A DNA stretch of 64,000 nucleotides from an uncultured Chitinophaga sp. (GTDB lineage: Bacteria; Bacteroidota; Bacteroidia; Chitinophagales; LD1): the NCBI GenBank assembly GCA_964615305.1, contig CAZTNA010000001.1, forward strand, positions 382,793 through 446,792, read 5' to 3'. A model generated the notes under the pieces. The model did not search any database. It had not been told where the DNA came from and saw only the letters and a program-made list of their open reading frames with translations. The position numbers were made by a program, and so were the translations under genes. Of the stretch, positions 1-64,000 are shown one piece after another. The stretch's first letter is position 1, and each line of letters begins with the position of its first letter.

Positions 1-5
1 AGAGT

Positions 6-1640
6 ATGGAACCACTTTTTCAATTCGACTTACCAAAAGAGCAATCATCTATCATTAAAGTTTTTGGTGTAGGCGGTGGCGGGAGTAATGCAGTAAACCA
101 CATGTTTGATCAGGGTATTGCCGGTGTAAACTTTGTGGTGCTTAATACTGATGCGCAGGCGTTAGAAATGAGCCGTATTCCAAACAAAATTCAACTCGGC
201 CCAGATTCTACTCAGGGCCTTGGCGCAGGTGCTAAACCCGAAGTAGGCGCCAAAGCTGCAGAAGAATCTATAGCAGAAATTAAAGAGTTGCTGTCGAAAA
301 ACACTAAAATGGTTTTTATAACTGCTGGTATGGGTGGCGGTACAGGAACTGGTGCCGCACCGGTGGTAGCCCGTATAGCCCGCGAAATGGGTGTACTTAC
401 TGTAGGCATTGTTACAACACCTTTTTGGTTTGAAGGTAAAAACAGATACAACCACGCGCTCGAAGGCATTGAGAAATTGCGCGATCACGTAGATACTCTA
501 CTTATTATTAACAATGATAAAATACGCGAGATGTATGGCAACCTGAAACGAAGTGAGGCGTTTGGCCATGCCAATAACATTCTTACTACGGCCGCAAAAG
601 CAATTTCAGAAATTATTACCGTACCAGGCGAAATTAATGTTGACTTTGCCGATGTGCAAACCGTTATGAAAAATGGGGGCTCTGCCATCATGGGTTGCGC
701 AACTGCTGAAGGTGAAGGCCGTGCATTACTTGCAGCACAAGGAGCTATGAACTCTCCGTTATTGAACGACAACGATATAAGCGGGGCAAAGAAAGTTTTA
801 GTGAACATTACAACCGGCACCATGCAGGTAACTATGGATGAAATTGGTGCTATTATGGAGTATGTGCAAGAAGCTGCCGGCAGTACAGATATTATTCTCG
901 GTGCTTGCGATGACCTCTCCATTGGTGAAAAGCTTTCAGTTACAATTATTGCTACCGGGTTCGAAGTGGGTAAAAAAGCAAAGCCATACAAAGAACAGAA
1001 GAATGTAACTGTGTATGAATTAACTGACAAGAATGAGGTAAAAGTTGTTTCGTCTTTCCCTTCAATTGAAGAGGTAAAAGAAGAAACACCGGCAGTTACT
1101 GTGAATGTAGAAGAACCAAAAGTAGATGAACAACCCGTAGCTGTTGTTACACCACAGCCCGATTACACATTGTTTACTGAGCCGGTAGAAGAAATCACTG
1201 CTGAAACAGTGAGCGTAGAGTTTGATATTACCCGCGATGAACAACACCTTGATGAAGTAGTAATCAACGAAGAGGCAGTAACTGAAGAGGTGGCCGAAGT
1301 AAAAGGGGATGTATTAGGCACTCCGGTAGTAGAAACTACCACAGAAGAATTTATAACATACACTAAACGCACTTACGAAACTGAAGAAACACAACAAGAT
1401 CAAGTAACAGCGTTGGAAGACCGGAAGAAGAAATTAGCTGGTATGAGCTACCGTTTTAATAATAAACAAAACGTAAATGAGCTGGAAAACGAACCTGCTT
1501 ACAAGCGCAAGGGGTTAGAGTTAGGCAATGAAGTTAACTACTCAGCTCAGAATGACCTGTCGCGGTTTAGTATAGGTACCGACAATCACAATAGCCCTGA
1601 AATAAAGAAGAACTCATTTCTTCATGATAATGTTGATTAA
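6..1640 (+). CDS. ftsZ: cell division GTPase FtsZ
   Basis: 544-aa ORF with the N-terminal VFGVGGGGSNAV loop and tubulin signature GGGTGTGAAPV. A long E/T/V-rich linker is followed by a conserved C-terminal peptide (EPAYKRKG ... NSFLHDNVD). Confidence 0.97.
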   Translation: MEPLFQFDLPKEQSSIIKVFGVGGGGSNAVNHMFDQGIAGVNFVVLNTDAQALEMSRIPNKIQLGPDSTQGLGAGAKPEVGAKAAEESIAEIKELLSKNTKMVFITAGMGGGTGTGAAPVVARIAREMGVLTVGIVTTPFWFEGKNRYNHALEGIEKLRDHVDTLLIINNDKIREMYGNLKRSEAFGHANNILTTAAKAISEIITVPGEINVDFADVQTVMKNGGSAIMGCATAEGEGRALLAAQGAMNSPLLNDNDISGAKKVLVNITTGTMQVTMDEIGAIMEYVQEAAGSTDIILGACDDLSIGEKLSVTIIATGFEVGKKAKPYKEQKNVTVYELTDKNEVKVVSSFPSIEEVKEETPAVTVNVEEPKVDEQPVAVVTPQPDYTLFTEPVEEITAETVSVEFDITRDEQHLDEVVINEEAVTEEVAEVKGDVLGTPVVETTTEEFITYTKRTYETEETQQDQVTALEDRKKKLAGMSYRFNNKQNVNELENEPAYKRKGLELGNEVNYSAQNDLSRFSIGTDNHNSPEIKKNSFLHDNVD

Positions 1641-1700
1641 TTCAAAATTTTGATTTAAAACTTATATAAGACTCTCTCCTTTGTTAGTGTGTCAAAAATT

Positions 1701-1727
1701 CCCGGACATCCCCGTCCGGGTTTTTTT
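1701..1727 (+). terminator. Rho-independent terminator after ftsZ
   Basis: CCCGGAC-atcccc-GTCCGGG stem-loop followed by a T7 run, about 60 nt after the ftsZ stop. Confidence 0.75.
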
Positions 1728-1886
1728 ATGTAAAGTGATGAATGATTCGGGCTAAGTAATTACCATGCAACTTTCCTGTACTTGCAGGTATGCCAAAGGT
1801 TGTTTATACACCATATTTGTTGAAAAAACACTACGTCTTTACCATCATAAACTCATTCATTAGCTGTAACAAACGTTAGATAAGTT

Positions 1887-2855
1887 ATGAAAAAGAATAT
1901 AGCAGTAATTACAGGGGGGCAGGCCAGCGAAAGAGGCATATCTCTTAAGAGCGCAGATGTAGTTTGCAAGCACCTCAATAAAGAGAAGTACAATGTGTTT
2001 AAGATTGTTATTGATGGTAACGATTGGGTGGTTGAACGCGATAATCCTGTAAAGCTTTTTATAGATAAAAACGATTTTACGTTTACTATCGAAGGTCACA
2101 AAATCAGCTTCGATGCGGTGTTTATGGCGCTGCACGGCACACCTGCCGAAGACGGAAAACTACAGGGCTACTTTGATTTATTAAATATACCCTATAATGC
2201 ATGTGGAGTTTTGCAAGCGGCTCTAACTTTTGACAAAATACGGTGTAAGGAATTTTTGGCTCAACATGGCGTAAAGACAGGCAACGCAGAAATTCTTTAT
2301 CAAATGCCTCCCGCTAACTATCAGTTGCCATTTTCATTCCCGGTTTTTGTAAAGCCAAATAAAAACGGTAGTAGTTATGGTGCTGCAAAAGTTGATAAGC
2401 AAGAAGACTTGCTGGCGGCTATCAAAAACGGGTTTAATTACGATAATGAAGTGTTGATAGAAGAATACCTAAAAGGTACAGAGGTAACATGTGGAGTAGT
2501 AACCATAGGGGGGCAAATTAAAGCTATGCCATTAACTGAAATTCGAAGTAAGGGTGAGTTCTTTGACTATAAAGCCAAGTACGAAGGCAACTCAGTAGAA
2601 GTAACACCGGCAGAAATTGACGATCAGTTGTCGCGAACAATACAAACAACCTCTATCTCTATTTACCGCCAACTTGGCTTTAAAGGCATGTGCCGAATAG
2701 ACTACATAATCATTGGGAGAGATTACTATATGCTTGAAGTTAATTCTATACCAGGGTTAAGTGAAGAAAGTATAGTGCCTCAGCAAGCTCGATCTATGGG
2801 AATTTCTCTTGAAGAACTTTTCGGAACATCAATAGAAGAATGCTTAAAAAAATAG
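1887..2855 (+). CDS. ddl: D-alanine--D-alanine ligase
   Basis: 322-aa ORF with ATP-grasp Ddl hallmarks: IAVITGGQASERGISLKSA, HGTPAEDGKLQG and EVNSIPGLSEESIVPQQA. Confidence 0.93.
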   Translation: MKKNIAVITGGQASERGISLKSADVVCKHLNKEKYNVFKIVIDGNDWVVERDNPVKLFIDKNDFTFTIEGHKISFDAVFMALHGTPAEDGKLQGYFDLLNIPYNACGVLQAALTFDKIRCKEFLAQHGVKTGNAEILYQMPPANYQLPFSFPVFVKPNKNGSSYGAAKVDKQEDLLAAIKNGFNYDNEVLIEEYLKGTEVTCGVVTIGGQIKAMPLTEIRSKGEFFDYKAKYEGNSVEVTPAEIDDQLSRTIQTTSISIYRQLGFKGMCRIDYIIIGRDYYMLEVNSIPGLSEESIVPQQARSMGISLEELFGTSIEECLKK

Positions 2856-2868
2856 GGAAAAGTTTGGG

Positions 2869-3069
2869 CTACTTCTCAGTACATTTATACCCCTGTTTTT
2901 CATATTCATCAATGGTCATTTTTAAACCATCGGTGCCATCGGGAAAATCTTTTGAACACAACTCGCGTACATCACTATTGCCAAAATCGCAGGTGTAGCA
3001 TTTTTTGCAGGAAGAAAACGCTACCGACATAAAAGCAAACATAAGAAGTACTATTGTAGATTTGGTCAT
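2869..3069 (-). CDS. small Cys-rich lipoprotein, unknown function
   Basis: 66-aa ORF with a signal peptide ending in the lipobox-like AFSSC and several further Cys. No family recognised. Confidence 0.5.
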   Translation of the reverse strand: MTKSTIVLLMFAFMSVAFSSCKKCYTCDFGNSDVRELCSKDFPDGTDGLKMTIDEYEKQGYKCTEK

Positions 3070-3130
3070 TGGTCTTGTTTGTGTTCAAAACAAATTTGAA
3101 AGAAAGAATTGTATTTCCAAACTTAGCCGC

Positions 3131-4945
3131 ATGACTAAACTACGTTTTTGGGCACTGTGTATGATACTACTGTTGCAGGTCTTTTGCAGTAAAGCTCAAA
3201 CAGATATTGAAATAGACGGAAATCTTACGTTTATTAAACTTGGTAACGGATTAAGTGCTGTTGTTAGCACCAATCCTCAGGGAACTACTGTAGATGTAGC
3301 ATGCTATGTAAAAACGGGTAGTATGTTTGATCCTGATTCACTGAGTGGAGTGTCAAACATTTTGCAACACATCATAGCCAACAAAATATCTTCTAATCTA
3401 GCGGGAAAAGAAGTTCTCAATCTTAGCAATTCAGGCTTTGTATCGTATAGCACAACAGAACATGCTGTTTATAAATTTTCTGTATTACCCGCTCATGTTA
3501 ACACATTGTTGAGCTTGCTATCCCAAAATCTGTTCTTCGCCTCAATTTCTAATTCAGATCTGCAAACGGCTGTTTTAAAGGTTAAGCAAGATCTGCAAAC
3601 CGATTCAACTAATTATCGTACCGTTTTCGACCACAAAATTTTAAAAACAGTTTTCAGAAAAGATTTTGAAAAACTAATACCAAGCGGTAGTGTGGCTGAT
3701 TTCGTAAACATTACTGAAAAGAGTATTCGTGATTTCTATCTCCGATACTATGTACCAAACAACACTCTGCTGGCCGTGAACGGAAATATCACTTATGCAG
3801 AAATGAACAAGCAATTGCAGGGAGAAATAAATGATGTAATTAAAAGCGATTTTGACCCCGAATCAGTAACAAAGATTGTAGATATGCACCCCATGCTTTA
3901 CACATCTCACTTTGTGTATGATGCAGATGTAACTCAACCAGAGTTTAATATTTGCTGGCAGTTTCCGGGAGCTATGACTAACACAGAAAGCAGTTATGCG
4001 GCTTATTTACTCAGTGCCATGTTAAATGATAAGAACAACTTTATTCAGGCTAAAGCACGTAAATTAGGGTGTAAAAAATTTGTTGCGCAATATGAAGTGC
4101 GGAATTTCAGTGCTATGCTTCGAATTATACTTCAACCCGACAAAAGTCAGCTGATACCAACCCTCGAATTGGTAACTAATGAAATGGGCCGTTTAGAAAA
4201 AACTCTGCTAAACGAGAGTATGATTAACGCTGGTAAACTTCAGTTTAAAAAAGAATGGACTCAGTTGGAAAACACTCCCGACTATCCCGAATGGATAGTA
4301 CGATACTGGGCGTATAAAGATGATTCGTATTTCAGCGGTCTGCTCGATACAGTTATGGGAGTACGTGAAGATGAACTTAAAAAATTTGTGATAGACTACC
4401 TCAACATCCAGCCACATGTTGTTGGTTTACTGATAAGTAAAGCAGACCGTGAGTCATTGAAGGTAGATTCACTTTTCACTGATGTAAACGAGTTAGTGAG
4501 CAACTATGTTTTTAAGTTTCGCCACAATATTTGCGATATTGAAGGGGCCGAAAACTTTGTAATGCAACGAAACATTTTACAGTTTTTAAAAGCCAATAAA
4601 GACGTAAATATACAGGTGAACGGGTTGGCAGATGAAGGAGAGTTTAATCAGGTAGCTGACGATTCAGTGTTAGCGTTTATTGACTCATTACCCAACTTCA
4701 GAAAAACAATGCCCGAGAAAGTAAAGAAAGGTTATTTGAAACCTGAAATGATGCGAGCAGTAAAGTTGCTCAAGTATTTTTATGAAAATGGAATTGACCC
4801 AGAACGGCTTTCAGGTACCTGTATGAAATTTTCTTCTTCTAATTCAACCGAAGCTGCAGACAATATGAAGTGCAGTGTTACCCTGGATAAAATGCGGAAA
4901 GCACCCTCCGTATATGAGTTTCATTACGGTAAAAAAAAGCAGTAA
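3131..4945 (+). CDS. peptidase M16-like protein with degenerate zinc site and OmpA-like C-terminal segment
   Basis: Start moved to ATG 3131, which gives the signal peptide MTKLRFWALCMILLLQVFCSKAQ; the upstream part of the ORF overlaps the minus-strand lipoprotein gene. The layout is M16/insulinase-like, but the HxxEH position reads HIIAN. The C-terminus resembles an OmpA-like module (NIQVNGLAD ... RAVKLLKYFYENGIDPERL). Confidence 0.6.
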   Translation: MTKLRFWALCMILLLQVFCSKAQTDIEIDGNLTFIKLGNGLSAVVSTNPQGTTVDVACYVKTGSMFDPDSLSGVSNILQHIIANKISSNLAGKEVLNLSNSGFVSYSTTEHAVYKFSVLPAHVNTLLSLLSQNLFFASISNSDLQTAVLKVKQDLQTDSTNYRTVFDHKILKTVFRKDFEKLIPSGSVADFVNITEKSIRDFYLRYYVPNNTLLAVNGNITYAEMNKQLQGEINDVIKSDFDPESVTKIVDMHPMLYTSHFVYDADVTQPEFNICWQFPGAMTNTESSYAAYLLSAMLNDKNNFIQAKARKLGCKKFVAQYEVRNFSAMLRIILQPDKSQLIPTLELVTNEMGRLEKTLLNESMINAGKLQFKKEWTQLENTPDYPEWIVRYWAYKDDSYFSGLLDTVMGVREDELKKFVIDYLNIQPHVVGLLISKADRESLKVDSLFTDVNELVSNYVFKFRHNICDIEGAENFVMQRNILQFLKANKDVNIQVNGLADEGEFNQVADDSVLAFIDSLPNFRKTMPEKVKKGYLKPEMMRAVKLLKYFYENGIDPERLSGTCMKFSSSNSTEAADNMKCSVTLDKMRKAPSVYEFHYGKKKQ

Positions 4946-4993
4946 TGGAAGAGTTTCGCCTATTTCTATTATTGCACTCTACATTATAACACC

Positions 4994-5509
4994 ATGAATT
5001 CAAAAACACCCAAGGAATCAACAATTATTATGACCGAGATTGTATTGCCTAACGATACAAATACGCTTGGCAATTTACGCGGAGGTAAAATTTTACATTG
5101 GATGGATATAGCATCGGCAATTGCAGCCGGTAAGCATGCCAATGCGGTGGTGGTTACTGCATCAGTAGATAATGTATCGTTTGAAAACCCTATTAAGTTA
5201 GGCGATGTGGTAACAATTACTGCCAAGGTTACCCGTGTTTTTAATACCAGTATGGAAACGCATATTCAAGTTTGGGCCGAAAACCTTCCCTCCCAAACAC
5301 GCTATAAATGCAATGAGGCCTATTACACTTTTGTTACCCTTGATAGTAACGGAAAACCTAAGAAAAGCACATTACTTACACCTGAAACCGAAGAAGAAAG
5401 AAAGTCTTTTGACTCTGCATTGACACGTAGAGAACTTCGTCTGGTTTTGGCAGGCAGATTAAAAATGACTGACAGTAAAGAGTTGAAAAAACTTTTTGTT
5501 GTTGATTAA
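4994..5509 (+). CDS. acyl-CoA thioesterase (hotdog fold)
   Basis: 171-aa ORF with the pattern LPNDTNTLGNLRGGKILHWMD ... VVVTASVDNVSFENPIKLGDVV, typical of YciA-like thioester hydrolases. Confidence 0.85.
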   Translation: MNSKTPKESTIIMTEIVLPNDTNTLGNLRGGKILHWMDIASAIAAGKHANAVVVTASVDNVSFENPIKLGDVVTITAKVTRVFNTSMETHIQVWAENLPSQTRYKCNEAYYTFVTLDSNGKPKKSTLLTPETEEERKSFDSALTRRELRLVLAGRLKMTDSKELKKLFVVD

Positions 5510-5549
5510 CCAGTGAAATGATTTTTCATTTCAACGTAAAATCAATAGA

Positions 5550-6281
5550 ATGAAATTTGCACTTATCGGTTATGGCAAAATGGGAAAGGAAATTGAGAAA
5601 GTAATCCTCGAAAACCCCTCTGATGAGGTTGTACTGAAAATTACTGATGATAACTTACAAGAGTTTTCGTTAGAGAATCTTAAAAAAGCCGATGTGGCAA
5701 TCGAGTTTACACAACCTGAAGTGGCGGTGGAGAATATTTACAAATGCTTTGAAGCCGGTGTGCCTGTGGTAGTAGGAACCACCGCATGGCTCGATAAGTT
5801 AGATGATGTAAAAGAACAGTGTAATAAAACTAAAAGCACACTTTTCTTTTCGCCCAACTACAGCATTGGGGTAAACATATTTTGGGAGTTAAACAGAAAG
5901 CTAGCCCGAATAATGAATAGCCAACCTGGGTATGAAGTGAGAATGGAAGAAATACACCACACCGAGAAAAAAGACGCACCTAGCGGTACTGCTGTAAAAA
6001 CAGCTGAAATTATTTTAGCTGAACTTGAAAGAAAGAAGAAATGGTGCTTGCAGACACCTGACCACAGTACTGACAGTGCTGAAATCCCAATAATTGCAAA
6101 AAGAGAGCCCCATGTGCCCGGCACTCATACCGTTACTTATAAGTCTTCGGTTGACTTACTCGAAGTTAAACACGAAGCAGTTAGCCGAAGAGGATTTGCC
6201 GAAGGAGCTGTGATGGCAGCCCGTTTTGTATTAGGCAAAAAAGGCGTATTTGAAATGAAAGACTTACTTGCTTCACTTTAG
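5550..6281 (+). CDS. dapB: 4-hydroxy-tetrahydrodipicolinate reductase
   Basis: 243-aa ORF with the GYGKMG nucleotide-binding start and the signature EIHHTEKKDAPSGTA. Confidence 0.95.
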   Translation: MKFALIGYGKMGKEIEKVILENPSDEVVLKITDDNLQEFSLENLKKADVAIEFTQPEVAVENIYKCFEAGVPVVVGTTAWLDKLDDVKEQCNKTKSTLFFSPNYSIGVNIFWELNRKLARIMNSQPGYEVRMEEIHHTEKKDAPSGTAVKTAEIILAELERKKKWCLQTPDHSTDSAEIPIIAKREPHVPGTHTVTYKSSVDLLEVKHEAVSRRGFAEGAVMAARFVLGKKGVFEMKDLLASL

Positions 6282-6349
6282 GGCGGGGTAATCTTATTTC
6301 TTTGAAATAATATTTTCATCGCTCAAACGTATCTCATCAACTAATAGTT

Positions 6350-7951
6350 ATGGTATTACTCGCTCTTGTTCTCGTTTACATGCTCGGCATACGCATTGGC
6401 ACTTATGGTATTTTTAAAAAAATGGGTGTAGAGCCATGGAAAGCATTTGTGCCATTTATGTGCAGTGATGAGTGGCAAAAAATTATAAAGCGCCCGCTTT
6501 GGTGGAAATGGATGATGCTTATACCTGGTGTAAACCTGTTTTATGTTGCCAGCCAGTTAACAGAAATGAGTACCGCATTCAAGCGATATAGTTTTCTCGA
6601 GCATTTTGCAGCAGTAATGTTTGCGTTCATTTATTTTCCTTTTTTAGGTTTTGCTCCAAACGAAAAATTTATTGGTGTAGGAGGCGTTAAAGAAGGGCAG
6701 CCACCTTTGCAACGGTCCGCAATAAGGGAATGGGCAGACGCCATAGTGTTTGCCGTTGTGGCTGCAACCCTAATAAGAATTTTTGTTGCCGAAGCATACA
6801 TGATCCCTACTCCATCCATGGAAAAAACTTTGCTCGTTGGAGATTTTCTTTTTGTTTCCAAATTTCATTATGGGGCAAGAGTTCCCAATACACCGCTTGC
6901 CCTACCGTTTGTACACCACACATTACCGGTTTTCAATACCAAGAGCTATACGGAGTTAATAAAGTTGCCTTATAAAACACTTCCGGGTTTTCAGAAAGTG
7001 AAGCGAAATGATATGGTGGTGTTTAATTTTCCTGCGGGCGATTCTGTAGTGCTCGAAAATCAGGCACCTTCCTATTATGATATTGTTCGCTATACGGCTT
7101 TTAGTAACCGCGTTGATTACACAACAGCACGCAACCTACTTTGGAGCGACCCGAACACACATATTGTAGCTCGCCCGGTTGACAAACGCGAAAACTACAT
7201 TAAGCGCTGTGTAGGGGTTGGTGGCGATAAATTAGAAGTGCGTGATGGCGTACTGCTTATCAATGATGTTCCTGCCTACCACCCCGAAAATCTTTATACG
7301 CCATATATGGTTGTGTTTAAAGAAGGAATGATTCCAAGTCAGGAAGTAATTCTTGATTTAGAAATGGAGAATATTAGTAATCGTGTGGGAGCATTACCGG
7401 CTAATCATTTTATTGTATTGCTTACTAAACCAAATATGGAAAAACTGCAGGCCATGAACATTACTACCACGCTCAAACCGTTTTATTATGGCAAAGGTGA
7501 ACTGCAAGAACCTATCGAAAACATTTTTCCGAATGATACCGCACGATATAAGTGGAACGTAGATAATTTTGGGCCGGTAAAAATTCCAAACAAAGGTTGG
7601 ACAATTACACTCACAGATTCGCTTTACAAGCAGTATGAGCGTGCCATTCGAGTGTATGAAGGCAATGATGTACAGCAGCGGAACGGAAAATTTTTTGTCA
7701 ACGGTCAGGAAACCAGTACATACACTTTTAAGATGGACTACTACTGGATGATGGGCGATAACCGTCACAACTCTCAGGACAGTCGCTATTGGGGTTTTGT
7801 GCCCGAAGACCATATTGTAGGTAAGGCATGGTTCATTTGGATGAGTTATGCCAAAGATGGAGAAAATCTGTTGAAGAAGATTCGATGGAGCCGGTTGTTC
7901 TCGTCTATACATGGGCGCTGGGCACCTGACGAAAAAAAGTTTACCGAATAA
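6350..7951 (+). CDS. lepB: signal peptidase I with extra N-terminal polytopic membrane segment
   Basis: 533-aa ORF with S26 boxes SMEKTLLVGDFLFVSK, YIKRCVGVGGD and GDNRHNSQDSRYWGFV. The first ~110 aa form an additional membrane domain. Confidence 0.93.
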   Translation: MVLLALVLVYMLGIRIGTYGIFKKMGVEPWKAFVPFMCSDEWQKIIKRPLWWKWMMLIPGVNLFYVASQLTEMSTAFKRYSFLEHFAAVMFAFIYFPFLGFAPNEKFIGVGGVKEGQPPLQRSAIREWADAIVFAVVAATLIRIFVAEAYMIPTPSMEKTLLVGDFLFVSKFHYGARVPNTPLALPFVHHTLPVFNTKSYTELIKLPYKTLPGFQKVKRNDMVVFNFPAGDSVVLENQAPSYYDIVRYTAFSNRVDYTTARNLLWSDPNTHIVARPVDKRENYIKRCVGVGGDKLEVRDGVLLINDVPAYHPENLYTPYMVVFKEGMIPSQEVILDLEMENISNRVGALPANHFIVLLTKPNMEKLQAMNITTTLKPFYYGKGELQEPIENIFPNDTARYKWNVDNFGPVKIPNKGWTITLTDSLYKQYERAIRVYEGNDVQQRNGKFFVNGQETSTYTFKMDYYWMMGDNRHNSQDSRYWGFVPEDHIVGKAWFIWMSYAKDGENLLKKIRWSRLFSSIHGRWAPDEKKFTE

Positions 7952-8495
7952 CTGCCGGACCCATAACCGGTGTGCCATCTATAAAGAAGCGAACCTGGTC
8001 GCTGCCTTTTACATACATTTTTCCATCGCGCACATCAACTCCTGATTGTTGGCTCATCATATCGCCCAGAGATTGGGTTGGTTGGTTAATATCACTGTTT
8101 GTAAGCCGTCTGTTAGTATTGCATATACTGCTCAGTTTAAATTCATCGTAACTTATTTCTACCTTTTGAGGTAATGCGCTATTGCTGCTTACCGCCAGAT
8201 TTACTTCGGCACTATAACCATCATACACCACTACCTTGTTAACAAAAAACGTGCGTTCATTGTATTGCAAACGAACCTCGTACTTACCCGTAGGCAAATG
8301 AGGGGCGTAGTAGTATCCGTGCTCGTTAGTGGTCACCACCAGTTTATCCATTTTATTTTCGAAGATAACTTCTGTATTAGGCACTGCCTTACCTGTTTCT
8401 TTATCTGTAACTCTGCCAATAATTTCACCTGTCGAAACGGCTCTTGCTGAAACAGCGAAGTATGTGAACAGCAAAAGAAAAAGCAAGTTTTTCAT
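7941..8495 (-). CDS. carboxypeptidase-regulatory-like domain protein ending in a partial TonB-receptor plug (possible gene remnant)
   Basis: 184-aa ORF with a signal peptide and a CarboxypepD_reg-like segment (GRVTDKETGKAVPNTEV ... GKYEVRL). Only the start of a plug domain follows (MYVKGSDQVRFFIDGTPV) before the stop. The 3' end overlaps the lepB 3' end by 11 nt. Confidence 0.5.
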   Translation of the reverse strand: MKNLLFLLLFTYFAVSARAVSTGEIIGRVTDKETGKAVPNTEVIFENKMDKLVVTTNEHGYYYAPHLPTGKYEVRLQYNERTFFVNKVVVYDGYSAEVNLAVSSNSALPQKVEISYDEFKLSSICNTNRRLTNSDINQPTQSLGDMMSQQSGVDVRDGKMYVKGSDQVRFFIDGTPVMGPAVIR

Positions 8496-8627
8496 GGTCT
8501 ATTAGTTTTGCATCCGAAAATTAGTGCAAAACTTCGGGTTTCTAAATTTTTTAAAAGTAGTTAAACAACTATTGCTTCTGCATGAACCTACATAACAAAC
8601 GTTACTTTCGATGTATAAAATTAAATC

Positions 8628-8996
8628 ATGAAAAGTCAATTCAAATATTTCTTTGTTTCATTTTTCCTTATCAGTGTTTTATCAGCAGGGCTTAGCGCTG
8701 CCGAAAAAGGCAAAAGTCAGGTGGTAAACATTAAAACATCAGCCATTTGCGGCTCATGCAAAGCACGAATAGAGAGAGCCGTAAAGGCAGTGGATGGAGT
8801 GGAAGAAGCCCTGCTGAACTTGCACAACAAAAAACTGAAAGTGAAGTTTGATCCGCTAAAAACAGATGCCGGTAAAATACGCACTACCGTGTCAAACACC
8901 GGATACGATGCCGATGAGATAAAGAAAAACGAAGAAGCCTTTAACAAACTGCCCGAATGCTGCCAAAGACCTATGGAGGGTGACATGCATCATTAA
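8628..8996 (+). CDS. heavy-metal-associated (HMA) domain protein, secreted
   Basis: 122-aa ORF with a signal peptide, an HMA fold with a CxxC site (AICGSCKARIERAV) and the C-terminal tail CCQRPMEGDMHH. Confidence 0.8.
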   Translation: MKSQFKYFFVSFFLISVLSAGLSAAEKGKSQVVNIKTSAICGSCKARIERAVKAVDGVEEALLNLHNKKLKVKFDPLKTDAGKIRTTVSNTGYDADEIKKNEEAFNKLPECCQRPMEGDMHH

Positions 8997-9111
8997 TCAG
9001 TTGGCTGAAAAAAACTGATTTTGCGTAGTAAATTGCTTTATGTTAAACACAAGGATGGATATAACAGGCAATTGCACCCGTTCGTTTTTTTATCGAAATG
9101 TTGAAGTGCTT

Positions 9112-11004
9112 TCATACGGCACCTTCTAAAATAATATTCACTATGCCGGGATCGAGTAGTGTACTCGTATCACCCAAATTAGAGGTATCGCCTTCGGCAA
9201 TTTTTCTGAGTATTCTGCGCATAATTTTGCCGCTACGTGTTTTTGGTAACCCCGGTACCAACTGAATTTTATCCGGTCGGGCAAAAGCTCCAATTTTTTC
9301 CGCTACAATCTTTTTTATCTCTTGGTGTAATGTCTCCACATCTTCTACCTGGCTACTGCATATCACAAAAGCGTATATACCTTGCCCTTTTATGTCGTGA
9401 GGAAATCCAACAACAGCTGTTTCAATTACCAGTTCGTGTTCATCAATGGCGTCTTCTACTTCACCGGTACCAACGCGGTGTCCTGATACATTAATTACAT
9501 CATCTACTCGACCCGTTATGCGGTAATAGCCATCTGCATCTCTTCGGCAGCCATCGCCTGTAAAATAATAATTTGGGTATGTGGCAAAGTATGTTTGCTG
9601 AAAGCGTGGATGGTTGCCATATACGCTACGTGCCATACCAGGCCATGGAAACTTAATACATAAATTGCCCTCTACATAACTACCCTCTATTTCTTCTCCC
9701 TTTTCGTTTAGCAACACCGGTTGAACACCAGGTACTGGCAAAGTGGCAAAAGCCGGTTTAAGAGGGGTGACGTTTGCTATTGGGGAAATAAGCACACCAC
9801 CTGTTTCTGTCTGCCACCAGGTATCCACTATGGGGCATTTTTCTTTGCCAGCATTCTTATTGTACCAATGCCATGCTTCTTCGTTGATAGGCTCACCAAC
9901 TGAACCAAGCACCCGCAATGATGAAAGATTTTTGTTCCTGAAAACTTCATAGCCATACGTTTGCAGCGAGCGGATGGCTGTAGGTGCAGTGTAAAAAATA
10001 TTTACTTGGTGTTTGTCAATCACATCCCAAAAGCGCCCGTGGTCCGGGTAGGTGGGTATGCCTTCAAACATAACTGTAGTTGCGCCATTCAGCAACGGGC
10101 CATAAACCAAGTACGAATGACCTGTTACCCAACCCACATCTGCAGTACAGAAAAATATCTCCTGCTCGCGGTAGTTAAACACGTTTAAAAAAGTATAACC
10201 TATATATACCATGTAGCCCGCTGTAGTATGCAGCACCCCTTTGGGCTTTCCGGTACTGCCGCTGGTGTAAAGAATAAACAAAGGGTCTTCGGCATCCATT
10301 GCCTCTGCACAATGCTCTACTGAAGTATTGGAAACAACATCGGTCCACCAGATATCTCTGCCTGCTTTCATTTCTATATCACTCCCTCTATGATTATACA
10401 CCACACAATTTTTTATTGAGGGTGTATTAAGCATTGCTTCGTCAGCTATATTTTTTAACTCAATTTTTTTCTCCCCCCTAAAAAAGGCATCTGCAGTAAT
10501 CAGTAAAGAACATCCGCTGTCGTTTATCCTATCAATAAGAGAGGTGGATGAAAAACCGGCAAACACCACCGAATGTATAGCCCCAATTCTAGTGCAAGCC
10601 AACATGGCAACTGCTGCTTCGGGCACCATTGGCATATAGATGCAAACACGATGGCCTCGTTGTACGCCAAGATTTTTAAGGGCATTTGAAAAACGACATA
10701 CTTCATTATGCAATTGATAATATGTTAGGGTTCGGAAGTCTTCATCCGGATTGTTTGGTTCCCAAATGATGGCTGTTTGATGACCCCGTTTTTCGAGGTG
10801 CCGGTCTAAACAATTCTCACTTAAATTACATTCAGCACCATTAAACCATTTTATACTCGGTTCCCTGAAATTCCATTCTAGAACAGAGTTCCATTTTTTC
10901 TTCCATAGAAAACTGTCAGCTACTTCAGCCCAAAAAATTTCAGGATAATCTACACTGCGCTTGTATTCGCTCAAATATTGTTCAAAGTTGGTAATTTGAA
11001 TCAT
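9112..11004 (-). CDS. acs: acetyl-CoA synthetase (acetate--CoA ligase)
   Basis: Start set at ATG 11004 (MIQITNFEQY...). Carries the AMP-binding motif YTSGSTGKPKG plus WWQTETGG and PKTRSGKIMRR. Confidence 0.96.
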   Translation of the reverse strand: MIQITNFEQYLSEYKRSVDYPEIFWAEVADSFLWKKKWNSVLEWNFREPSIKWFNGAECNLSENCLDRHLEKRGHQTAIIWEPNNPDEDFRTLTYYQLHNEVCRFSNALKNLGVQRGHRVCIYMPMVPEAAVAMLACTRIGAIHSVVFAGFSSTSLIDRINDSGCSLLITADAFFRGEKKIELKNIADEAMLNTPSIKNCVVYNHRGSDIEMKAGRDIWWTDVVSNTSVEHCAEAMDAEDPLFILYTSGSTGKPKGVLHTTAGYMVYIGYTFLNVFNYREQEIFFCTADVGWVTGHSYLVYGPLLNGATTVMFEGIPTYPDHGRFWDVIDKHQVNIFYTAPTAIRSLQTYGYEVFRNKNLSSLRVLGSVGEPINEEAWHWYNKNAGKEKCPIVDTWWQTETGGVLISPIANVTPLKPAFATLPVPGVQPVLLNEKGEEIEGSYVEGNLCIKFPWPGMARSVYGNHPRFQQTYFATYPNYYFTGDGCRRDADGYYRITGRVDDVINVSGHRVGTGEVEDAIDEHELVIETAVVGFPHDIKGQGIYAFVICSSQVEDVETLHQEIKKIVAEKIGAFARPDKIQLVPGLPKTRSGKIMRRILRKIAEGDTSNLGDTSTLLDPGIVNIILEGAV

Positions 11005-11097
11005 GTTGCTTGTTGTTGTAAAACCAAAATAACCATGTTGACCGTAAAGTAAAAACACAACACTTGCAGTTGCCACTACAAGTAATATGTTTAGCGC

Positions 11098-12021
11098 ATG
11101 AGTATTTTAAACCGAAATCAATTTTGGCTGGCTGTAAAGTTTGCGGTTTTTATGCTTATGACATGGATTATTGTTTCGCGCATTTTCTTCAATAACGATT
11201 TTCAACTACAGTGGAGTTATTTTTTACTGCATCTGCATTCGGAGAAGTACATGCTTTTGTTGATTGCCATGTTACTCATGCCGGTAAATTGGTTGTTAGA
11301 AACATTGAAGTGGAGATTGTTGTTAAACAAAAATTCTTCTTTTCTCAACCTGTTAAAATCTGTGTTGGCGGGCGTTACGTTGGGTTTTGTAACACCAGCC
11401 CGCAGTGGCGAGTTTGTAGGTCGTGTCATGTACCTGAACGATAACGACAAAACCAAAATATTTTATCTGAGCAGTATTGGAGGCATGGCACAAACAACCG
11501 CTACATTAATGGCCGGTACTTTTTTCCTGATGCAGTGGTCTGTTGATACTTTTACTTGGGGACTATGTTTCGGTGCAGCGGTTTCGTTTCTGTTTTTCTA
11601 TTTCCGCTTCAATTTGCTCAATCGTATGTTGTGGAAGGTTCCGTTTTTGCAGAAAAATAGTTTGGTGATTGAGAATGAGAACCTGCCATCGGCAAACCTT
11701 TCATGGCAGGTGTTACTTGTATCGCTGATACGTTATGGGGTTTATATTGTTCAGTATGTTTTCATGTTTTCGTTTTTTGGTGTAGAGCAAAATGGGTCAA
11801 CATTATTGGTGTACAGTGGTGTTTGGCTGGTGCTTCAAACAGTTTCTCCGTTAATGCCATTGTTCGATGTTAGCTATCGCGGGGCAACAGCTTTGTTCGT
11901 ATTTGGCAAGTTAGGGGTTAACAGTATTGCTATTGTTACAGCTACGTCTGCCGTATGGTTACTCAATTTGTGTTTGCCTGCCGTAGTTGGCTATTTATTT
12001 ATTTTGCGAAAGAGAATGTAA
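11098..12021 (+). CDS. polytopic membrane protein, UPF0104 / lysyl-PG-synthase-TM-region-like
   Basis: 307-aa ORF with many TM helices and the motif LETLKWRLLL. The family assignment comes from overall pattern only. Confidence 0.6.
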   Translation: MSILNRNQFWLAVKFAVFMLMTWIIVSRIFFNNDFQLQWSYFLLHLHSEKYMLLLIAMLLMPVNWLLETLKWRLLLNKNSSFLNLLKSVLAGVTLGFVTPARSGEFVGRVMYLNDNDKTKIFYLSSIGGMAQTTATLMAGTFFLMQWSVDTFTWGLCFGAAVSFLFFYFRFNLLNRMLWKVPFLQKNSLVIENENLPSANLSWQVLLVSLIRYGVYIVQYVFMFSFFGVEQNGSTLLVYSGVWLVLQTVSPLMPLFDVSYRGATALFVFGKLGVNSIAIVTATSAVWLLNLCLPAVVGYLFILRKRM

Positions 12022-12026
12022 GCTGT

Positions 12027-12467
12027 ATGATTTTTACCGATGAATACTTTATGAAAATGGCTTTGAAAGAAGCCTTGTATGCCTATGAGGAAGATGAAGT
12101 GCCCGTAGGAGCTATAGTGGTAGCCAACAACAAAATAATTGGAAAAGGCTACAACCAAACTGAAAAACTAAAAGACGTAACAGCCCATGCCGAAATGATT
12201 GCTATAACCGCGGCAGCTAATTATCTGGGGTCTAAGTTTCTGGAGGACTGCACTTTGTATGTTACCCTTGAACCCTGCCTGATGTGTGCATCGGCTATTG
12301 GTTGGGCTCGAGTTGCACGATTGGTGTACGGAGCTTACGACCCTAAAGCAGGTTATTCGTTAGTTAAAGGAAGGGTGCTTCACCCCAAAACTGAAATTAC
12401 CGCAGGTGTAATGGAAAATGAATGCTCAGTTTTAATGACAGATTTTTTTAGGGCTAAGCGCAAGTAG
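12027..12467 (+). CDS. tadA: tRNA-specific adenosine deaminase
   Basis: Start at ATG 12027. Carries the CDA zinc motifs HAEMIAI and PCLMCASA. Confidence 0.92.
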   Translation: MIFTDEYFMKMALKEALYAYEEDEVPVGAIVVANNKIIGKGYNQTEKLKDVTAHAEMIAITAAANYLGSKFLEDCTLYVTLEPCLMCASAIGWARVARLVYGAYDPKAGYSLVKGRVLHPKTEITAGVMENECSVLMTDFFRAKRK

Positions 12468-12555
12468 TGCTTCGCGTATTAAATTTTCGATTTGCTAATT
12501 GATTTTACATTCGCCTCGCTAAACCTTTAATCTTAAAATTTAAAAATCAGATACT

Positions 12556-13161
12556 ATGGCTTTTACACTCCCTGCACTTCCTTATGCCAACAATGCGTTG
12601 GAACCACACATTGATGCCCACACTATGGAAATTCACCACGGTAAACATCACAATGCATACGTAACTAATTTAAACGCGGCATTGGCAGGTACCGAAAATG
12701 AGGGCAAACCGCTTGAAGAATTAATGGCAAACATCTCTAAACTGCCGGCAGCAATTAGAAACAATGGTGGCGGCCATTGGAACCACACTTTTTTCTGGAA
12801 TATCATGGCCCCTAACGCAGGAGGCAATCCTACAGGTGCGCTGGGTGATGCTATTAATGCAACTTTTGGTTCATACGATAATTTTAAAGCAGAGTTCGCT
12901 AAGGCAGCAACTACACGCTTTGGCTCAGGTTGGGCTTGGTTGTGCGTATGCCATGGAAAGTTAGCTATTTGCTCTACACCTAACCAAGACAATCCGTTAA
13001 TGGATATTGCAGAATGTAAAGGCACTCCGGTACTTGGTTTAGATGTGTGGGAGCATGCCTACTACTTAAACTATCAAAACCGCAGACCAGACTATATTAC
13101 CGCTTTCTTCAACCTCATTAACTGGGAACAGGCCAACAAGAACTTTGCTTCAGCAAAATAG
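12556..13161 (+). CDS. sodA: superoxide dismutase (Fe/Mn family, Mn-type residues)
   Basis: 201-aa ORF with the signature [25 protein letters not shown] and NQDNP suggest the Mn type. Confidence 0.95.
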
Positions 13162-13261
13162 TTTACAGAAGTATCCGTTAATCTTATTGCGCGTTGGTTA
13201 CGCGCTATCAGTTTTACCGGAGGGGTAAATTTTTACCATACTTTCGCACGGTCAATAAACA

Positions 13262-13939
13262 ATGAAGAAGAAAATAAAGATTCACAAAGAGGGGCATAAG
13301 ATACTTTTTGTGTCAGGTGTAGCTCTACTGCTTACCAATGTGATTATTGCTTTAGTATTTAGACAGAAAGAGGTGTACTACATAACAGGTGCAGTATCCC
13401 TGATAATACTGGTTGCATTTGCCTCGTTTTTTCGCATTCCTTACCGTAATTTTTTTACCGGTAGCAACCAAATTGTAGCACCAGCCGATGGCAGGGTAGT
13501 AGTAATAGAAGAAGTGCACGAAGGAGAGTATTTTAACGATAAGCGCATACAGGTGTCAATTTTTATGAGCCCGGCTAACGTGCATGTAAACCGAACTCCA
13601 ATTAGCGGGGTGGTAAAATATCAGAAGTATCATCCGGGTAAATATCTAGTGGCTTGGCATCCTAAATCGAGTGAAAAGAACGAACGTAATACGATTGTGC
13701 TGGAGCATGATGAGTCAGACGCTGAAATTTTAATACGCCAGATAGCCGGTAAACTTGCCCGAAAAATAAAGTGGTACCTGAGCGAAGGCGATGAAGTTGA
13801 GCAAAATGCCGAGCTAGGGTTTATTAAATTTGGGTCACGGGTTGACCTTTTCTTGCCTGTAGGCACAAAAATAGAGGTTGATTTGAAACAAAAAGTTAAA
13901 GGAGGCATTACAGTTATTGGAACTCTGATTGAAGATTAA
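13262..13939 (+). CDS. psd: phosphatidylserine decarboxylase family protein (short form)
   Basis: 225-aa ORF with N-terminal TM helices and the self-cleavage region LGFIKFGSRVDLFLP. Confidence 0.85.
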   Translation: MKKKIKIHKEGHKILFVSGVALLLTNVIIALVFRQKEVYYITGAVSLIILVAFASFFRIPYRNFFTGSNQIVAPADGRVVVIEEVHEGEYFNDKRIQVSIFMSPANVHVNRTPISGVVKYQKYHPGKYLVAWHPKSSEKNERNTIVLEHDESDAEILIRQIAGKLARKIKWYLSEGDEVEQNAELGFIKFGSRVDLFLPVGTKIEVDLKQKVKGGITVIGTLIED

Positions 13940-13964
13940 TTTTACCCCCACAAAAAAATAAAAC

Positions 13965-14324
13965 ATGAAAAAAGTAATTATTGCTCTGTGCTGTGTTTTT
14001 GCTACCGGCACAATTTTAAACGCTCAAACTGCGGCCACAGCAGCAGCTACCAGCAGTCGTCAAACTGTACATACAATGCAAGCCGATAAAGATCCTAAAC
14101 CGGCAGCTTCCTATACAGTTGAAGAATCTAAAACAGCCGCTCCTGCCTGCTGCAAAAAAGATGGTGCTAAGTCAAAAGCTTGTTGTGCTGGTCACGGTGA
14201 AACTAATAGCTCACACGCTTCCGGCAAGTCATGCAGCGATGGCGCTAAAGCAACACCGGCTTCCTGCTCTAAGTCTGCCACACACTCGTGCAGCCATGCC
14301 AGCGATACTAAAAAGGCAGAGTAA
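13965..14324 (+). CDS. secreted low-complexity Cys/His/Ser/Lys-rich protein
   Basis: 119-aa ORF with a signal peptide. The mature part is A/S/K/C-rich with CC and C..H clusters (ACCKKDGAKSKACCAGHG, HSCSH). Confidence 0.45.
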   Translation: MKKVIIALCCVFATGTILNAQTAATAAATSSRQTVHTMQADKDPKPAASYTVEESKTAAPACCKKDGAKSKACCAGHGETNSSHASGKSCSDGAKATPASCSKSATHSCSHASDTKKAE

Positions 14325-14347
14325 GCAAGTATTGCCTTATACATAAA

Positions 14348-14381
14348 CAAAATTGCCCCCGATAGTTTGGGGGCAATTTTG
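14348..14381. terminator. bidirectional terminator between convergent genes
   Basis: Perfect 13-bp inverted repeat CAAAATTGCCCCC / GGGGGCAATTTTG with an 8-nt loop, flanked by A/T runs. Confidence 0.75.
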
Positions 14382-14399
14382 TTTATAGTATACTTCTTA

Positions 14400-15614
14400 T
14401 TACTCCAACACAAGCTTTTTACATGTATTACCCAACCGTACGTAATACATGCCTCGGGCGAGGTCGCTAAGTATTATTTCAGTTTTTTCTGAAACCGGAA
14501 TAGTTTCAAACATCTTTTTGCCTGCAACCGAAAATATCTCCACAGGTAAATGCTTAACACCGGCTGTAGGTACATTCAAAACAAAAGAACCGGACGAAGG
14601 GTTCGGATAAATTTCGAAAGTCTGTTGAGTGGAAGTTATGCTGATATCGCTGGTATTTATCAACCACGATTGGCCGTCTAAATTCCATTCGGGTTTTGTT
14701 TCGGGGTTAATTCCTGAGTCGTAAATTAAATGATGCAGCGCAGTAACCGTAATATCTGTTTGACTGGGTGTAGCCAAAAGTATAGATTCATTTACACAGG
14801 TAGAGTCAAAAGTGTTGTTTGCATGGCAGTTGTATGTACCGGGGTCTGCAGATGTGAGTTGCTGATGTGCCACCGAACTGCCTGCTGCAATCCACCAAAT
14901 GTGCCTTTCAGCATCAGAACTGCCACCATGGAAAAACGAATTGCCTCCGTGGTCGGTAATAATCAAAATCAACCAATCTTCGCTGGCATAGTTAGGCCTT
15001 GCATATAGAGCATTTAGCACCCGGCCAATGGCGCTGTCAACATCCTGAATAGCACTTATGTAAAGAGGGTTAGATGCTGAAAAAGTAGTGGTATGTCCTG
15101 TTAAATCTACTTTGTCGAAATAGGTAAACAATAAATCAATATCGGGGTTTTGCAGTTCAATTATGGCAGAATCGGCTGTTGGCCAGTTGCTGCCATCGGC
15201 CACTTTCACTGTTTTACTCCAGGCAGCATTGTTGATTTCGTCAATCAATGGATCCCATTCAGCCACTATCGAGCTGTTCAGGCTGGGTTTTATCTGTTTG
15301 GCTAATGTTGGCAGAGGTGCGTAAGTAGTAAACTGTTTACCTGCAAAGGTATTGTCTGTAACCCCGTGTTTGTTCCAGTTTACCCCTGTAAGTATAGTTG
15401 ACCAACTTGGGCCGCTCCAGGTAATGCCCGTGTGCCACGAGTCAAACGTGTATGTGGCGTTGCTTAACAGGCCGTCTATGTAGGGAGTATTTGCCTGCTG
15501 AAAGGCATCGGCACGCACGCCATCAATTCCCAGTAACAAGACTTTGCGGTTTTGAGAACTGAAACTATTCAGCACTATCAAATAGAAAGCCGTAGAGAGT
15601 AGAATTCTTTTCAT
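14400..15614 (-). CDS. alkaline-phosphatase-superfamily phosphodiesterase/nucleotide pyrophosphatase with T9SS type A sorting domain
   Basis: 404-aa ORF with a signal peptide and the motifs LLLGIDGVRADAF, DKVDLTGHTTTF and ITDHGG. The C-terminus is Por_Secre_tail-like (FEIYPNPSSGSFVL ... GMYYVRL). Confidence 0.8.
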   Translation of the reverse strand: MKRILLSTAFYLIVLNSFSSQNRKVLLLGIDGVRADAFQQANTPYIDGLLSNATYTFDSWHTGITWSGPSWSTILTGVNWNKHGVTDNTFAGKQFTTYAPLPTLAKQIKPSLNSSIVAEWDPLIDEINNAAWSKTVKVADGSNWPTADSAIIELQNPDIDLLFTYFDKVDLTGHTTTFSASNPLYISAIQDVDSAIGRVLNALYARPNYASEDWLILIITDHGGNSFFHGGSSDAERHIWWIAAGSSVAHQQLTSADPGTYNCHANNTFDSTCVNESILLATPSQTDITVTALHHLIYDSGINPETKPEWNLDGQSWLINTSDISITSTQQTFEIYPNPSSGSFVLNVPTAGVKHLPVEIFSVAGKKMFETIPVSEKTEIILSDLARGMYYVRLGNTCKKLVLE

Positions 15615-15707
15615 GAGTTTACGTTGTAAAACGAATGTAATCGGATAAATAAATACTGAGTAATCGCTTTTGTGCTTTTCTATATTCGCCCTTCAAAATT
15701 TTTAAAC

Positions 15708-16250
15708 ATGAAAAGAGTACTGGGGGCTATAATTCTGATGATACTGTTTGGTGCATGTAATCCTAAACAGAGTTGGAAACGAAATGCTATTGATACGGCT
15801 GAAAAAAAACTGATGGAGGCTGCTAAAGCCGGTAACGTAGATACCACAGCCGTGCGTGCTTTGCTTGCCGAGTATGAAGCATATTCCGCCACTTACCCCA
15901 ACGATACATTGGGCGCGGCATACTTATTTAAAGCGGCAGATTTTTACCGGTATATGCAACAACCACTGAACAGCATTGCCGTGTACGAAAAAATTTATGA
16001 GCGATACCCTACCATAGCCAAACACCCCTTTGCTTTGTTTTTGCAAGGGTTCATATACGAAAATGAGGTGGGCAATCCACATGCTGCTAAAGTGATGTAT
16101 GAAAAGTTCTTAGATAAATACCCTAACCACATAATGGCCAAAGACGTTCGCACCACCTTAGATAATTTGGGCAAAACACCCGAGCAACTGGTGGAAGAAT
16201 TTCAAAAAAAATTACAGCAAGATTCCTTAAGTCAGTCAGCTTCTAAGTAG
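15708..16250 (+). CDS. TPR-like lipoprotein
   Basis: Start at ATG 15708 gives the lipoprotein signal MKRVLGAIILMILFGAC. The remainder is helical and repeat-like. Confidence 0.6.
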   Translation: MKRVLGAIILMILFGACNPKQSWKRNAIDTAEKKLMEAAKAGNVDTTAVRALLAEYEAYSATYPNDTLGAAYLFKAADFYRYMQQPLNSIAVYEKIYERYPTIAKHPFALFLQGFIYENEVGNPHAAKVMYEKFLDKYPNHIMAKDVRTTLDNLGKTPEQLVEEFQKKLQQDSLSQSASK

Positions 16251-16252
16251 GG

Positions 16253-16981
16253 TTAGTCGGTATAAACTACAATACGGTTCCACACACTTTTCTTGTTTTT
16301 GCCATTGGCGCCATCTACCTTAATATATATGGGCAGCGGGTCTCTTATTTTCTTGATTTCGCGCAGTGCTTCGCTGGGCAGAGTGTCGCCTGATACGGTG
16401 TAGTTTTTTCCTTCTTTTTCAAAGAGTGCAATGGTTACACTCTTTACCTCCAGCTGTTTCATATTAACCTCGTTATCGTACATGGTTACAAAAGGCTTAT
16501 TTTCTACAATCAAATGCTTGGGGTAAGGGCGGTTGCGTTCTAGCAAAATCTTGTCGTTCAGCTTCACCAAATTTACTTTCGGGTTATTTATTACCGGGTA
16601 AAGTTTCTCAGGCACCCGTATCAAAAACTGTTTTTGAAACAACATAATTCTTGAACCCGAAGTGCTGATTACAATAACGCGTAGGGTGGCGGTGTCTAAA
16701 GCACCGTACTTGCTGCTGTTGGGTTTTATTACAAGCACACTGTCATTTTGTGTGGCCAACCCCTTTTCAAAAAGAAACTGAGAGATTTTATACTCGGGCG
16801 AAACGCGGATTTTAAACTCATATTCACGTAAGTTATCCAGCGTGTCTATCTTAGGCTTTAGCCAAATTTCGCTGCGGTTGTTCATAGGAATAAAAATTTC
16901 CCCGTTTATCTTCTGGCTGAAACTGTTTTCGGCCAGCAGGAAAAAAGCAACAGAACAAACTATATGAACAATTCTTATCAT
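16253..16981 (-). CDS. secreted hypothetical protein
   Basis: Start at ATG 16981 gives the signal peptide MIRIVHIVCSVAFFLLAENSFSQ. The sequence looks beta-rich. No family recognised. Confidence 0.5.
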   Translation of the reverse strand: MIRIVHIVCSVAFFLLAENSFSQKINGEIFIPMNNRSEIWLKPKIDTLDNLREYEFKIRVSPEYKISQFLFEKGLATQNDSVLVIKPNSSKYGALDTATLRVIVISTSGSRIMLFQKQFLIRVPEKLYPVINNPKVNLVKLNDKILLERNRPYPKHLIVENKPFVTMYDNEVNMKQLEVKSVTIALFEKEGKNYTVSGDTLPSEALREIKKIRDPLPIYIKVDGANGKNKKSVWNRIVVYTD

Positions 16982-17198
16982 AAACGCTTCACCAATTCTT
17001 AAACGCAAAATAGGCAAACAGGTTTACCAGCACATATTTTTTATGCCTACACCATGTTGAATTGTCCTAGTAAGTGTATTTTTGGTGGTTATGTTATTGC
17101 GAAGCCCCATGGCCGGTCTGCTGCACCGCAGGTAAAAACACAATAAGTTCCTTGCCCTTGTTAAACACCTTGTTATTTTCGTCCGGTTACAACACACT

Positions 17199-18518
17199 AT
17201 GGTCATATACTTTCAAATTTACCTCTTCATAGCTTTTACCGCTATGGCGGCTTATTTCGCCTGGCTGGGTTATCGCAGGGTTTATACCAACATTATGCTG
17301 GGCAAACCCGAAACACTGACTGATAATCAGCCGGAGCGCATTAAAAATGTGTTCTTGGTAGCATTCGGGCAAAAGAAAATGTTTAAAAACATGATACCCG
17401 CAGTGTTGCACTTCTTTATCTACTTTGGCTTTATTATTACCCAAATTGAATTAATAGAAGTTTTTCTTGACGGTGCATTGGGCAAACACCGTTTTATTTA
17501 TCACGCAGTAGAGCACATAGCCCCGCTTCGCGGCCTTTACGTGTTCACCATTTCGTTTATTGAAATTGCTTCGCTGTTTGTATTTGTAGCTACGGTAGCT
17601 TTTCTATACCGCAGGTTTATTAAAAAAGTACCACGCCTCAACAAGCCCGAAATGAAAGGGTTTCCCATTCAAGATGCGGCCACCATACTTTTGGCAGAAA
17701 TATATTTGCTCACCTGTATTTTTAGTATGAACACAGCCGATATGGCTATGCACCATGGTGAATATGGTTTTGCGGTTAGCGGCTTGCTCATGCACTTCTT
17801 TACCGGTTGGCATCCTTCTTCGCTTTACATCATTGAGCGCCTGGGTTGGTGGGGGCACTACGCAGGCGTGTTAGCTCTGATAGTTTACCTGCCGTACTCT
17901 AAACACCTGCACATAATACTTGCATTCTTTAATACCTACTTTGCCCGTTTATATCCCAAAGGTTATATCAGCAACATGCCCGAAATAACCAAAGAGATTA
18001 AGCTGATGATGAACCCCGATGCAGCACCACCTGCCGAAGCGAGCACTGAGCCGGTAAAATTCGGAGCCAAAGATGTATTTGATTTAAGCTGGAAAAATTT
18101 GTTAGACGCATACACCTGCACAGAGTGCGGAAGATGTACTGCCGCCTGCCCGGCCAATCAAACCGGCAAACTGCTTTCGCCCCGTAAAATTATGATGAAT
18201 ACGCGCGACCGGCTTGAAGAAGTAGGCAGTGCTATAGCCGATAATAAAGGTATTTGGAAAGACGATGGGAAAAACCTGATAGAAAACGGATACATCAGTA
18301 TTGAAGAACTGCGCGCCTGCACCACCTGCAACGCCTGCGTGGAAGAATGTCCGGTAATGATTTCACCGCTCGACATTATAGTTCAGTTACGCAGAAACCT
18401 GGTGATGGAAGAAAGTAACGCCCCGGCCGAATGGACCGGCATGTTTACCAATATGGAAAACAACGGTGCGCCATGGCAATTTAGCCAGCAAGACAGATTA
18501 AATTGGAAGAACGGATAA
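17199..18518 (+). CDS. membrane-bound (Fe-S)-binding oxidoreductase subunit (TM domain + 2x[4Fe-4S])
   Basis: 439-aa ORF with about six TM helices followed by the ferredoxin motifs CTECGRCTAACP and CTTCNACVEECP. Confidence 0.8.
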   Translation: MVIYFQIYLFIAFTAMAAYFAWLGYRRVYTNIMLGKPETLTDNQPERIKNVFLVAFGQKKMFKNMIPAVLHFFIYFGFIITQIELIEVFLDGALGKHRFIYHAVEHIAPLRGLYVFTISFIEIASLFVFVATVAFLYRRFIKKVPRLNKPEMKGFPIQDAATILLAEIYLLTCIFSMNTADMAMHHGEYGFAVSGLLMHFFTGWHPSSLYIIERLGWWGHYAGVLALIVYLPYSKHLHIILAFFNTYFARLYPKGYISNMPEITKEIKLMMNPDAAPPAEASTEPVKFGAKDVFDLSWKNLLDAYTCTECGRCTAACPANQTGKLLSPRKIMMNTRDRLEEVGSAIADNKGIWKDDGKNLIENGYISIEELRACTTCNACVEECPVMISPLDIIVQLRRNLVMEESNAPAEWTGMFTNMENNGAPWQFSQQDRLNWKNG

Positions 18519-18536
18519 AATTTAAGCCCCGATACC

Positions 18537-19334
18537 ATGACAGTAAAAACATACGCTGAATATGCCGCCAGTGGCGAAACCCCCGAAATACTTTTTTGGG
18601 TGGGCTGTGCCGGCAGTTTCGATCAGCGGGCGCAAAAAGTAACTCGCTCGTTTGTAAAAATTCTTAATCATCTTAACATCAAGTTTGCCGTACTGGGCTC
18701 CGAAGAAAGCTGTACGGGCGACCCGGCAAAGCGTGCCGGCAACGAATTTGTATTTCAGATGCTGGCTTTGCAGAATATTGAGGTCATGAACAACTATGGA
18801 GTAAAAAAGATAGTTACTACCTGCCCGCATTGTTTCAATATTTTAAAAAACGAATACCCTTCATTAGGTGGTAACTATGATGTAATTCACCATGCCACCT
18901 ACCTGCAAACTCTGATTGATGAAGGCAAAATAAAATTAGCGGAGGGGGGATCGTTTAAAGGCAAGAAAATAACCTATCACGATTCGTGCTACTTAGGAAG
19001 AGCCAATGAAATTTATGAAGCTCCGCGTAAAGTGCTTGAACAACTCGATGCCGAATTGGTTGAAATGAAGAGTTGCCGTACCAAGGGTTTATGCTGCGGT
19101 GCCGGAGGAGCGCAAATGTTTAAAGAAGATGAGCCGGGCACAAAACGCATTAACATTGCCAGAACCGAAGAAGCTTTGGAAACGGATGCCCATATTGTAG
19201 CTGCAGCTTGTCCGTTTTGCAATACCATGATTACGGATGGAGTAAAGTCAAAAGATATGCAACACCAGTTAAAAGTATTTGACATAGCTGAGCTACTCGC
19301 TGCCGGCCAGGGCTTAGAAACAATAAGTATTTAA
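18537..19334 (+). CDS. (Fe-S)-binding protein with cysteine-rich CCG domains (HdrD/GlpC/DsrK C-terminal-half-like)
   Basis: 265-aa ORF with Cys clusters TTCPHC, LCCGAGG and AACPFC. It starts 18 nt after the upstream Fe-S gene. Confidence 0.8.
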   Translation: MTVKTYAEYAASGETPEILFWVGCAGSFDQRAQKVTRSFVKILNHLNIKFAVLGSEESCTGDPAKRAGNEFVFQMLALQNIEVMNNYGVKKIVTTCPHCFNILKNEYPSLGGNYDVIHHATYLQTLIDEGKIKLAEGGSFKGKKITYHDSCYLGRANEIYEAPRKVLEQLDAELVEMKSCRTKGLCCGAGGAQMFKEDEPGTKRINIARTEEALETDAHIVAAACPFCNTMITDGVKSKDMQHQLKVFDIAELLAAGQGLETISI

Positions 19335-19382
19335 AAATTGACAGTAATAGTTTTACTGCCTTACAGCCACTAAAATCAAAGT

Positions 19383-21524
19383 ATGATTAAGAAAGTATTC
19401 TCTTTATTGCTAACCATGTTTGTATTTGCCGGCTTAACGGCCCAGTCATTCGGTACCTCTACCGGTAGCAGACCGGCCAACAGCGGCAGCGGCCACCAAC
19501 AAGGTACCCAAACAGTACAAGAAAAAGCCGCACTTAATCCGGGTGCCCCCCAGGGTCAAACAAGCCCCACCATGACCCCCGAAGAGCGCGAGTTGGCGAG
19601 AAAACAGATGGCCAGCCAAGGACAAAAACCTGCGCCAAGACAACACACGCCCGAAGAGATAGCCGCCCGCAACGCGCAACGCGAACAACGAATAAAGGGT
19701 GATACCAGCCACAGAAAAGATAAACATTTCGATGATGCGGGTTTTGAGCAGTTCAAAAGAGCGTTTATTAATACACTTTGGAAAACCTACCCAGGGTGGG
19801 CTTCCTCGGTTGGGTTTCACCGCCTCGACTCGGTATTAACTGTGCCCGATGCGCAAGCCATGGCTAACGAAAAGGCTGTGTTAGATAAACTGCAACTAAA
19901 ACTAAAACAGTTCTCGTTTGATACGCTTAGCCCTTTCAACAAGGCCGACTACCGCATGATCGAAAACTTTATAGCTAATCAAAAATTTCAACTCAACGAG
20001 TTTAAGAGTTTTGAATGGAACCCCTCTAACTACAACGTAGGCGGAAACATAGACGATGCGTTGAGCTATAAACAAATTTCGCTCGATAAACGCTTACAAA
20101 ACATAGTTGACAAGCTCAGCAAGGTGCCGGCTTATTTCGAAGCGGCCAAGCAGAATATCAAAAACCCTACTAAGGAGCACACCGAGTTAGCCATAGCACA
20201 GAACAAAGGTTCACTTTATATTTTTAAAACCGTATTACCCGATTCACTGGCAAAATCTACACTGAGCGAAGCGGATAAAACAACCTTCAAAGCAAAATTG
20301 AAAACAGCCCACCAAGCCGTAGAAAACTTTATCAGTTATTTAGAAAAGACGGTGCTGCCTACCGCTAAGCGCGACTTTAGAATTGGCTCTGCACTCTACG
20401 AAAAGAAATTTGCTCTTGATATTAACTCTGCCTATACAGCCGCACAGATGCTTGAAAAAGCCACTGCCCGTAAAACTGTACTGCATGAAGAAATGGGCAA
20501 AATTGCCGATTCGCTTTGGGTTCAGTATAAGGGCACGGCCGCTAAACCAACTAGTAACCTTGAAAAGATTAAAGCCATTATTGACACCCTCAGCAGCAAG
20601 CATTGCAAGCGAGAAGATTTTCTGAACACCATAGAACGCCAACTGCCTGAGCTAACTGCTTTTGTAAACCAAAAACAAATTTTGAAGTTAGACCCAAGTA
20701 AACCATTGAAAGTGCGGGTTACCCCCGGCTATATGGATGGTGTTGCCGGTGCTTCACTCAGTTCCCCCGGCCCTTATGACGAAAACGGCACATCGTGGTA
20801 TAACGTAACACCGCTGAACAGCTACAGCGCAGCAGAAGCCGAAAGCTACTTGCGAGAGTACAACGATTGGGTGCTGCAGATTTTAAACATTCACGAAGCC
20901 ATTCCCGGACACTACGTGCAGGCGGTATATTCTAACGCCTCGCCTGATTTGGTAAAAGCCATATTAGGCAATGGTGCTACCATTGAAGGTTGGGCTTGCT
21001 ACGTAGAGCGTATGATGATAGAACAGGGCTATAAGAGCTCTCCGGAAATGCGGTTGTTCTACTACAAGTGGAACCTGCGCGAAGTCTGCAATTTTATACT
21101 CGACTACCACGTGCACTGCAACAAATGGACCGAAGCACAGGTAACTGATTTGCTGGTAAACGAAGCTTTTCAGCAAACCACCGAAGCCAAAGAAAAATAC
21201 CAAAGGGCTACCCTTTCGCAGGTGCAGTTGACCAGCTACTTTACCGGGCTTACCGAAATTTATGAACTGCGCGAAGACATCCGCAAAAAGCAGGGAGCAG
21301 CTTTCAACCTCAAAAAATTCCATGAAGAATTTTTGTCGTTCGGTTCGGCACCTGTCAAAGAAATTGCCCCGCTTATGTTTACCCCCAAGCCCAAGGCGGT
21401 TGCTAACCAGCAGGGGCAAAACCGCGGAGGGCAGAACAGGCCGCAAGGCCAGGGGGGCAACAGGCCAACCTCTAACGGCCCCGGCAATGCAGATGCTATA
21501 CAAAACCAGCCCGGCAAAAAATAA
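19383..21524 (+). CDS. DUF885-family protein (metallopeptidase-like HExxxGH motif), secreted
   Basis: 713-aa ORF with a signal peptide and the motif HEAIPGHYVQ. The N- and C-terminal tails are Q/G/P/N-rich low complexity. Confidence 0.78.
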   Translation: MIKKVFSLLLTMFVFAGLTAQSFGTSTGSRPANSGSGHQQGTQTVQEKAALNPGAPQGQTSPTMTPEERELARKQMASQGQKPAPRQHTPEEIAARNAQREQRIKGDTSHRKDKHFDDAGFEQFKRAFINTLWKTYPGWASSVGFHRLDSVLTVPDAQAMANEKAVLDKLQLKLKQFSFDTLSPFNKADYRMIENFIANQKFQLNEFKSFEWNPSNYNVGGNIDDALSYKQISLDKRLQNIVDKLSKVPAYFEAAKQNIKNPTKEHTELAIAQNKGSLYIFKTVLPDSLAKSTLSEADKTTFKAKLKTAHQAVENFISYLEKTVLPTAKRDFRIGSALYEKKFALDINSAYTAAQMLEKATARKTVLHEEMGKIADSLWVQYKGTAAKPTSNLEKIKAIIDTLSSKHCKREDFLNTIERQLPELTAFVNQKQILKLDPSKPLKVRVTPGYMDGVAGASLSSPGPYDENGTSWYNVTPLNSYSAAEAESYLREYNDWVLQILNIHEAIPGHYVQAVYSNASPDLVKAILGNGATIEGWACYVERMMIEQGYKSSPEMRLFYYKWNLREVCNFILDYHVHCNKWTEAQVTDLLVNEAFQQTTEAKEKYQRATLSQVQLTSYFTGLTEIYELREDIRKKQGAAFNLKKFHEEFLSFGSAPVKEIAPLMFTPKPKAVANQQGQNRGGQNRPQGQGGNRPTSNGPGNADAIQNQPGKK

Positions 21525-21587
21525 TTTTTAGCCAACACACAATAAATTTTCCATGCAGCGTTTAACGGTATAATTCACCCACAGGAG

Positions 21588-22628
21588 ATGGAGATAACAG
21601 CGAAGGAATTAGCCCTATTACTCAATGCCCGTTTGGAGGGAAACCCCGAAACGAGAGTAAAAAAGCTCGCTAAAATTGAAGAAGCAGATGCCGAAGCATT
21701 CTGTTTTTTGGGCAACCCCAAATACTTTCATTATGCGCAAACTGCCAAGGCGGGTATTTTGCTTTGCGATGAAACACTTGAATACAACGCAGCGAATATC
21801 GGTGCTGCGCTACGTGTTAAAGATCCGTATCAGGCGTTTCAACAACTCATGGAGGCGTATGCTGCCATGAACAGCAGCAACAAAAAAGCAAGTATTGAAC
21901 CCCATTCGCATATAGGCAAACAAAGCAGCTATGGCGAAAACTTTCACCTCGGAAACTTCAGTTACATTGGCGATAACGTAACTATTGGCCATAACGTAAC
22001 TATTTACCCCAACTGTTTTGTGGGCGATAATGCCACTATAGGCAGCGGAACCATATTGTATGCTAACGTATCGGTGTACCACCACTGCCAAATTGGAGAA
22101 CACAACATACTTCATTCGGGGTGTGTAATAGGCAGCGATGGCTTTGGTTTTGCCCCGCAGCAAGACGGCACCTACAAAAAAATTCCGCAAACCGGCAATG
22201 TGGTTACCGGCAACCATGTAGAGGTGGGCGCTAACACCTGTATAGACAGAGCCGTGATGGGTTCCACCAAAATAGGCCACGGGGTAAAGCTCGATAACCT
22301 GATACAAATTGCCCACAATGTAGAACTGGGCGACAATACCGTTATAGCCGCACAGGCGGGTATTTCGGGCTCTTCGAAATTTGGTAAAAATGTAATGATA
22401 GGAGGGCAGGCAGGTGTTACCGGCCACCTGACCATTGCCGAAGGGGTAAAAATACAGGCTCAGGCGGCCGTTATTCGCGATGTTACCGAAAAGGGCAAAG
22501 GTATTTCGGGCGCACCGGCTGTTGATGCCCGCGAGCACTACCGCATTTTAGCTTCTATGAAAATTTTGCCGCAGTTGATACAACGTGTAAAAGACTTAGA
22601 GAAAAAACTTGAAAAGGGACTTGACTGA
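21588..22628 (+). CDS. lpxD: UDP-3-O-acylglucosamine N-acyltransferase
   Basis: 346-aa ORF with an LpxD N-terminal domain and hexapeptide left-handed beta-helix repeats. It lies in the lpxD-lpxC/fabZ-lpxA cluster. Confidence 0.95.
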   Translation: MEITAKELALLLNARLEGNPETRVKKLAKIEEADAEAFCFLGNPKYFHYAQTAKAGILLCDETLEYNAANIGAALRVKDPYQAFQQLMEAYAAMNSSNKKASIEPHSHIGKQSSYGENFHLGNFSYIGDNVTIGHNVTIYPNCFVGDNATIGSGTILYANVSVYHHCQIGEHNILHSGCVIGSDGFGFAPQQDGTYKKIPQTGNVVTGNHVEVGANTCIDRAVMGSTKIGHGVKLDNLIQIAHNVELGDNTVIAAQAGISGSSKFGKNVMIGGQAGVTGHLTIAEGVKIQAQAAVIRDVTEKGKGISGAPAVDAREHYRILASMKILPQLIQRVKDLEKKLEKGLD

Positions 22629-22703
22629 CTGATGAGGAGCGTGTATTTCGGGTTATCTCTTGTAACGTAAAATAATAGTTTAGCCACCTTTTTGAAATAG
22701 TTA

Positions 22704-24107
22704 ATGACTCATTCTCTACAACAAACTATCAAACAAGAAACCACCCTGACCGGTGTTGGTTTACATACCGGTCAAAACGTTACGGTTAAGTTTCTTCCCG
22801 CACCTGCCCACCACGGTATTAAGTTTCAACGAACCGATTTGCCGGGCGAACCTCTCATTAATGCCGATTGCGACCTGGTAACCACTGTGCAGCGCGGCAC
22901 TACATTAGAAAAAGGCCCTGCTACGGTGGCTACGGTAGAGCACCTGATGAGTGCCCTAATAGGTTTGCAAATTGATAACTGCCTGGTGCAGGTCAATGGT
23001 GTTGAAATTCCGATTATGGACGGCAGCGCCAAACACTTTGTTGAAGCGCTCGAAAAAGCCGGCATACAAGAACAAACCGAAGAGCGCGATATTTTTGAAC
23101 TGCGCCAGAATATACATTACGTAGATAAAGAAAGCGGGGTAGAATACCTGGCTATGCCCAGCAACCGCTATAAGGTAACCGCCTTAATAGATTACAAGAG
23201 CGAAGTGTTAGGCCAGCAACATGCCACGCTCGACAAAGTAACTGACTTTAGAAAAGAAATAGCGCCCAGCCGCACCTTCTGTTTTCTTCATGAACTGGAA
23301 ATGCTCTACGAAGCAGGGCTTATACGCGGGGGCGATTTAAATAACGCCATTATAGTAGTGGACAAACCGGTGAGCGAAGAAGAGCGCGTAAAACTGGCGG
23401 CTTTGTTTAACAAGCCCGATATAAAAGTAGTAGAAGAGGGCATTTTGAATAATGTTGACCTGAACCACCACAACGAACCGGCCCGCCATAAGTTGTTAGA
23501 CGTGGTGGGCGATTTGGGCCTTATAGGCACACCTATTAACGCCAATATTATAGCCACTAAACCCGGGCACAAACACAATGTAGAGTTTGCCAAAGTGCTT
23601 AAACAGCACATTAAGCAAGAGCGCATGAAAGACCCGGCTCCTGAATACAACCCCAACAAGCCGCCCATTTACGATGCTACCGGTATTGAAAAAATACTTC
23701 CGCACCGCTACCCGTTTTTAATGATTGATAAAATTATTTCGCTTACAGATACCGAAGTGGTAGGGGTAAAAGGAGTAACCATGAACGAAGAGTTTTTCCG
23801 GGGTCATTTTCCGGGCAACCCTATTATGCCGGGGGTGCTGCAGTTAGAAGCCATGGCACAAACCGGTGGCATATTGGTACTTAGCCAGGTGCCCGACCCG
23901 CAAAACTACGACACCTACTTTATTAAGATTGATAAAGTAAAGTTCCGAAATCATGTAGTGCCGGGCGATACTGTTTTGTTTAAAATGGAACTGCTTTCGC
24001 CTATGCGCAGAGGCATTATAGAAATGCGCGGCAGCGCTTTTGTAGGCAATAAATTAGTAAGTGAAGCCGAGTTGATGGCAAAAATTCAACGAAAAGAAGG
24101 AAAATAA
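22704..24107 (+). CDS. lpxC/fabZ: bifunctional UDP-3-O-acyl-GlcNAc deacetylase / 3-hydroxyacyl-ACP dehydratase
   Basis: 467-aa fusion typical of Bacteroidota. The N-terminal half is LpxC-like (TLTGVGLHTG) and the C-terminal half is FabZ-like (LPHRYPFLMIDKI, FFRGHFPGNPIMPGV). Confidence 0.96.
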   Translation: MTHSLQQTIKQETTLTGVGLHTGQNVTVKFLPAPAHHGIKFQRTDLPGEPLINADCDLVTTVQRGTTLEKGPATVATVEHLMSALIGLQIDNCLVQVNGVEIPIMDGSAKHFVEALEKAGIQEQTEERDIFELRQNIHYVDKESGVEYLAMPSNRYKVTALIDYKSEVLGQQHATLDKVTDFRKEIAPSRTFCFLHELEMLYEAGLIRGGDLNNAIIVVDKPVSEEERVKLAALFNKPDIKVVEEGILNNVDLNHHNEPARHKLLDVVGDLGLIGTPINANIIATKPGHKHNVEFAKVLKQHIKQERMKDPAPEYNPNKPPIYDATGIEKILPHRYPFLMIDKIISLTDTEVVGVKGVTMNEEFFRGHFPGNPIMPGVLQLEAMAQTGGILVLSQVPDPQNYDTYFIKIDKVKFRNHVVPGDTVLFKMELLSPMRRGIIEMRGSAFVGNKLVSEAELMAKIQRKEGK

Positions 24108-24215
24108 TTAGCCGATAACCTGATGCGTAAACCCCAAAACTCAAAATAGCCCTACCTGTTGTGATACCACTTGTGCATCTGCTCAATGGCTAGTTAACTC
24201 ACCTACTTATTTATC

Positions 24216-25007
24216 ATGAACCAACCCTTTTCATACATACATCCGCAGGCAGAAGTAGCCGATAATGTAGTAGTAGAGCCCTTTGTTACCATTTCGAAAG
24301 ATGTGGTGATTGGCGAAGGCACCTGGATAGGCCCGCACGTTACTATTATGGAAGGGGCGCGTATTGGTAAAAACTGCAAGATTTTCCCCGGCTCGGTTAT
24401 TAGTGCTATTCCACAGGATTTAAAATACAAAGGCGAAAAATCAACCGTAGTAATTGGCGATAACGTAACCATTCGCGAATACGTTACGGTAAACAAAGGC
24501 ACCGAAGCCGCCATGAAAACCGTAATAGGCAACAACACTTTGCTGATGGCTTACGTACACATAGCGCACGATTGCATAATAGGCAACAACTGTGTGCTGG
24601 CCAACAACGCCAACCTGGCCGGCCATGTAGAAGTGGGCGACTTTACCATACTGGGCGGCTCTACCAACTTTCAGCAGTTTGTAAAAATTGGCCGCCATGT
24701 TATTGTCAGCGGGGGGTGTTTGGTCAACAAAGATATTCCCCCTTTTGTACGCGCTGCCCGCCACCCTACTACGTATGCCGGTGTAAACTCTATAGGTTTG
24801 CGCAGGCGCGGCTACACCACTGAGCAAATTAACCAGATATTAGACGTGTACCGTATTCTTTACATACGCGGTTTCAATACCAGCACGGCTCTCAAGTATA
24901 TTGAGGCCGATATTGCCAGCAGCTCAGAAAAAGATGAAATAGTCAATTTTACCCGCGAGAGTGTGCGCGGTATTATGAAGGGCTTTAAGAGTACCAGTGA
25001 AGAGTAA
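24216..25007 (+). CDS. lpxA: acyl-ACP--UDP-N-acetylglucosamine O-acyltransferase
   Basis: 263-aa ORF with hexapeptide repeats and an LpxA-type C-terminal helical domain. Confidence 0.95.
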   Translation: MNQPFSYIHPQAEVADNVVVEPFVTISKDVVIGEGTWIGPHVTIMEGARIGKNCKIFPGSVISAIPQDLKYKGEKSTVVIGDNVTIREYVTVNKGTEAAMKTVIGNNTLLMAYVHIAHDCIIGNNCVLANNANLAGHVEVGDFTILGGSTNFQQFVKIGRHVIVSGGCLVNKDIPPFVRAARHPTTYAGVNSIGLRRRGYTTEQINQILDVYRILYIRGFNTSTALKYIEADIASSSEKDEIVNFTRESVRGIMKGFKSTSEE

Positions 25008-25133
25008 CCGGTTAAAGACCTTGGCCGCCTACCGGTTCACTTGGGTAGTTCAACAACTAATTTCACCCCTTATCTTGATAGAGAGTAATTCATACACTAC
25101 ATTATTTTAGCCACAAAAAACAAAGCAGCATAT

Positions 25134-26972
25134 ATGTGCGGAATAGTAGCATACATTGGTCATCGTGAAGCATACCCCATATTAATCAAAGGACTTAAGC
25201 GGTTAGAATACCGCGGTTACGACAGCGCGGGCATTGCCCTGCTCAATGGCGGCATGAGCATTTACAAATGCAAAGGCAAAGTGGCCGACCTCGAAAACGT
25301 TACGCAGGGTAAAAAGATGGACGGTGGTTTGGGTATGGGCCATACCCGCTGGGCTACCCATGGCGAACCCAACGATGCCAACTCGCACCCGCACGTATCG
25401 CAAAGTGGCGATATTGCCATTATTCACAACGGCATTATTGAAAACTATGCTTCGCTCAAAGAAGAGTTGATGAACCGCGGCCATCAGTTCAACAGCGATA
25501 CCGACACCGAAGTGCTGGCACACCTCATAGAAGACGTGCAGCAACACACCCACACCAGTTTAGACGAAGCCGTGCGGCTGGCCTTACACGAAGTAGTAGG
25601 CGCTTATGCCATAGTTATTATTTCTAAAAACGACCCGGCCAAGCTCATAGGTGCCCGCAAAGGTTCGCCTTTGGTAGTAGGCATTGGTGCCGATGGCGAA
25701 TATTTTATGGCCAGCGATGCCACCCCTATAATTGAGTACACCAAAAATGTAACTTACCTCAACGATAACGAAATAGCTTCGGTTATTGACGGCAAACTAT
25801 CTATAAAAACACTGGGCAACGTAGAACAAATACCCTACATACAAACCCTTGAAATGAACTTAGAAACCATTGAGAAAGGTGGCTACGAACATTTCATGCT
25901 CAAAGAAATTCACGAGCAGCCCCGCAGCATTTACGATTCGCTGCGCGGCCGGTTTGACCCGGTGGCCGGCAGCTTTGCCATGCGCAGTTTAAAAGAGCAC
26001 GAGGGCAAAATCAAAAACCTGAAACGCATAGTTATAGTAGGCTGCGGCACCTCGTGGCATGCCGGCCTGGTAGGCGAGTACCTGTTCGAAGACATAGCCC
26101 GCATACCGGTAGAGGTAGAGTATGCCTCTGAGTTCAGATACCGCAACCCCGTTATTGGCGAAGACGATTTGGTAATTGCCATATCGCAGAGTGGCGAAAC
26201 AGCCGATACATTGGCCGCCATTGAATTAGCCAAAGAAAAAGGCGCCACCATTTTTGGCTTGTGCAATGTGGTGGGCTCGTCTATTCCGCGCACCTCGCAT
26301 GCCGGGGCATATACCCATGCCGGACCCGAAATTGGCGTGGCCAGCACCAAAGCATTTACAGCACAGGTGTCTATTCTTACCCTCTGGGCTTTCGGCTTTG
26401 CCGAAATACGCGGAAAAGCTACCAAAAACGACCTGCGCACCGCCTTTGCCGAACTGGAAGCTATACCCGGTAAAGTGCAAAAAACTCTCTTATGCGAAGA
26501 GCAGGTAAAAGAAATTTCGGCCATTATTAAAGATGCCGGTAATGTATTGTACCTGGGCAGAGGGTACCAGTTTCCGGTAGCCCTCGAAGGCGCGCTGAAA
26601 CTCAAAGAAATTTCGTACATACATGCCGAGGGCTACCCGGCTGCCGAAATGAAACACGGCCCCATAGCCCTGATAGACGAAAACATGCCGGTGGTAGTAA
26701 TAGCCACTAAAAACAGTATTTACGAAAAAGTAATCAGCAATATACAGGAAGTAAAAGCGCGCAAAGGCAAAATTATAGCTATAGTTACTGAAGGCGATGA
26801 TAAAGTACGCAAAATGGCCGACTATGTTATTGAAGTGCCCGAAACTAAAGAGTTTTTAGAGCCCCTGCTAACTACTATTCCTATGCAGTTGCTCTCGTAC
26901 CATGTGGCCGTTATGCGCGGCTGCAATGTGGATCAGCCGCGTAATTTGGCTAAAAGTGTAACGGTAGAGTAA
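25134..26972 (+). CDS. glmS: glutamine--fructose-6-phosphate aminotransferase
   Basis: 612-aa ORF with the catalytic N-terminus MCGIV, two SIS domains and the C-terminus DQPRNLAKSVTVE. Confidence 0.98.
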   Translation: MCGIVAYIGHREAYPILIKGLKRLEYRGYDSAGIALLNGGMSIYKCKGKVADLENVTQGKKMDGGLGMGHTRWATHGEPNDANSHPHVSQSGDIAIIHNGIIENYASLKEELMNRGHQFNSDTDTEVLAHLIEDVQQHTHTSLDEAVRLALHEVVGAYAIVIISKNDPAKLIGARKGSPLVVGIGADGEYFMASDATPIIEYTKNVTYLNDNEIASVIDGKLSIKTLGNVEQIPYIQTLEMNLETIEKGGYEHFMLKEIHEQPRSIYDSLRGRFDPVAGSFAMRSLKEHEGKIKNLKRIVIVGCGTSWHAGLVGEYLFEDIARIPVEVEYASEFRYRNPVIGEDDLVIAISQSGETADTLAAIELAKEKGATIFGLCNVVGSSIPRTSHAGAYTHAGPEIGVASTKAFTAQVSILTLWAFGFAEIRGKATKNDLRTAFAELEAIPGKVQKTLLCEEQVKEISAIIKDAGNVLYLGRGYQFPVALEGALKLKEISYIHAEGYPAAEMKHGPIALIDENMPVVVIATKNSIYEKVISNIQEVKARKGKIIAIVTEGDDKVRKMADYVIEVPETKEFLEPLLTTIPMQLLSYHVAVMRGCNVDQPRNLAKSVTVE

Positions 26973-27027
26973 GGGTTTAGTTACCATTACCTATATTTAC
27001 CACACGCTCTAATTATACCATACCCTT

Positions 27028-27579
27028 ATGAAAATTACACTGCCCTACACCATTGAAAGCGGACAAGGCGAAAAGATAATTTTCAAAGAAATTATCAGCG
27101 AACCCGATGGCGACAAAGTGATTATAGAAGGTTACTGCTCACCCAATGCCGGTCCGGCTATGCACGTTCATTATAAACAAGACGAAGGGCTAACCGTTGT
27201 GAAAGGTAAAATGGGCTGCCAGACTTTAGGACAAGAGCCTGTATATTACCGCGAAGGTCAAGAAGTAGTATTTCTTCGTAACACACCCCATCGGTTTTGG
27301 AACGCAGGTAACGATGAACTCATAATTAGCAGTTGGATAAAGCCGGCCAACAGCATTATCTTCTTCTTGTCAACATTATACGCGGCACAAAAAAAATCAG
27401 GCTCTTCGCGGCCGGAGGTATTTGATGCTGCTTATCTTATGGTTCGTTACAAGAATGAATACGGATTACCCGAGTTACCCGCGTTCGTTAAGAATGTAAT
27501 AATGCCCATTACTTATACCCTTGGTACCTTCACAGGAAAGTATAAGCACTTTACTGATGCACCGGAATCGTTGAAATAA
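27028..27579 (+). CDS. cupin domain protein
   Basis: 183-aa ORF with a cupin beta-barrel region (GPAMHVHYKQDEGLTVVKG ... PHRFWN). Confidence 0.6.
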   Translation: MKITLPYTIESGQGEKIIFKEIISEPDGDKVIIEGYCSPNAGPAMHVHYKQDEGLTVVKGKMGCQTLGQEPVYYREGQEVVFLRNTPHRFWNAGNDELIISSWIKPANSIIFFLSTLYAAQKKSGSSRPEVFDAAYLMVRYKNEYGLPELPAFVKNVIMPITYTLGTFTGKYKHFTDAPESLK

Positions 27580-27584
27580 ATTGA

Positions 27585-27885
27585 ACGGCCACTCTCCGGG
27601 CATTACACCCTATTCCTATTGCCAACTTCGGCTTAGCAGGGGTAGTGAACACTAACATACCGGTTCAGGTCAGTAGCCCGGCAGGTACACCGCGCTTTTG
27701 ATGCTACTTAGCCGGCCGGCTGATTAACCACCGCCCCCTACCATACCTTATGCCGGGTACCTTTACTCCGCTGCTGCTACAGACCTTTGCCACTCAGGGG
27801 CATACCTACCTGTTTGTACTCCAGCTATTCACAGGCTGTTTTTACCCCCCGGTAGCAAGCCGTGGGGGTATCACCAAAACAACAG
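27585..27885. other. ORF-free GC-rich segment (possible ncRNA or decayed gene)
   Basis: No ORF of 60 aa or more on either strand. One frame stays open for ~100 codons but lacks a start and is broken by TGA at 27699-27701. Contains the perfect palindrome GCCGGCCGGC (27711-27720) and a G:C-rich hairpin at 27845-27868. Confidence 0.2.
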
Positions 27886-28110
27886 AATAACTATTCAGAT
27901 AAAAAGAGTAATTATTTATACTTTACAAATTGTAATCTATAATTTACAAATAACAATCTATTTTATATAAATAACTACTTAAAGTTTTAAAGTAATTATT
28001 TGCATAATTCAGATATTAATTTATATATTATAAATAATAAACCATAAGTTTAGAATTATTACTCTACAATAATAAATAGTTATTCATAACCAAAATTTAA
28101 TTAGTTTTAC
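27886..28110. repeat. extremely AT-rich repetitive spacer upstream of the 28146 gene
   Basis: Adjacent 21-bp direct repeats at 27922-27942 and 27943-27963 (tttacaaattgtaatctataa / tttacaaataacaatctattt). A 33-bp bipartite repeat, aataacta-N13-agtaattattt, occurs at 27886-27918 and 27970-28002, 84 bp apart. attcagata occurs at 27893-27901 and 28007-28015. Confidence 0.6.
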
Positions 28111-28145
28111 ACCCACATTGAATAGTTAAAGCTAAAAACTGCGTT

Positions 28146-28814
28146 ATGCCGGCCGATTTTATACCTCGCAAGAACCTTGACTTTGCCACTTTTCAGCACA
28201 ACTTAGTAAACCAGGTAGTAGCCCATGCCGCTGCCTGGGGTATTAGCGCGGGCAGTGTAGCCGAACTGGTAGCCGCTTCGGGCAAATACACCCACCACTA
28301 CAACGCTATTAGCAACAAAGGCGAGCGCACTATGGCACACGTGGCGGGGCACAACCAAGAGCGCAAAAATTTCGAGAAAACACTGCGCCAGTTTGTAAAC
28401 GCATACATACGCGGCAACACCCAAATTAACGAAGAGCAAATGGCCGGTATGATGCTTCGGCACAGGCGCAAAAAGCGCACCGTGCGCGAGTATATACACC
28501 ACGCCCCCGAAGTATGGATACAAGTAAAAGGCGGTATGGTGGTAAAAATTTATTGCCGGCAGGTGAACACCGCAGGCAAGGCAGCGGTACACCCCGAAGC
28601 CGATGGCATTGAACTGCGCTACTCACTGGGCACAGCAGCCACCCGTGCTGCACAAGCCACAGAGGTGCTGTTTACCAAAAAAGCCAAAAACAAAATTCAA
28701 CTGCCCCTTACCCAGCAAGGTAAAAAACTATACCTGTTTGCCCGCTGGCTGAACCTAACCACCCCTGACCGCTCCAGCCCGTGGAGCGAAGTGCAGGAGG
28801 CAATGGTTTTTTAA
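28146..28814 (+). CDS. hypothetical protein (no recognisable domain)
   Basis: 222-aa ORF with an ATG start, well separated from neighbours. The basic middle region reads LRHRRKKRTVRE and the C-terminus reads GKKLYLFARWLNLTTPDRSSPWSE. Confidence 0.6.
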   Translation: MPADFIPRKNLDFATFQHNLVNQVVAHAAAWGISAGSVAELVAASGKYTHHYNAISNKGERTMAHVAGHNQERKNFEKTLRQFVNAYIRGNTQINEEQMAGMMLRHRRKKRTVREYIHHAPEVWIQVKGGMVVKIYCRQVNTAGKAAVHPEADGIELRYSLGTAATRAAQATEVLFTKKAKNKIQLPLTQQGKKLYLFARWLNLTTPDRSSPWSEVQEAMVF

Positions 28815-28904
28815 CAACATAAAAAACAGGCACAACAGATAACAACCGGCCGGCAGCCCGGTATGCTAACCACCGATTTTTATTTTTGCCCCCGTTCATT
28901 ACTT

Positions 28905-29114
28905 ATGGAAGAATTAGAAGTAGAAAAAAAAGATTACGCCACCATACAACTAAAGCCGCGTGGTCCGGTTACTATTACCGGCAACTTTGAAATAATACTC
29001 GAAGACGGCACCCTGCTCGAAAAGCGCGAAAAAGTATCTATCTGCCGCTGCGGCATGAGCCAAAAAATGCCTATTTGCGATGGCGCTCACAAAGCCCTGG
29101 CAGCAGTACTGTAA
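28905..29114 (+). CDS. CDGSH iron-sulfur domain protein
   Basis: Start at ATG 28905. Carries the CDGSH-type motif CRCGMSQKMPICDGAH. Confidence 0.75.
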   Translation: MEELEVEKKDYATIQLKPRGPVTITGNFEIILEDGTLLEKREKVSICRCGMSQKMPICDGAHKALAAVL

Positions 29115-29124
29115 GTTTTTATTC

Positions 29125-29265
29125 ATGCACCACCCTCCACAAAATACAGGTAATACAAAACGCTGGCTCAGGCGCATAGGCGTGGCGGGCTTTGTTTTCT
29201 TTTTGGCCAAAGGCCTGGTGTGGGTTGGTGTGGCTGTATGGGCCGGCAAAACATTATTCGATTAA
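29125..29265 (+). CDS. possible 46-aa single-pass membrane protein
   Basis: The ORF MHHPPQNTGNTKRWLRRIGVAGFVFFLAKGLVWVGVAVWAGKTLFD has a basic N-terminus and one clear TM helix. It starts 10 nt after the CDGSH stop and is embedded in track ORF 29080..29265. Confidence 0.35.
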   Translation: MHHPPQNTGNTKRWLRRIGVAGFVFFLAKGLVWVGVAVWAGKTLFD

Positions 29266-29288
29266 ACCAACAAAACAAAACAGATACA

Positions 29289-29753
29289 GTGAAAACCATT
29301 CAAACATGGCTCGATGCATACGGAGAGAGCCACCAAAACCCCACCAACAAAACCATTCACTGGATATGCGTGCCGCTTATCTTCTTTAGCATTACCGGTT
29401 TTTTCTACAGCGTAAAACTGCCGTTGAGTATAGGCGGTATGCCGCTGAACCTGGCCTACTTCATGCTGGCGGCTGTTACTGTTTATTATCTGCTGCTGTC
29501 GCGCACACTCTGGATAGGCATGCTTGCGTTTGCTCTGTTGTGCGCAGCAGTGTGTGGTGTTTTAGAAACCACCTTACCTTTTCCGCTTTGGGCGTTCTGC
29601 CTCGGTGTTTTTGTGCTGGCCTGGGTAGTTCAGTTCTACGGCCACCATGTAGAAGGCAAAAAACCATCCTTTGCTGACGACCTGCAGTTTCTGCTCATAG
29701 GCCCCGCCTGGCTCATGAGCTTTGTTTACAAAAAATTAGGCATTAGCTACTAA
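29289..29753 (+). CDS. DUF962 / Mpo1-like membrane protein
   Basis: Family pattern WLDAYGESHQNPTNKTIHWICVPLIFF and FYGHHVEGKKPSF. GTG 29289 gives the N-terminus MKTIQTWLDAYGESH. The alternative ATG starts at 29220 and 29238 would overlap the small upstream ORF. Confidence 0.72.
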   Translation: MKTIQTWLDAYGESHQNPTNKTIHWICVPLIFFSITGFFYSVKLPLSIGGMPLNLAYFMLAAVTVYYLLLSRTLWIGMLAFALLCAAVCGVLETTLPFPLWAFCLGVFVLAWVVQFYGHHVEGKKPSFADDLQFLLIGPAWLMSFVYKKLGISY

Positions 29754-29813
29754 GCCCTTACTTACGGCACAGTGTTTGAAAACACTGCCTTACTTAAAAC
29801 ATAAACTACACAC

Positions 29814-30674
29814 ATGAAAAAAACAGCCCTGTTCTCTGCCCTGGTTTTGCTGCTTACGCTTACCGCCATGCACCGCCCCGAAAGCCCAACCCGCACCATA
29901 GTGAATAAATGCCTCAGCGCCATTAACGCCCACAAAACCTGCACCTACACCATGCGCAGCGAAGAGAGGCTGGTGGGCAAAAGCGGCCTGCGCGATGGCA
30001 ATATTTTTACCAAAATAAATGTAACGCCCCGCAAAATTTATTTAAAGATGGTAACCGACCCCAACAAAGGCACCGAAATACTATACCTCGAAGGCCAAAA
30101 CGAAAACAAAGCCATAGTGAACGCTGGCAAAATGGTACCTACCTTAAAACTAAAAACCACCAACTCGCTGCTAACCAAAGACCAGCACCACACGGCTGTA
30201 ACTTCGGGCTTTACCATGGTGGCAAAAATTATGGGCGAAGCCGTAAAGAAAGCCGATGCCCAGGGCAAATTCGATGAAGTGTTTAAATACGTGGGCGATG
30301 TAACCTGGAACGGCCGCGCCTGCTACAAAATAGTAATCGAAGACCCTACTTATGCCTATGTAAACTACACCGCCAAAAAAGGCGAGAACATGTATAGCGT
30401 AGCGCTCAAACATTTAATACCCGAATACAGTATGGTAGAAACCAGCGGGGTTAAAAACTTTGAAGAAGACCTGGGCGGCAGAACCTTGAAAATACCTAAT
30501 AACTACGCCAAAAAAACCGTCATGTATATTGATAAGGAAAACAACTTTCCTATAGTGCAGGAAATGAGCGATGACAAAGGAGTGTTTGAACGCTACTCGT
30601 TTTCTAACTTAGTAGTAAACCCCACCTTTAAAGCCGATGAGTTTACCGAAGACTTTTCGGAGTATGGTTTTTAA
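29814..30674 (+). CDS. secreted LolA-like / DUF1571-like protein with LysM-like internal segment
   Basis: 286-aa ORF with a signal peptide. An internal stretch (YTAKKGENMYSVALKHLIPEYSMVETSGV ... LGGRTLKIP) resembles LysM. The family call is made from pattern only. Confidence 0.45.
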   Translation: MKKTALFSALVLLLTLTAMHRPESPTRTIVNKCLSAINAHKTCTYTMRSEERLVGKSGLRDGNIFTKINVTPRKIYLKMVTDPNKGTEILYLEGQNENKAIVNAGKMVPTLKLKTTNSLLTKDQHHTAVTSGFTMVAKIMGEAVKKADAQGKFDEVFKYVGDVTWNGRACYKIVIEDPTYAYVNYTAKKGENMYSVALKHLIPEYSMVETSGVKNFEEDLGGRTLKIPNNYAKKTVMYIDKENNFPIVQEMSDDKGVFERYSFSNLVVNPTFKADEFTEDFSEYGF

Positions 30675-30713
30675 TGCAAACGGGCTGTGGCCAACAGGTA
30701 AGTAGCCAAAAAC

Positions 30714-30746
30714 AAAAAAGCCTCCGGAGTTTCCGGGGGCTTTTTT
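30714..30746. terminator. bidirectional terminator between convergent genes
   Basis: AAAAAAGCCTCCGGA-gtt-TCCGGGGGCTTTTTT: a 9-bp stem with one mismatch, flanked by A6 and T6 runs. Confidence 0.72.
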
Positions 30747-30797
30747 GTGTATATGCGCTGGAGTGGCTGCCGGCAAATAATAAAGAGCCGGGGGCCA

Positions 30798-33299
30798 TTA
30801 CACTTTTAAAAAACCCAACTCATATACCATGGGTTGCAGTTTTTCGGTGAGGGCATCGTAGGCGGCTTTAAAGGCAGCGAAACTCACCGGTGGCAGGTCG
30901 CCACTTTTGTTGCGGGCTTCGAGGGCTTTGCGTATTTGATACCAGCCGGCATCACTTCGGTTTAGTTTAAGTTCATCGCGCACGGTGCGGGTATCGGTGT
31001 GGGCAAAGTAGGCCTGCCATAGTTTTTTGCCTTCGGCTAAAACCGCCTGCGCTTCCGCGCTAAACGGGCTGTTGTCATTGCGAGGAAGCCCCGCTTTGGG
31101 GGCTGACGAAGCAACCTCGTCTTTGCTTTTGGTGGGGGATTGCTTCGCTCGCAAAGCCTCGCTCGCAATGACATCCTCTTTATTTATGACAGGCAGGTTT
31201 GCTATATACCTTACCATAAAATCGCTCTCGAACCTATCGGGTGCGCCTACCTCGGCTTCGGTAAAGGGTATAAAGTGGTTGACTATGCTCCACTTTTTGT
31301 TGTTCCACTCTAAATCGTTGGCACCGGCAGTAAGGTTGCTGCCGTTAAACAGCATCCATATTAAGCAGTCGCTTTTAAATTCTTCTCTTAAAGGTTTTGT
31401 AGGTTGTAAGAACTGGTCGCGATTATTAATCCACGTTGGTTTGATAATTCTACGCATAGTAAAAACAATTACAGCTTGCCATAAATTTTCCGGAGTGACA
31501 TAGAAACCATTTCCGGTACTGAATACTGATGATGTAATTGCCGTTTGCTTTGTTGCATTTTGTATGTCATTACTATTACAATACATATAACCAATTGCAT
31601 CGGTAAACCATGATGTTACTTTGGCGTGATTCTCTTGTGGACTAATTGCATTTTTAAGAGGAATGTTTGTGCTGTCAGTTTTTATTCGAGGCATCCAGCC
31701 ACTCAAAAAGGTTTTACTCGGTATATTATAGAAGCGTTTTTCACCAATTGGTTCTACATCTTTATTCAAAACTTCAACTGAAATTTCAGTAATAGGAGTT
31801 CTAGTTTTTGCTTTTTGGTCTGTCTTCCAAACTAAAAAACCAATTGGAAACTCACCTTTTAAACCATCGAATGCTTTACTGTGAACAATAAAGCCATCTA
31901 AATATTTTGCATTCCAAACTTCCCTAAACTTTTCAAAGTTGGGTGCATTCACATATTTCAATGAGCTAAACATCGCTATTGTAGCATTTGGAATTTCATT
32001 GGTGATTCTAGCTAAAAATTGTGTGTATAATTCTCGCGCTGCAAAACCATACTCTTGCATATTGCTTCCAACTCTTGTAGTAGCTACATCCGTTTTTCCT
32101 TCATTACCTTGTGAGTTTGCCGCCTCCGCATAAGGCGGGTTCATCAGCACCAAAAGTTTTTTGCCTTTGGCAATGGCATCGCGCAGTGCTTGGGGTAGTT
32201 TGTTGGTAAGGGTGTAGTCTATGGTTCCATCATCAGTTATATCATCATTCAAATAATCGTATTGAAAGCGCGTGGCGGCCACACAGGTTTTGGTGGCGCG
32301 CATTACATCTATATCAGCGGCATCGAGGGTACTCATAAACACATTGCGGGGGTTGCTGTGTTTAACTTCGAGGTTGCCCACGCCACAGCACATATCCCAC
32401 ACTATGTATTCGCGCTGCCAGTTGTTGCCCAGGGTTTCGGTGAGTTTGTCGTAGGCCTTGTCCACCACATTAAGCGGGGTGTAATACGCGCCTTTAAAGC
32501 TGCGCTCGTCAATGGGTATTAAACTGTCGCGCCTTTCTAATAAATAATCGCGGTAGGTTTCTTTGGGCGGGCGGTGGTAAATAGCCCAAAACTGGCGGTA
32601 GCCCTCTTTGTTGCCCAGCTCGTACAGTTTGCCACCCAGCATAAACACGGGCTGGTTGTTGCGGTGCAATAACTCGGCAGGTAAATTTTGGTGGGTGGCT
32701 ACGGTGCCATCGCTCATTACATCGGCAAAAAAGAGGAGTGCGTAATCTTCTTCTTTTACCTCTTTTATTTCGCGGCCTATCATGGCTACCCATTTATCAA
32801 AAACCTGCTTCAGGTTATCGGGGGTTATTTGCGTGCGTATAATATCGCCTTTGGCAATGGCAGCTTTTACGGTGCTTATAAATTCGTCTTCGTGGGTTTC
32901 TATTTTAAAACTTACAAAGTGGGTGCCTATGTGGGCGCTTATGGCATCGAGGGCTTCTTGCGTATAGCTGCTGGCGCTTTTGCCCCACTTAATGGTTTTT
33001 TTTTCTAAGAAGGGTATTACATCGGCACTTTTCATAATAGCCGCTTTGCGGGTGTCTATTACACACAAAAAGGGCGGCACGGCTTCGCCTTTGTTAAGCG
33101 CCTGCTGCACATAGTGCATCAGTTGGGTAAACATGGCGTAGGTAGAATGAGAGTAGCCGTCTTTGGCCTCAAACCATATTTCTTTGGTTTGTATATCAAT
33201 CAGGTTTTTGCTGTAGCCTTTTAAGCCCAGGGCTTTTATGTAAGCGTCTTTAACGTCTTCTTCGGTGCGGGCGTTTTGCAGTTTGGCGTAGAGCGTCAT
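30798..33299 (-). CDS. putative single-chain Type IIG-like restriction-modification enzyme (N6-adenine methyltransferase with N-terminal nuclease-like motif)
   Basis: Start at ATG 33299 (the track uses TTG 33311). Gamma-class motif order: X is SFKGAYYTPLNVVD, I is VWDMCCGVGN (32373-32396) and IV is LMNPPYAEA (NPPY at 32130-32141). The N-terminus has D35 ... E44-A-K46 (33162-33197), resembling PD-(D/E)xK. About 400 aa follow motif IV. Confidence 0.65.
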   Translation of the reverse strand: MTLYAKLQNARTEEDVKDAYIKALGLKGYSKNLIDIQTKEIWFEAKDGYSHSTYAMFTQLMHYVQQALNKGEAVPPFLCVIDTRKAAIMKSADVIPFLEKKTIKWGKSASSYTQEALDAISAHIGTHFVSFKIETHEDEFISTVKAAIAKGDIIRTQITPDNLKQVFDKWVAMIGREIKEVKEEDYALLFFADVMSDGTVATHQNLPAELLHRNNQPVFMLGGKLYELGNKEGYRQFWAIYHRPPKETYRDYLLERRDSLIPIDERSFKGAYYTPLNVVDKAYDKLTETLGNNWQREYIVWDMCCGVGNLEVKHSNPRNVFMSTLDAADIDVMRATKTCVAATRFQYDYLNDDITDDGTIDYTLTNKLPQALRDAIAKGKKLLVLMNPPYAEAANSQGNEGKTDVATTRVGSNMQEYGFAARELYTQFLARITNEIPNATIAMFSSLKYVNAPNFEKFREVWNAKYLDGFIVHSKAFDGLKGEFPIGFLVWKTDQKAKTRTPITEISVEVLNKDVEPIGEKRFYNIPSKTFLSGWMPRIKTDSTNIPLKNAISPQENHAKVTSWFTDAIGYMYCNSNDIQNATKQTAITSSVFSTGNGFYVTPENLWQAVIVFTMRRIIKPTWINNRDQFLQPTKPLREEFKSDCLIWMLFNGSNLTAGANDLEWNNKKWSIVNHFIPFTEAEVGAPDRFESDFMVRYIANLPVINKEDVIASEALRAKQSPTKSKDEVASSAPKAGLPRNDNSPFSAEAQAVLAEGKKLWQAYFAHTDTRTVRDELKLNRSDAGWYQIRKALEARNKSGDLPPVSFAAFKAAYDALTEKLQPMVYELGFLKV
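31074..31172. repeat. 99-bp nested palindromic (REP/MITE-like) element lying in frame inside the methyltransferase CDS
   Basis: Terminal inverted repeat GTCATTGCGAG (31074-31084) / CTCGCAATGAC (31162-31172). Inner inverted repeat GACGAAGCAA (31105-31114) / TTGCTTCGCT (31140-31149). Hairpin AGCCCC..GGGGCT at 31087-31104. Tandem CGCTCGCAA at the right end. It encodes aa 710-742, VIASEALRAKQSPTKSKDEVASSAPKAGLPRND. Confidence 0.7.
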
Positions 33300-33516
33300 G
33301 CAACAAAACAAATAATCAATTTACAATAAACAATTATTGCCCACTCCGAAAAAACTATTGCCCGGTTAGCGCGTATGCGCAGAGCAATTAAATGCAGCCC
33401 CCCCGGGCAGATGCGCTTTGGAGGAAAAAGGGCGTTGGTTTTTTTAAAACACATCTAATACAATAATTTCTGCCCTTGTGGGGGTGTAGTTCCACCAATA
33501 ACAGAAAGCAGTCAAA

Positions 33517-33550
33517 CAAAAAAGCCCACGCATTTGCGGGGGCTTTTTTG
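33517..33550 (-). terminator. Rho-independent terminator after icd
   Basis: GCCCACGC-attt-GCGGGGGC stem-loop flanked by A and T runs, just downstream of the icd stop on the minus strand. Confidence 0.7.
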
Positions 33551-33566
33551 TTCTGTGAATTGCAGT

Positions 33567-34895
33567 TTAAAATCTGCTGATAATTTCATCGGCAAACTGG
33601 CTGCATTTAATTTCAGTAGCACCGTCCATGAGGCGGGCAAAGTCGTAAGTTACGCGCTTGTTAGCTATAGCACTTTCCAGTCCTTTGTGAATCAACTCAG
33701 CGGCTTTTTCCCAACCCAGGTATTCAAACATCATAGCTCCTGAAAGAATAACAGAGCCCGGGTTTACCTTATCGAGGTTGGCATACTTAGGGGCAGTGCC
33801 GTGCGTAGCTTCAAAAATAGCGTGGCCGGTTACATAGTTAATGTTGGCACCCGGTGCTATACCTATACCGCCAATTTGTGCAGCCAAAGCATCGCTCAGG
33901 TAGTCGCCATTCAGGTTCAGGGTAGCTATTACATCAAAATCTTCGGGGCGGGTAAGTACCTGTTGCAGCGTAATGTCAGCAATCGAATCTTTAATAATCA
34001 CCTTGCCGGCCACTTCAGCCGCTTTCATTTCGGCATTGGCAGCGGTTTCGCCCTGTGCTTTCTTGGTTTTCTCCCAGGTGTTCCAGGTATAAGTGCTGTC
34101 GGCAAATTCTGTTTCGGCTAACTGATAACCCCAATCGCGGAAACCGCCCTCGGTAAACTTCATAATGTTGCCTTTGTGTACCAGGGTTACACTCTTTTGG
34201 CGGTGCTTAATAGCATACTCAATAGCCGAGCGTATCAAACGCTGCGAACCAATTTTGGAAACGGGTTTAATACCAATACCTACACAGGTTTCGGGGTCAG
34301 TATCTTTCAGGCGGGCGGCTTTCAGATATTCTTTTCCTTTCTTCTTATCGCTAAAGCGAATCTTCCCGAAATCTTTCTCAAACGTCTTCTTCAAAAACTT
34401 CAACACCTTCAATGCCTCCTCACTGCCGCCTGCGTATTCAATGCCGGCATAAATATCTTCCGTGTTCTCACGAAAAATCACCATTGAAACTTTTTCAGGG
34501 TGCTTTACCGGTGACGGAGTGCCCGTGTAGTAACGCACCGGGCGCAGGCACACATATAAATCGAGAATCTGACGAAGCGCCACATTCAGCGAACGGATAC
34601 CGCCACCCACAGGCGTAGTCAGCGGCCCTTTAATACCTACTAAATATTCGCGGAACGCATCCAGTGTGGCATCGGGCAGCCAGTTACCGGTTTTATTAAA
34701 CGCCTTTTCGCCCGCCAGCACTTCTTTCCACTCTATTTTCTTTTTGCCCTTGTAAGCTTTTTCTACGGCTGCATCCAGCACGCGCACAGAAGCTTTCCAT
34801 ATATCCGGCCCGGTGCCGTCACCTTCTATAAACGGAATAATAGGTTGGTCGGGAACTTTCAATTTGCCTCTGCTAATCGTAATTTTTTCTGCCAT
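33567..34895 (-). CDS. icd: NADP-dependent isocitrate dehydrogenase
   Basis: 442-aa ORF with [22 protein letters not shown] and [25 protein letters not shown]. Confidence 0.96.
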
Positions 34896-35255
34896 TGTAT
34901 TTTAATTTTAGTATAAGCAAACCAACGTTTTTTTTCGAATAAACCAAATGACTAACCCGTGGGCTACGCCTGCCTGTTATCATATATAAATACAGGGTTG
35001 GGCGCGCACGTTTTGTGTTTTGCTTACCGGTTGGCGCGCCACGCGCGTATAACGCTTAGTCTTTTTTGCTCATAAAAAAAAGTGCCGTTGTTTGTATAAC
35101 CACCTTACCGGTCAGCCACATTCCATTTTTACCCCGAAGGGGGGCAACCTGTTGGTAGAAAATAAAAACGCAAAAACCACTACCCCGAGGGGGTGGAACT
35201 TGTATTTTAATGCGGTTGTTGCCCTGATAACTATCGGTATTATAGCCAACTACCC

Positions 35256-36290
35256 TTACACCACATTCACCTCCGGTGTTATATCCACACCAAACTTCTC
35301 CTTTACCGATTGTTTTATATCCATAGCCAGCTTCCATATTTCATTACCCGAAGCATGGCCGTAGTTGACCAATACCAACGCTTGCGATTTATGCGAGCCG
35401 GTATTGCCCACCACTTTACCTTTCCAGCCGCACTGCTCTATCAGCCAGCCCGCAGGTATTTTATAAGTATTGTCTTTCTGCACATAACTCGGCATTACCG
35501 GATACCTGGCCACCAGCTCTTGAAACTTTTCCTGGCCCACACTTGGGTTTTTAAAAAACGAACCCGCATTGCCCAACATTGCCGGGTCAGGCAATTTGCT
35601 TTGTCTTATTTTAATTACCGCATTACTCACATCTCTGATAGTGGGTTCATACACTCTCGTTTCGCTCAAGGTGTTTTTAATATCGCCATAATCGGTTGTA
35701 AGCCGATACACCGCACCCGCACTGTTCATTTTTGTAAGCCGGAAAGAGACTGAAGTAATAAAGTATTTATCCTTCAACTGATTTTTGAAAACACTTTCGC
35801 GGTAACCAAAGGCGCAGTCACTTAAGTTAAATTGGCGCAATTCGCCTGTTTGCATATCCAGTGCTTCCAGTTGCTCAAACACATCTTTTATCTCCACGCC
35901 ATACGCGCCTATGTTTTGCATAGGCGCTGCCCCTACCAGCCCCGGTATAAGCGACAAGTTTTCGATGCCTGCATAGTTCTGCTCAATGCACCACATCACC
36001 AACCTGTGCCACACTTCCCCCGATGCCGCCTTTACCACCACCTGGTTTTCAGTTTCAGCCACTACTTCTATACCAAGCAAAGCATTCTTTACCACCAACC
36101 CGTCAAAATCCTGTGTAAACAGAATATTGCTTCCACCGCCCAACACCAATTTTTTGTGTTGCTTATAAACTTCTGTTTGTGTCAACTCCGTAAACTGCTG
36201 AACAGAGTTTACCTCCACAAAAAACTTAGCTACAGCACCAATGCCGAAGGTGTTATAAGAAGTAAGTAGTTTACTTTGTTGTATTTCCAT
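35256..36290 (-). CDS. murB: UDP-N-acetylenolpyruvoylglucosamine reductase
   Basis: 344-aa ORF with an FAD-binding domain (LVLGGGSNILF) and a MurB C-terminal domain (KIPAGWLIEQCGWKG). Confidence 0.95.
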   Translation of the reverse strand: MEIQQSKLLTSYNTFGIGAVAKFFVEVNSVQQFTELTQTEVYKQHKKLVLGGGSNILFTQDFDGLVVKNALLGIEVVAETENQVVVKAASGEVWHRLVMWCIEQNYAGIENLSLIPGLVGAAPMQNIGAYGVEIKDVFEQLEALDMQTGELRQFNLSDCAFGYRESVFKNQLKDKYFITSVSFRLTKMNSAGAVYRLTTDYGDIKNTLSETRVYEPTIRDVSNAVIKIRQSKLPDPAMLGNAGSFFKNPSVGQEKFQELVARYPVMPSYVQKDNTYKIPAGWLIEQCGWKGKVVGNTGSHKSQALVLVNYGHASGNEIWKLAMDIKQSVKEKFGVDITPEVNVV

Positions 36291-36310
36291 TGGCTAATCA
36301 GCTGGTTACT

Positions 36311-37825
36311 TCATCTGTTAATTCTATTCAATCCTGCTTTTGCTTTCTGGTCTAATCCGTTTTTATACTCATGGTTTTCGAAACTGAGGCAAAGTTGATA
36401 ATAGGTTTTAGCTTTTTCTTTATCGCCCCTTGCTTCATAAATTTTACCGCATTCAAAAGCCGAGTTGGCAGCAAAATAACGCGGTAAATCTTTTCCGCGT
36501 TCTATGGCTTTTGCATACAAGGCAAGTGCAAGGTCTTGTTTATTCCACTCGTCATAAATACGGGCAAAGCGGTATAAATATTCAGTTTGTTCCTCAGCCG
36601 ACTTAAAACTCTCTTCGCTGAACTTGTTCATTTCATGGCTGGCTTGCTCATAATAGCCACCGTCAAAAAGCAACCGCGCACGCAGTAAACTTACATTCGG
36701 CTTAGCTCCGGTGGCTGCTTCGCGCTGTGCCTGTTTATCGGCCTCTACCATGGTAGCGCCAAGGTTTTCGGCCTTGTTTATAAAATGATAATAGTTCACC
36801 GTATCGCCTTTCAGTAAATAGCACCACGCAATTTTCTGAAACGATGACTTAATATGGTTTTCGCCCTTATAGGTAACCACAAACTGCTTAAAGTTTAGCT
36901 CGGCATCGGTATCTAATTTATTTAACCGCGCCAGACCATACAGGTAGTTTAAAAACGGAAAGGTGGTAAACGAAGATGCCGGCTGAGTGCTAAGCAGGGT
37001 AACTACATCACTGGTGTGTTTTCCGTACACACCTATATGCGCACAGGCATACACCGACATTAAATCATCTTTCTTCGGAAACCCGTTTTCTCTTAAAACC
37101 TTCCACGCAGCATCGCTTTGGCTCTGCAAATGAAAGAGCAGAAAGGCATAATAAATAACTGTTTCGTGATGAAACACAAAGTCGTTTTTTTGACCGTACT
37201 CTGTTAGCTCGCGCAGGTAGCCAATGCCTTTATCTATGTTGCCTTCGAGCCCAAGCAGATTAACACCCCATTTATATTTATCGGGCACGCTGCCTATAAG
37301 TGCATACAGTACCCCCAACGATTTTTTGTTGGGTCTAAAATCAGGGAAACGTTTCTGGTTTTCTTCCAATGCTTTAAATGCCTTGCGTATGTCGAAGATG
37401 GCAGTTAAGTAATCGCCAAACTTTATTTCGGTAGCAGCCCATTGTATGCTTACCTCTGCTTGTGTAAACAAATAGTAAGGCGATGACTGGTCGCCTTCGG
37501 TTAGCTGCACCAGGCGCACTTCCTTGTTTTTTTTTAGCTCATCGTACCTTGCACGGGTATCGCTGGTGTATATGCTTAAAAAGTCAATATAGTTTTCAAT
37601 ATAAACCGGTATCAGGTTGTCGGGGTTTTTTTTCTGTTCACTATTCAGCAGCACTTCTCCTTCGTTTAATCTTAGTGCAACTATAGAATGGTATGCTTTT
37701 CGGCAGTTGTCGTTAAAGTCGAAACTTTGTGCGTGGGTTTGCAACAAAGCAGAAACAAAAATTCCTGCCAGCACGGCTGACAGGAATTTTTTAGGAAGGT
37801 TAAAATGCTTCGAGAATCTCAGCAT
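36311..37825 (-). CDS. TPR-repeat protein, secreted, unknown function
   Basis: 504-aa ORF with a signal peptide and C-terminal TPR-like repeats (LALALYAKAIERG ..., GKIYEARGDKEKAKTYYQLCL). Confidence 0.55.
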   Translation of the reverse strand: MLRFSKHFNLPKKFLSAVLAGIFVSALLQTHAQSFDFNDNCRKAYHSIVALRLNEGEVLLNSEQKKNPDNLIPVYIENYIDFLSIYTSDTRARYDELKKNKEVRLVQLTEGDQSSPYYLFTQAEVSIQWAATEIKFGDYLTAIFDIRKAFKALEENQKRFPDFRPNKKSLGVLYALIGSVPDKYKWGVNLLGLEGNIDKGIGYLRELTEYGQKNDFVFHHETVIYYAFLLFHLQSQSDAAWKVLRENGFPKKDDLMSVYACAHIGVYGKHTSDVVTLLSTQPASSFTTFPFLNYLYGLARLNKLDTDAELNFKQFVVTYKGENHIKSSFQKIAWCYLLKGDTVNYYHFINKAENLGATMVEADKQAQREAATGAKPNVSLLRARLLFDGGYYEQASHEMNKFSEESFKSAEEQTEYLYRFARIYDEWNKQDLALALYAKAIERGKDLPRYFAANSAFECGKIYEARGDKEKAKTYYQLCLSFENHEYKNGLDQKAKAGLNRINR

Positions 37826-37847
37826 AACTTGTTAATGGTAACCAATA

Positions 37848-38603
37848 CTAGCCTTTGGTTTCTTCATCCCAGGCTACTAATATACGTCCGCAGTGTTCGC
37901 AAGTAAGTAAACGCTTACGTTGACGTATTTCTACCTGCCGCTGAGGAGGTATTTTTGCATAGCATCCACCGCAGGCATCGCGCAGAACAGCTACCACCGC
38001 CAAGCCGTTTTTATACGCGCCACGTATGCGCTGATAAGATTTAAGCAGTCTTTCTTCTACTTTTTTGGCTTGTTTATCAGAGCTTTTTTGTAACTCTTTT
38101 TCTTCAGCATCTGTTTCTTCAATTATCTTCTCCAGTTCTTTCTTTTTGTTCTTCAGGTTTTTCTCACGCTCTTTAATTACTTTTTGAGTTTCTTCTACGG
38201 CCACACCTTTTGCCGCAATTTTAGCTGTAGCGTCAGCAATCTTTTTTTCTGCTAACTGTATTTCCAGCTTTTGCAATTCAATTTCTTTTGAAAGTGCATC
38301 GTATTCGCGGTTGTTCTTTACGCTGTTTTGCTGCTTTTCGTACCGGGTAATCAACTCCTTAGCCATTGTTTTGGCTGTTTTGCGGTTGTTGATTTCTTCT
38401 TCCAGTTCATGAACCTCACCTTCGCTGTTAGCCAAACGGGTATTCAGCCCTTCAATTTCGTCTTCCAGATCTTTTACTTCTATTGGAAGTTCTCCCTTCA
38501 AAATCTGGATTTTGTCGATTTTAGTATCAATCTGCTGGAGGTCCCAAAGCAGATGCAATTTTTCTTCAACGGTAAGTTCTTTTGCTGCTGATTTTGCTGC
38601 CAT
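37848..38603 (-). CDS. coiled-coil C4 zinc-ribbon protein (COG1579/DUF164-like)
   Basis: 251-aa ORF with a long E/K-rich coiled coil and C-terminal CGGC ... CEHCGR. It lies immediately downstream of the Nif3-like gene. Confidence 0.75.
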   Translation of the reverse strand: MAAKSAAKELTVEEKLHLLWDLQQIDTKIDKIQILKGELPIEVKDLEDEIEGLNTRLANSEGEVHELEEEINNRKTAKTMAKELITRYEKQQNSVKNNREYDALSKEIELQKLEIQLAEKKIADATAKIAAKGVAVEETQKVIKEREKNLKNKKKELEKIIEETDAEEKELQKSSDKQAKKVEERLLKSYQRIRGAYKNGLAVVAVLRDACGGCYAKIPPQRQVEIRQRKRLLTCEHCGRILVAWDEETKG

Positions 38604-38606
38604 GTT

Positions 38607-39701
38607 TTAAATGTATTTAATCGGATTGGTGTTAACCCTTGAAATAAGGGCGGCAATTATAGGAAAATTTTCCAAAAGCCGTTGTTGAATCAATTCTTTG
38701 GTAAATTGCTCACTTTCGTAGTGCCCCACATCGGCTACCACTATCTTTTGATCGGCATCAAAAAAATCGTGGTATTTAAAGTCAGCAGTTACAAATACAT
38801 CGGCTTCTTGAGCTATGGCATGGGGCAGCAGAAACCTGCCGGCTCCCCCGCATACTGCCACTCTTTTTACCGGTTTGCCTAGTAGTTGGGTGTGCCGCAC
38901 TACATCGGTTTTAAGATTTTTTTTCAATGATTTTAAGAACACAGACTCGGCTATGGAGGGGGTCAGGTTACCTACCATACCGCTTCCTACATGTTGAAAA
39001 GTGTTATCGAGAGCAACTATATCAAAGGCTACTTCTTCGTAAGGGTGTGATGCCAGCAGGGCTGCTATTACTTTTTGTTCTGCCACAGCCGGAAAAATAG
39101 TTTCGAACCTAATTTCTTCGGCTTTTTCAAGCACCCCTTTTTTGCCCACTACCGGGTTCGACTTTTCGTTGCCCCTGAAGGTTCCGGTGCCCGGTACACT
39201 AAAACCGGTTTCACTGTAGTTGCCAATGTGCCCGGCACCGGCATCAAACACGGCTTTTGAAACCCGTTGAAAATCGGCTACAGGTATAAACGTGTACAGC
39301 TTTTTGAGTAGTTGTTTTTTGGGTAGCAAAATTTCGCAATCGGTTAAGCCCAGCCGTTCGCATATTTTGGCGTTAACACCATGAAACACATTATCTAAAT
39401 TGGTATGAATGGCATAGATGCCGATATTGTTTTTTATAGCTTTAATAACTGTGCGCTCTACATAGTTTTTTCCGTTCAGCTTTTTTAATCCGCCAAATAC
39501 TATGGGGTGGTGAGCCACCACCAGTTGGCATTTTTCACGTATGGCTTCGTCTATCACCTCCTCGGTAGCATCTAAAGTAATCAGCACTTTTTTTACCGTT
39601 GAATGAACATCGCCCACTATCAAACCACAGTTATCATACGATTCCTGATAAGCTAAAGGAGCCAGTGTTTCTAAGTAGGAGGTAAGGTCTTTTATTTTCA
39701 T
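38607..39701 (-). CDS. Nif3-like dinuclear metal center protein (GTP cyclohydrolase I type 2 homolog)
   Basis: 364-aa ORF with VVAHHPIVF and IHTNLD plus an inserted middle domain, typical of long Nif3 forms. Confidence 0.88.
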   Translation of the reverse strand: MKIKDLTSYLETLAPLAYQESYDNCGLIVGDVHSTVKKVLITLDATEEVIDEAIREKCQLVVAHHPIVFGGLKKLNGKNYVERTVIKAIKNNIGIYAIHTNLDNVFHGVNAKICERLGLTDCEILLPKKQLLKKLYTFIPVADFQRVSKAVFDAGAGHIGNYSETGFSVPGTGTFRGNEKSNPVVGKKGVLEKAEEIRFETIFPAVAEQKVIAALLASHPYEEVAFDIVALDNTFQHVGSGMVGNLTPSIAESVFLKSLKKNLKTDVVRHTQLLGKPVKRVAVCGGAGRFLLPHAIAQEADVFVTADFKYHDFFDADQKIVVADVGHYESEQFTKELIQQRLLENFPIIAALISRVNTNPIKYI

Positions 39702-39712
39702 AAATAGAATTT

Positions 39713-40825
39713 GTGATTCAAAGAAATAATTTTGGCAGAAACAGAAGCGTTATCAATTTACTCTCTAAAATTTTTCTTTACCCTTTATCGCTGTTGTATG
39801 GTGCCGGTGTTTGGCTGCGCAATTACCTGTATGATAAAAAAGTCTTTAAGTCAGTCCGTTTCGACTTTCCGGTAATAAGCATTGGAAATCTGTCAGCCGG
39901 GGGCACAGGTAAAACACCACATATAGAGTATCTGCTTCGCCATTTGCAGTACACATATAAAGTAGCTACACTCAGCCGTGGTTACGGCAGAGCATCGCAC
40001 GGGTTTTTGTTAGCATCTTCTACAACCTCTGCTTTACAAATAGGCGATGAGCCAAGGCAGTTTAAGAAGAAGTTTCCGGAGGTGGCAGTGGCTGTGGGCG
40101 AAGACCGCGTACTGGCACTTCCAAGAATTTTGCACGAACAGCCCGATACGGAAGTAATACTTTTAGATGATGCGTTTCAGCACCGTGCTATTAGGGCGGG
40201 GCTTTGTGTACTGCTTACAGAGCATGATAATTTATTTACCCGCGATGAACTACTGCCCGCAGGTTGGCTGCGCGAACATAAACACAACTATCACCGTGCC
40301 GACATAATAGTTGTAACCAAGTGCCCTGAATCATTAAGTAAGTCGGAGCAACAAAATATACTGGCTGAACTGAAACCATTCGCATACCAGAAAGTTTATT
40401 TCAGCCGAATAACTTATTCGCCTCTGTATTCTTTTTACAATCCGAATTTTAGAATTGAGTTAGATAAGAGTACCGATGTATTGCTGGTGTGCGGTATTGC
40501 CCGAAATAAAGCGTTGAAAACATACCTTGAGTCTAGAGTGCAAAACCTGTATGTGCGCGAGTATAAAGATCACCACCGGTTCGACCTGTTTGATTTAGAT
40601 GCCATACGCGAAACATTCAAAAACCTGGGCAACTCAAAAAAGATTATTGTTACCACCGAAAAGGATGCTGCACGATTAGAAGAGTTCACTGAGTGGCTGG
40701 TGCTGAATAAGCTTGATTTGTTTGTTCTGCCTATTGCCGTTGAATTCTTAGATAATGATGCGGACATGTTTAACGCGGATATGGTGCAGTACATCGAGCA
40801 TATAAAATCAAAATTATCACAGTAG
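39713..40825 (+). CDS. lpxK: tetraacyldisaccharide 4'-kinase
   Basis: 370-aa ORF (GTG start) with the P-loop GNLSAGGTGKTP and DDAFQH. Confidence 0.9.
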   Translation: MIQRNNFGRNRSVINLLSKIFLYPLSLLYGAGVWLRNYLYDKKVFKSVRFDFPVISIGNLSAGGTGKTPHIEYLLRHLQYTYKVATLSRGYGRASHGFLLASSTTSALQIGDEPRQFKKKFPEVAVAVGEDRVLALPRILHEQPDTEVILLDDAFQHRAIRAGLCVLLTEHDNLFTRDELLPAGWLREHKHNYHRADIIVVTKCPESLSKSEQQNILAELKPFAYQKVYFSRITYSPLYSFYNPNFRIELDKSTDVLLVCGIARNKALKTYLESRVQNLYVREYKDHHRFDLFDLDAIRETFKNLGNSKKIIVTTEKDAARLEEFTEWLVLNKLDLFVLPIAVEFLDNDADMFNADMVQYIEHIKSKLSQ

Positions 40826-40827
40826 TT

Positions 40828-41652
40828 ATGAAGAGCTTATTAGATAAAATTGAAGAGACAAAAGTATTTCTGAGTTCAAAAGTCAATAACAATTATCCGT
40901 TCGGAATAATATTAGGATCCGGCCTTGGCAATCTGACTAATGAAATATCGGAACATGTAAAAATTCCTTATTCAGAAATCCCGAATTTTCCTGTATCAAC
41001 GGTTCAGGGCCATAGCGGTAGTTTAATTTTTGGCGAATTAGGCGGCAAGAACATTGTTGCCATGAGTGGGCGTTTTCATTATTATGAGGGCTACAGTATG
41101 CAGGAAGTAACATTTCCTGTTCGGGTAATGAAAGCTTTAGGGGTGCATACGCTGCTGGTATCAAATGCCTCCGGTGGTATGAATCCGGCATTTGAAGTTG
41201 GCGATTTAATGATTTTAACCGACCATATTTATCTGCAACCGGAGCATCCACTACGAGGAAAGAACTACGAAGAACTTGGCCCTCGTTTTCCGAACATGAA
41301 TAACGCTTACAACCCTATGTTAGTTAAAAAGGCATTAGCCATAGCTGTGGAGAATGACATTACATGCCATACGGGTATTTATGTAGGTGTGCAAGGCCCA
41401 ACTTTTGAAACACCTGCCGAATACAAAATGTTTCATATAATAGGTGGCGATGTGGTAGGTATGAGCACTACCCCCGAAGTTGTTGTGGCCAGGCATGGCG
41501 GCATGGAGGTGTTTGCCATTTCTGTGGTCAGCGATATGGGTTACCCTCCCGAAAAAGCCGATAAAGTAACTCACGACTTTGTTTTGAAAAAAGCTGCTGA
41601 AGCTGAACCTAAAATGACCAAGATAATTGTGGAATTACTAAGGCAGATTTAA
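40828..41652 (+). CDS. purine nucleoside phosphorylase (trimeric PNP family)
   Basis: 274-aa ORF with GRFHYYEGY and VGMSTTPEV. Confidence 0.9.
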   Translation: MKSLLDKIEETKVFLSSKVNNNYPFGIILGSGLGNLTNEISEHVKIPYSEIPNFPVSTVQGHSGSLIFGELGGKNIVAMSGRFHYYEGYSMQEVTFPVRVMKALGVHTLLVSNASGGMNPAFEVGDLMILTDHIYLQPEHPLRGKNYEELGPRFPNMNNAYNPMLVKKALAIAVENDITCHTGIYVGVQGPTFETPAEYKMFHIIGGDVVGMSTTPEVVVARHGGMEVFAISVVSDMGYPPEKADKVTHDFVLKKAAEAEPKMTKIIVELLRQI

Positions 41653-41656
41653 CCGG

Positions 41657-42340
41657 CTATGACAATAGCAAGTTTACCAGATAATCTACACCTACTGTTG
41701 CTTTCTCGTTGATGAATTTGAGGTTCGGAATACGAGGCAGTGACAAATCGTTTGGATCTATTAGCCATTTGTTGGCTTCGTATTTGGTGTAGTGCAACAA
41801 CCCTGCAGCCGGATATACGACTAAAGAAGTGCCCACTACTATTAATATATCAGCATGGCTTACCACTTGCGCTGCGCGTTCTATTTCCGGAACTGCTTCG
41901 CCAAACCAAACTATATGCGGACGAAGTTGCGAGCCTTGTTCACATTTATCGGCCGGGGTCAAATCTTTGTGCCATTCGTAAACTAAATTTTCATCGGCAG
42001 TGCTTCGAACCTTCAGTAGTTCTCCATGCAAATGAATAATACATGAGGAGCCGCCTCGTTCGTGCAGGTTATCTACATTTTGTGTAACCACAGTTACATC
42101 ATACTTCTGCTCCAATTCTGCTAGTGCTTTGTGTGCCCGGTTAGGCTCACATTCCAGCATTTGTTTTCTGCGTTGGTTGTAAAAATCAAGAACTAATTTT
42201 TGGTTACGTGCCCACCCTTCCGGTGAAGCTACGTCTTCAATGCGGTGTTCTTCCCACAAACCTCCTGAGTCGCGAAAGGTTTTAATACCGCTTTCAGCGC
42301 TTATTCCTGCCCCGGTAAGTACTACAATCCTCTTTCTCAT
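41657..42340 (-). CDS. cobB: NAD-dependent protein deacylase (Sir2 family)
   Basis: 227-aa ORF with GAGISAESGIKTFRD, QNVDNLHERGG and VVGTS. Confidence 0.88.
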   Translation of the reverse strand: MRKRIVVLTGAGISAESGIKTFRDSGGLWEEHRIEDVASPEGWARNQKLVLDFYNQRRKQMLECEPNRAHKALAELEQKYDVTVVTQNVDNLHERGGSSCIIHLHGELLKVRSTADENLVYEWHKDLTPADKCEQGSQLRPHIVWFGEAVPEIERAAQVVSHADILIVVGTSLVVYPAAGLLHYTKYEANKWLIDPNDLSLPRIPNLKFINEKATVGVDYLVNLLLS

Positions 42341-43107
42341 ACTACACGTTTTATCAGCTTTAACTGGTGCGAGTATTTTTTTGTATCAGTATTGTAAATG
42401 CCAAAATGGTCGAGTTTGTCAATTCTAACTTTTCCGCTGGCGTGTATAATACGTTGATCTTTCAGCACCATGCCCACATGTATAATTTTACCTTCGGTGT
42501 TGCCAAAGAAAGCAAGATCTCCCGGTTGGGCTTCTTCAATAAAGTTTAATACAGTGCCTTGCTCTGCCTGCTGATAAGCATCGCGTTTAAGCTCAATTTT
42601 GGCAAAACGGAAAACCACCTGCATAAAACCTGAGCAATCTATACCAAGTGGCGAACGCCCACCCCATAAGTATGGTGAGTTAAGGTAACGCATAGCCACC
42701 CGCTCAAGAAGAGAAATGTTTTTGCTTTCATGTTGTACCGACTGACCGTGATAGATAAACTTCTCTTTACCTATTTTTAAGTTCATGCCATCGAAAAAGG
42801 GCAATACACTACCAATGGCAACCGGTATGGATTGGTGGCTATTGCTAACACTTCCAATTAAATCAAGGGAAAGGCCACTATCATCATCAATAATTGCGGA
42901 AAAATCTTTTTGTGAAATTTCGTGGTATTGATTTTCGTCTATCCACCCTTCATAGTTATCATGCGCACAACGTACCTTCAGCCAGTTGTTTTGTTGTAAG
43001 ATTACTTCGTAGCAGTCACCAAACAGCAGTTGAGAAACCATCTCGCTGCGGTGGCTACCCTCATTTCGTAGAGGAATGCTGCTCAGTAAAGCAATGCCAT
43101 AAATCAT
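42337..43107 (-). CDS. NlpC/P60 (C40) peptidase with SH3-like N-terminal region
   Basis: 256-aa ORF with the catalytic Cys context GIDCSGFMQVVF and His context IIHVGMV. It overlaps the downstream sirtuin gene by 4 nt. Confidence 0.85.
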   Translation of the reverse strand: MIYGIALLSSIPLRNEGSHRSEMVSQLLFGDCYEVILQQNNWLKVRCAHDNYEGWIDENQYHEISQKDFSAIIDDDSGLSLDLIGSVSNSHQSIPVAIGSVLPFFDGMNLKIGKEKFIYHGQSVQHESKNISLLERVAMRYLNSPYLWGGRSPLGIDCSGFMQVVFRFAKIELKRDAYQQAEQGTVLNFIEEAQPGDLAFFGNTEGKIIHVGMVLKDQRIIHASGKVRIDKLDHFGIYNTDTKKYSHQLKLIKRVV

Positions 43108-43340
43108 ATCACTAAACTAGTTATGAATAGCATATTGGTCTTGTCTTATTGTGAATTTATCTCTACACATTTTTTGTGGATTCCATTATTTGCCTCAAAT
43201 ATTATGTTTGTATAAATGCAAAAAGAATGATGGTATTGCAACGAAGCCTCAGTTTTTTATGTCTAAACTTTTATAGTAGTAGTAAATTGATATTTTCATT
43301 TTAGTTAACTTAAGCATATCCCCTAAAACATAGTTCCTTG

Positions 43341-46300
43341 ATGAAATTTTTACGTGTTGCGTTCTTGGCCTTTCTTCTGGCGCCAGTTTGTAATTTGTAT
43401 AGCCAGATTACTTGTGATTTTAGTTTAGCTGACTCATCGGGCTGCGCTCCGTTTATCATACTAGCAACGGCATCAGAAACTAGTTCAGCGCCTGTGGTGG
43501 CTCGTCAGTGGACAGTAACAGGTCCGGGTCCGGCAAACTGCAACTTTACCTCACCTAATGGGCTGAATCCTACACTATCATTTGCGGCTTCATGTGCAGG
43601 AAACTACTGCGTTAGACTCTGGAGCAGAAATGCCAATGGTGACACATGCAGTATTACTAAGTGTGTGATTGTGGTTTCAGCTAAACCAACCGTCAATTTT
43701 AGTTTCACCCCCGCACTTTTAGAAGGCTGCCAACCCTTTTGTTTTACCTACAATAATAATTCTACACCAGGTTCCGGTGTTATTTCATCAGTTGAAGTTG
43801 ATGAGGGTTGCGGAACTGCCAGCTACTTTCCTCCTTCTACTTTCCCTCACACAAAGTGCTACTTGGCATGCCCTGCCGGTTGTGTGGATATTGGTGTTAC
43901 CGTGTTTAACAGTCTAGGATGTTTCGAGGATACCGTGTACAACTGTGCAGTAAATATTATTCAACCTCCTACGGCATTTTTTGTAGCAGACACGGCCGTG
44001 GCTAACTGCGCTACCGGCCCTCTCACCGTAAATTTTATAGCCAATGCCAACAGCAACCCTTCGTTTCAGTATAATTGGTACATAGACGGAGTGCACGCTG
44101 CTACCGATACAGGAGTAACTTATACGCATACATTCCCTATCAATAATCAGAGCTGCTACGATGTTACGCTGGTTGTTATACACCCTTCGGGCTGCTCCGA
44201 TACTTTTACCCGTGATGATTTTATTTGTGTACGAACCATTCCTCAAATTTCGTACACGCAAACTCTCAGCACAATTTGTGTAAACAGTCAAGAGCCCGCA
44301 ACCGTTGTATTCACGAATACCACCCCCGGATTAACCGATTTGCGATGGACACTAACCCCCGGAAGTTTTCCGGTTACTACTGCTCCAACAGCAAGCTATA
44401 CCATTAATACACCTGGTACCTATACTATGAGTGCGTTTGGTTCATTTGGACCCGGATGCTCTAACACAAACACCCAACAGGTAATAGTGGCTTCACAAAA
44501 ACCGGTTGCCAGTTTTACTGCATCTGATAGCTTTAGTTGTAAGATTCCGGTTACAGTAACTTATAACGCAGCTACATGTGCGGGTTGTACTTATGCTTGG
44601 AGTTTTCCGGGGGGCACACCTAATACGGGACCTAACTCAAATGTTGCCAGCACCACTTATTCAAGTTTTGGAGATCGTTCGGTTCAGTTGATTGTAACCG
44701 GGTCAGGAGGTACTTGTAGCGATACCCTTTACAAGAATAATTACATTCAGGTTAGAAAGCTTAATCCAAAAATGGGCTTCGATAAATCAAAGGCATGCGC
44801 CCCTTTTTGTGTAACTTTTGATGACATTACCAACTACACCGTTATACCACCTTCAAACCCTATTGCATCGGTCTGTTGGAGTTTTCCGAACAGTGTTATT
44901 CCGGGTGGCTGTCAGGATACAATTAAACGTTGCTTTACAGTGCCTGGGTGTTATGATGTAAGGTTAAAAATTACCACTACTACCGGTTGTGTAGATAGCG
45001 TAACCTTGAATGATACAATCTGTGCTGGTACACCTCCTGTTTGCTCGGTTACTGCATCCCCTACAACTATGTGTTTCGAAGCCGACACCGTAGAGTTTTC
45101 AGTTTCCTGCGACAGTTTCGATTTTGTAAAAGTAATATGGGGAGATGGTACGGGTGATCAAATTTTTTATTCACCTGATTTCGAACACATTTATCAGGAT
45201 ACCGGATTAATGATTACTCAGATAATTACCTTTCGGGACAGCTGTATTGGCGATACACTTTTGCAGCCAATTACTGTTTACCCACCTATTGCTGATTTTG
45301 AAGACTCATCGGGTTGTTTGACCGGTGATACAGTCTTTTTTATTAATCAGTCAAAGGGTGCAACAAGTTTTGTTTGGAATTTTTTGTGTGATGGTACTAC
45401 GAGTACAGCAACCAACCCATGGAAAGTTTTCCCTCCTTGCGATACATGCACTATCGTACTTACAGCGTTTAATAGCTCATCCGGATGCCAGCATGAAAAA
45501 GAAATAAGTATAAATACATCCTGTCAGGGAGTTAGTTTCAGCCCGGCAGATACAGCATTTTGTGCAGGGGCAACGGTGCAGTATTGCAATACTTCATCAT
45601 CGCAAGACCCAACCTTTACTCGGTGGGATTTTAACTGCGTTGGTGGCTTTATTCCGGTTGGTGGTGCTGCCACCTGTGTTCCATGGTTTTTTTCAACGCC
45701 TGGTGTTTTTACAGTGGGAATGCGTAACAGAGACTCGCAAGGTTGTATTGATACCGTATTTGGAACAGCAAGAGTTTGTAAAGTTGATGCAGATTTTACA
45801 ACCAATAATGTTTGCTTCCCTGAGCCTTATTGTTTTTTTGACGCCTCTATTGATACCAACTGTGGTGTTACACAATGGGTATGGAATTTTGGCGATGGTA
45901 CACCTGCAGACAGCACACAGAACCCGTGCCATGCTTATGCCGCACCGGGCTCGTATCAGGTAACTCTTGTAGCAAAGAATGATTATAACTGCCAAAGTAC
46001 AATTACCAAATCTATCATCGTATCAGCTCCGGTTAACTTATCGTATTCTGTAGATACCATTATGTGCCCGGGGTCAACCCAATGTATTGTCAATAACTCA
46101 ACGGGCCCAGCCTTACAATTCGATTGGGATATACCTAACGCAAACTTTATCAACGGAACCGATTCAAGTTCATTCTTTCCTTGCTTTTCTGTTACTATTC
46201 CGGGAGATTATTTGGCATACGTAAATATCACATCTAACTCTTTATGTACTGTTGTTGATTCATTTCCTATGAGAATAGGATACCCGGTAGCTCAGGGAAC

Positions 46301-49154
46301 TGTGGATGTAGATACAATAAATTGTCCCGAGCCTCCACAACTTTTAAATTTTGTGAGCACCTCGCTTTATGCCGATGGGGGTGTAACATGGGATTTTGGA
46401 GATAACTCCGGCTCAGCACTACCAACAGCCATAAACACATACAGTGCTCCAGGTACGTATTACGTTTCATTAATAGCTCGATCTAATGACGGGTGTTCGG
46501 ACACGTCTGCCATAGACACCATTTTAGTCCGTGGACCATACGGTGATTTTACATTCGCTCCTCTTCCGGGTATTTGTGCCTGTAAGGATACGGTAGATTT
46601 TACAGTGAGTACTTACAATGCCAGTAAGTTTACACTCATATACGGTTGTAATGCAGGTTTTGAAGTGGTAGATCCTATTACACCTATTGGAACTTTAGCA
46701 AACCCAACAATAAACACCGTACGAGTTCCTTTCTGTATTACCTGCAATGCCAACCCCCAGCTAATTTTTGCCGATGTTACAGGTTGCGAGGTGTTACGTG
46801 AAAAATCGACACCACTCTTAGTTGATTCACCGGTAGTTAACTTTACCTTCAATAACTATGGAGTATGTGTAAACGGCACAGTTTGTTTTCAGGATGCTAC
46901 TACGTACACTCTACCCGACTCTCAGTCCTATACCATACATAGGGAATGGACATTTGGAGATGGTTCCGGTGTTGTTGATACCACCGCTAACCCTTGCCAT
47001 TACTATTCACAGCCCGGTGGTTACCAAACCATTTTAAGAATTTGGAGTAATCTAGGTTGTGTAGATTCTATTACCAGTGTAGTGGTAGTGGTGCCTGAGT
47101 TTCCAATAGCTGCCTATACCCAAGACGATACATTAGTTTGTGCTAACTCACCAACATGTTTTCATGACAGCAGTTGGATTTATCCATTAACATCGGCCGA
47201 TTACTGGGTTTGGGATTTTGGTGATGGGGAAATAGATACAACAAACACACCCGATATTTGCCACAGTTATAGCGCAGGTGGACTTTATAGGGTTACTATG
47301 TGCGTATATGACAGTGTCGGCTGCCCTGATTGCGATTCAAGCAAAGTAATACGAGTGGTAGATAACCCCATAGCTGATGCAGGCGGTGACCAATTTGTCT
47401 GTTATGGCTATCCTACACAGCTACAAGGATCAGGAAGCACAAATTGCTTATGGAGTCCATCAGGTTTAGTTTCTGACCCTAATATATGTAACCCCACTAT
47501 AAATATTACCGTTGACACAACACTGGTTCTTATTGTAAGCGATACTTACGGCTGCAGCGATACTGACACTGTTGCACTCTCAACAGCCCAAGTTTTTGCC
47601 GGTTTTAGTGTAGGAAGCAGTTTCTGTACTGAAAATAATGTTTGCATTACAGATCAAACCACAAACAACAATGGAACACTTACTTCGTGGATCTACGACT
47701 ATGGCGATGCAACACCGCCAATATCTGGTTCGAACCCGAATCCATGTAGATTTTATACCACTTCCGGAGTCTTTACAATTTTACAAACAGTAACTGATGA
47801 CAATGGTTGCTTCGATACTGCCTCTCATTCGGTGTTGATACATGCCAGCCCTACAGCCGCGTTTAGTTTAAATGATACGGTGATTTGTGCTTCAGAACCT
47901 ATTTGTATCACCGACTTATCAACCGGTTCTGCTTCGCCAATAAGCAATTGGCAATGGAGCTACGGCCCTAATCAAGGAAGTTCCACCTCTTCAACACCGG
48001 GGTGCCATTTCTTTACTCCGCCATACAATTCTAACTACAGTGTAGAACTGGAAATTACCGACCAAAATGGGTGTCACGATTCCACTCAGGTTCTCGTTAC
48101 AATCAACGAAAACCCGGTGGCTAATTTCAGTTGGAGTACATCATGTGAAGACGAGGTAATGCCATTGGCCAGTACCAGTACACCTGGTGATGCAATCATA
48201 AGTGCTTGTGAATGGTTGATTTGGGTTGGAGCACCAGTTCCAACTATTGACACAAACTGCAACACTACATTTGATTTTGACCCCGGCTACCACGATGTGC
48301 AGTTAGTGGTTGCTGACCTGAATGGTTGTACTGACACGGTGGTTAAGACAGTGTTTACCGATTCGCTTTCACAGTTAGTAATTTACCCGGGAGACACTAC
48401 CATGTGCTTAGGCACTTCGCTCGACTACACTGTAGATGGTGTTTTCGATAATATAACTTGGACACCGAATGTTTGGATTAGCGACCCTAATTCACCGAGC
48501 GTAACTGTTAACCCGTTAGCTTCAATAACGTATGTGGTAACTGCTGTTAATGGAGTTTGTAGCTCTGCAAGTGATACGTTCACTGTTCGCGTAATTCAAC
48601 CAATTCCTATTGAGGTAGATGCTACCCCCGACCAAATCGTTTTAGGATTGAGTTCAAACCTTACATCTCAATACCCGGGTCAAATTGATAGTATTATTTG
48701 GACACCAAGCGAAACGCTCGACTGTAGCAATTGTCCGAATCCAATAGCTATACCTAGTGCTACTACTACATATACTGCCACAATTTACTATGGCATGGAC
48801 GGCATCGTTTGCCAAAATAGCGCGTCAGTTACTATCGAAGTGCTAAACAACTGCAATGGCAGCATAATATTTGTGCCCAATACATTTACCCCCAATGGTG
48901 ATGGATTAAACGATGTATTTATGATACGTGGAATGGCTGCTACTCGAATTAATTATTTCCGGGTGTTTGACCGGTGGGGTAAGTTAGTGTTTGAAACAAC
49001 TAACGGTGAGCCAAATGAGCCGCGCTGGGGTTGGGATGGAAACGATAGAAACGGAGAGAAACTAAATCCGGCAGTATTCGTTTATACATACGAAATCGAG
49101 TGTATAAACAATGAAACTGTATCTGGAAGTGGCAACATTACTTTAGTAAGATAA
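43341..49154 (+). CDS. giant Cys-rich PKD-repeat surface protein with T9SS type B (gliding-associated) C-terminal sorting domain
   Basis: Start at ATG 43341 (the track uses TTG 43338), with a signal peptide. At least ~15 tandem PKD-like repeats follow the pattern W.FGDG ... NPCH.Y ... G.Y.V.L ... GC.DT. The C-terminus reads FVPNTFTPNGDGLNDVFMIRG ... YTYEI. Confidence 0.9.
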   Translation: MKFLRVAFLAFLLAPVCNLYSQITCDFSLADSSGCAPFIILATASETSSAPVVARQWTVTGPGPANCNFTSPNGLNPTLSFAASCAGNYCVRLWSRNANGDTCSITKCVIVVSAKPTVNFSFTPALLEGCQPFCFTYNNNSTPGSGVISSVEVDEGCGTASYFPPSTFPHTKCYLACPAGCVDIGVTVFNSLGCFEDTVYNCAVNIIQPPTAFFVADTAVANCATGPLTVNFIANANSNPSFQYNWYIDGVHAATDTGVTYTHTFPINNQSCYDVTLVVIHPSGCSDTFTRDDFICVRTIPQISYTQTLSTICVNSQEPATVVFTNTTPGLTDLRWTLTPGSFPVTTAPTASYTINTPGTYTMSAFGSFGPGCSNTNTQQVIVASQKPVASFTASDSFSCKIPVTVTYNAATCAGCTYAWSFPGGTPNTGPNSNVASTTYSSFGDRSVQLIVTGSGGTCSDTLYKNNYIQVRKLNPKMGFDKSKACAPFCVTFDDITNYTVIPPSNPIASVCWSFPNSVIPGGCQDTIKRCFTVPGCYDVRLKITTTTGCVDSVTLNDTICAGTPPVCSVTASPTTMCFEADTVEFSVSCDSFDFVKVIWGDGTGDQIFYSPDFEHIYQDTGLMITQIITFRDSCIGDTLLQPITVYPPIADFEDSSGCLTGDTVFFINQSKGATSFVWNFLCDGTTSTATNPWKVFPPCDTCTIVLTAFNSSSGCQHEKEISINTSCQGVSFSPADTAFCAGATVQYCNTSSSQDPTFTRWDFNCVGGFIPVGGAATCVPWFFSTPGVFTVGMRNRDSQGCIDTVFGTARVCKVDADFTTNNVCFPEPYCFFDASIDTNCGVTQWVWNFGDGTPADSTQNPCHAYAAPGSYQVTLVAKNDYNCQSTITKSIIVSAPVNLSYSVDTIMCPGSTQCIVNNSTGPALQFDWDIPNANFINGTDSSSFFPCFSVTIPGDYLAYVNITSNSLCTVVDSFPMRIGYPVAQGTVDVDTINCPEPPQLLNFVSTSLYADGGVTWDFGDNSGSALPTAINTYSAPGTYYVSLIARSNDGCSDTSAIDTILVRGPYGDFTFAPLPGICACKDTVDFTVSTYNASKFTLIYGCNAGFEVVDPITPIGTLANPTINTVRVPFCITCNANPQLIFADVTGCEVLREKSTPLLVDSPVVNFTFNNYGVCVNGTVCFQDATTYTLPDSQSYTIHREWTFGDGSGVVDTTANPCHYYSQPGGYQTILRIWSNLGCVDSITSVVVVVPEFPIAAYTQDDTLVCANSPTCFHDSSWIYPLTSADYWVWDFGDGEIDTTNTPDICHSYSAGGLYRVTMCVYDSVGCPDCDSSKVIRVVDNPIADAGGDQFVCYGYPTQLQGSGSTNCLWSPSGLVSDPNICNPTINITVDTTLVLIVSDTYGCSDTDTVALSTAQVFAGFSVGSSFCTENNVCITDQTTNNNGTLTSWIYDYGDATPPISGSNPNPCRFYTTSGVFTILQTVTDDNGCFDTASHSVLIHASPTAAFSLNDTVICASEPICITDLSTGSASPISNWQWSYGPNQGSSTSSTPGCHFFTPPYNSNYSVELEITDQNGCHDSTQVLVTINENPVANFSWSTSCEDEVMPLASTSTPGDAIISACEWLIWVGAPVPTIDTNCNTTFDFDPGYHDVQLVVADLNGCTDTVVKTVFTDSLSQLVIYPGDTTMCLGTSLDYTVDGVFDNITWTPNVWISDPNSPSVTVNPLASITYVVTAVNGVCSSASDTFTVRVIQPIPIEVDATPDQIVLGLSSNLTSQYPGQIDSIIWTPSETLDCSNCPNPIAIPSATTTYTATIYYGMDGIVCQNSASVTIEVLNNCNGSIIFVPNTFTPNGDGLNDVFMIRGMAATRINYFRVFDRWGKLVFETTNGEPNEPRWGWDGNDRNGEKLNPAVFVYTYEIECINNETVSGSGNITLVR

Positions 49155-49157
49155 AAG

Positions 49158-50213
49158 ATGACTATGATTAAAAGAATTTTACAAATGGCTGTAATCTTGC
49201 TTTTGTTTGTGGAAACAAAAGCTCAGGATGTACACCTATCTCAGTACAATGCATCGCCTCTCATGTTAAACCCTGCTTTGGCCGGAATGAATGCATGTGA
49301 CTATCGTATTTACGCTAATTTCAGAACACAGTGGCTAACAGTTTCTACCGGAAATACATACCGGACATTTGCTGGTGGTGCCGATATGGCTATTGGCAAA
49401 GTAACCAAGTACAACAGCTTTGCAGGATTAGGCCTATCATTTTTCAGCGATCAGGCAGGCGATTTAAATTTTAATTCGAACAGAGTAGATCTTTCTTTTG
49501 CCTATCATTTTATGTTAAACAGAAAGGGAACCATGCAGATTTCTGCGGGTATTCAAGGTTCTTTTAATCATCGAAGCATAAACCCATCAAAAGCAACTTT
49601 TGATTCACAGTACGATCAAATTAATGGAACGGTGGATCCTAACGGAATTCGGGAAAGTTTTGGAAGAACACGTGTAATGTACGGTGATGCAGGTTTTGGG
49701 TTACTATACAGCGCCTTGACCAAAAAAGAAACCAATTTATACATAGGTTTTGCTCTTGCGCATCTTAACCAGCCCAAAATTTCATTTTACCCAAATACAC
49801 AAAACTCATCTACTACGGGTAATGAAAGACTGAGCATGAAGATAACACTACACGGAGGAGCGGCTGTGCCGGTTGGCAAACGTTTAACCATTATGCCCAA
49901 TTTTTTGGTTTTGGTACAAGGTGCAGCCTATCAGTTTAATGTTGGGTGCAACTTCAAAACAGCACTGGGTAGCAACACAAAATCAATGAAAACAGCGCTG
50001 CATTTTGGTGTTCAGTATAGAGGATTGCTCGATGCTGTAATTGTTAGTACCCGTATAGATGTAAAGGGCTTTAGCTGCGGATTGAGTTATGACATAAATA
50101 TTTCGAAACTCCTACCAGCATCGAACTCAGTAGGCGCTCCCGAAATTTCGTTAATGTATCAGGGATGTGCAAGCAAGAAGCCAAAGCCGGGGCATTGTCC
50201 TGCAATGTTTTAA
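49158..50213 (+). CDS. PorP/SprF-family type IX secretion system membrane protein
   Basis: 351-aa ORF separated from the giant gene's stop by 3 nt. Family N-terminal motif DVHLSQYNASPLMLNPALAG. Confidence 0.88.
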   Translation: MTMIKRILQMAVILLLFVETKAQDVHLSQYNASPLMLNPALAGMNACDYRIYANFRTQWLTVSTGNTYRTFAGGADMAIGKVTKYNSFAGLGLSFFSDQAGDLNFNSNRVDLSFAYHFMLNRKGTMQISAGIQGSFNHRSINPSKATFDSQYDQINGTVDPNGIRESFGRTRVMYGDAGFGLLYSALTKKETNLYIGFALAHLNQPKISFYPNTQNSSTTGNERLSMKITLHGGAAVPVGKRLTIMPNFLVLVQGAAYQFNVGCNFKTALGSNTKSMKTALHFGVQYRGLLDAVIVSTRIDVKGFSCGLSYDINISKLLPASNSVGAPEISLMYQGCASKKPKPGHCPAMF

Positions 50214-50345
50214 GAGAAACTTGCGCGAACCAATAATTGTTCAAGTAAATTAATCTGTGAAAGTTCTAAGGAACGTTTTCATAAATTTAAAAACAACTGC
50301 TTCTATTTTATGGTAGCAAGTTTTGAATTACGATGAAAAAGCTTT

Positions 50346-51566
50346 TTATAAATTCAATTTTACTTCACCTAACAGAGTAGAGTTGCAGTTGAATTTGCTG
50401 ATGTCAGCATTCTTATTCTTGCCTTTGTTTATCAAATCCATATTGCTGAAAGTAATTTGTCCGTTATTACTAATGCAAATCTTTTGATCTTCTTTTAAAC
50501 TTCCATCAGGGTTATAGTAGTTGGGGTTCACGGCACCGTCAAACACAACATCAGGCACTTTGTCGCCAAACATGGCGGCAAACATTTTTCCAAACAACAC
50601 ATTTTGATCTGTAGCACCACTTCCGCGCATTATCTTGTTATCATGAAAGTAAATTCCACCACAGTACGGGTCATAAATGCTGTCCTTAAAAGGGCGTGCT
50701 AGTGCTAGATAACTAACAATGGCAGCACTAACAGTATTGTGACCGGATATCTCGTTATTAAACACTTCGCATTGATTAGTAGCCATAACTATAATGCCTG
50801 TACCTGCAGGAATTTCACCAACCGTGGTTCCTTTAACTCCAAAGTTGGGTACATTATTGTTGGTTATTTTATTGTTGAATACGCGACAACGGCTTCCGTT
50901 TTTTACAGGCAGGTCGGGTAAGTCAAATATTAAAACACCACCAGTATTGTTAGTAGAGATGTTGTCGTACACGTCAGCATCAGTACTATTTTCGATTTCA
51001 ATTCCAGCTACATTATCATGAACGTTATTCTTTCGAACTATAATATTTTTCGACTGACCAACATAAATGCCAGCATCAGCCGAACCAAACACTTCGCAGT
51101 TTTCAATCAAAACATTTGTACACGCTACAGGGTAAGTGCCATACGATCCGTTTTTTGTGTCATGCAATGATGTCCAACCGGTTTTTATTCTTCGAAATGT
51201 AACGTTAGTTGCATCTTGAATTTTTATACAATCACCCTTTGCATCGAGTACACAAAAATCCTCGAGCACAATACCGTCTGCTGTTATTCGAAGACCCTCA
51301 GCCCCATCTTTTTGCCCTTTAAAAGATAGTATTGTTTTGTCCATACCCTTACCCTTTATGGTTATGTTTTTTACACCATCTAAAATTAATGAACGGTTTA
51401 GTGTAAACGTTCCCTCGGGTAACTCTATAACTTCACCCTCTTTGGCATTAATAAATTTTTCTTGAAGTTGTTTTTCAAATTCAGCATCTACTTTAGGAGC
51501 AGGAGAATTATTGCAGGAAACAATACTTATAGCCGCTGTAATAACTAAAAACAAAGTATTTTTCAT
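50346..51566 (-). CDS. right-handed parallel beta-helix repeat lipoprotein
   Basis: Start at ATG 51566 gives the lipoprotein signal MKNTLFLVITAAISIVSC. Repeated PbH1-like turns follow (NVLIENCEVFGS, NIIVRKNNVHDN, DADVYDNISTNN, RVFNNKITNNN). Confidence 0.7.
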   Translation of the reverse strand: MKNTLFLVITAAISIVSCNNSPAPKVDAEFEKQLQEKFINAKEGEVIELPEGTFTLNRSLILDGVKNITIKGKGMDKTILSFKGQKDGAEGLRITADGIVLEDFCVLDAKGDCIKIQDATNVTFRRIKTGWTSLHDTKNGSYGTYPVACTNVLIENCEVFGSADAGIYVGQSKNIIVRKNNVHDNVAGIEIENSTDADVYDNISTNNTGGVLIFDLPDLPVKNGSRCRVFNNKITNNNVPNFGVKGTTVGEIPAGTGIIVMATNQCEVFNNEISGHNTVSAAIVSYLALARPFKDSIYDPYCGGIYFHDNKIMRGSGATDQNVLFGKMFAAMFGDKVPDVVFDGAVNPNYYNPDGSLKEDQKICISNNGQITFSNMDLINKGKNKNADISKFNCNSTLLGEVKLNL

Positions 51567-51645
51567 TGTATGGAGGTTCATTTTTGTGCGCCAAATATAG
51601 TATTGCAACTTTCACGAGCCTTTTTCATTAGTGCAGTTCTTACAT

Positions 51646-51677
51646 AAAAAAACCGCCTCAAATTAGTTTTGAGACGG
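51646..51677 (-). terminator. Rho-independent terminator after the 51704..52270 gene
   Basis: On the minus strand: CCGTCTCAAA-loop-TTTGAGGCGG (one mismatch) followed by T7. Confidence 0.7.
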
Positions 51678-51703
51678 CTTCCTGAAAAATTATTGTGATT
51701 ATA

Positions 51704-52270
51704 CTACTTCTTTTTAGGAGCAGTTCCGGTAGTTGAGAAGCAATAGGCTACGTTACCAGGTAATACAATACCCCATTCTGTACCCGGAGTAAGTGGTGTA
51801 GAAGGTATGAACTTGTAAACACCGGGTGCTACTTTGGTAAATTCAGCTTTGATATCATCGCGCTGAACCGACTTACCTTTGCCGCCACCAAACATGGATG
51901 CACCAACTGAAGCTGATTGCGCTAACTCTAATTCACGAGTATCTCTTGAAACAATAACTTTAGTAATGTACAAATATCCTTCAGGATCTGTTTCAGCATC
52001 ATTTAATTTGATAATGAAACTTGCCTCAGCCGGATCTATTTTAACAGGCGAGTTGCCTCCAAGGATATTTAAGAAAGTAACTACGCTTGCGCCATAGCTA
52101 AATCCTTTAGATTTTGATTTTACTTCAATTGTAGGTTTCTCTAAACGGCCAAGAGATCCGTCAGCTTTAACCAGCATTGGCGTGTTTTTAAAATCTGGAA
52201 TTTGTGCATCCTGAGCAAACAGGAATCCGGCAGAGATAATTGCCGTTACGAGTAACATGGTCTTTTTCAT
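51704..52270 (-). CDS. secreted hypothetical protein
   Basis: 188-aa ORF with the signal peptide MKKTMLLVTAIISAGFLFAQ. No family recognised. Confidence 0.5.
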   Translation of the reverse strand: MKKTMLLVTAIISAGFLFAQDAQIPDFKNTPMLVKADGSLGRLEKPTIEVKSKSKGFSYGASVVTFLNILGGNSPVKIDPAEASFIIKLNDAETDPEGYLYITKVIVSRDTRELELAQSASVGASMFGGGKGKSVQRDDIKAEFTKVAPGVYKFIPSTPLTPGTEWGIVLPGNVAYCFSTTGTAPKKK

Positions 52271-52380
52271 AATGTTGTTTTTTTTGGTTTAGTTAAACAA
52301 ATGTAGTAGCTGGTTTTCAAAAACAAAGCCAATAAGTAAGAAATTATTAGTTCACGGAATTTTTTGCATTTCTTCACATA

Positions 52381-52414
52381 AACAAAAATGCCTTCCGATT
52401 TTTCGAAAGGCATT
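52381..52414 (-). terminator. Rho-independent terminator immediately after rplX
   Basis: On the minus strand: AATGCCTTTCGA-aaaa-TCGGAAGGCATT (12-bp stem with one G:U pair) followed by TTTTGTT, about 25 nt after the rplX stop. Confidence 0.75.
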
Positions 52415-52437
52415 CTCTTTGTCAACTTCTTGTTGTG

Positions 52438-52746
52438 TTAGTCAATAATTTTTCCTGTCTTTTTAGAAACACGAACAGTTTTTCCTTTTTCTTCTTTGCG
52501 GCCAACCCGGGTAGCTTTACCATCTGAGATCAATTGCACATTCGAAACATGAATTGAACCTGGGGTTTTTACAATACCCCCATTTGGATTCTTAGCGTTT
52601 GGTTTAGTGTGCTTACTGTTAAGGTTAACGCCATCTACAAATACACGGCTTTTAGCACGGTCAACATCTATTACACGTCCTTTTTTGCCTTTATCGTCAC
52701 CGGCAATTACTATAACCTCATCATTCTTCTTTACATGAAATTTCAT
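52438..52746 (-). CDS. rplX: 50S ribosomal protein L24
   Basis: 102-aa ORF with a KOW motif region (VIVIAGDDKGKKGRV) and the expected position after rplN. Confidence 0.96.
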   Translation of the reverse strand: MKFHVKKNDEVIVIAGDDKGKKGRVIDVDRAKSRVFVDGVNLNSKHTKPNAKNPNGGIVKTPGSIHVSNVQLISDGKATRVGRKEEKGKTVRVSKKTGKIID

Positions 52747-52779
52747 CTGATTTCTTTTTGTTTTTCTAACGGTTAATTA

Positions 52780-53148
52780 TTACAGCACTTCAGGGGCTAA
52801 TGAAATAATTTTCATAAACTGTTTATCGCGAAGTTCGCGGGCTACCGGTCCGAAAATACGAGTTCCTCTTGGCTCATCCTGAGCGTTTAGCAATACCACA
52901 GCATTATCATCAAAACGAATGTAAGATCCATCCTTTCTGCGAACAGCTTTGGTAGTACGAACCACCACGGCAGTTGATACTGTTCCTTTTTTAGCTCCTC
53001 CTGTCGGTATAGCTTTTTTAATACTCACAATTACTTTATCGCCTATGCTGGCATATCTGCGCTTAGAACCTCCTAATACGCGAATAACCAATACTTCTTT
53101 CGCACCGCTGTTGTCGGCTACGTTGGCTCTTGATTCTTGCTGTAACAT
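52780..53148 (-). CDS. rplN: 50S ribosomal protein L14
   Basis: 122-aa ORF reading [19 protein letters not shown] ... , a canonical L14. Confidence 0.98.
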
Positions 53149-53202
53149 GTTATGTTAGGTTAATGGTTATTGACAAGTTATTCAACTTGACTATTATAAT
53201 TA

Positions 53203-53457
53203 CTACTTGGCTTTTTCTACTATTTCTACTAATCTCCAACGTTTAGTTTTGCTTAAAGGTCGAGTTTCGCTAATCTTAACGGTGTCACCTTGTTTGGCAT
53301 CATTCTTTTCGTCATGTGCTTTAAAACTCTTGGTTGTTTTTACAAACTTACCATAGATAGGGTGTTTCATTTTTCTTTCAATAGAAACAGTAATGGTTTT
53401 ATCCATTTTATCGCTGGTTACGATACCAATTCTTTCTTTTCTTAGATTTCTTTCCAT
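53203..53457 (-). CDS. rpsQ: 30S ribosomal protein S17
   Basis: 84-aa ORF with [14 protein letters not shown] ... [16 protein letters not shown]. Confidence 0.97.
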
Positions 53458-53462
53458 GGCTA

Positions 53463-53672
53463 TTAAGCTTTGTTGCGTTTTGTCAATTCGGTTTTCAAAC
53501 GAGCAATATCTTTGCGTTTTGCACGAATGCTCAACGGATTATCCAGCGGGGTTACAGCATGGTTAAATTCCATGCGTTTTAATTCAGCAGAATCAGCAGC
53601 AATTTTTGCCACTAAGTCTTCGGTAACATATTGCTTAATATCTTCCTGATTTAATTTTTTGTTAGCTCCCAT
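53463..53672 (-). CDS. rpmC: 50S ribosomal protein L29
   Basis: 69-aa helical ORF between rplP and rpsQ ([11 protein letters not shown] ... [11 protein letters not shown]). Confidence 0.93.
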
Positions 53673-53699
53673 TGTAATTGGTATTAACTATTTATGCAA

Positions 53700-54122
53700 T
53701 TATGCTTCAACAGCATCTCTGCGGGTAATAAATTTTGTTTTAACCCCCATTTTGTGAGCCGCCAGCATCATTGCTTCTGCTGCTACTTCACGGCTTACTC
53801 CATCTACTTCAAATATAATTCTGCCTGCTTGAATTGGTGCTTCCCAACCTTCCGGGTTACCTTTACCTTTACCCATACGTACTTCTAACGGTTTGCGGGT
53901 AATTGGTTTATCAGGAAATATGCGAATCCAAACTTTTCCTTCACGTTTCATGAAACGAGTAAAGGCAACACGAGCAGCCTCTATCTGCTTATTGCTTATT
54001 TTGCCGCTTTCGAGTGATTTAAGTGCGTATGTTCCAAAAGCAATTTCATGACCGCGCTGTGTTGTTTCAGCAACACGACCTTTTTGGGTTTTTCTGAACT
54101 TGGTCCGTTTAGGTAATAACAT
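53700..54122 (-). CDS. rplP: 50S ribosomal protein L16
   Basis: 140-aa ORF with [11 protein letters not shown] ... [12 protein letters not shown]. Confidence 0.98.
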
Positions 54123-54150
54123 TTCTATACAGATTTACTTGCTTAAAAAA

Positions 54151-54882
54151 TTAGTTGTTGTTTTCTTTTCTAGGACGCCTGCCTCCGCTAAGATTTCCTT
54201 TGGGTTGACGTTTTTCTTCTTTTTGCTCTACAGCCAAAGCACCGGTAAGGTCACGCTTGCCATAAACTTCGCCACGACAAACCCACACCTTAATACCAAT
54301 TTTGCCATACGCTGTTTGAGCTTCTGAAATGGCATAATCAATATCAGCTCTCCACGTATGAAGTGGTGTTCTGCCCTGTTTATATTCTTCGGTACGGGCA
54401 ATTTCTGCTCCGCCAATACGTCCACCCACTCGAACTTTAATTCCTTCTGCACCCATACGCATAGCTGAAGCAATAGCCATTTTAACTGCTCTGCGGTAGT
54501 TAATACGAGCTTCTAATTGCTTTGCAATGGTTTCGCCTACAATAGCTGCCTCTAGTTCAGGTCTGCGGATTTCTGCAATATTTATCTGAACATCTTTTCC
54601 TGTCAGTTTTTTCAATTCTTCTTTTAAGCGGTCAACTTCAGTACCACCGCGACCAATAATTATTCCTGGGCGGCTGGTGTGAATAGTTACCGTTACTCTT
54701 TTCATAGTGCGCTCAATAACAATACGCGAAATACCGCCCTTGTTTATACGGGCATTCAGATACTTGCGTATTTTCTCATCTTCCACTAGTTTTTGAGCGG
54801 CATCTTTGCCACCATACCAGTTGCTGTCCCAGCCACGTACTATTCCGAGGCGGTTAGAAATCGGACTTGTTTTTTGACCCAT
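54151..54882 (-). CDS. rpsC: 30S ribosomal protein S3
   Basis: 243-aa ORF with [23 protein letters not shown], a KH domain and a basic C-terminal extension. Confidence 0.98.
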
Positions 54883-54922
54883 TTTGGTGTGTTTTGTTAC
54901 CCTATTTTATTTTAAGGGACGG

Positions 54923-54953
54923 CAAAAATAGATTTTAGGACGAGAGTTGCAAA
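54923..54953 (-). promoter_or_regulatory. Bacteroidota-type promoter candidate upstream of rpsC
   Basis: The minus strand reads TTTG-N19-TATTTTTG, matching the -33 TTTG / -7 TAnnTTTG consensus. The -7 box ends 40 nt before the rpsC ATG. Confidence 0.45.
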
Positions 54954-55096
54954 TGTGGTGGAAAAGAAATTGATACGCATCAGTTAATAGACTCTTGAAT
55001 TTGCAAAGTGGCCTGTGTAGCCCGAAAATGTAGCAAATTGGCGAAAAAATGTATTAGCGTGATAATAGAACAATTATCATTGCCGCCTCAAATTAA

Positions 55097-56140
55097 ATGC
55101 AACTTATGGCCACTTTTAACCGCGAACAACTCTTAGATGACCTTAAAAACTGGAGATCTATCGTAAAGAAGTATCAAGTGCCAAGCACTAAGGACGCGGT
55201 AATTCAACTGGCGAACAGTTTTGCTTTTTATGTTGCTTTACTTGTGTTACAATTTTATTTGTATGATAAGTCTGTTTGGCTTTCTGCGTTGGTGGCTATA
55301 CTTAACGGGTTTATCTTAGGTCGAATTTTTATTATTCAGCACGATTGTGGGCATAGTTCTTTTACAAGAAGCCGAATTGCTAACGACATTATTGGAACTG
55401 TGTGTAGCGTTTGTACTCTAATTCCGTATAAGTATTGGGCCAAAAATCACAGTTTTCATCATGCTCACAACGGGCAATTAGAATTTACCGATATTGGTGA
55501 TATTGAGTGTTTAACCACAGAAACCTATGCTGCACTCAGCTGGAAACAGAAGTTGTGGTACCGCATTTATCGAAATCCGTTTTATCTATTCACTATAGGC
55601 GGTTTTATATATGTTGTAATCTATAATCGCTTTGCCTTTTTAAATACTGATTATTTTAAGAAGGTGCGAAAAAATGTAGCCCTTAGTAATGTGTTGTTTT
55701 TGGTGTTGTATGCTGGGTTAGCATACCTTTTAAGCCCGGGTAGATTTTTGGTAGTGCAGTTTATCAATCTGCTTTTTTTTGGAACGTATGCTCTCTGGTT
55801 TTTTTACATCCAGCATCAATATGAGCATGTTTATAAAAGTGGAAAAGAAAATTGGGATTATGTGGTTGCAGCTATGAAAGGAAGTACCTATTATAAGCTA
55901 CCTTGGATAGGGCATTGGCTAACCGGTAATATTGGCTATCATCACATACACCATCTTTCGCCCGCTATTCCGAATTACAACTTAGCACGAGTTCACCGAG
56001 AGAATCCGGTTTTTGAGAAACATACAAACACCATTACTTTTTGGCAGAGCTTAAAAACGGTGCAAGCCAACTTATGGGATGCCGGACAGCAAAAAATGAT
56101 CTCGTTCCGGGAATACAGCCGCAACAAGAAACGCACGTAG
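55097..56140 (+). CDS. membrane fatty acid desaturase
   Basis: 347-aa ORF with the three histidine boxes HDCGH, HSFHH and HHIHH plus TM helices. Confidence 0.88.
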   Translation: MQLMATFNREQLLDDLKNWRSIVKKYQVPSTKDAVIQLANSFAFYVALLVLQFYLYDKSVWLSALVAILNGFILGRIFIIQHDCGHSSFTRSRIANDIIGTVCSVCTLIPYKYWAKNHSFHHAHNGQLEFTDIGDIECLTTETYAALSWKQKLWYRIYRNPFYLFTIGGFIYVVIYNRFAFLNTDYFKKVRKNVALSNVLFLVLYAGLAYLLSPGRFLVVQFINLLFFGTYALWFFYIQHQYEHVYKSGKENWDYVVAAMKGSTYYKLPWIGHWLTGNIGYHHIHHLSPAIPNYNLARVHRENPVFEKHTNTITFWQSLKTVQANLWDAGQQKMISFREYSRNKKRT

Positions 56141-56254
56141 TATTTGCGCCAACACTTCTCCGGTGAATGGAAAGTTGAAGTAATGTAATTATCAACTTTC
56201 GTTAAGGGGTAATGTTATCTTATAATTGGTGAAACTACCCTTGCAACTTCATAA

Positions 56255-57043
56255 TTAAGAATTGGACAATGCTTCTTTTTTCATCGCTTTTGCCAGTTCT
56301 TCACCCAAGTAGCTTTCAATAAAGCCATGGGCAATGTAAATTAAGGGGGTCATAAGCAAAGCCATTAAGAATTTATATAGATAGCCAACTGAGCCTACTG
56401 CTAGTATTAAGGGTATATTCCACTGTTGCTCGGGTTTGCCAATTTTTGAAAAATAGAAAGCGTAAAACAACACCACAAATGTATCTATTAACTGAGATAC
56501 TACGGTTGATCCGGTGCTGCGTAGCCATATTTTGCCTTCTCCCGTTTTGCGTTTTACCCAATGAAAAACAGTAACATCTACAAACTGTCCTATGATAAAT
56601 GCCAGAATAGAGCCCACTATAATGTTGGTGCCTTGACCGAAGACAGCATCGTAAGCGTTTTCATAGTTCATTTCCTTTCCGAATTCAGAAGTGTAAATCC
56701 ACCACGGGGCAGGGGATGTATTCATAGCCAAAGTTAGCATTACAAAAGCGTAAGCTATCATACATGCTCCCAGTATGGATAGAAACCTTACGCCTTTGGG
56801 TCCAAAATATTCATTGATTATATCGGTCATAATAAACACAAAAGGCCACAGTATAATGCCGCACGTTAAGCTAAACCCCTCTATACGCTCACCAAAAATG
56901 TTGAATATAAATGTAGAAATGCCAAGGGTGTTTTCTAGTGAAAATATTTTCACCCCCATAAATTCGGCTACTAATGCATTAGTAAGAAAAAACGCTGCAA
57001 GGCCAATAAACAGGCGATTGGCTTTGTTGTTTAGCACCTGCAT
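56255..57043 (-). CDS. yhhQ: queuosine precursor transporter (YhhQ/VUT family)
   Basis: 262-aa polytopic ORF with a family-like segment (RSTGSTVVSQLIDTFVV). It starts 9 nt after the accD stop. Confidence 0.8.
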   Translation of the reverse strand: MQVLNNKANRLFIGLAAFFLTNALVAEFMGVKIFSLENTLGISTFIFNIFGERIEGFSLTCGIILWPFVFIMTDIINEYFGPKGVRFLSILGACMIAYAFVMLTLAMNTSPAPWWIYTSEFGKEMNYENAYDAVFGQGTNIIVGSILAFIIGQFVDVTVFHWVKRKTGEGKIWLRSTGSTVVSQLIDTFVVLFYAFYFSKIGKPEQQWNIPLILAVGSVGYLYKFLMALLMTPLIYIAHGFIESYLGEELAKAMKKEALSNS

Positions 57044-57052
57044 AAAGTAATT

Positions 57053-57913
57053 TTAGTTTGTAAGAAGAGAAAGTAGTGTAGCTAACTTCTCTTTCAGATT
57101 TTTTCGTTCCACTATAAAGTCAAGAAATCCGTTTTCTAATTGAAACTCTGATGTTTGAAATCCTTCAGGGAGTTTTTTCTTGATCGTTTCTTCAATTACG
57201 CGTGGGCCTGCAAAACCTATGAGCGCCCCCGGCTCAGCAATATTGAAGTCGCCTAACATAGCAAACGAAGCGGTAACGCCACCGGTAGTAGGGTTGGTCA
57301 TTAGGCTGAAATAAGGAATTTTTGCGTCTGCCAGTTGATTAAGTTTAGCTGAAGTTTTGGCCATTTGCATAAGTGAAAATGCGCTTTCCTGCATTCTTGC
57401 TCCACCACTTTTTGATATAATAATCAGAGGCGTTTTGTGCTGTATGCAGTAGTCTATTGCGCGGGCAATTTTCTCACCCATTACCGATCCCATACTCCCC
57501 GCTACAAAGCGAAAATCCATAGCTGCAACAGTAAGATGGAAATCATTACAAGTGCCCGTTGCTACACGCATGGCTTCGTGCAATCCGGTTTTATCAATGG
57601 TTTCTTCTATTCTATCCTGATAGGGTTTAAGATCTACGAAATGCAATACATCTTTAGGCACTAAATCATCGAAAAGTTCAGTAAATTTTTCTCCGTCAAA
57701 AATCAGTTTGAAATAATCGGCTGCATCTATTTTTTCATGATAACCACACTCTGGGCATACGCTGAGATTATCTGTAAACTTATTTGCCAGCATAGTGGCT
57801 TTACAGTTTCCACACTTATGCCATACTCCTTCAGGAGTTTCCTTTTTTTCTTCGGTAGAGGTATGTACTCCCTTACGGAATCGTTTCCACCAGGGAACTT
57901 TTTCATCAGTCAT
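57053..57913 (-). CDS. accD: acetyl-CoA carboxylase carboxyltransferase beta subunit
   Basis: 286-aa ORF with the N-terminal zinc ribbon CGNCKATM ... CPECGYH and a carboxyltransferase domain (GGARMQE). Confidence 0.95.
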   Translation of the reverse strand: MTDEKVPWWKRFRKGVHTSTEEKKETPEGVWHKCGNCKATMLANKFTDNLSVCPECGYHEKIDAADYFKLIFDGEKFTELFDDLVPKDVLHFVDLKPYQDRIEETIDKTGLHEAMRVATGTCNDFHLTVAAMDFRFVAGSMGSVMGEKIARAIDYCIQHKTPLIIISKSGGARMQESAFSLMQMAKTSAKLNQLADAKIPYFSLMTNPTTGGVTASFAMLGDFNIAEPGALIGFAGPRVIEETIKKKLPEGFQTSEFQLENGFLDFIVERKNLKEKLATLLSLLTN

Positions 57914-57959
57914 GTTTACCTGTGTTGGTTTAACACTGTCTAAAGTGAAAAGGTAATGT

Positions 57960-59021
57960 CTATGCTATGGTAACTTCTTTACAAAGGTAAACATCCTGAA
58001 TTGCGTTCAGCAATGCAACACCCTCTTTTAGCGGACGTTGAAATGCTTTTCTTCCGCTTATTAGCCCCATACCTCCTGCTCGCTTGTTTACTATGGCCGT
58101 TGCCACCGCTTCAGCTAAGTCAGTAGCACCACTTGATGCGCCACCACTGTTTATTAACCCCACGCGACCCATGTAGCAGTTAGCTACCTGATAACGACAA
58201 AGATCAATAGGGTGGTCAGTAGTTAACTCACTGTAAACTTTTTTATGGGTTTTACCAAAGTTGATGGCTGTGTAGCCCCCGTTGTTTTCGGGCAATTTTT
58301 GTTTAATGATGTCGGCTTGGATGGTAACTCCCAAATGATTAGCTTGACCGGTTAGGTCGGCAGATACATGATAATCTTTCTCTGCTGTTTTAAACGCTGA
58401 ATTACGGGTGTAGCACCACAAAATTGTAGCCATACCTAACTCATGAGCGTATTCAAATGCCTTTGCAACCTCTACAATCTGGCGCTTAGATTCTTCGCTA
58501 CCAAAGTAAATGGTGGCCCCTACTGCGGCAGCTCCCATGTTCCAGGCATCTTTAATAGTTCCAAACATTATTTGGTCGAACGAGTTAGGGTAACTTATAA
58601 ACTCGTTGTGATTAATTTTAACCACAAACGGTATTTTGTGAGCGTATTTACGTGCTACTATACCAAGCACACCGTAGGTTGTGGCCACAGCGTTGCAACC
58701 TCCTTCAATAGCGAGTTTAATAATATTTTCAGGGTCAAACATGGGCACGTTAGGTGCAAATGATGCACCTGCGCTGTGTTCTATGCCCTGGTCAACAGGT
58801 AGTATTGAAACATACCCCGTGCCACCTAAGCGGCCACTGTCAGCAATTAGTGAAAGGTTTCTAAGCGTTTGAATATTTCGGTTGCTGTCTTTCCAAATAG
58901 TATCTATAAACTTCTTACTGGGTAAGTGAAGTTGTTCTTTGCTGATTGTCTTACATTGGTGGTTAAGAAGATAACTGGCTTTTTCTTCTCCAAGTAATTT
59001 TTCGATGTCTTCGCGTTTCAT
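57960..59021 (-). CDS. fbaB: class I fructose-bisphosphate aldolase (DhnA/FbaB type)
   Basis: 353-aa ORF. Its length and pattern ([21 protein letters not shown]) fit the FbaB-like class I aldolase family. Confidence 0.82.
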
Positions 59022-59188
59022 GCTAATTTTTTAAAGAGGGGGCTAATGTAAAATGAATTGTATAAGAGCGAACTTTTTTGTTGTTCGTATCACTTCAAGC
59101 CGCTGAAACAATCTTCGAAGCAGACTAACTATTTATTTGCCCCTATAGAGCAGGGTCAATGTTTGGCGAAACCTACCCAAACATTTAT

Positions 59189-59734
59189 TTACCTAAAATA
59201 GTCTAGAAGGTGTTGGAGTATGTTCTCGGGCTCAGCCATTCTGCCATCGCCAACTAGTCCGCTGGCGAGTTCGCCATTTTCTACAGGAATAAGAATGTTT
59301 CCATAACTCATCAGTAAGTCTACATTGTGGATTACGGCTTTGTGTTTCCACATGTCTAAATCCATAGCAGGGGCAAAAAATACGGGGCATTTTGCAGAGA
59401 GATACACAGCGAGTAGCATATTATCGCAAAAACCGTTAGCCATTTTAGCTAAAGTGTTTGCTGAAGCTGGTGCAATAACCATAGCATCTGCCCATAAACC
59501 AAGATCTACGTGGTTATTCCAGTTGCCGTGTTCGGTTGTAAAATCTTCAATCACCGGATTTTTGCTAAGAGTTGATAGGGTAAGTGGCGTAATAAACTGA
59601 GAAGCCGAAGCAGTGAGAATAACTTTCACTTCTGCTCCGGCTTTTACTAACTGGCGAACCAATATGGCTGATTTATATGCGGCTATTGAACCACAAACAC
59701 CCAACACTATTTTTTTGCCTTTTAATTTGCTCAT
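59189..59734 (-). CDS. coaC: flavoprotein, phosphopantothenoylcysteine decarboxylase (CoaC) domain only
   Basis: 181-aa ORF with GVCGSIAAYKS, PASANTLAKMANG and PAMD. No CoaB (synthetase) domain follows before the aldolase gene. Confidence 0.78.
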   Translation of the reverse strand: MSKLKGKKIVLGVCGSIAAYKSAILVRQLVKAGAEVKVILTASASQFITPLTLSTLSKNPVIEDFTTEHGNWNNHVDLGLWADAMVIAPASANTLAKMANGFCDNMLLAVYLSAKCPVFFAPAMDLDMWKHKAVIHNVDLLMSYGNILIPVENGELASGLVGDGRMAEPENILQHLLDYFR

Positions 59735-59744
59735 AGAGCAAAAT

Positions 59745-60086
59745 TTAGTTGGCTGCTGGCTCTTCTATTTCGCGCACCAAAATTTCGTTGTTCTGAAATT
59801 CTTTAGTAGCTAAAATAGTGGCATGGGGTAATTTTTCGTAAAACTTCGAAATTTCAATTTGTTCACGGTTTTCATGAATCTCTTCTAAGTTATCAGTGCT
59901 AGATGCAAAATCTTCGAGTTTTGAGTGTAGTTCTTCTTTAATGTCTTTTGCTATTTGGTTAGCTCTTCGGCTAATTGTATAGATAGACTGATACACGTTG
60001 CCTGATTTACGCGCCATAGCTTCCAAATTCTGGGTTTCAATTAGCGGGTTAATTTGGCTCATCTTAATTTTTTTAACCTTATCCAT
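59745..60086 (-). CDS. rpoZ: DNA-directed RNA polymerase omega subunit (Bacteroidota type)
   Basis: 113-aa ORF. The segment GNVYQSIYTISRRANQI resembles RpoZ, and the gene sits in the conserved bamD-rpoZ-coaBC position. The start could instead be the internal ATG at 60062. Confidence 0.6.
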   Translation of the reverse strand: MDKVKKIKMSQINPLIETQNLEAMARKSGNVYQSIYTISRRANQIAKDIKEELHSKLEDFASSTDNLEEIHENREQIEISKFYEKLPHATILATKEFQNNEILVREIEEPAAN

Positions 60087-61230
60087 TAGATTTTAATTTT
60101 TTAATCTGTTCGTTTGAATGATTGAAAATTCGTTCTGCCTCTTTTCCGTAACGGCTTTGTGGAAAACGGTCGACAAAGGTATAATAAGTTTTCACAGTTT
60201 GCTGTAACCACGGAAGTTTATCCTTACTCTTTTTCTCTTCGCTAATCAGATAATTGTTTTTTACCACCAAAAAGTGCCCCTTCTCTACCCATTTGTTTAC
60301 CGTTTCAGTTTCTTTTTTGTCGACTAGTGATGGCAATTGAGCCTTTGCTTCGCTAAACGCTATGTTTAAGCAGCGTTCGCGGTCTTCGAGCGGGGCTATT
60401 TCTGCCCATTCAAAAGCTGCATGCACCGCCATAAAATGCGATTGTTGTTCGTTTTTGCGTGCATCCTCTAGAAATTTACTTCCTGCAAACTTGTATTTAA
60501 AATCGTTGAAACTGGCAATTACATTATTAAAACGCTCTGCTTTTTTTGATGGAATTGAGTTCTGAGCGTATTTGTATCTCGACTTTACCACCATGTAGCT
60601 CACCTTTTCACTTTCTTCTATATCTGGAAAATTGACTAAAATGCTTTCATACGATGCCGCTGCTGCTTTGTAGTTTTCGGTTTTATAGTAAAGTTCGGCA
60701 GCATTTAGTGCTTTTTTCTCCAACTTTTTCCGAAGTTTTGTAACTGCTGCGTTACTTTCGTTTAAGTACTTACTATCTGGAAACATGCTAAAGAAAAATT
60801 GGTAGGCATCCAGTGCTTTATAGGTGTAAGTTTGATCGAGGTCGGGTTTAGGTGATAACATCAGGTAACTTTTGGCCTGCATGTATAGGCACTCTTCAGC
60901 CCAAGCACCGTTAGGATAGAGGTCGTAAAAATTTTTGAAATGATAAGCAGAAATCATGTAGTCTCCCTGCATGTAGTTAGCGTTGCAATACATGTAGTAG
61001 AACTCTTCAGTACTTTCGCGGCCTTTCATCAAGCCTATGAGTTCTTCTAAGACTGGGATGCACTTGAAATACTCTTTCTTGTTGTACCAATAGGTAGCTT
61101 TGGTTTTTTTGTATTGAAGATCATTTGACTTCAATACTTTTTCTGGTGTTTCGCAGCCGGATATAAACAGCCAAACAACAAGCATAGTAGAAGCCGCAAG
61201 CGATAAAACCGGTAACCTGAAATTTTTCAT
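60079..61230 (-). CDS. bamD: outer membrane protein assembly factor BamD-like TPR lipoprotein
   Basis: 383-aa ORF with the lipoprotein signal ...LFISGC and TPR-like repeats, upstream of rpoZ. Confidence 0.6.
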   Translation of the reverse strand: MKNFRLPVLSLAASTMLVVWLFISGCETPEKVLKSNDLQYKKTKATYWYNKKEYFKCIPVLEELIGLMKGRESTEEFYYMYCNANYMQGDYMISAYHFKNFYDLYPNGAWAEECLYMQAKSYLMLSPKPDLDQTYTYKALDAYQFFFSMFPDSKYLNESNAAVTKLRKKLEKKALNAAELYYKTENYKAAAASYESILVNFPDIEESEKVSYMVVKSRYKYAQNSIPSKKAERFNNVIASFNDFKYKFAGSKFLEDARKNEQQSHFMAVHAAFEWAEIAPLEDRERCLNIAFSEAKAQLPSLVDKKETETVNKWVEKGHFLVVKNNYLISEEKKSKDKLPWLQQTVKTYYTFVDRFPQSRYGKEAERIFNHSNEQIKKLKSNG

Positions 61231-61341
61231 TGGCGGGCGAAGATATCTTTGATTTCGGCTTTAGGAAATTGTGTTGTTTAAACGTTTTGCCGTTAAAATA
61301 TTTTGTGAAGCCTGTATTTGATTCAAAACTATTATTGAACC

Positions 61342-61800
61342 ATGTTACTTGTTCATCTATTTATAGCTTCTCTTTTTGCTGCCAACACTGTTCGGGTAGT
61401 TTCGCTTCAGCAATTGATGCAAATAACGCAGCAAGAAAACAACACCCTTTACGTGATAAATTTTTGGGCAACCTGGTGTAAACCATGTGTAGAAGAAATG
61501 CCCTGCTTTGAATCTGCTAACCAAAAATGGAGAGACCAAAATGTGAAAGTGGTTTTTGTAAGCTTAAATTCTGTAAAGGAAAAGGCGGCAGTAGATAAGT
61601 TCATAGCCAAACGAGGTATCGAAACGGAAGTGCTTTTGTTAGATGCGGGCAACCCTAACAACTGGATTGACCAGATTGAAAAAGAATGGACCGGCTCAAT
61701 ACCTGCAACTTTATTTTTCAAAAACGGCAAGAAGGTTTTATTTCACGAAGGCGAAATCACTGGCGCGCAACTGGATACCATTATTCAACTCAAAAAATAA
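61342..61800 (+). CDS. TlpA-like thiol-disulfide oxidoreductase (thioredoxin fold)
   Basis: 152-aa ORF with the active site FWATWCKPC. Confidence 0.78.
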   Translation: MLLVHLFIASLFAANTVRVVSLQQLMQITQQENNTLYVINFWATWCKPCVEEMPCFESANQKWRDQNVKVVFVSLNSVKEKAAVDKFIAKRGIETEVLLLDAGNPNNWIDQIEKEWTGSIPATLFFKNGKKVLFHEGEITGAQLDTIIQLKK

Positions 61801-61805
61801 ATACT

Positions 61806-62405
61806 ATGAAACAAACGATTGTGCTATTCTCTTTTTTATTAACGCTTACTGCATTTAAACACCAAGGGTACCATGTGGGTGAAATAGCTGATGATTTTCA
61901 ACTTAAAAACATTGATGGCAAACTGGTGTCAATGGCCAACTATAAAGAGGCCAAAGGGTTTATTATCATTTTCACCTGTAACCATTGTCCGTTTTCGAAG
62001 AAGTATGAAAACAGGATAAATGCTTTGAACAAGAAATATGAAAAAGCAGGGTTCCCTGTATTAGCCATTAACCCAAATGATGCAGAGCAATATACGGACG
62101 ATAATTTTGAAAACATGAAGAAGCGTGCTAAAGAGAAAAAATTCACTTTCCCATATTTACATGATGAAACGCAGCAGGTTGCCCATGTTTTTGGGGCCAC
62201 CAAAACACCCGATGTTTTTATTCTGCAGCGAGAAGGTAAAGATTTGATAGTAAAATATACAGGAGCCATTGATAACAATAGTGATGACGAGAAAGCAGTT
62301 ACAGAAAAGTATGCTGAGAATGCTGTTGATGCATTACTGCAAGGCAAACCTGTAGAAGTAAGCTTTACCAAAGCTGTTGGCTGTTCTATCAAATGGAAGA
62401 AATAG
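61806..62405 (+). CDS. thioredoxin-fold (redoxin/AhpC-TSA-like) protein
   Basis: Start at ATG 61806 gives the signal peptide MKQTIVLFSFLLTLTAF. CxxC-type site FTCNHCPFSKKY. Confidence 0.7.
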   Translation: MKQTIVLFSFLLTLTAFKHQGYHVGEIADDFQLKNIDGKLVSMANYKEAKGFIIIFTCNHCPFSKKYENRINALNKKYEKAGFPVLAINPNDAEQYTDDNFENMKKRAKEKKFTFPYLHDETQQVAHVFGATKTPDVFILQREGKDLIVKYTGAIDNNSDDEKAVTEKYAENAVDALLQGKPVEVSFTKAVGCSIKWKK

Positions 62406-62433
62406 TAACTTGTTTAAAGACCAAACCCGTGTT

Positions 62434-62889
62434 ATGAAGCCGATAACTGCCTTAGTTGTTATTGTTTTACTTGCGTCAGGATGTAAAAAAAATTTACCCC
62501 CGGTTCAGTTGTTAGCGGGCGAAAATGCGAAAAGTTGGAAACGCTACCAGTACCAAAGTGGCACAAACACTCCTATGCTTTTGAATGATTGTTTTCAAGA
62601 CGATGTTTGGACATTTTTTGCTGATGGCAATTTGAAAATTGATTTAAGCGGAACAAACTGTGGAGGGTTTGGGGTGGTAACAGGCAATACGGTTAGCGGT
62701 ACGTGGAGTTTTAATAGCATGAGTGATACGGTGAGTTGGCAATACAGTAGCGGAAGTATGTTACATGCCTTTAAAATTGTAACACTTAGTAAAGACGAGT
62801 TGGTGGTGCATCAGCGGGTTGACTCTGCCGGGAATACAAATACTCCGAGTAGCACAATTGATATGTATAACTACTTTTTGGCTAGGTAA
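62434..62889 (+). CDS. lipocalin-like lipoprotein, unknown function
   Basis: Start at ATG 62434 gives the lipoprotein signal MKPITALVVIVLLASGC. The segment FQDDVWTFFADGNL is typical of lipocalin-like small lipoproteins. Confidence 0.45.
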   Translation: MKPITALVVIVLLASGCKKNLPPVQLLAGENAKSWKRYQYQSGTNTPMLLNDCFQDDVWTFFADGNLKIDLSGTNCGGFGVVTGNTVSGTWSFNSMSDTVSWQYSSGSMLHAFKIVTLSKDELVVHQRVDSAGNTNTPSSTIDMYNYFLAR

Positions 62890-62894
62890 TTATT

Positions 62895-64000
62895 ATGCTG
62901 CATACAGATACAATAGTCGCATTGGCAACGCCACAAGGTACCGGTGCCATAGGGGTAATACGCCTTTCCGGCAATGATGCTATTACTATTTGCAACAGAG
63001 TTTTCAAAGGAAAAAATCTGACAAAGCAGCTATCGCACACCATTCATTACGGGCATATAGTTGATCAAAATAAAGAGGTGGATGAGGTGATGGTTTCTCT
63101 TTTTCGAGCACCAAAGAGTTTTACCACTGAAGATGTTGTAGAAATTAGCTGCCACGGATCGCCCTTTGTTGCTGAACATATATTGCAGCTACTTGTTAAG
63201 AACGGTGCAAGAACTGCCCAAGCCGGGGAGTTTACACTAAGGGCTTTTATGAACGGCCGTATTGATTTAACACAAGCAGAAGCTGTAGCCGATTTGATTG
63301 CGAGTGATTCTGCCGCAAGCCACGAAGTAGCACTTAAGCAAATGCGCGGAGGGTTTGCCAACGATTTAAAGAGACTCCGACAACAATTGATAGACTATGC
63401 AGCGCTTATTGAGTTGGAGTTAGATTTTGGTGAAGAAGATGTAGAGTTTGCCAACCGTGAAAAGCTTATAGGATTAATTACCGAAGTAGAGAGTAGAATT
63501 ACTCCACTCATTCAGTCGTTCACTTTTGGTAATGTGATTAAACATGGCGTAAACACAGTAATAGCAGGAAGACCTAACGCGGGCAAATCTACTTTACTTA
63601 ACGCATTGCTTAACGAGGAACGAGCTATTGTGAGCGATATACCCGGCACTACACGCGATACCATAGAGGAGGTGATAAGTATAAATGGAGTTCAGTTTAG
63701 ATTTATTGATACAGCCGGTATAAGAGACACCGAAGATGTAATTGAAAAAAAAGGGGTAGAGAAAACTTTAGAAAAGTTGAAGAAAAGTTCTGTTTACATA
63801 TACCTGTTTGATGTGAACACCTTAAAACCGGAAGAACTTTTTCACGACATGCAACAACTTAATCTCACCGGTTTTAGAGGAATAATCTGTGCGAATAAAA
63901 TTGACAAGGCATCATGGAAAGACACCGCACCATTTTACGCAATGTTAAAGTCGAAATTTGGGAATTTAGATTTGCAAAAACAGTTGTTGTTTATTTCGTC
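62895..64000 (+). CDS. mnmE: tRNA modification GTPase MnmE (3' partial, runs off window)
   Basis: ATG 62895 gives MLHTDTIVALATPQGTGAIGVIRLSG. G-domain motifs GRPNAGKSTLLNALL and DTAGIR are present. There is no stop before the window end, so the ORF is absent from the track. Confidence 0.93.
   Translation, partial: MLHTDTIVALATPQGTGAIGVIRLSGNDAITICNRVFKGKNLTKQLSHTIHYGHIVDQNKEVDEVMVSLFRAPKSFTTEDVVEISCHGSPFVAEHILQLLVKNGARTAQAGEFTLRAFMNGRIDLTQAEAVADLIASDSAASHEVALKQMRGGFANDLKRLRQQLIDYAALIELELDFGEEDVEFANREKLIGLITEVESRITPLIQSFTFGNVIKHGVNTVIAGRPNAGKSTLLNALLNEERAIVSDIPGTTRDTIEEVISINGVQFRFIDTAGIRDTEDVIEKKGVEKTLEKLKKSSVYIYLFDVNTLKPEELFHDMQQLNLTGFRGIICANKIDKASWKDTAPFYAMLKSKFGNLDLQKQLLFIS

Follow-up and report, generated by a model that had tools for sequence, protein, structure and literature searches.

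What is the palindrome that lies within a restriction-modification-like gene in this 64,000-nucleotide stretch of DNA (the window), and how did it come to be there in frame? A first-pass annotation regarded it as a single nested element of 99 bp, comparable to the Rickettsia palindromic elements and unusual in such a setting. The results presented here indicate that it is likely a head-to-head REP-type dimer of REPIN-like architecture, which belongs by its features to the CGTC/TGTC-tagged superfamily and which occupies a linker of the encoded protein.

Architecture of the element

The features of the locus are collected in Table 1.

Table 1. Location of the host gene, the insertion and the components of the dimer within the window
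Feature	Coordinates	Strand	Basis
Host gene, 833 aa, solitary single-chain restriction-modification-like	30798..33299	-	intact ORF, motifs, fold match
C-terminal helical domain, aa 748-833 (predicted)	30801..31058	-	pLDDT 74-95, helical; purifying selection
Full insertion, 126 nt (42 aa, aa 702-743)	31071..31196	-	alignment of 120 homologs, invariant columns
Head-to-head (tags-out) REP dimer	31073..31173	.	perfect 12-nt inverted repeat, composite hairpin
Unit A, long variant, antisense to gene	31074..31116	+	relaxed pattern match, HMM E = 1.4e-5
Inner GC hairpin of unit A: AGCCCC / loop GCTTTG / GGGGCT	31087..31104	+	sequence read, fold
Spacer between units A and B, 21 nt	31117..31137	.	from unit coordinates
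Unit B, sense to gene, degenerate	31138..31172	-	pattern match, HMM E = 2e-7
Tandem duplication in unit B: GCTTCGCTCGCAA/GCCTCGCTCGCAA, period 14 nt	31142..31168	+	direct-repeat families D1 and D3
Window-specific segment, 18 nt, GTC ATA AAT AAA GAG GAT (VINKED)	31173..31190	-	codon-level comparison with L001, L002, L003

The dimer comprises the 99-bp element (31074-31172) together with the T of each TGTC tag; a TGTC tag occupies 31073-31076 and the complementary tetranucleotide 31170-31173. The 11-bp terminal inverted repeats annotated at 31074-31084 and 31162-31172 are present and extend to a perfect 12-nt inverted repeat (TGTCATTGCGAG/CTCGCAATGACA; 31073-31084 and 31162-31173) around nested hairpins. 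The GC hairpin, with six outer-in pairs, and the tandem copy were likewise correctly recognized. An inner inverted repeat, put at 10 bp, also exists (CGAAGCAA/TTGCTTCG; 31107-31114 and 31140-31147), but is perfect over only 8 nt and reaches 11 pairs only when G-U pairs are allowed in RNA. What did not hold is the description as one nested element: there are two REP-like units, each approximately 35-43 nt, inverted around a spacer, and the terminal inverted repeats arise because these two units stand inverted.

Unit A reads GTCATTGCGAG-GA-AGCCCCGCTTTGGGGGCT-GA-CGAAGCAAcC, its inner hairpin being bracketed by GA/GA; the same long variant is found in L001, L189 and L205, with compensatory stem changes. 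Unit B reads GTCATTGCGAG-CGAGGCTTTGCGAG-CGAAGCAATC and contains the 14-nt tandem duplication. The arms ATTGC...GCAAT occur in unit B and in the family consensus, and the corresponding arm of unit A is GCAAC, with one mismatch. Unit A has an unpaired CTC tail; that of unit B is CCC. Inner segments of 14 and 22 nt set the two units apart from the canonical form, whose stem is 8-9 bp and whose loop is 4-5 nt. The flanks (GAGGA/TGTC...GACA/ACAGC, slashes marking the boundaries) show no direct repeat or target-site duplication beside the element.

The 11-mer pair is weak when taken alone, 15 of 100 shuffles having given at least two matches at no more than one mismatch. The composite RNA hairpin, by comparison, has a folding energy of -47.4 kcal/mol (z = -4.9; DNA z = -4.05), and none of 200 shuffles folded as well. 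A profile HMM trained on 120 independent units from viral contigs matched 31136-31173 on the minus strand (E = 2e-7) and 31072-31118 on the plus strand (E = 1.4e-5). Scanning of the whole 64-kb window with this profile revealed no further unit, the next best match having an E value of 0.5. The coding strand of the gene possesses no intrinsic terminator; a weak antisense match is located at 31105-31121.

The host gene and its linker

The assignment of the host protein as restriction-modification-like is supported by its motifs and by its best fold match. The 833-aa protein possesses an N-terminal D35..E44xK46 motif and the N6-adenine methyltransferase motifs D302MCCGVGNL and N387PPY; the latter two, as well as D35, E44 and K46, are invariant in 30 homologs. 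A Pfam search gave no match, and weak HMM matches were obtained to PADLOC MTase_II and TIGR02987. The best Foldseek match was the type IIL enzyme DrdV (7lo5, E = 2e-7), obtained with a model of mean pLDDT 63 and at a TM of ~0.2 and a very low sequence identity of 13-14%. On this modeling its nearest likeness is to the single-chain restriction-modification enzymes of type IIL. It shares with the type IIL/IIG enzymes (DrdV, MmeI family) a gamma-class N6-adenine methyltransferase, with motif I followed by motif IV (NPPY), and then a C-terminal region; ahead of these stands a putative nuclease-like N-terminus, a candidate PD-(D/E)xK domain. The gene is solitary: no conserved neighbor genes were found across 78 loci, and apparent clusters of operon partners proved to be antisense ORFs inside the gene. 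Conservation of the protein across phyla is unusually high, at ~70% amino acid identity.

The 99-bp element is codon-phased, as had been claimed; it starts at codon position 1, contains no stop, and encodes VIASEALRAKQSPTKSKDEVASSAPKAGLPRND at aa 710-742. Alignment of 120 homologs confirmed a frame-preserving insertion, since most of these proteins are 789-795 aa in length (about 791) and are devoid of the segment. Against the 791-aa homologs, however, the true indel is not 33 but 42 residues (aa 702-743), consisting of LPVINKED, VIASEALRAKQSPTKSKDEVASSAPKAGLPRND and N. Outside this linker the protein has no hypervariable insertion site. AlphaFold2 gives residues 707-742 a pLDDT below 50 and models a confident helical domain after them, which places the insert in a predicted disordered linker ahead of the conserved C-terminal helical domain. 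Over the last 85 codons of insert-bearing genes, identity is 0.84-0.94 at codon position 2 versus 0.47-0.69 at position 3. This pattern shows purifying selection on the C-terminal domain in the same frame downstream of the insert, and points to the retention of read-through. The earlier proposal that the insert separates or modulates the C-terminal tail thus stands, on the model, for the separation of body and helical domain; modulation of the enzyme is unsupported.

The repeat family in other genomes

The unit has the general form YGTC-ATTGCGAG-core-CGAAGCAAT-CYN. Tandem G.A brackets the core, which is a GNA mini-hairpin of the d(GCGNAGC) type in some copies and a longer, variable hairpin in others. 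A pattern scan located the exact unit in at least 120 viral contigs, and it is also present in Bacteroidota, Alpha- and Gammaproteobacteria, and Cyanobacteria. The palindromic family that the annotation had ascribed to Bacteroidota is real and mainly intergenic, but not specific to that phylum. Among 226 units, GTC is preceded by a pyrimidine in 94% (T 113, C 100, G 7, A 6) and GCAAT is followed by C in 97%; the 3-nt tails include CTC (81 units), CCA (68) and CCC (23). Dimers number 49, with 35 in the tags-out (HH), 11 in the tandem (HT) and three in the tags-in (TT) arrangement, and the tags-out spacers are mostly 19-30 nt.

Fifty-nine percent of units are intergenic, versus 10% of random positions, and their orientation relative to transcription is unbiased (49 sense, 44 antisense). 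Structure is kept while sequence varies: at the center of the GNA loop all four bases occur (A 30, C 12, T 10, G 8), and at least three outer pairs are formed by 43% of long-variant cores versus 4% of shuffled ones. The canonical 26-nt unit (ATTGCGAG / CGAAG / CGAAGCAAT) matches an 8-9-bp stem with a 4-5-nt loop only if the tandem G.A pairs and one bulge are counted.

Free-standing copies occupy positions typical of REPs and are exemplified by a canonical tags-out dimer of the exact unit 14 nt past a stop codon in plasmid pNL2 of Novosphingobium aromaticivorans, and by a copy between two genes in L003 (4418-4511). A metagenome scan with a narrow sub-variant pattern gave one match (L205), a dimer standing freely between convergent ORFs. 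One replicon of Novosphingobium resinovorum contains the unit at no fewer than 40 places. The unit is a non-autonomous, normally extragenic repeat distributed over many phyla.

BLAST of the 126 nt of the window against plasmids and phages gave no match because its units are too diverged and too short; canonical 34-35-mers did match. Rfam gave no family at the units when the element region and five viral loci with many canonical copies were searched, and a full-text search for unit strings gave chance primer matches only. A reading of the GAG...CGAA core as a hammerhead or other ribozyme was rejected, the CUGAUGA core being missing and the Rfam result empty.

Probable inheritance and proposed origin of the insert

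The window, L001 and L002 are alike in possessing, at the same place, LP, one or more forward units, and an inverted unit ending in PRND, followed by D or N, S or T, and P. The closest homologs, which derive from other samples and have 78-81% amino acid identity, carry related composite inserts at the same junctions, and their comparison shows a shared ancestry of the window insert with those of P0002 and P0004. For this reason, and because the 64-kb window holds no other copy, the insert probably came down with the gene rather than having transposed recently. The window-specific 18-nt segment repeats the GTCAT start of the unit at a point where relatives have LP-VIA directly. The inverted unit is identical to that of L001 at 38 of 43 positions, with two compensatory pairs between them, whereas identity at four-fold degenerate sites is only 40%. 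Such similarity is not expected from neutrality in situ and needs either selection on the hairpin or replacement (gene conversion) from other copies; L205 carries a copy with exactly the sequence of the L001 unit, which favors replacement or conversion. Mobility of the unit is judged from its distribution, neither a transposase nor a target-site duplication having been found.

We propose that a dimer entered a solitary and highly horizontally mobile type IIL-like restriction-modification gene at its linker between domains, the only stretch of the protein that is poorly conserved and predicted to be disordered. Only in-frame, stop-free versions would have survived, presumably because the protein cannot afford to lose its C-terminal helical domain. 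The insert would then have been inherited with the gene and remodeled through extra units, the 18-nt and 14-nt duplications, and deletions. Translated as a hydrophilic linker of 42 residues, rich in A, S, P and K, it is probably near-neutral for the enzyme, while the stability of the mRNA or the passage of ribosomes may, as a side effect, be influenced by the strong hairpin. Both the mechanism of mobilization and the neutrality at the protein level are what we infer from these data.

Other hairpin repeats at the linker

Extra sequence occupies the linker site in 25 of 77 species-level genomes and in 26 of 120 protein homologs. The 25 length variants all keep the frame and contain no stop, and the inserts span 3 to 216 nt. 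Across phyla these inserts belong to many unrelated hairpin families, including CGTC-1 dimers, the ATTGCGAG unit and CCCCTCC..GGAGGGG hairpins, among others. In three clear cases, and possibly more, they represent the host's own repeat families: L188, for instance, has one CGTC-1 dimer in the gene and another ~500 nt downstream of it, and the linker repeat of L125 recurs at least three times in 7 kb. Four different insert families are found in one clade of close relatives, and in L003 a small palindrome is nested in a unit. The junctions differ, the insert lying directly after YLA in L175, and after Y with a second hairpin after EA in L127, from which independent insertion events are deduced. 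Parsimony on a neighbor-joining tree requires no fewer than 20 gains or losses for the 27 sequences that carry an insert, a weak count since the tree is star-like and the gene mosaic. Neither a common target motif nor a consistent target-site duplication was found across the linker loci.

One critical question is whether the linker DNA, or a palindrome already resident there, is an active target into which unrelated REP families integrate preferentially. The degree of occupancy of a single site, the unrelatedness of the families (some of them the host's own), their diversity within one clade, the nested palindrome and the differing junctions would all be accounted for. The linker, however, is also the sole non-conserved stretch of the protein, and a survivorship filter would therefore give the same picture. 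Moreover, the target motif and duplication are missing, many inserts begin with a common 'xLP' and could descend from one expanded linker, the tree is poorly resolved for a mosaic gene, and the occupancy is that of this gene family alone. Preferential targeting is thus possible but doubtful.

The data permit two tentative suggestions, namely that the linker may be a hairpin-repeat trap, and that the unit may be a single-strand DNA motif that spreads horizontally or is constrained universally. After each gene transfer the new host's own REP-type elements may insert in the linker. The ATTGCGAG...CGAAGCAAT unit could be such a motif, rather than an ordinary lineage-bound REP, because its sequence hardly differs between Bacteroidota, Cyanobacteria, Proteobacteria and phage contigs, and it possesses neither an Rfam family nor a known transposase.

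Alternative explanations

A further possibility is that the hairpin or linker was recruited and selected for regulating the enzyme; it might impose a translational pause for folding of the C-terminus, stabilize or direct processing of the mRNA, or tune restriction versus modification after transfer. The invariable maintenance of frame among the length variants and the great stability of the hairpin are in keeping with this, as are the conservation of the unit far above that of four-fold sites with its two compensatory pairs, and the reported action of REPs as RNA elements downstream of genes (PMC3733652). Two thirds of the homologs, however, work with no insert, and the inserts that do occur differ widely in length and are unrelated in sequence. 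The coding strand lacks a terminator, and units of the family show no bias in orientation to transcription. Exchange with other copies drawn from a homogeneous pool can also account for the conservation, as the identity of the L205 and L001 units illustrates. We consider functional recruitment unlikely.

Recent transposition of a MITE-like element into the gene within the source genome is less probable still. The terminal inverted repeats are perfect over 12 nt and the indel is clean relative to most homologs, but those repeats are explained by the two inverted units, and the closest homologs bear related composite inserts at the same junctions. The units of the window are degenerate (14-nt duplication, GCAAC arm), with no flanking direct repeat and no second copy in the 64 kb. 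A chance palindrome or low-complexity linker unrelated to repeat elements has next to no probability, for while the bare 11-mer pair is not significant in itself, the independent HMM matches, the fold statistics and the family architecture of both units contradict it.

Implications

On the preferred reading, that of a head-to-head REP dimer accommodated in a linker and passed on with the gene, in-frame REP insertions illustrate how proteins can grow longer through selfish hairpin repeats and still not be destroyed; to the Rickettsia cases the window adds a clear one from another lineage, in a defence-type gene. Of greater weight is the wider pattern, one linker holding unrelated palindromic repeats in approximately one third of the carrier species, in several phyla and always in frame. 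While an in-frame REP dimer is already a known kind of event, a site shared by the own repeats of many bacteria is unexpected. The linker inserts would record the hosts in which a horizontally transferred gene has lived. Were targeting, and not tolerance, responsible, the linker would offer a way to study the movement of CGTC-type REPs, for which no transposase is known; a true trap would imply a structure- or sequence-directed insertion mechanism common to unrelated REP families, and would constitute a natural assay for REP mobilization. For annotators, the peptides VIAS..KQS, ..IAS..PRND and VIPAKAGIQ inside proteins are to be read as repeat-derived linkers and not as domains.

Comparison with known systems

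REPINs (Bertels and Rainey 2011, PMC3116915) and the window dimer both consist of two inverted REPs with a spacer that can fold into one hairpin, and both REPINs and the unit form non-autonomous repeat populations. The REPIN tag is GTAG at the 5'-end of the REP, whereas that of the unit is YGTC; and the REPIN-RAYT system is described as lineage-specific and vertically inherited, in contrast to a unit family that is nearly identical across phyla. In L003, L004 and L140 the host gene has a Y1_Tnp gene close by on its downstream side. As a RAYT lead, the L003 protein was rejected as mobilizer of the unit, for it is flanked by other hairpins (GCGACCCC..GGGGTCG) and tblastn with this one query gave no match in the 64-kb window. 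MITEs possess terminal inverted repeats and a target-site duplication; the repeats of the window are those of two inverted units, with no duplication. With the d(GCGNAGC) mini-hairpin DNA (PMC13037366) the likeness is one of sequence: the commonest unit core is GCGAAGC, GCGCAGC, GCGTAGC or GCGGAGC, in which only the middle loop base is free, and in both units of the window this core is replaced by longer hairpins.

The Rickettsia palindromic elements differ from the insert in lineage and in sequence. Like them, the insert is an in-frame palindromic repeat that would add a peptide at a tolerant position of a functional protein. RPE-1 is a longer element of 100-150 bp. The insert, unlike an RPE, is a dimer of short units, and the same site holds different families in different hosts.

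The closest parallel is the CGTC-tagged REP superfamily (Di Nocera, De Gregorio, Rocco 2013, BMC Genomics 14:522; PMC3733652), which is listed there for five phyla, mostly represented by Alphaproteobacteria, and has no dedicated transposase reported for it. The unit also occurs in Bacteroidota, Cyanobacteria and viral contigs. The superfamily and the unit have in common a CGTC/TGTC tag at one end, a stem beginning with AT (A-T pairs at positions 1 and 2), a short unpaired tail (CCA or CTC, the superfamily consensus being CCA) and copies that are mostly extragenic and near the 3'-ends of genes. Head-to-head dimers predominate in the superfamily, with spacers of 20-100 bp, and the window dimer is HH with 21 nt. 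The superfamily stem is 8-9 bp with a loop of 4-5 nt, whereas the unit has five Watson-Crick pairs plus tandem G.A mismatches, and the window units have expanded inner hairpins in place of the short loop. The peptides VIAS, VIAR and KQS are not in the table of intragenic REPs in that paper. Intragenic in-frame REP dimers coding for 20-30 aa are, according to this source, documented in many species, and the event is on that account not as unusual as the annotation had supposed. The analogy to Rickettsia fared better: Neisseria dRS3 and Rickettsia conorii RPE-4 and RPE-6 are listed within the superfamily (PMC3733652), and a link of the unit to RPE-4 and RPE-6 through the shared features would fit. 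Within the superfamily, CGTC-2 is reported as homodimers in N. aromaticivorans (PMC3733652), the species whose pNL2 carries the canonical dimer, and on the description given there the unit is probably family CGTC-2.

Anatomy of the element

The minus-strand open reading frame 30798..33299, encoding an 833-residue restriction-modification-like protein, contains a perfect 12-nt inverted repeat (TGTCATTGCGAG/CTCGCAATGACA), each arm of which is one base longer than the first-pass annotation had it. Within it lie a GC hairpin and an inner inverted repeat of 8 perfect nucleotides (CGAAGCAA/TTGCTTCG); so does a tandem copy whose period is 14 nt. As originally described, the 99 bp begin at codon position 1, contain no stop codon, and encode VIASEALRAKQSPTKSKDEVASSAPKAGLPRND (aa 710-742). 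Folding of the sense-strand RNA yields -47.4 kcal/mol; against shuffled sequences this corresponds to z = -4.9, the value for the DNA strand being z = -4.05, and none of 200 shuffles folded as well. The 11-mer inverted-repeat pair is not significant by itself. Decisive was a profile HMM derived from 120 independent units found elsewhere, which matched, in the 64-kb window, at both units of the element only (E = 2e-7 and 1.4e-5), the next-best match having E = 0.5.

The original observation stands. What was presented as a single nested element consists of two REP-like units, which face outward across a 21-nt spacer; each of the "terminal inverted repeats" is thus the 5′ end of one unit of the inverted pair. 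The best description is that of a CGTC/TGTC-tagged REP unit present as an intragenic head-to-head dimer, which would be translated as a disordered linker in a putative type IIL-like restriction-modification gene.

Positions of features in the window and at comparison loci (L-numbers); hot site, the disordered-linker position where homologs carry inserts
Feature	Locus	Position	Strand	Remarks
12-nt inverted repeat	Window	31073-31084, 31162-31173
GC hairpin	Window	31087-31104
Inner inverted repeat	Window	31107-31114, 31140-31147
Tandem copy	Window	31142-31168
Unit A	Window	31074-31116	+	Long variant, GAG-GA-AGCCCCGCTTTGGGGGCT-GA-CGAAGCAAcC
Unit B	Window	31138-31172	-	Degenerate unit carrying 14-nt duplication
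Extra residues	Window	31071-31196
Low-GC block	Window	31300-32100		~aa 400-665
Terminator-type hairpins	Window	30712-30748, 33515-33552		AAAAAAGCC..GGCTTTTTT
Free-standing dimer	Novosphingobium aromaticivorans pNL2			14 nt past a stop codon
Free-standing dimer	L205			Between convergent ORFs
Free-standing dimer	L003, Bacteroidia genome	4418-4511		Between two genes
Unit array	L050	2695-2818
Unit array	L024	28-101
Same-strand units	L019	3339-12744
Hot-site insert	L175			Window's unit family, dimer
Hot-site insert	L150			Window's unit family, single unit
Hot-site insert	L188, Methylophilus			CGTC-1 dimer
Hot-site insert	L163, Rickettsiales MAG			Different GTCAT-tagged dimer
Hot-site insert				CCCCTCC..GGAGGGG types
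Hot-site insert				GGTTTTGAAAACC types
Hot-site insert	L179, L198			PSPQPSPRGRGS-type betaproteobacterial repeats
Hot-site insert	P0033 (protein)			REP-like VGRMSAALSD..NAALIRPT peptide
Hot-site insert	L173, Paludibacter MAG	12085-12330		216-nt tandem SHQMTE array, encodes SHQMTESHQMSNNA repeats
Hot-site insert	L170	2524-2620		GTCACCCTGAGCCTGTCGAAGGG
Hot-site insert, left part	L003	8095-8140
Further copies of L173 repeat	L173	1620-1740, 9540-10020, 12900-13560
C-terminal duplicate	L127	7898-8002		Intervening ORFs of 225 aa and 67 aa
C-terminal duplicate	L137	12965-13075		ORFs 12384-12680 and 12664-12960, resembling (by eye) BrnT/BrnA-type toxin-antitoxin
C-terminal duplicate	L166	2965-3048		Small ORFs between intact gene and duplicate
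Y1/HUH gene	L003	8658-9116
Y1/HUH gene	L004	3201-3659
Y1/HUH gene	L140	10765-11211

The unit in other genomes

An exact-pattern scan of viral contigs (GTCATTGCGAG-N(4-30)-CGAAGCAATC) recovered at least 120 stretches. Among the matches listed from these contigs most units are either 26 nt (GTCATTGCGAG-CGAAG-CGAAGCAATC) or 32 nt (..GAG-GAGCGAAGCGA-CGAAG..) long. The centre is GCGNAGC, with any base allowed in the middle (A 30, C 12, T 10, G 8 among the matches listed), and corresponds to the d(GCGNAGC) mini-hairpin that PMC13037366 reviews. For the 26-nt unit a structure with a GNA triloop and tandem G.A is predicted, differing between the strands. In longer variants the centre is swapped for a hairpin of variable sequence, usually bracketed by GA...GA; at least three outer pairs are present in 43% of the 103 distinct long cores among the matches listed, versus 4% when shuffled. 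For the 226 units among the matches listed, GTC is preceded by T (113), C (100), G (7) or A (6), GCAAT is followed by C in 97%, the tails include CTC (81), CCA (68) and CCC (23), and spacers of tags-out (head-to-head) pairs are mostly 19-30 nt. Of the pairs of neighbouring units among the matches listed, 35 are tags-out dimers, 11 are in tandem and 3 are tags-in dimers.

Among the matches listed, 59% of units are intergenic versus 10% of random positions. Their orientation relative to flanking genes is unbiased (49 sense, 44 antisense), as would be expected of a repeat at the level of DNA and not of an RNA signal tied to one strand. At three loci free-standing dimers occupy classic REP positions. 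A few units in the viral loci among the matches listed lie immediately before a ribosome-binding site with its ATG. Some viral contigs carry head-to-tail arrays, that of L050 comprising four copies with an exact 33-nt period (25-nt unit plus 8 nt), and in L019 four of six same-strand copies are preceded by ttctttag.

The family was initially regarded as one of Bacteroidota, a restriction that does not hold: canonical units occur on plasmids of Methylosinus, Methylocystis, Methylobacterium, Novosphingobium, Halomonas, Legionella, Calothrix, Aulosira and Trichormus, as well as in uncultured gut phage records. One Novosphingobium replicon has them at no fewer than 40 places. On plasmids they are always found in stretches without a listed gene, the PLSDB gene table being incomplete. 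Rfam contains no family for the unit, and a full-text literature search on the unit strings returned nothing relevant.

Host gene

The host protein has no match in Pfam and only weak ones to type II methyltransferase models; its invariant motifs are D302MCCGVGNL, N387PPY and D35..E44xK46. The best match to its AlphaFold2 model (mean pLDDT 63) is the type IIL enzyme DrdV (E = 2e-7). The gene is solitary among housekeeping neighbours (glmS, icd, murB, NIF3), and no conserved neighbour was found across loci. Homologs approximately 70% identical occur in Bacteroidota, Alpha-, Beta- and Gammaproteobacteria, Campylobacterota, Saccharibacteria, Peribacteria, Ignavibacteria, Bdellovibrionales and others, so that the gene is highly mobile horizontally. 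Such identity and mobility (loci L125-L204) are unusually high for a restriction-modification-like gene lacking a Pfam family.

A block of low GC content (0.33-0.37 versus 0.45-0.56 in its flanks) suggests that the gene is mosaic or recombinant, its central segment coming from a lower-GC donor. Near-identical bidirectional terminator-type hairpins bracket the gene. In three homolog loci out of 84, a second copy of the final ~35 codons lies 540-1000 nt downstream of the intact gene; it looks as though small cassettes integrate into the 3′-end, restoring the C-terminus.

Homologs are typically 789-795 residues long, and alignment with them gives not the 33-residue indel first proposed but 42 extra residues (aa 702-743), situated between FMV[QR]Y[LIM]xx and KxLSxEA. 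In the AlphaFold2 model residues 707-742 have a pLDDT of 27-36 and are followed by a confident helical domain (748-827). The last 85 codons retain a purifying-selection signature among insert-bearing genes (identity 0.84-0.94 at codon position 2 versus 0.47-0.69 at position 3), so that translation through the insert is probably maintained.

A single linker with many inserts

This linker is the sole hypervariable insertion site in 120 protein homologs, 26 of which carry inserts of 7-53 residues; the remaining indels are N-terminal start differences or a uniform 6-7-residue clade indel. At the nucleotide level, 25 of 77 species-representative genomes have 3-216 extra nucleotides here, all in frame. 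Almost all of these inserts are themselves hairpin repeats and, where the flanks permit checking, the host's own: in L188 another canonical CGTC-1 dimer follows the gene at a distance of ~500 nt (~930 nt from the hot-site copy), and several copies of the L125 repeat occur within 7 kb. The L173 array is built from the palindromic word CATCAGATGA, and an N-terminal host-gene fragment lies 8 kb upstream. The L170 insert and the back-translated VTLSEVEA peptide of protein P0066 have a layout resembling the unit (GTCA, 4-5-nt stem, GAG...CGAA, complementary stem) with a stem of CCCT/AGGG versus TTGC/GCAA, which hints at a wider structural superfamily.

Junctions vary between loci, so several insertion events are independent. 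A neighbour-joining tree with parsimony gave at least 20 changes, a weak result given a star-like tree and a mosaic gene; the "xLP" with which many inserts begin is a hint of a lineage with an expanded linker. The gathering of inserts may be explained by a survivorship filter, since no other part of the protein is tolerant. Active targeting seems to us rather unlikely; it might be directed at palindromes that were there beforehand, as suggested by the L003 insert, in which one hairpin is nested inside another. The left part of that insert is a degenerate first unit interrupted by a small palindrome (GTC-ATCCGATCGCTATCGGAT-GCGAG). The occupancy of a single linker across phyla by multiple repeat families is the part worth pursuing.

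Age of the insert

The closest homologs are P0002 (L002; 81% identity over its full length, 85% outside the insert) and P0004 (L001; 78% and 82%, respectively). Their inserts are related composites with junctions as in the window: LP is followed by one or two forward units, and after a spacer comes an inverted unit that ends in ..PRND, with [DN][ST]P behind it. The window alone has an 18-nt insertion (VINKED) repeating GTCAT, the 14-nt duplication in Unit B, and a 4-codon deletion on the right side. Given these equal junctions, and since the unit HMM finds no further unit in the window, the insert was most likely inherited with the gene, with no recent transposition in the source genome.

The inverted units of the window and L001 are identical at 38 of 43 positions, four of the five differences forming two compensatory pairs, although only 40% of four-fold degenerate sites are identical. 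The L001 unit has an exact match in L205, in a free-standing copy that is unrelated. For this reason exchange with a homogeneous pool of copies, or replacement from it, seems more likely to us than selection in situ.

Comparison with known repeat systems

Membership of the MITEs was rejected for lack of a target-site duplication, and that of the REPIN/RAYT system because the unit has a tag other than GTAG and lacks a linked RAYT. In L003, L004 and L140 the host gene is followed, 200-800 nt downstream, by a 152-residue Y1/HUH transposase-like gene (PF01797). The L003 transposase has no homolog in the 64-kb window, and the hairpins flanking it are unlike the unit; those preceding it are repeats of GCGACCCC-NN-CGGGGTCG, a distinct REP-like family.

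The CGTC-tagged REP superfamily defined by Di Nocera et al. 2013 (PMC3733652) is characterized by a CGTC, often TGTC, tag, a stem starting with AT, a 4-5-nt loop, a ~CCA tail, predominantly head-to-head dimers with 20-100 bp spacers, and no dedicated transposase (PMC3733652). The unit agrees in tag, AT start, tail and head-to-head dimers, and fits loosely in stem and loop. Assignment to family CGTC-2 is probable, since N. aromaticivorans is listed as a CGTC-2 species (PMC3733652) and carries canonical dimers of the unit. The analogy drawn earlier with Rickettsia palindromic elements is apt, as the superfamily includes Rickettsia conorii RPE-4 and RPE-6 along with Neisseria dRS3 (PMC3733652). 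Intragenic REPs are known in many species, often in DNA-metabolism genes; over half occur as dimers or groups that encode 20-30 residues, with tabulated peptides such as VIPAKAGI and SFLRKQESS..DSRFRRND (PMC3733652). The window element is a further example of this already known kind, the intragenic REP dimer.
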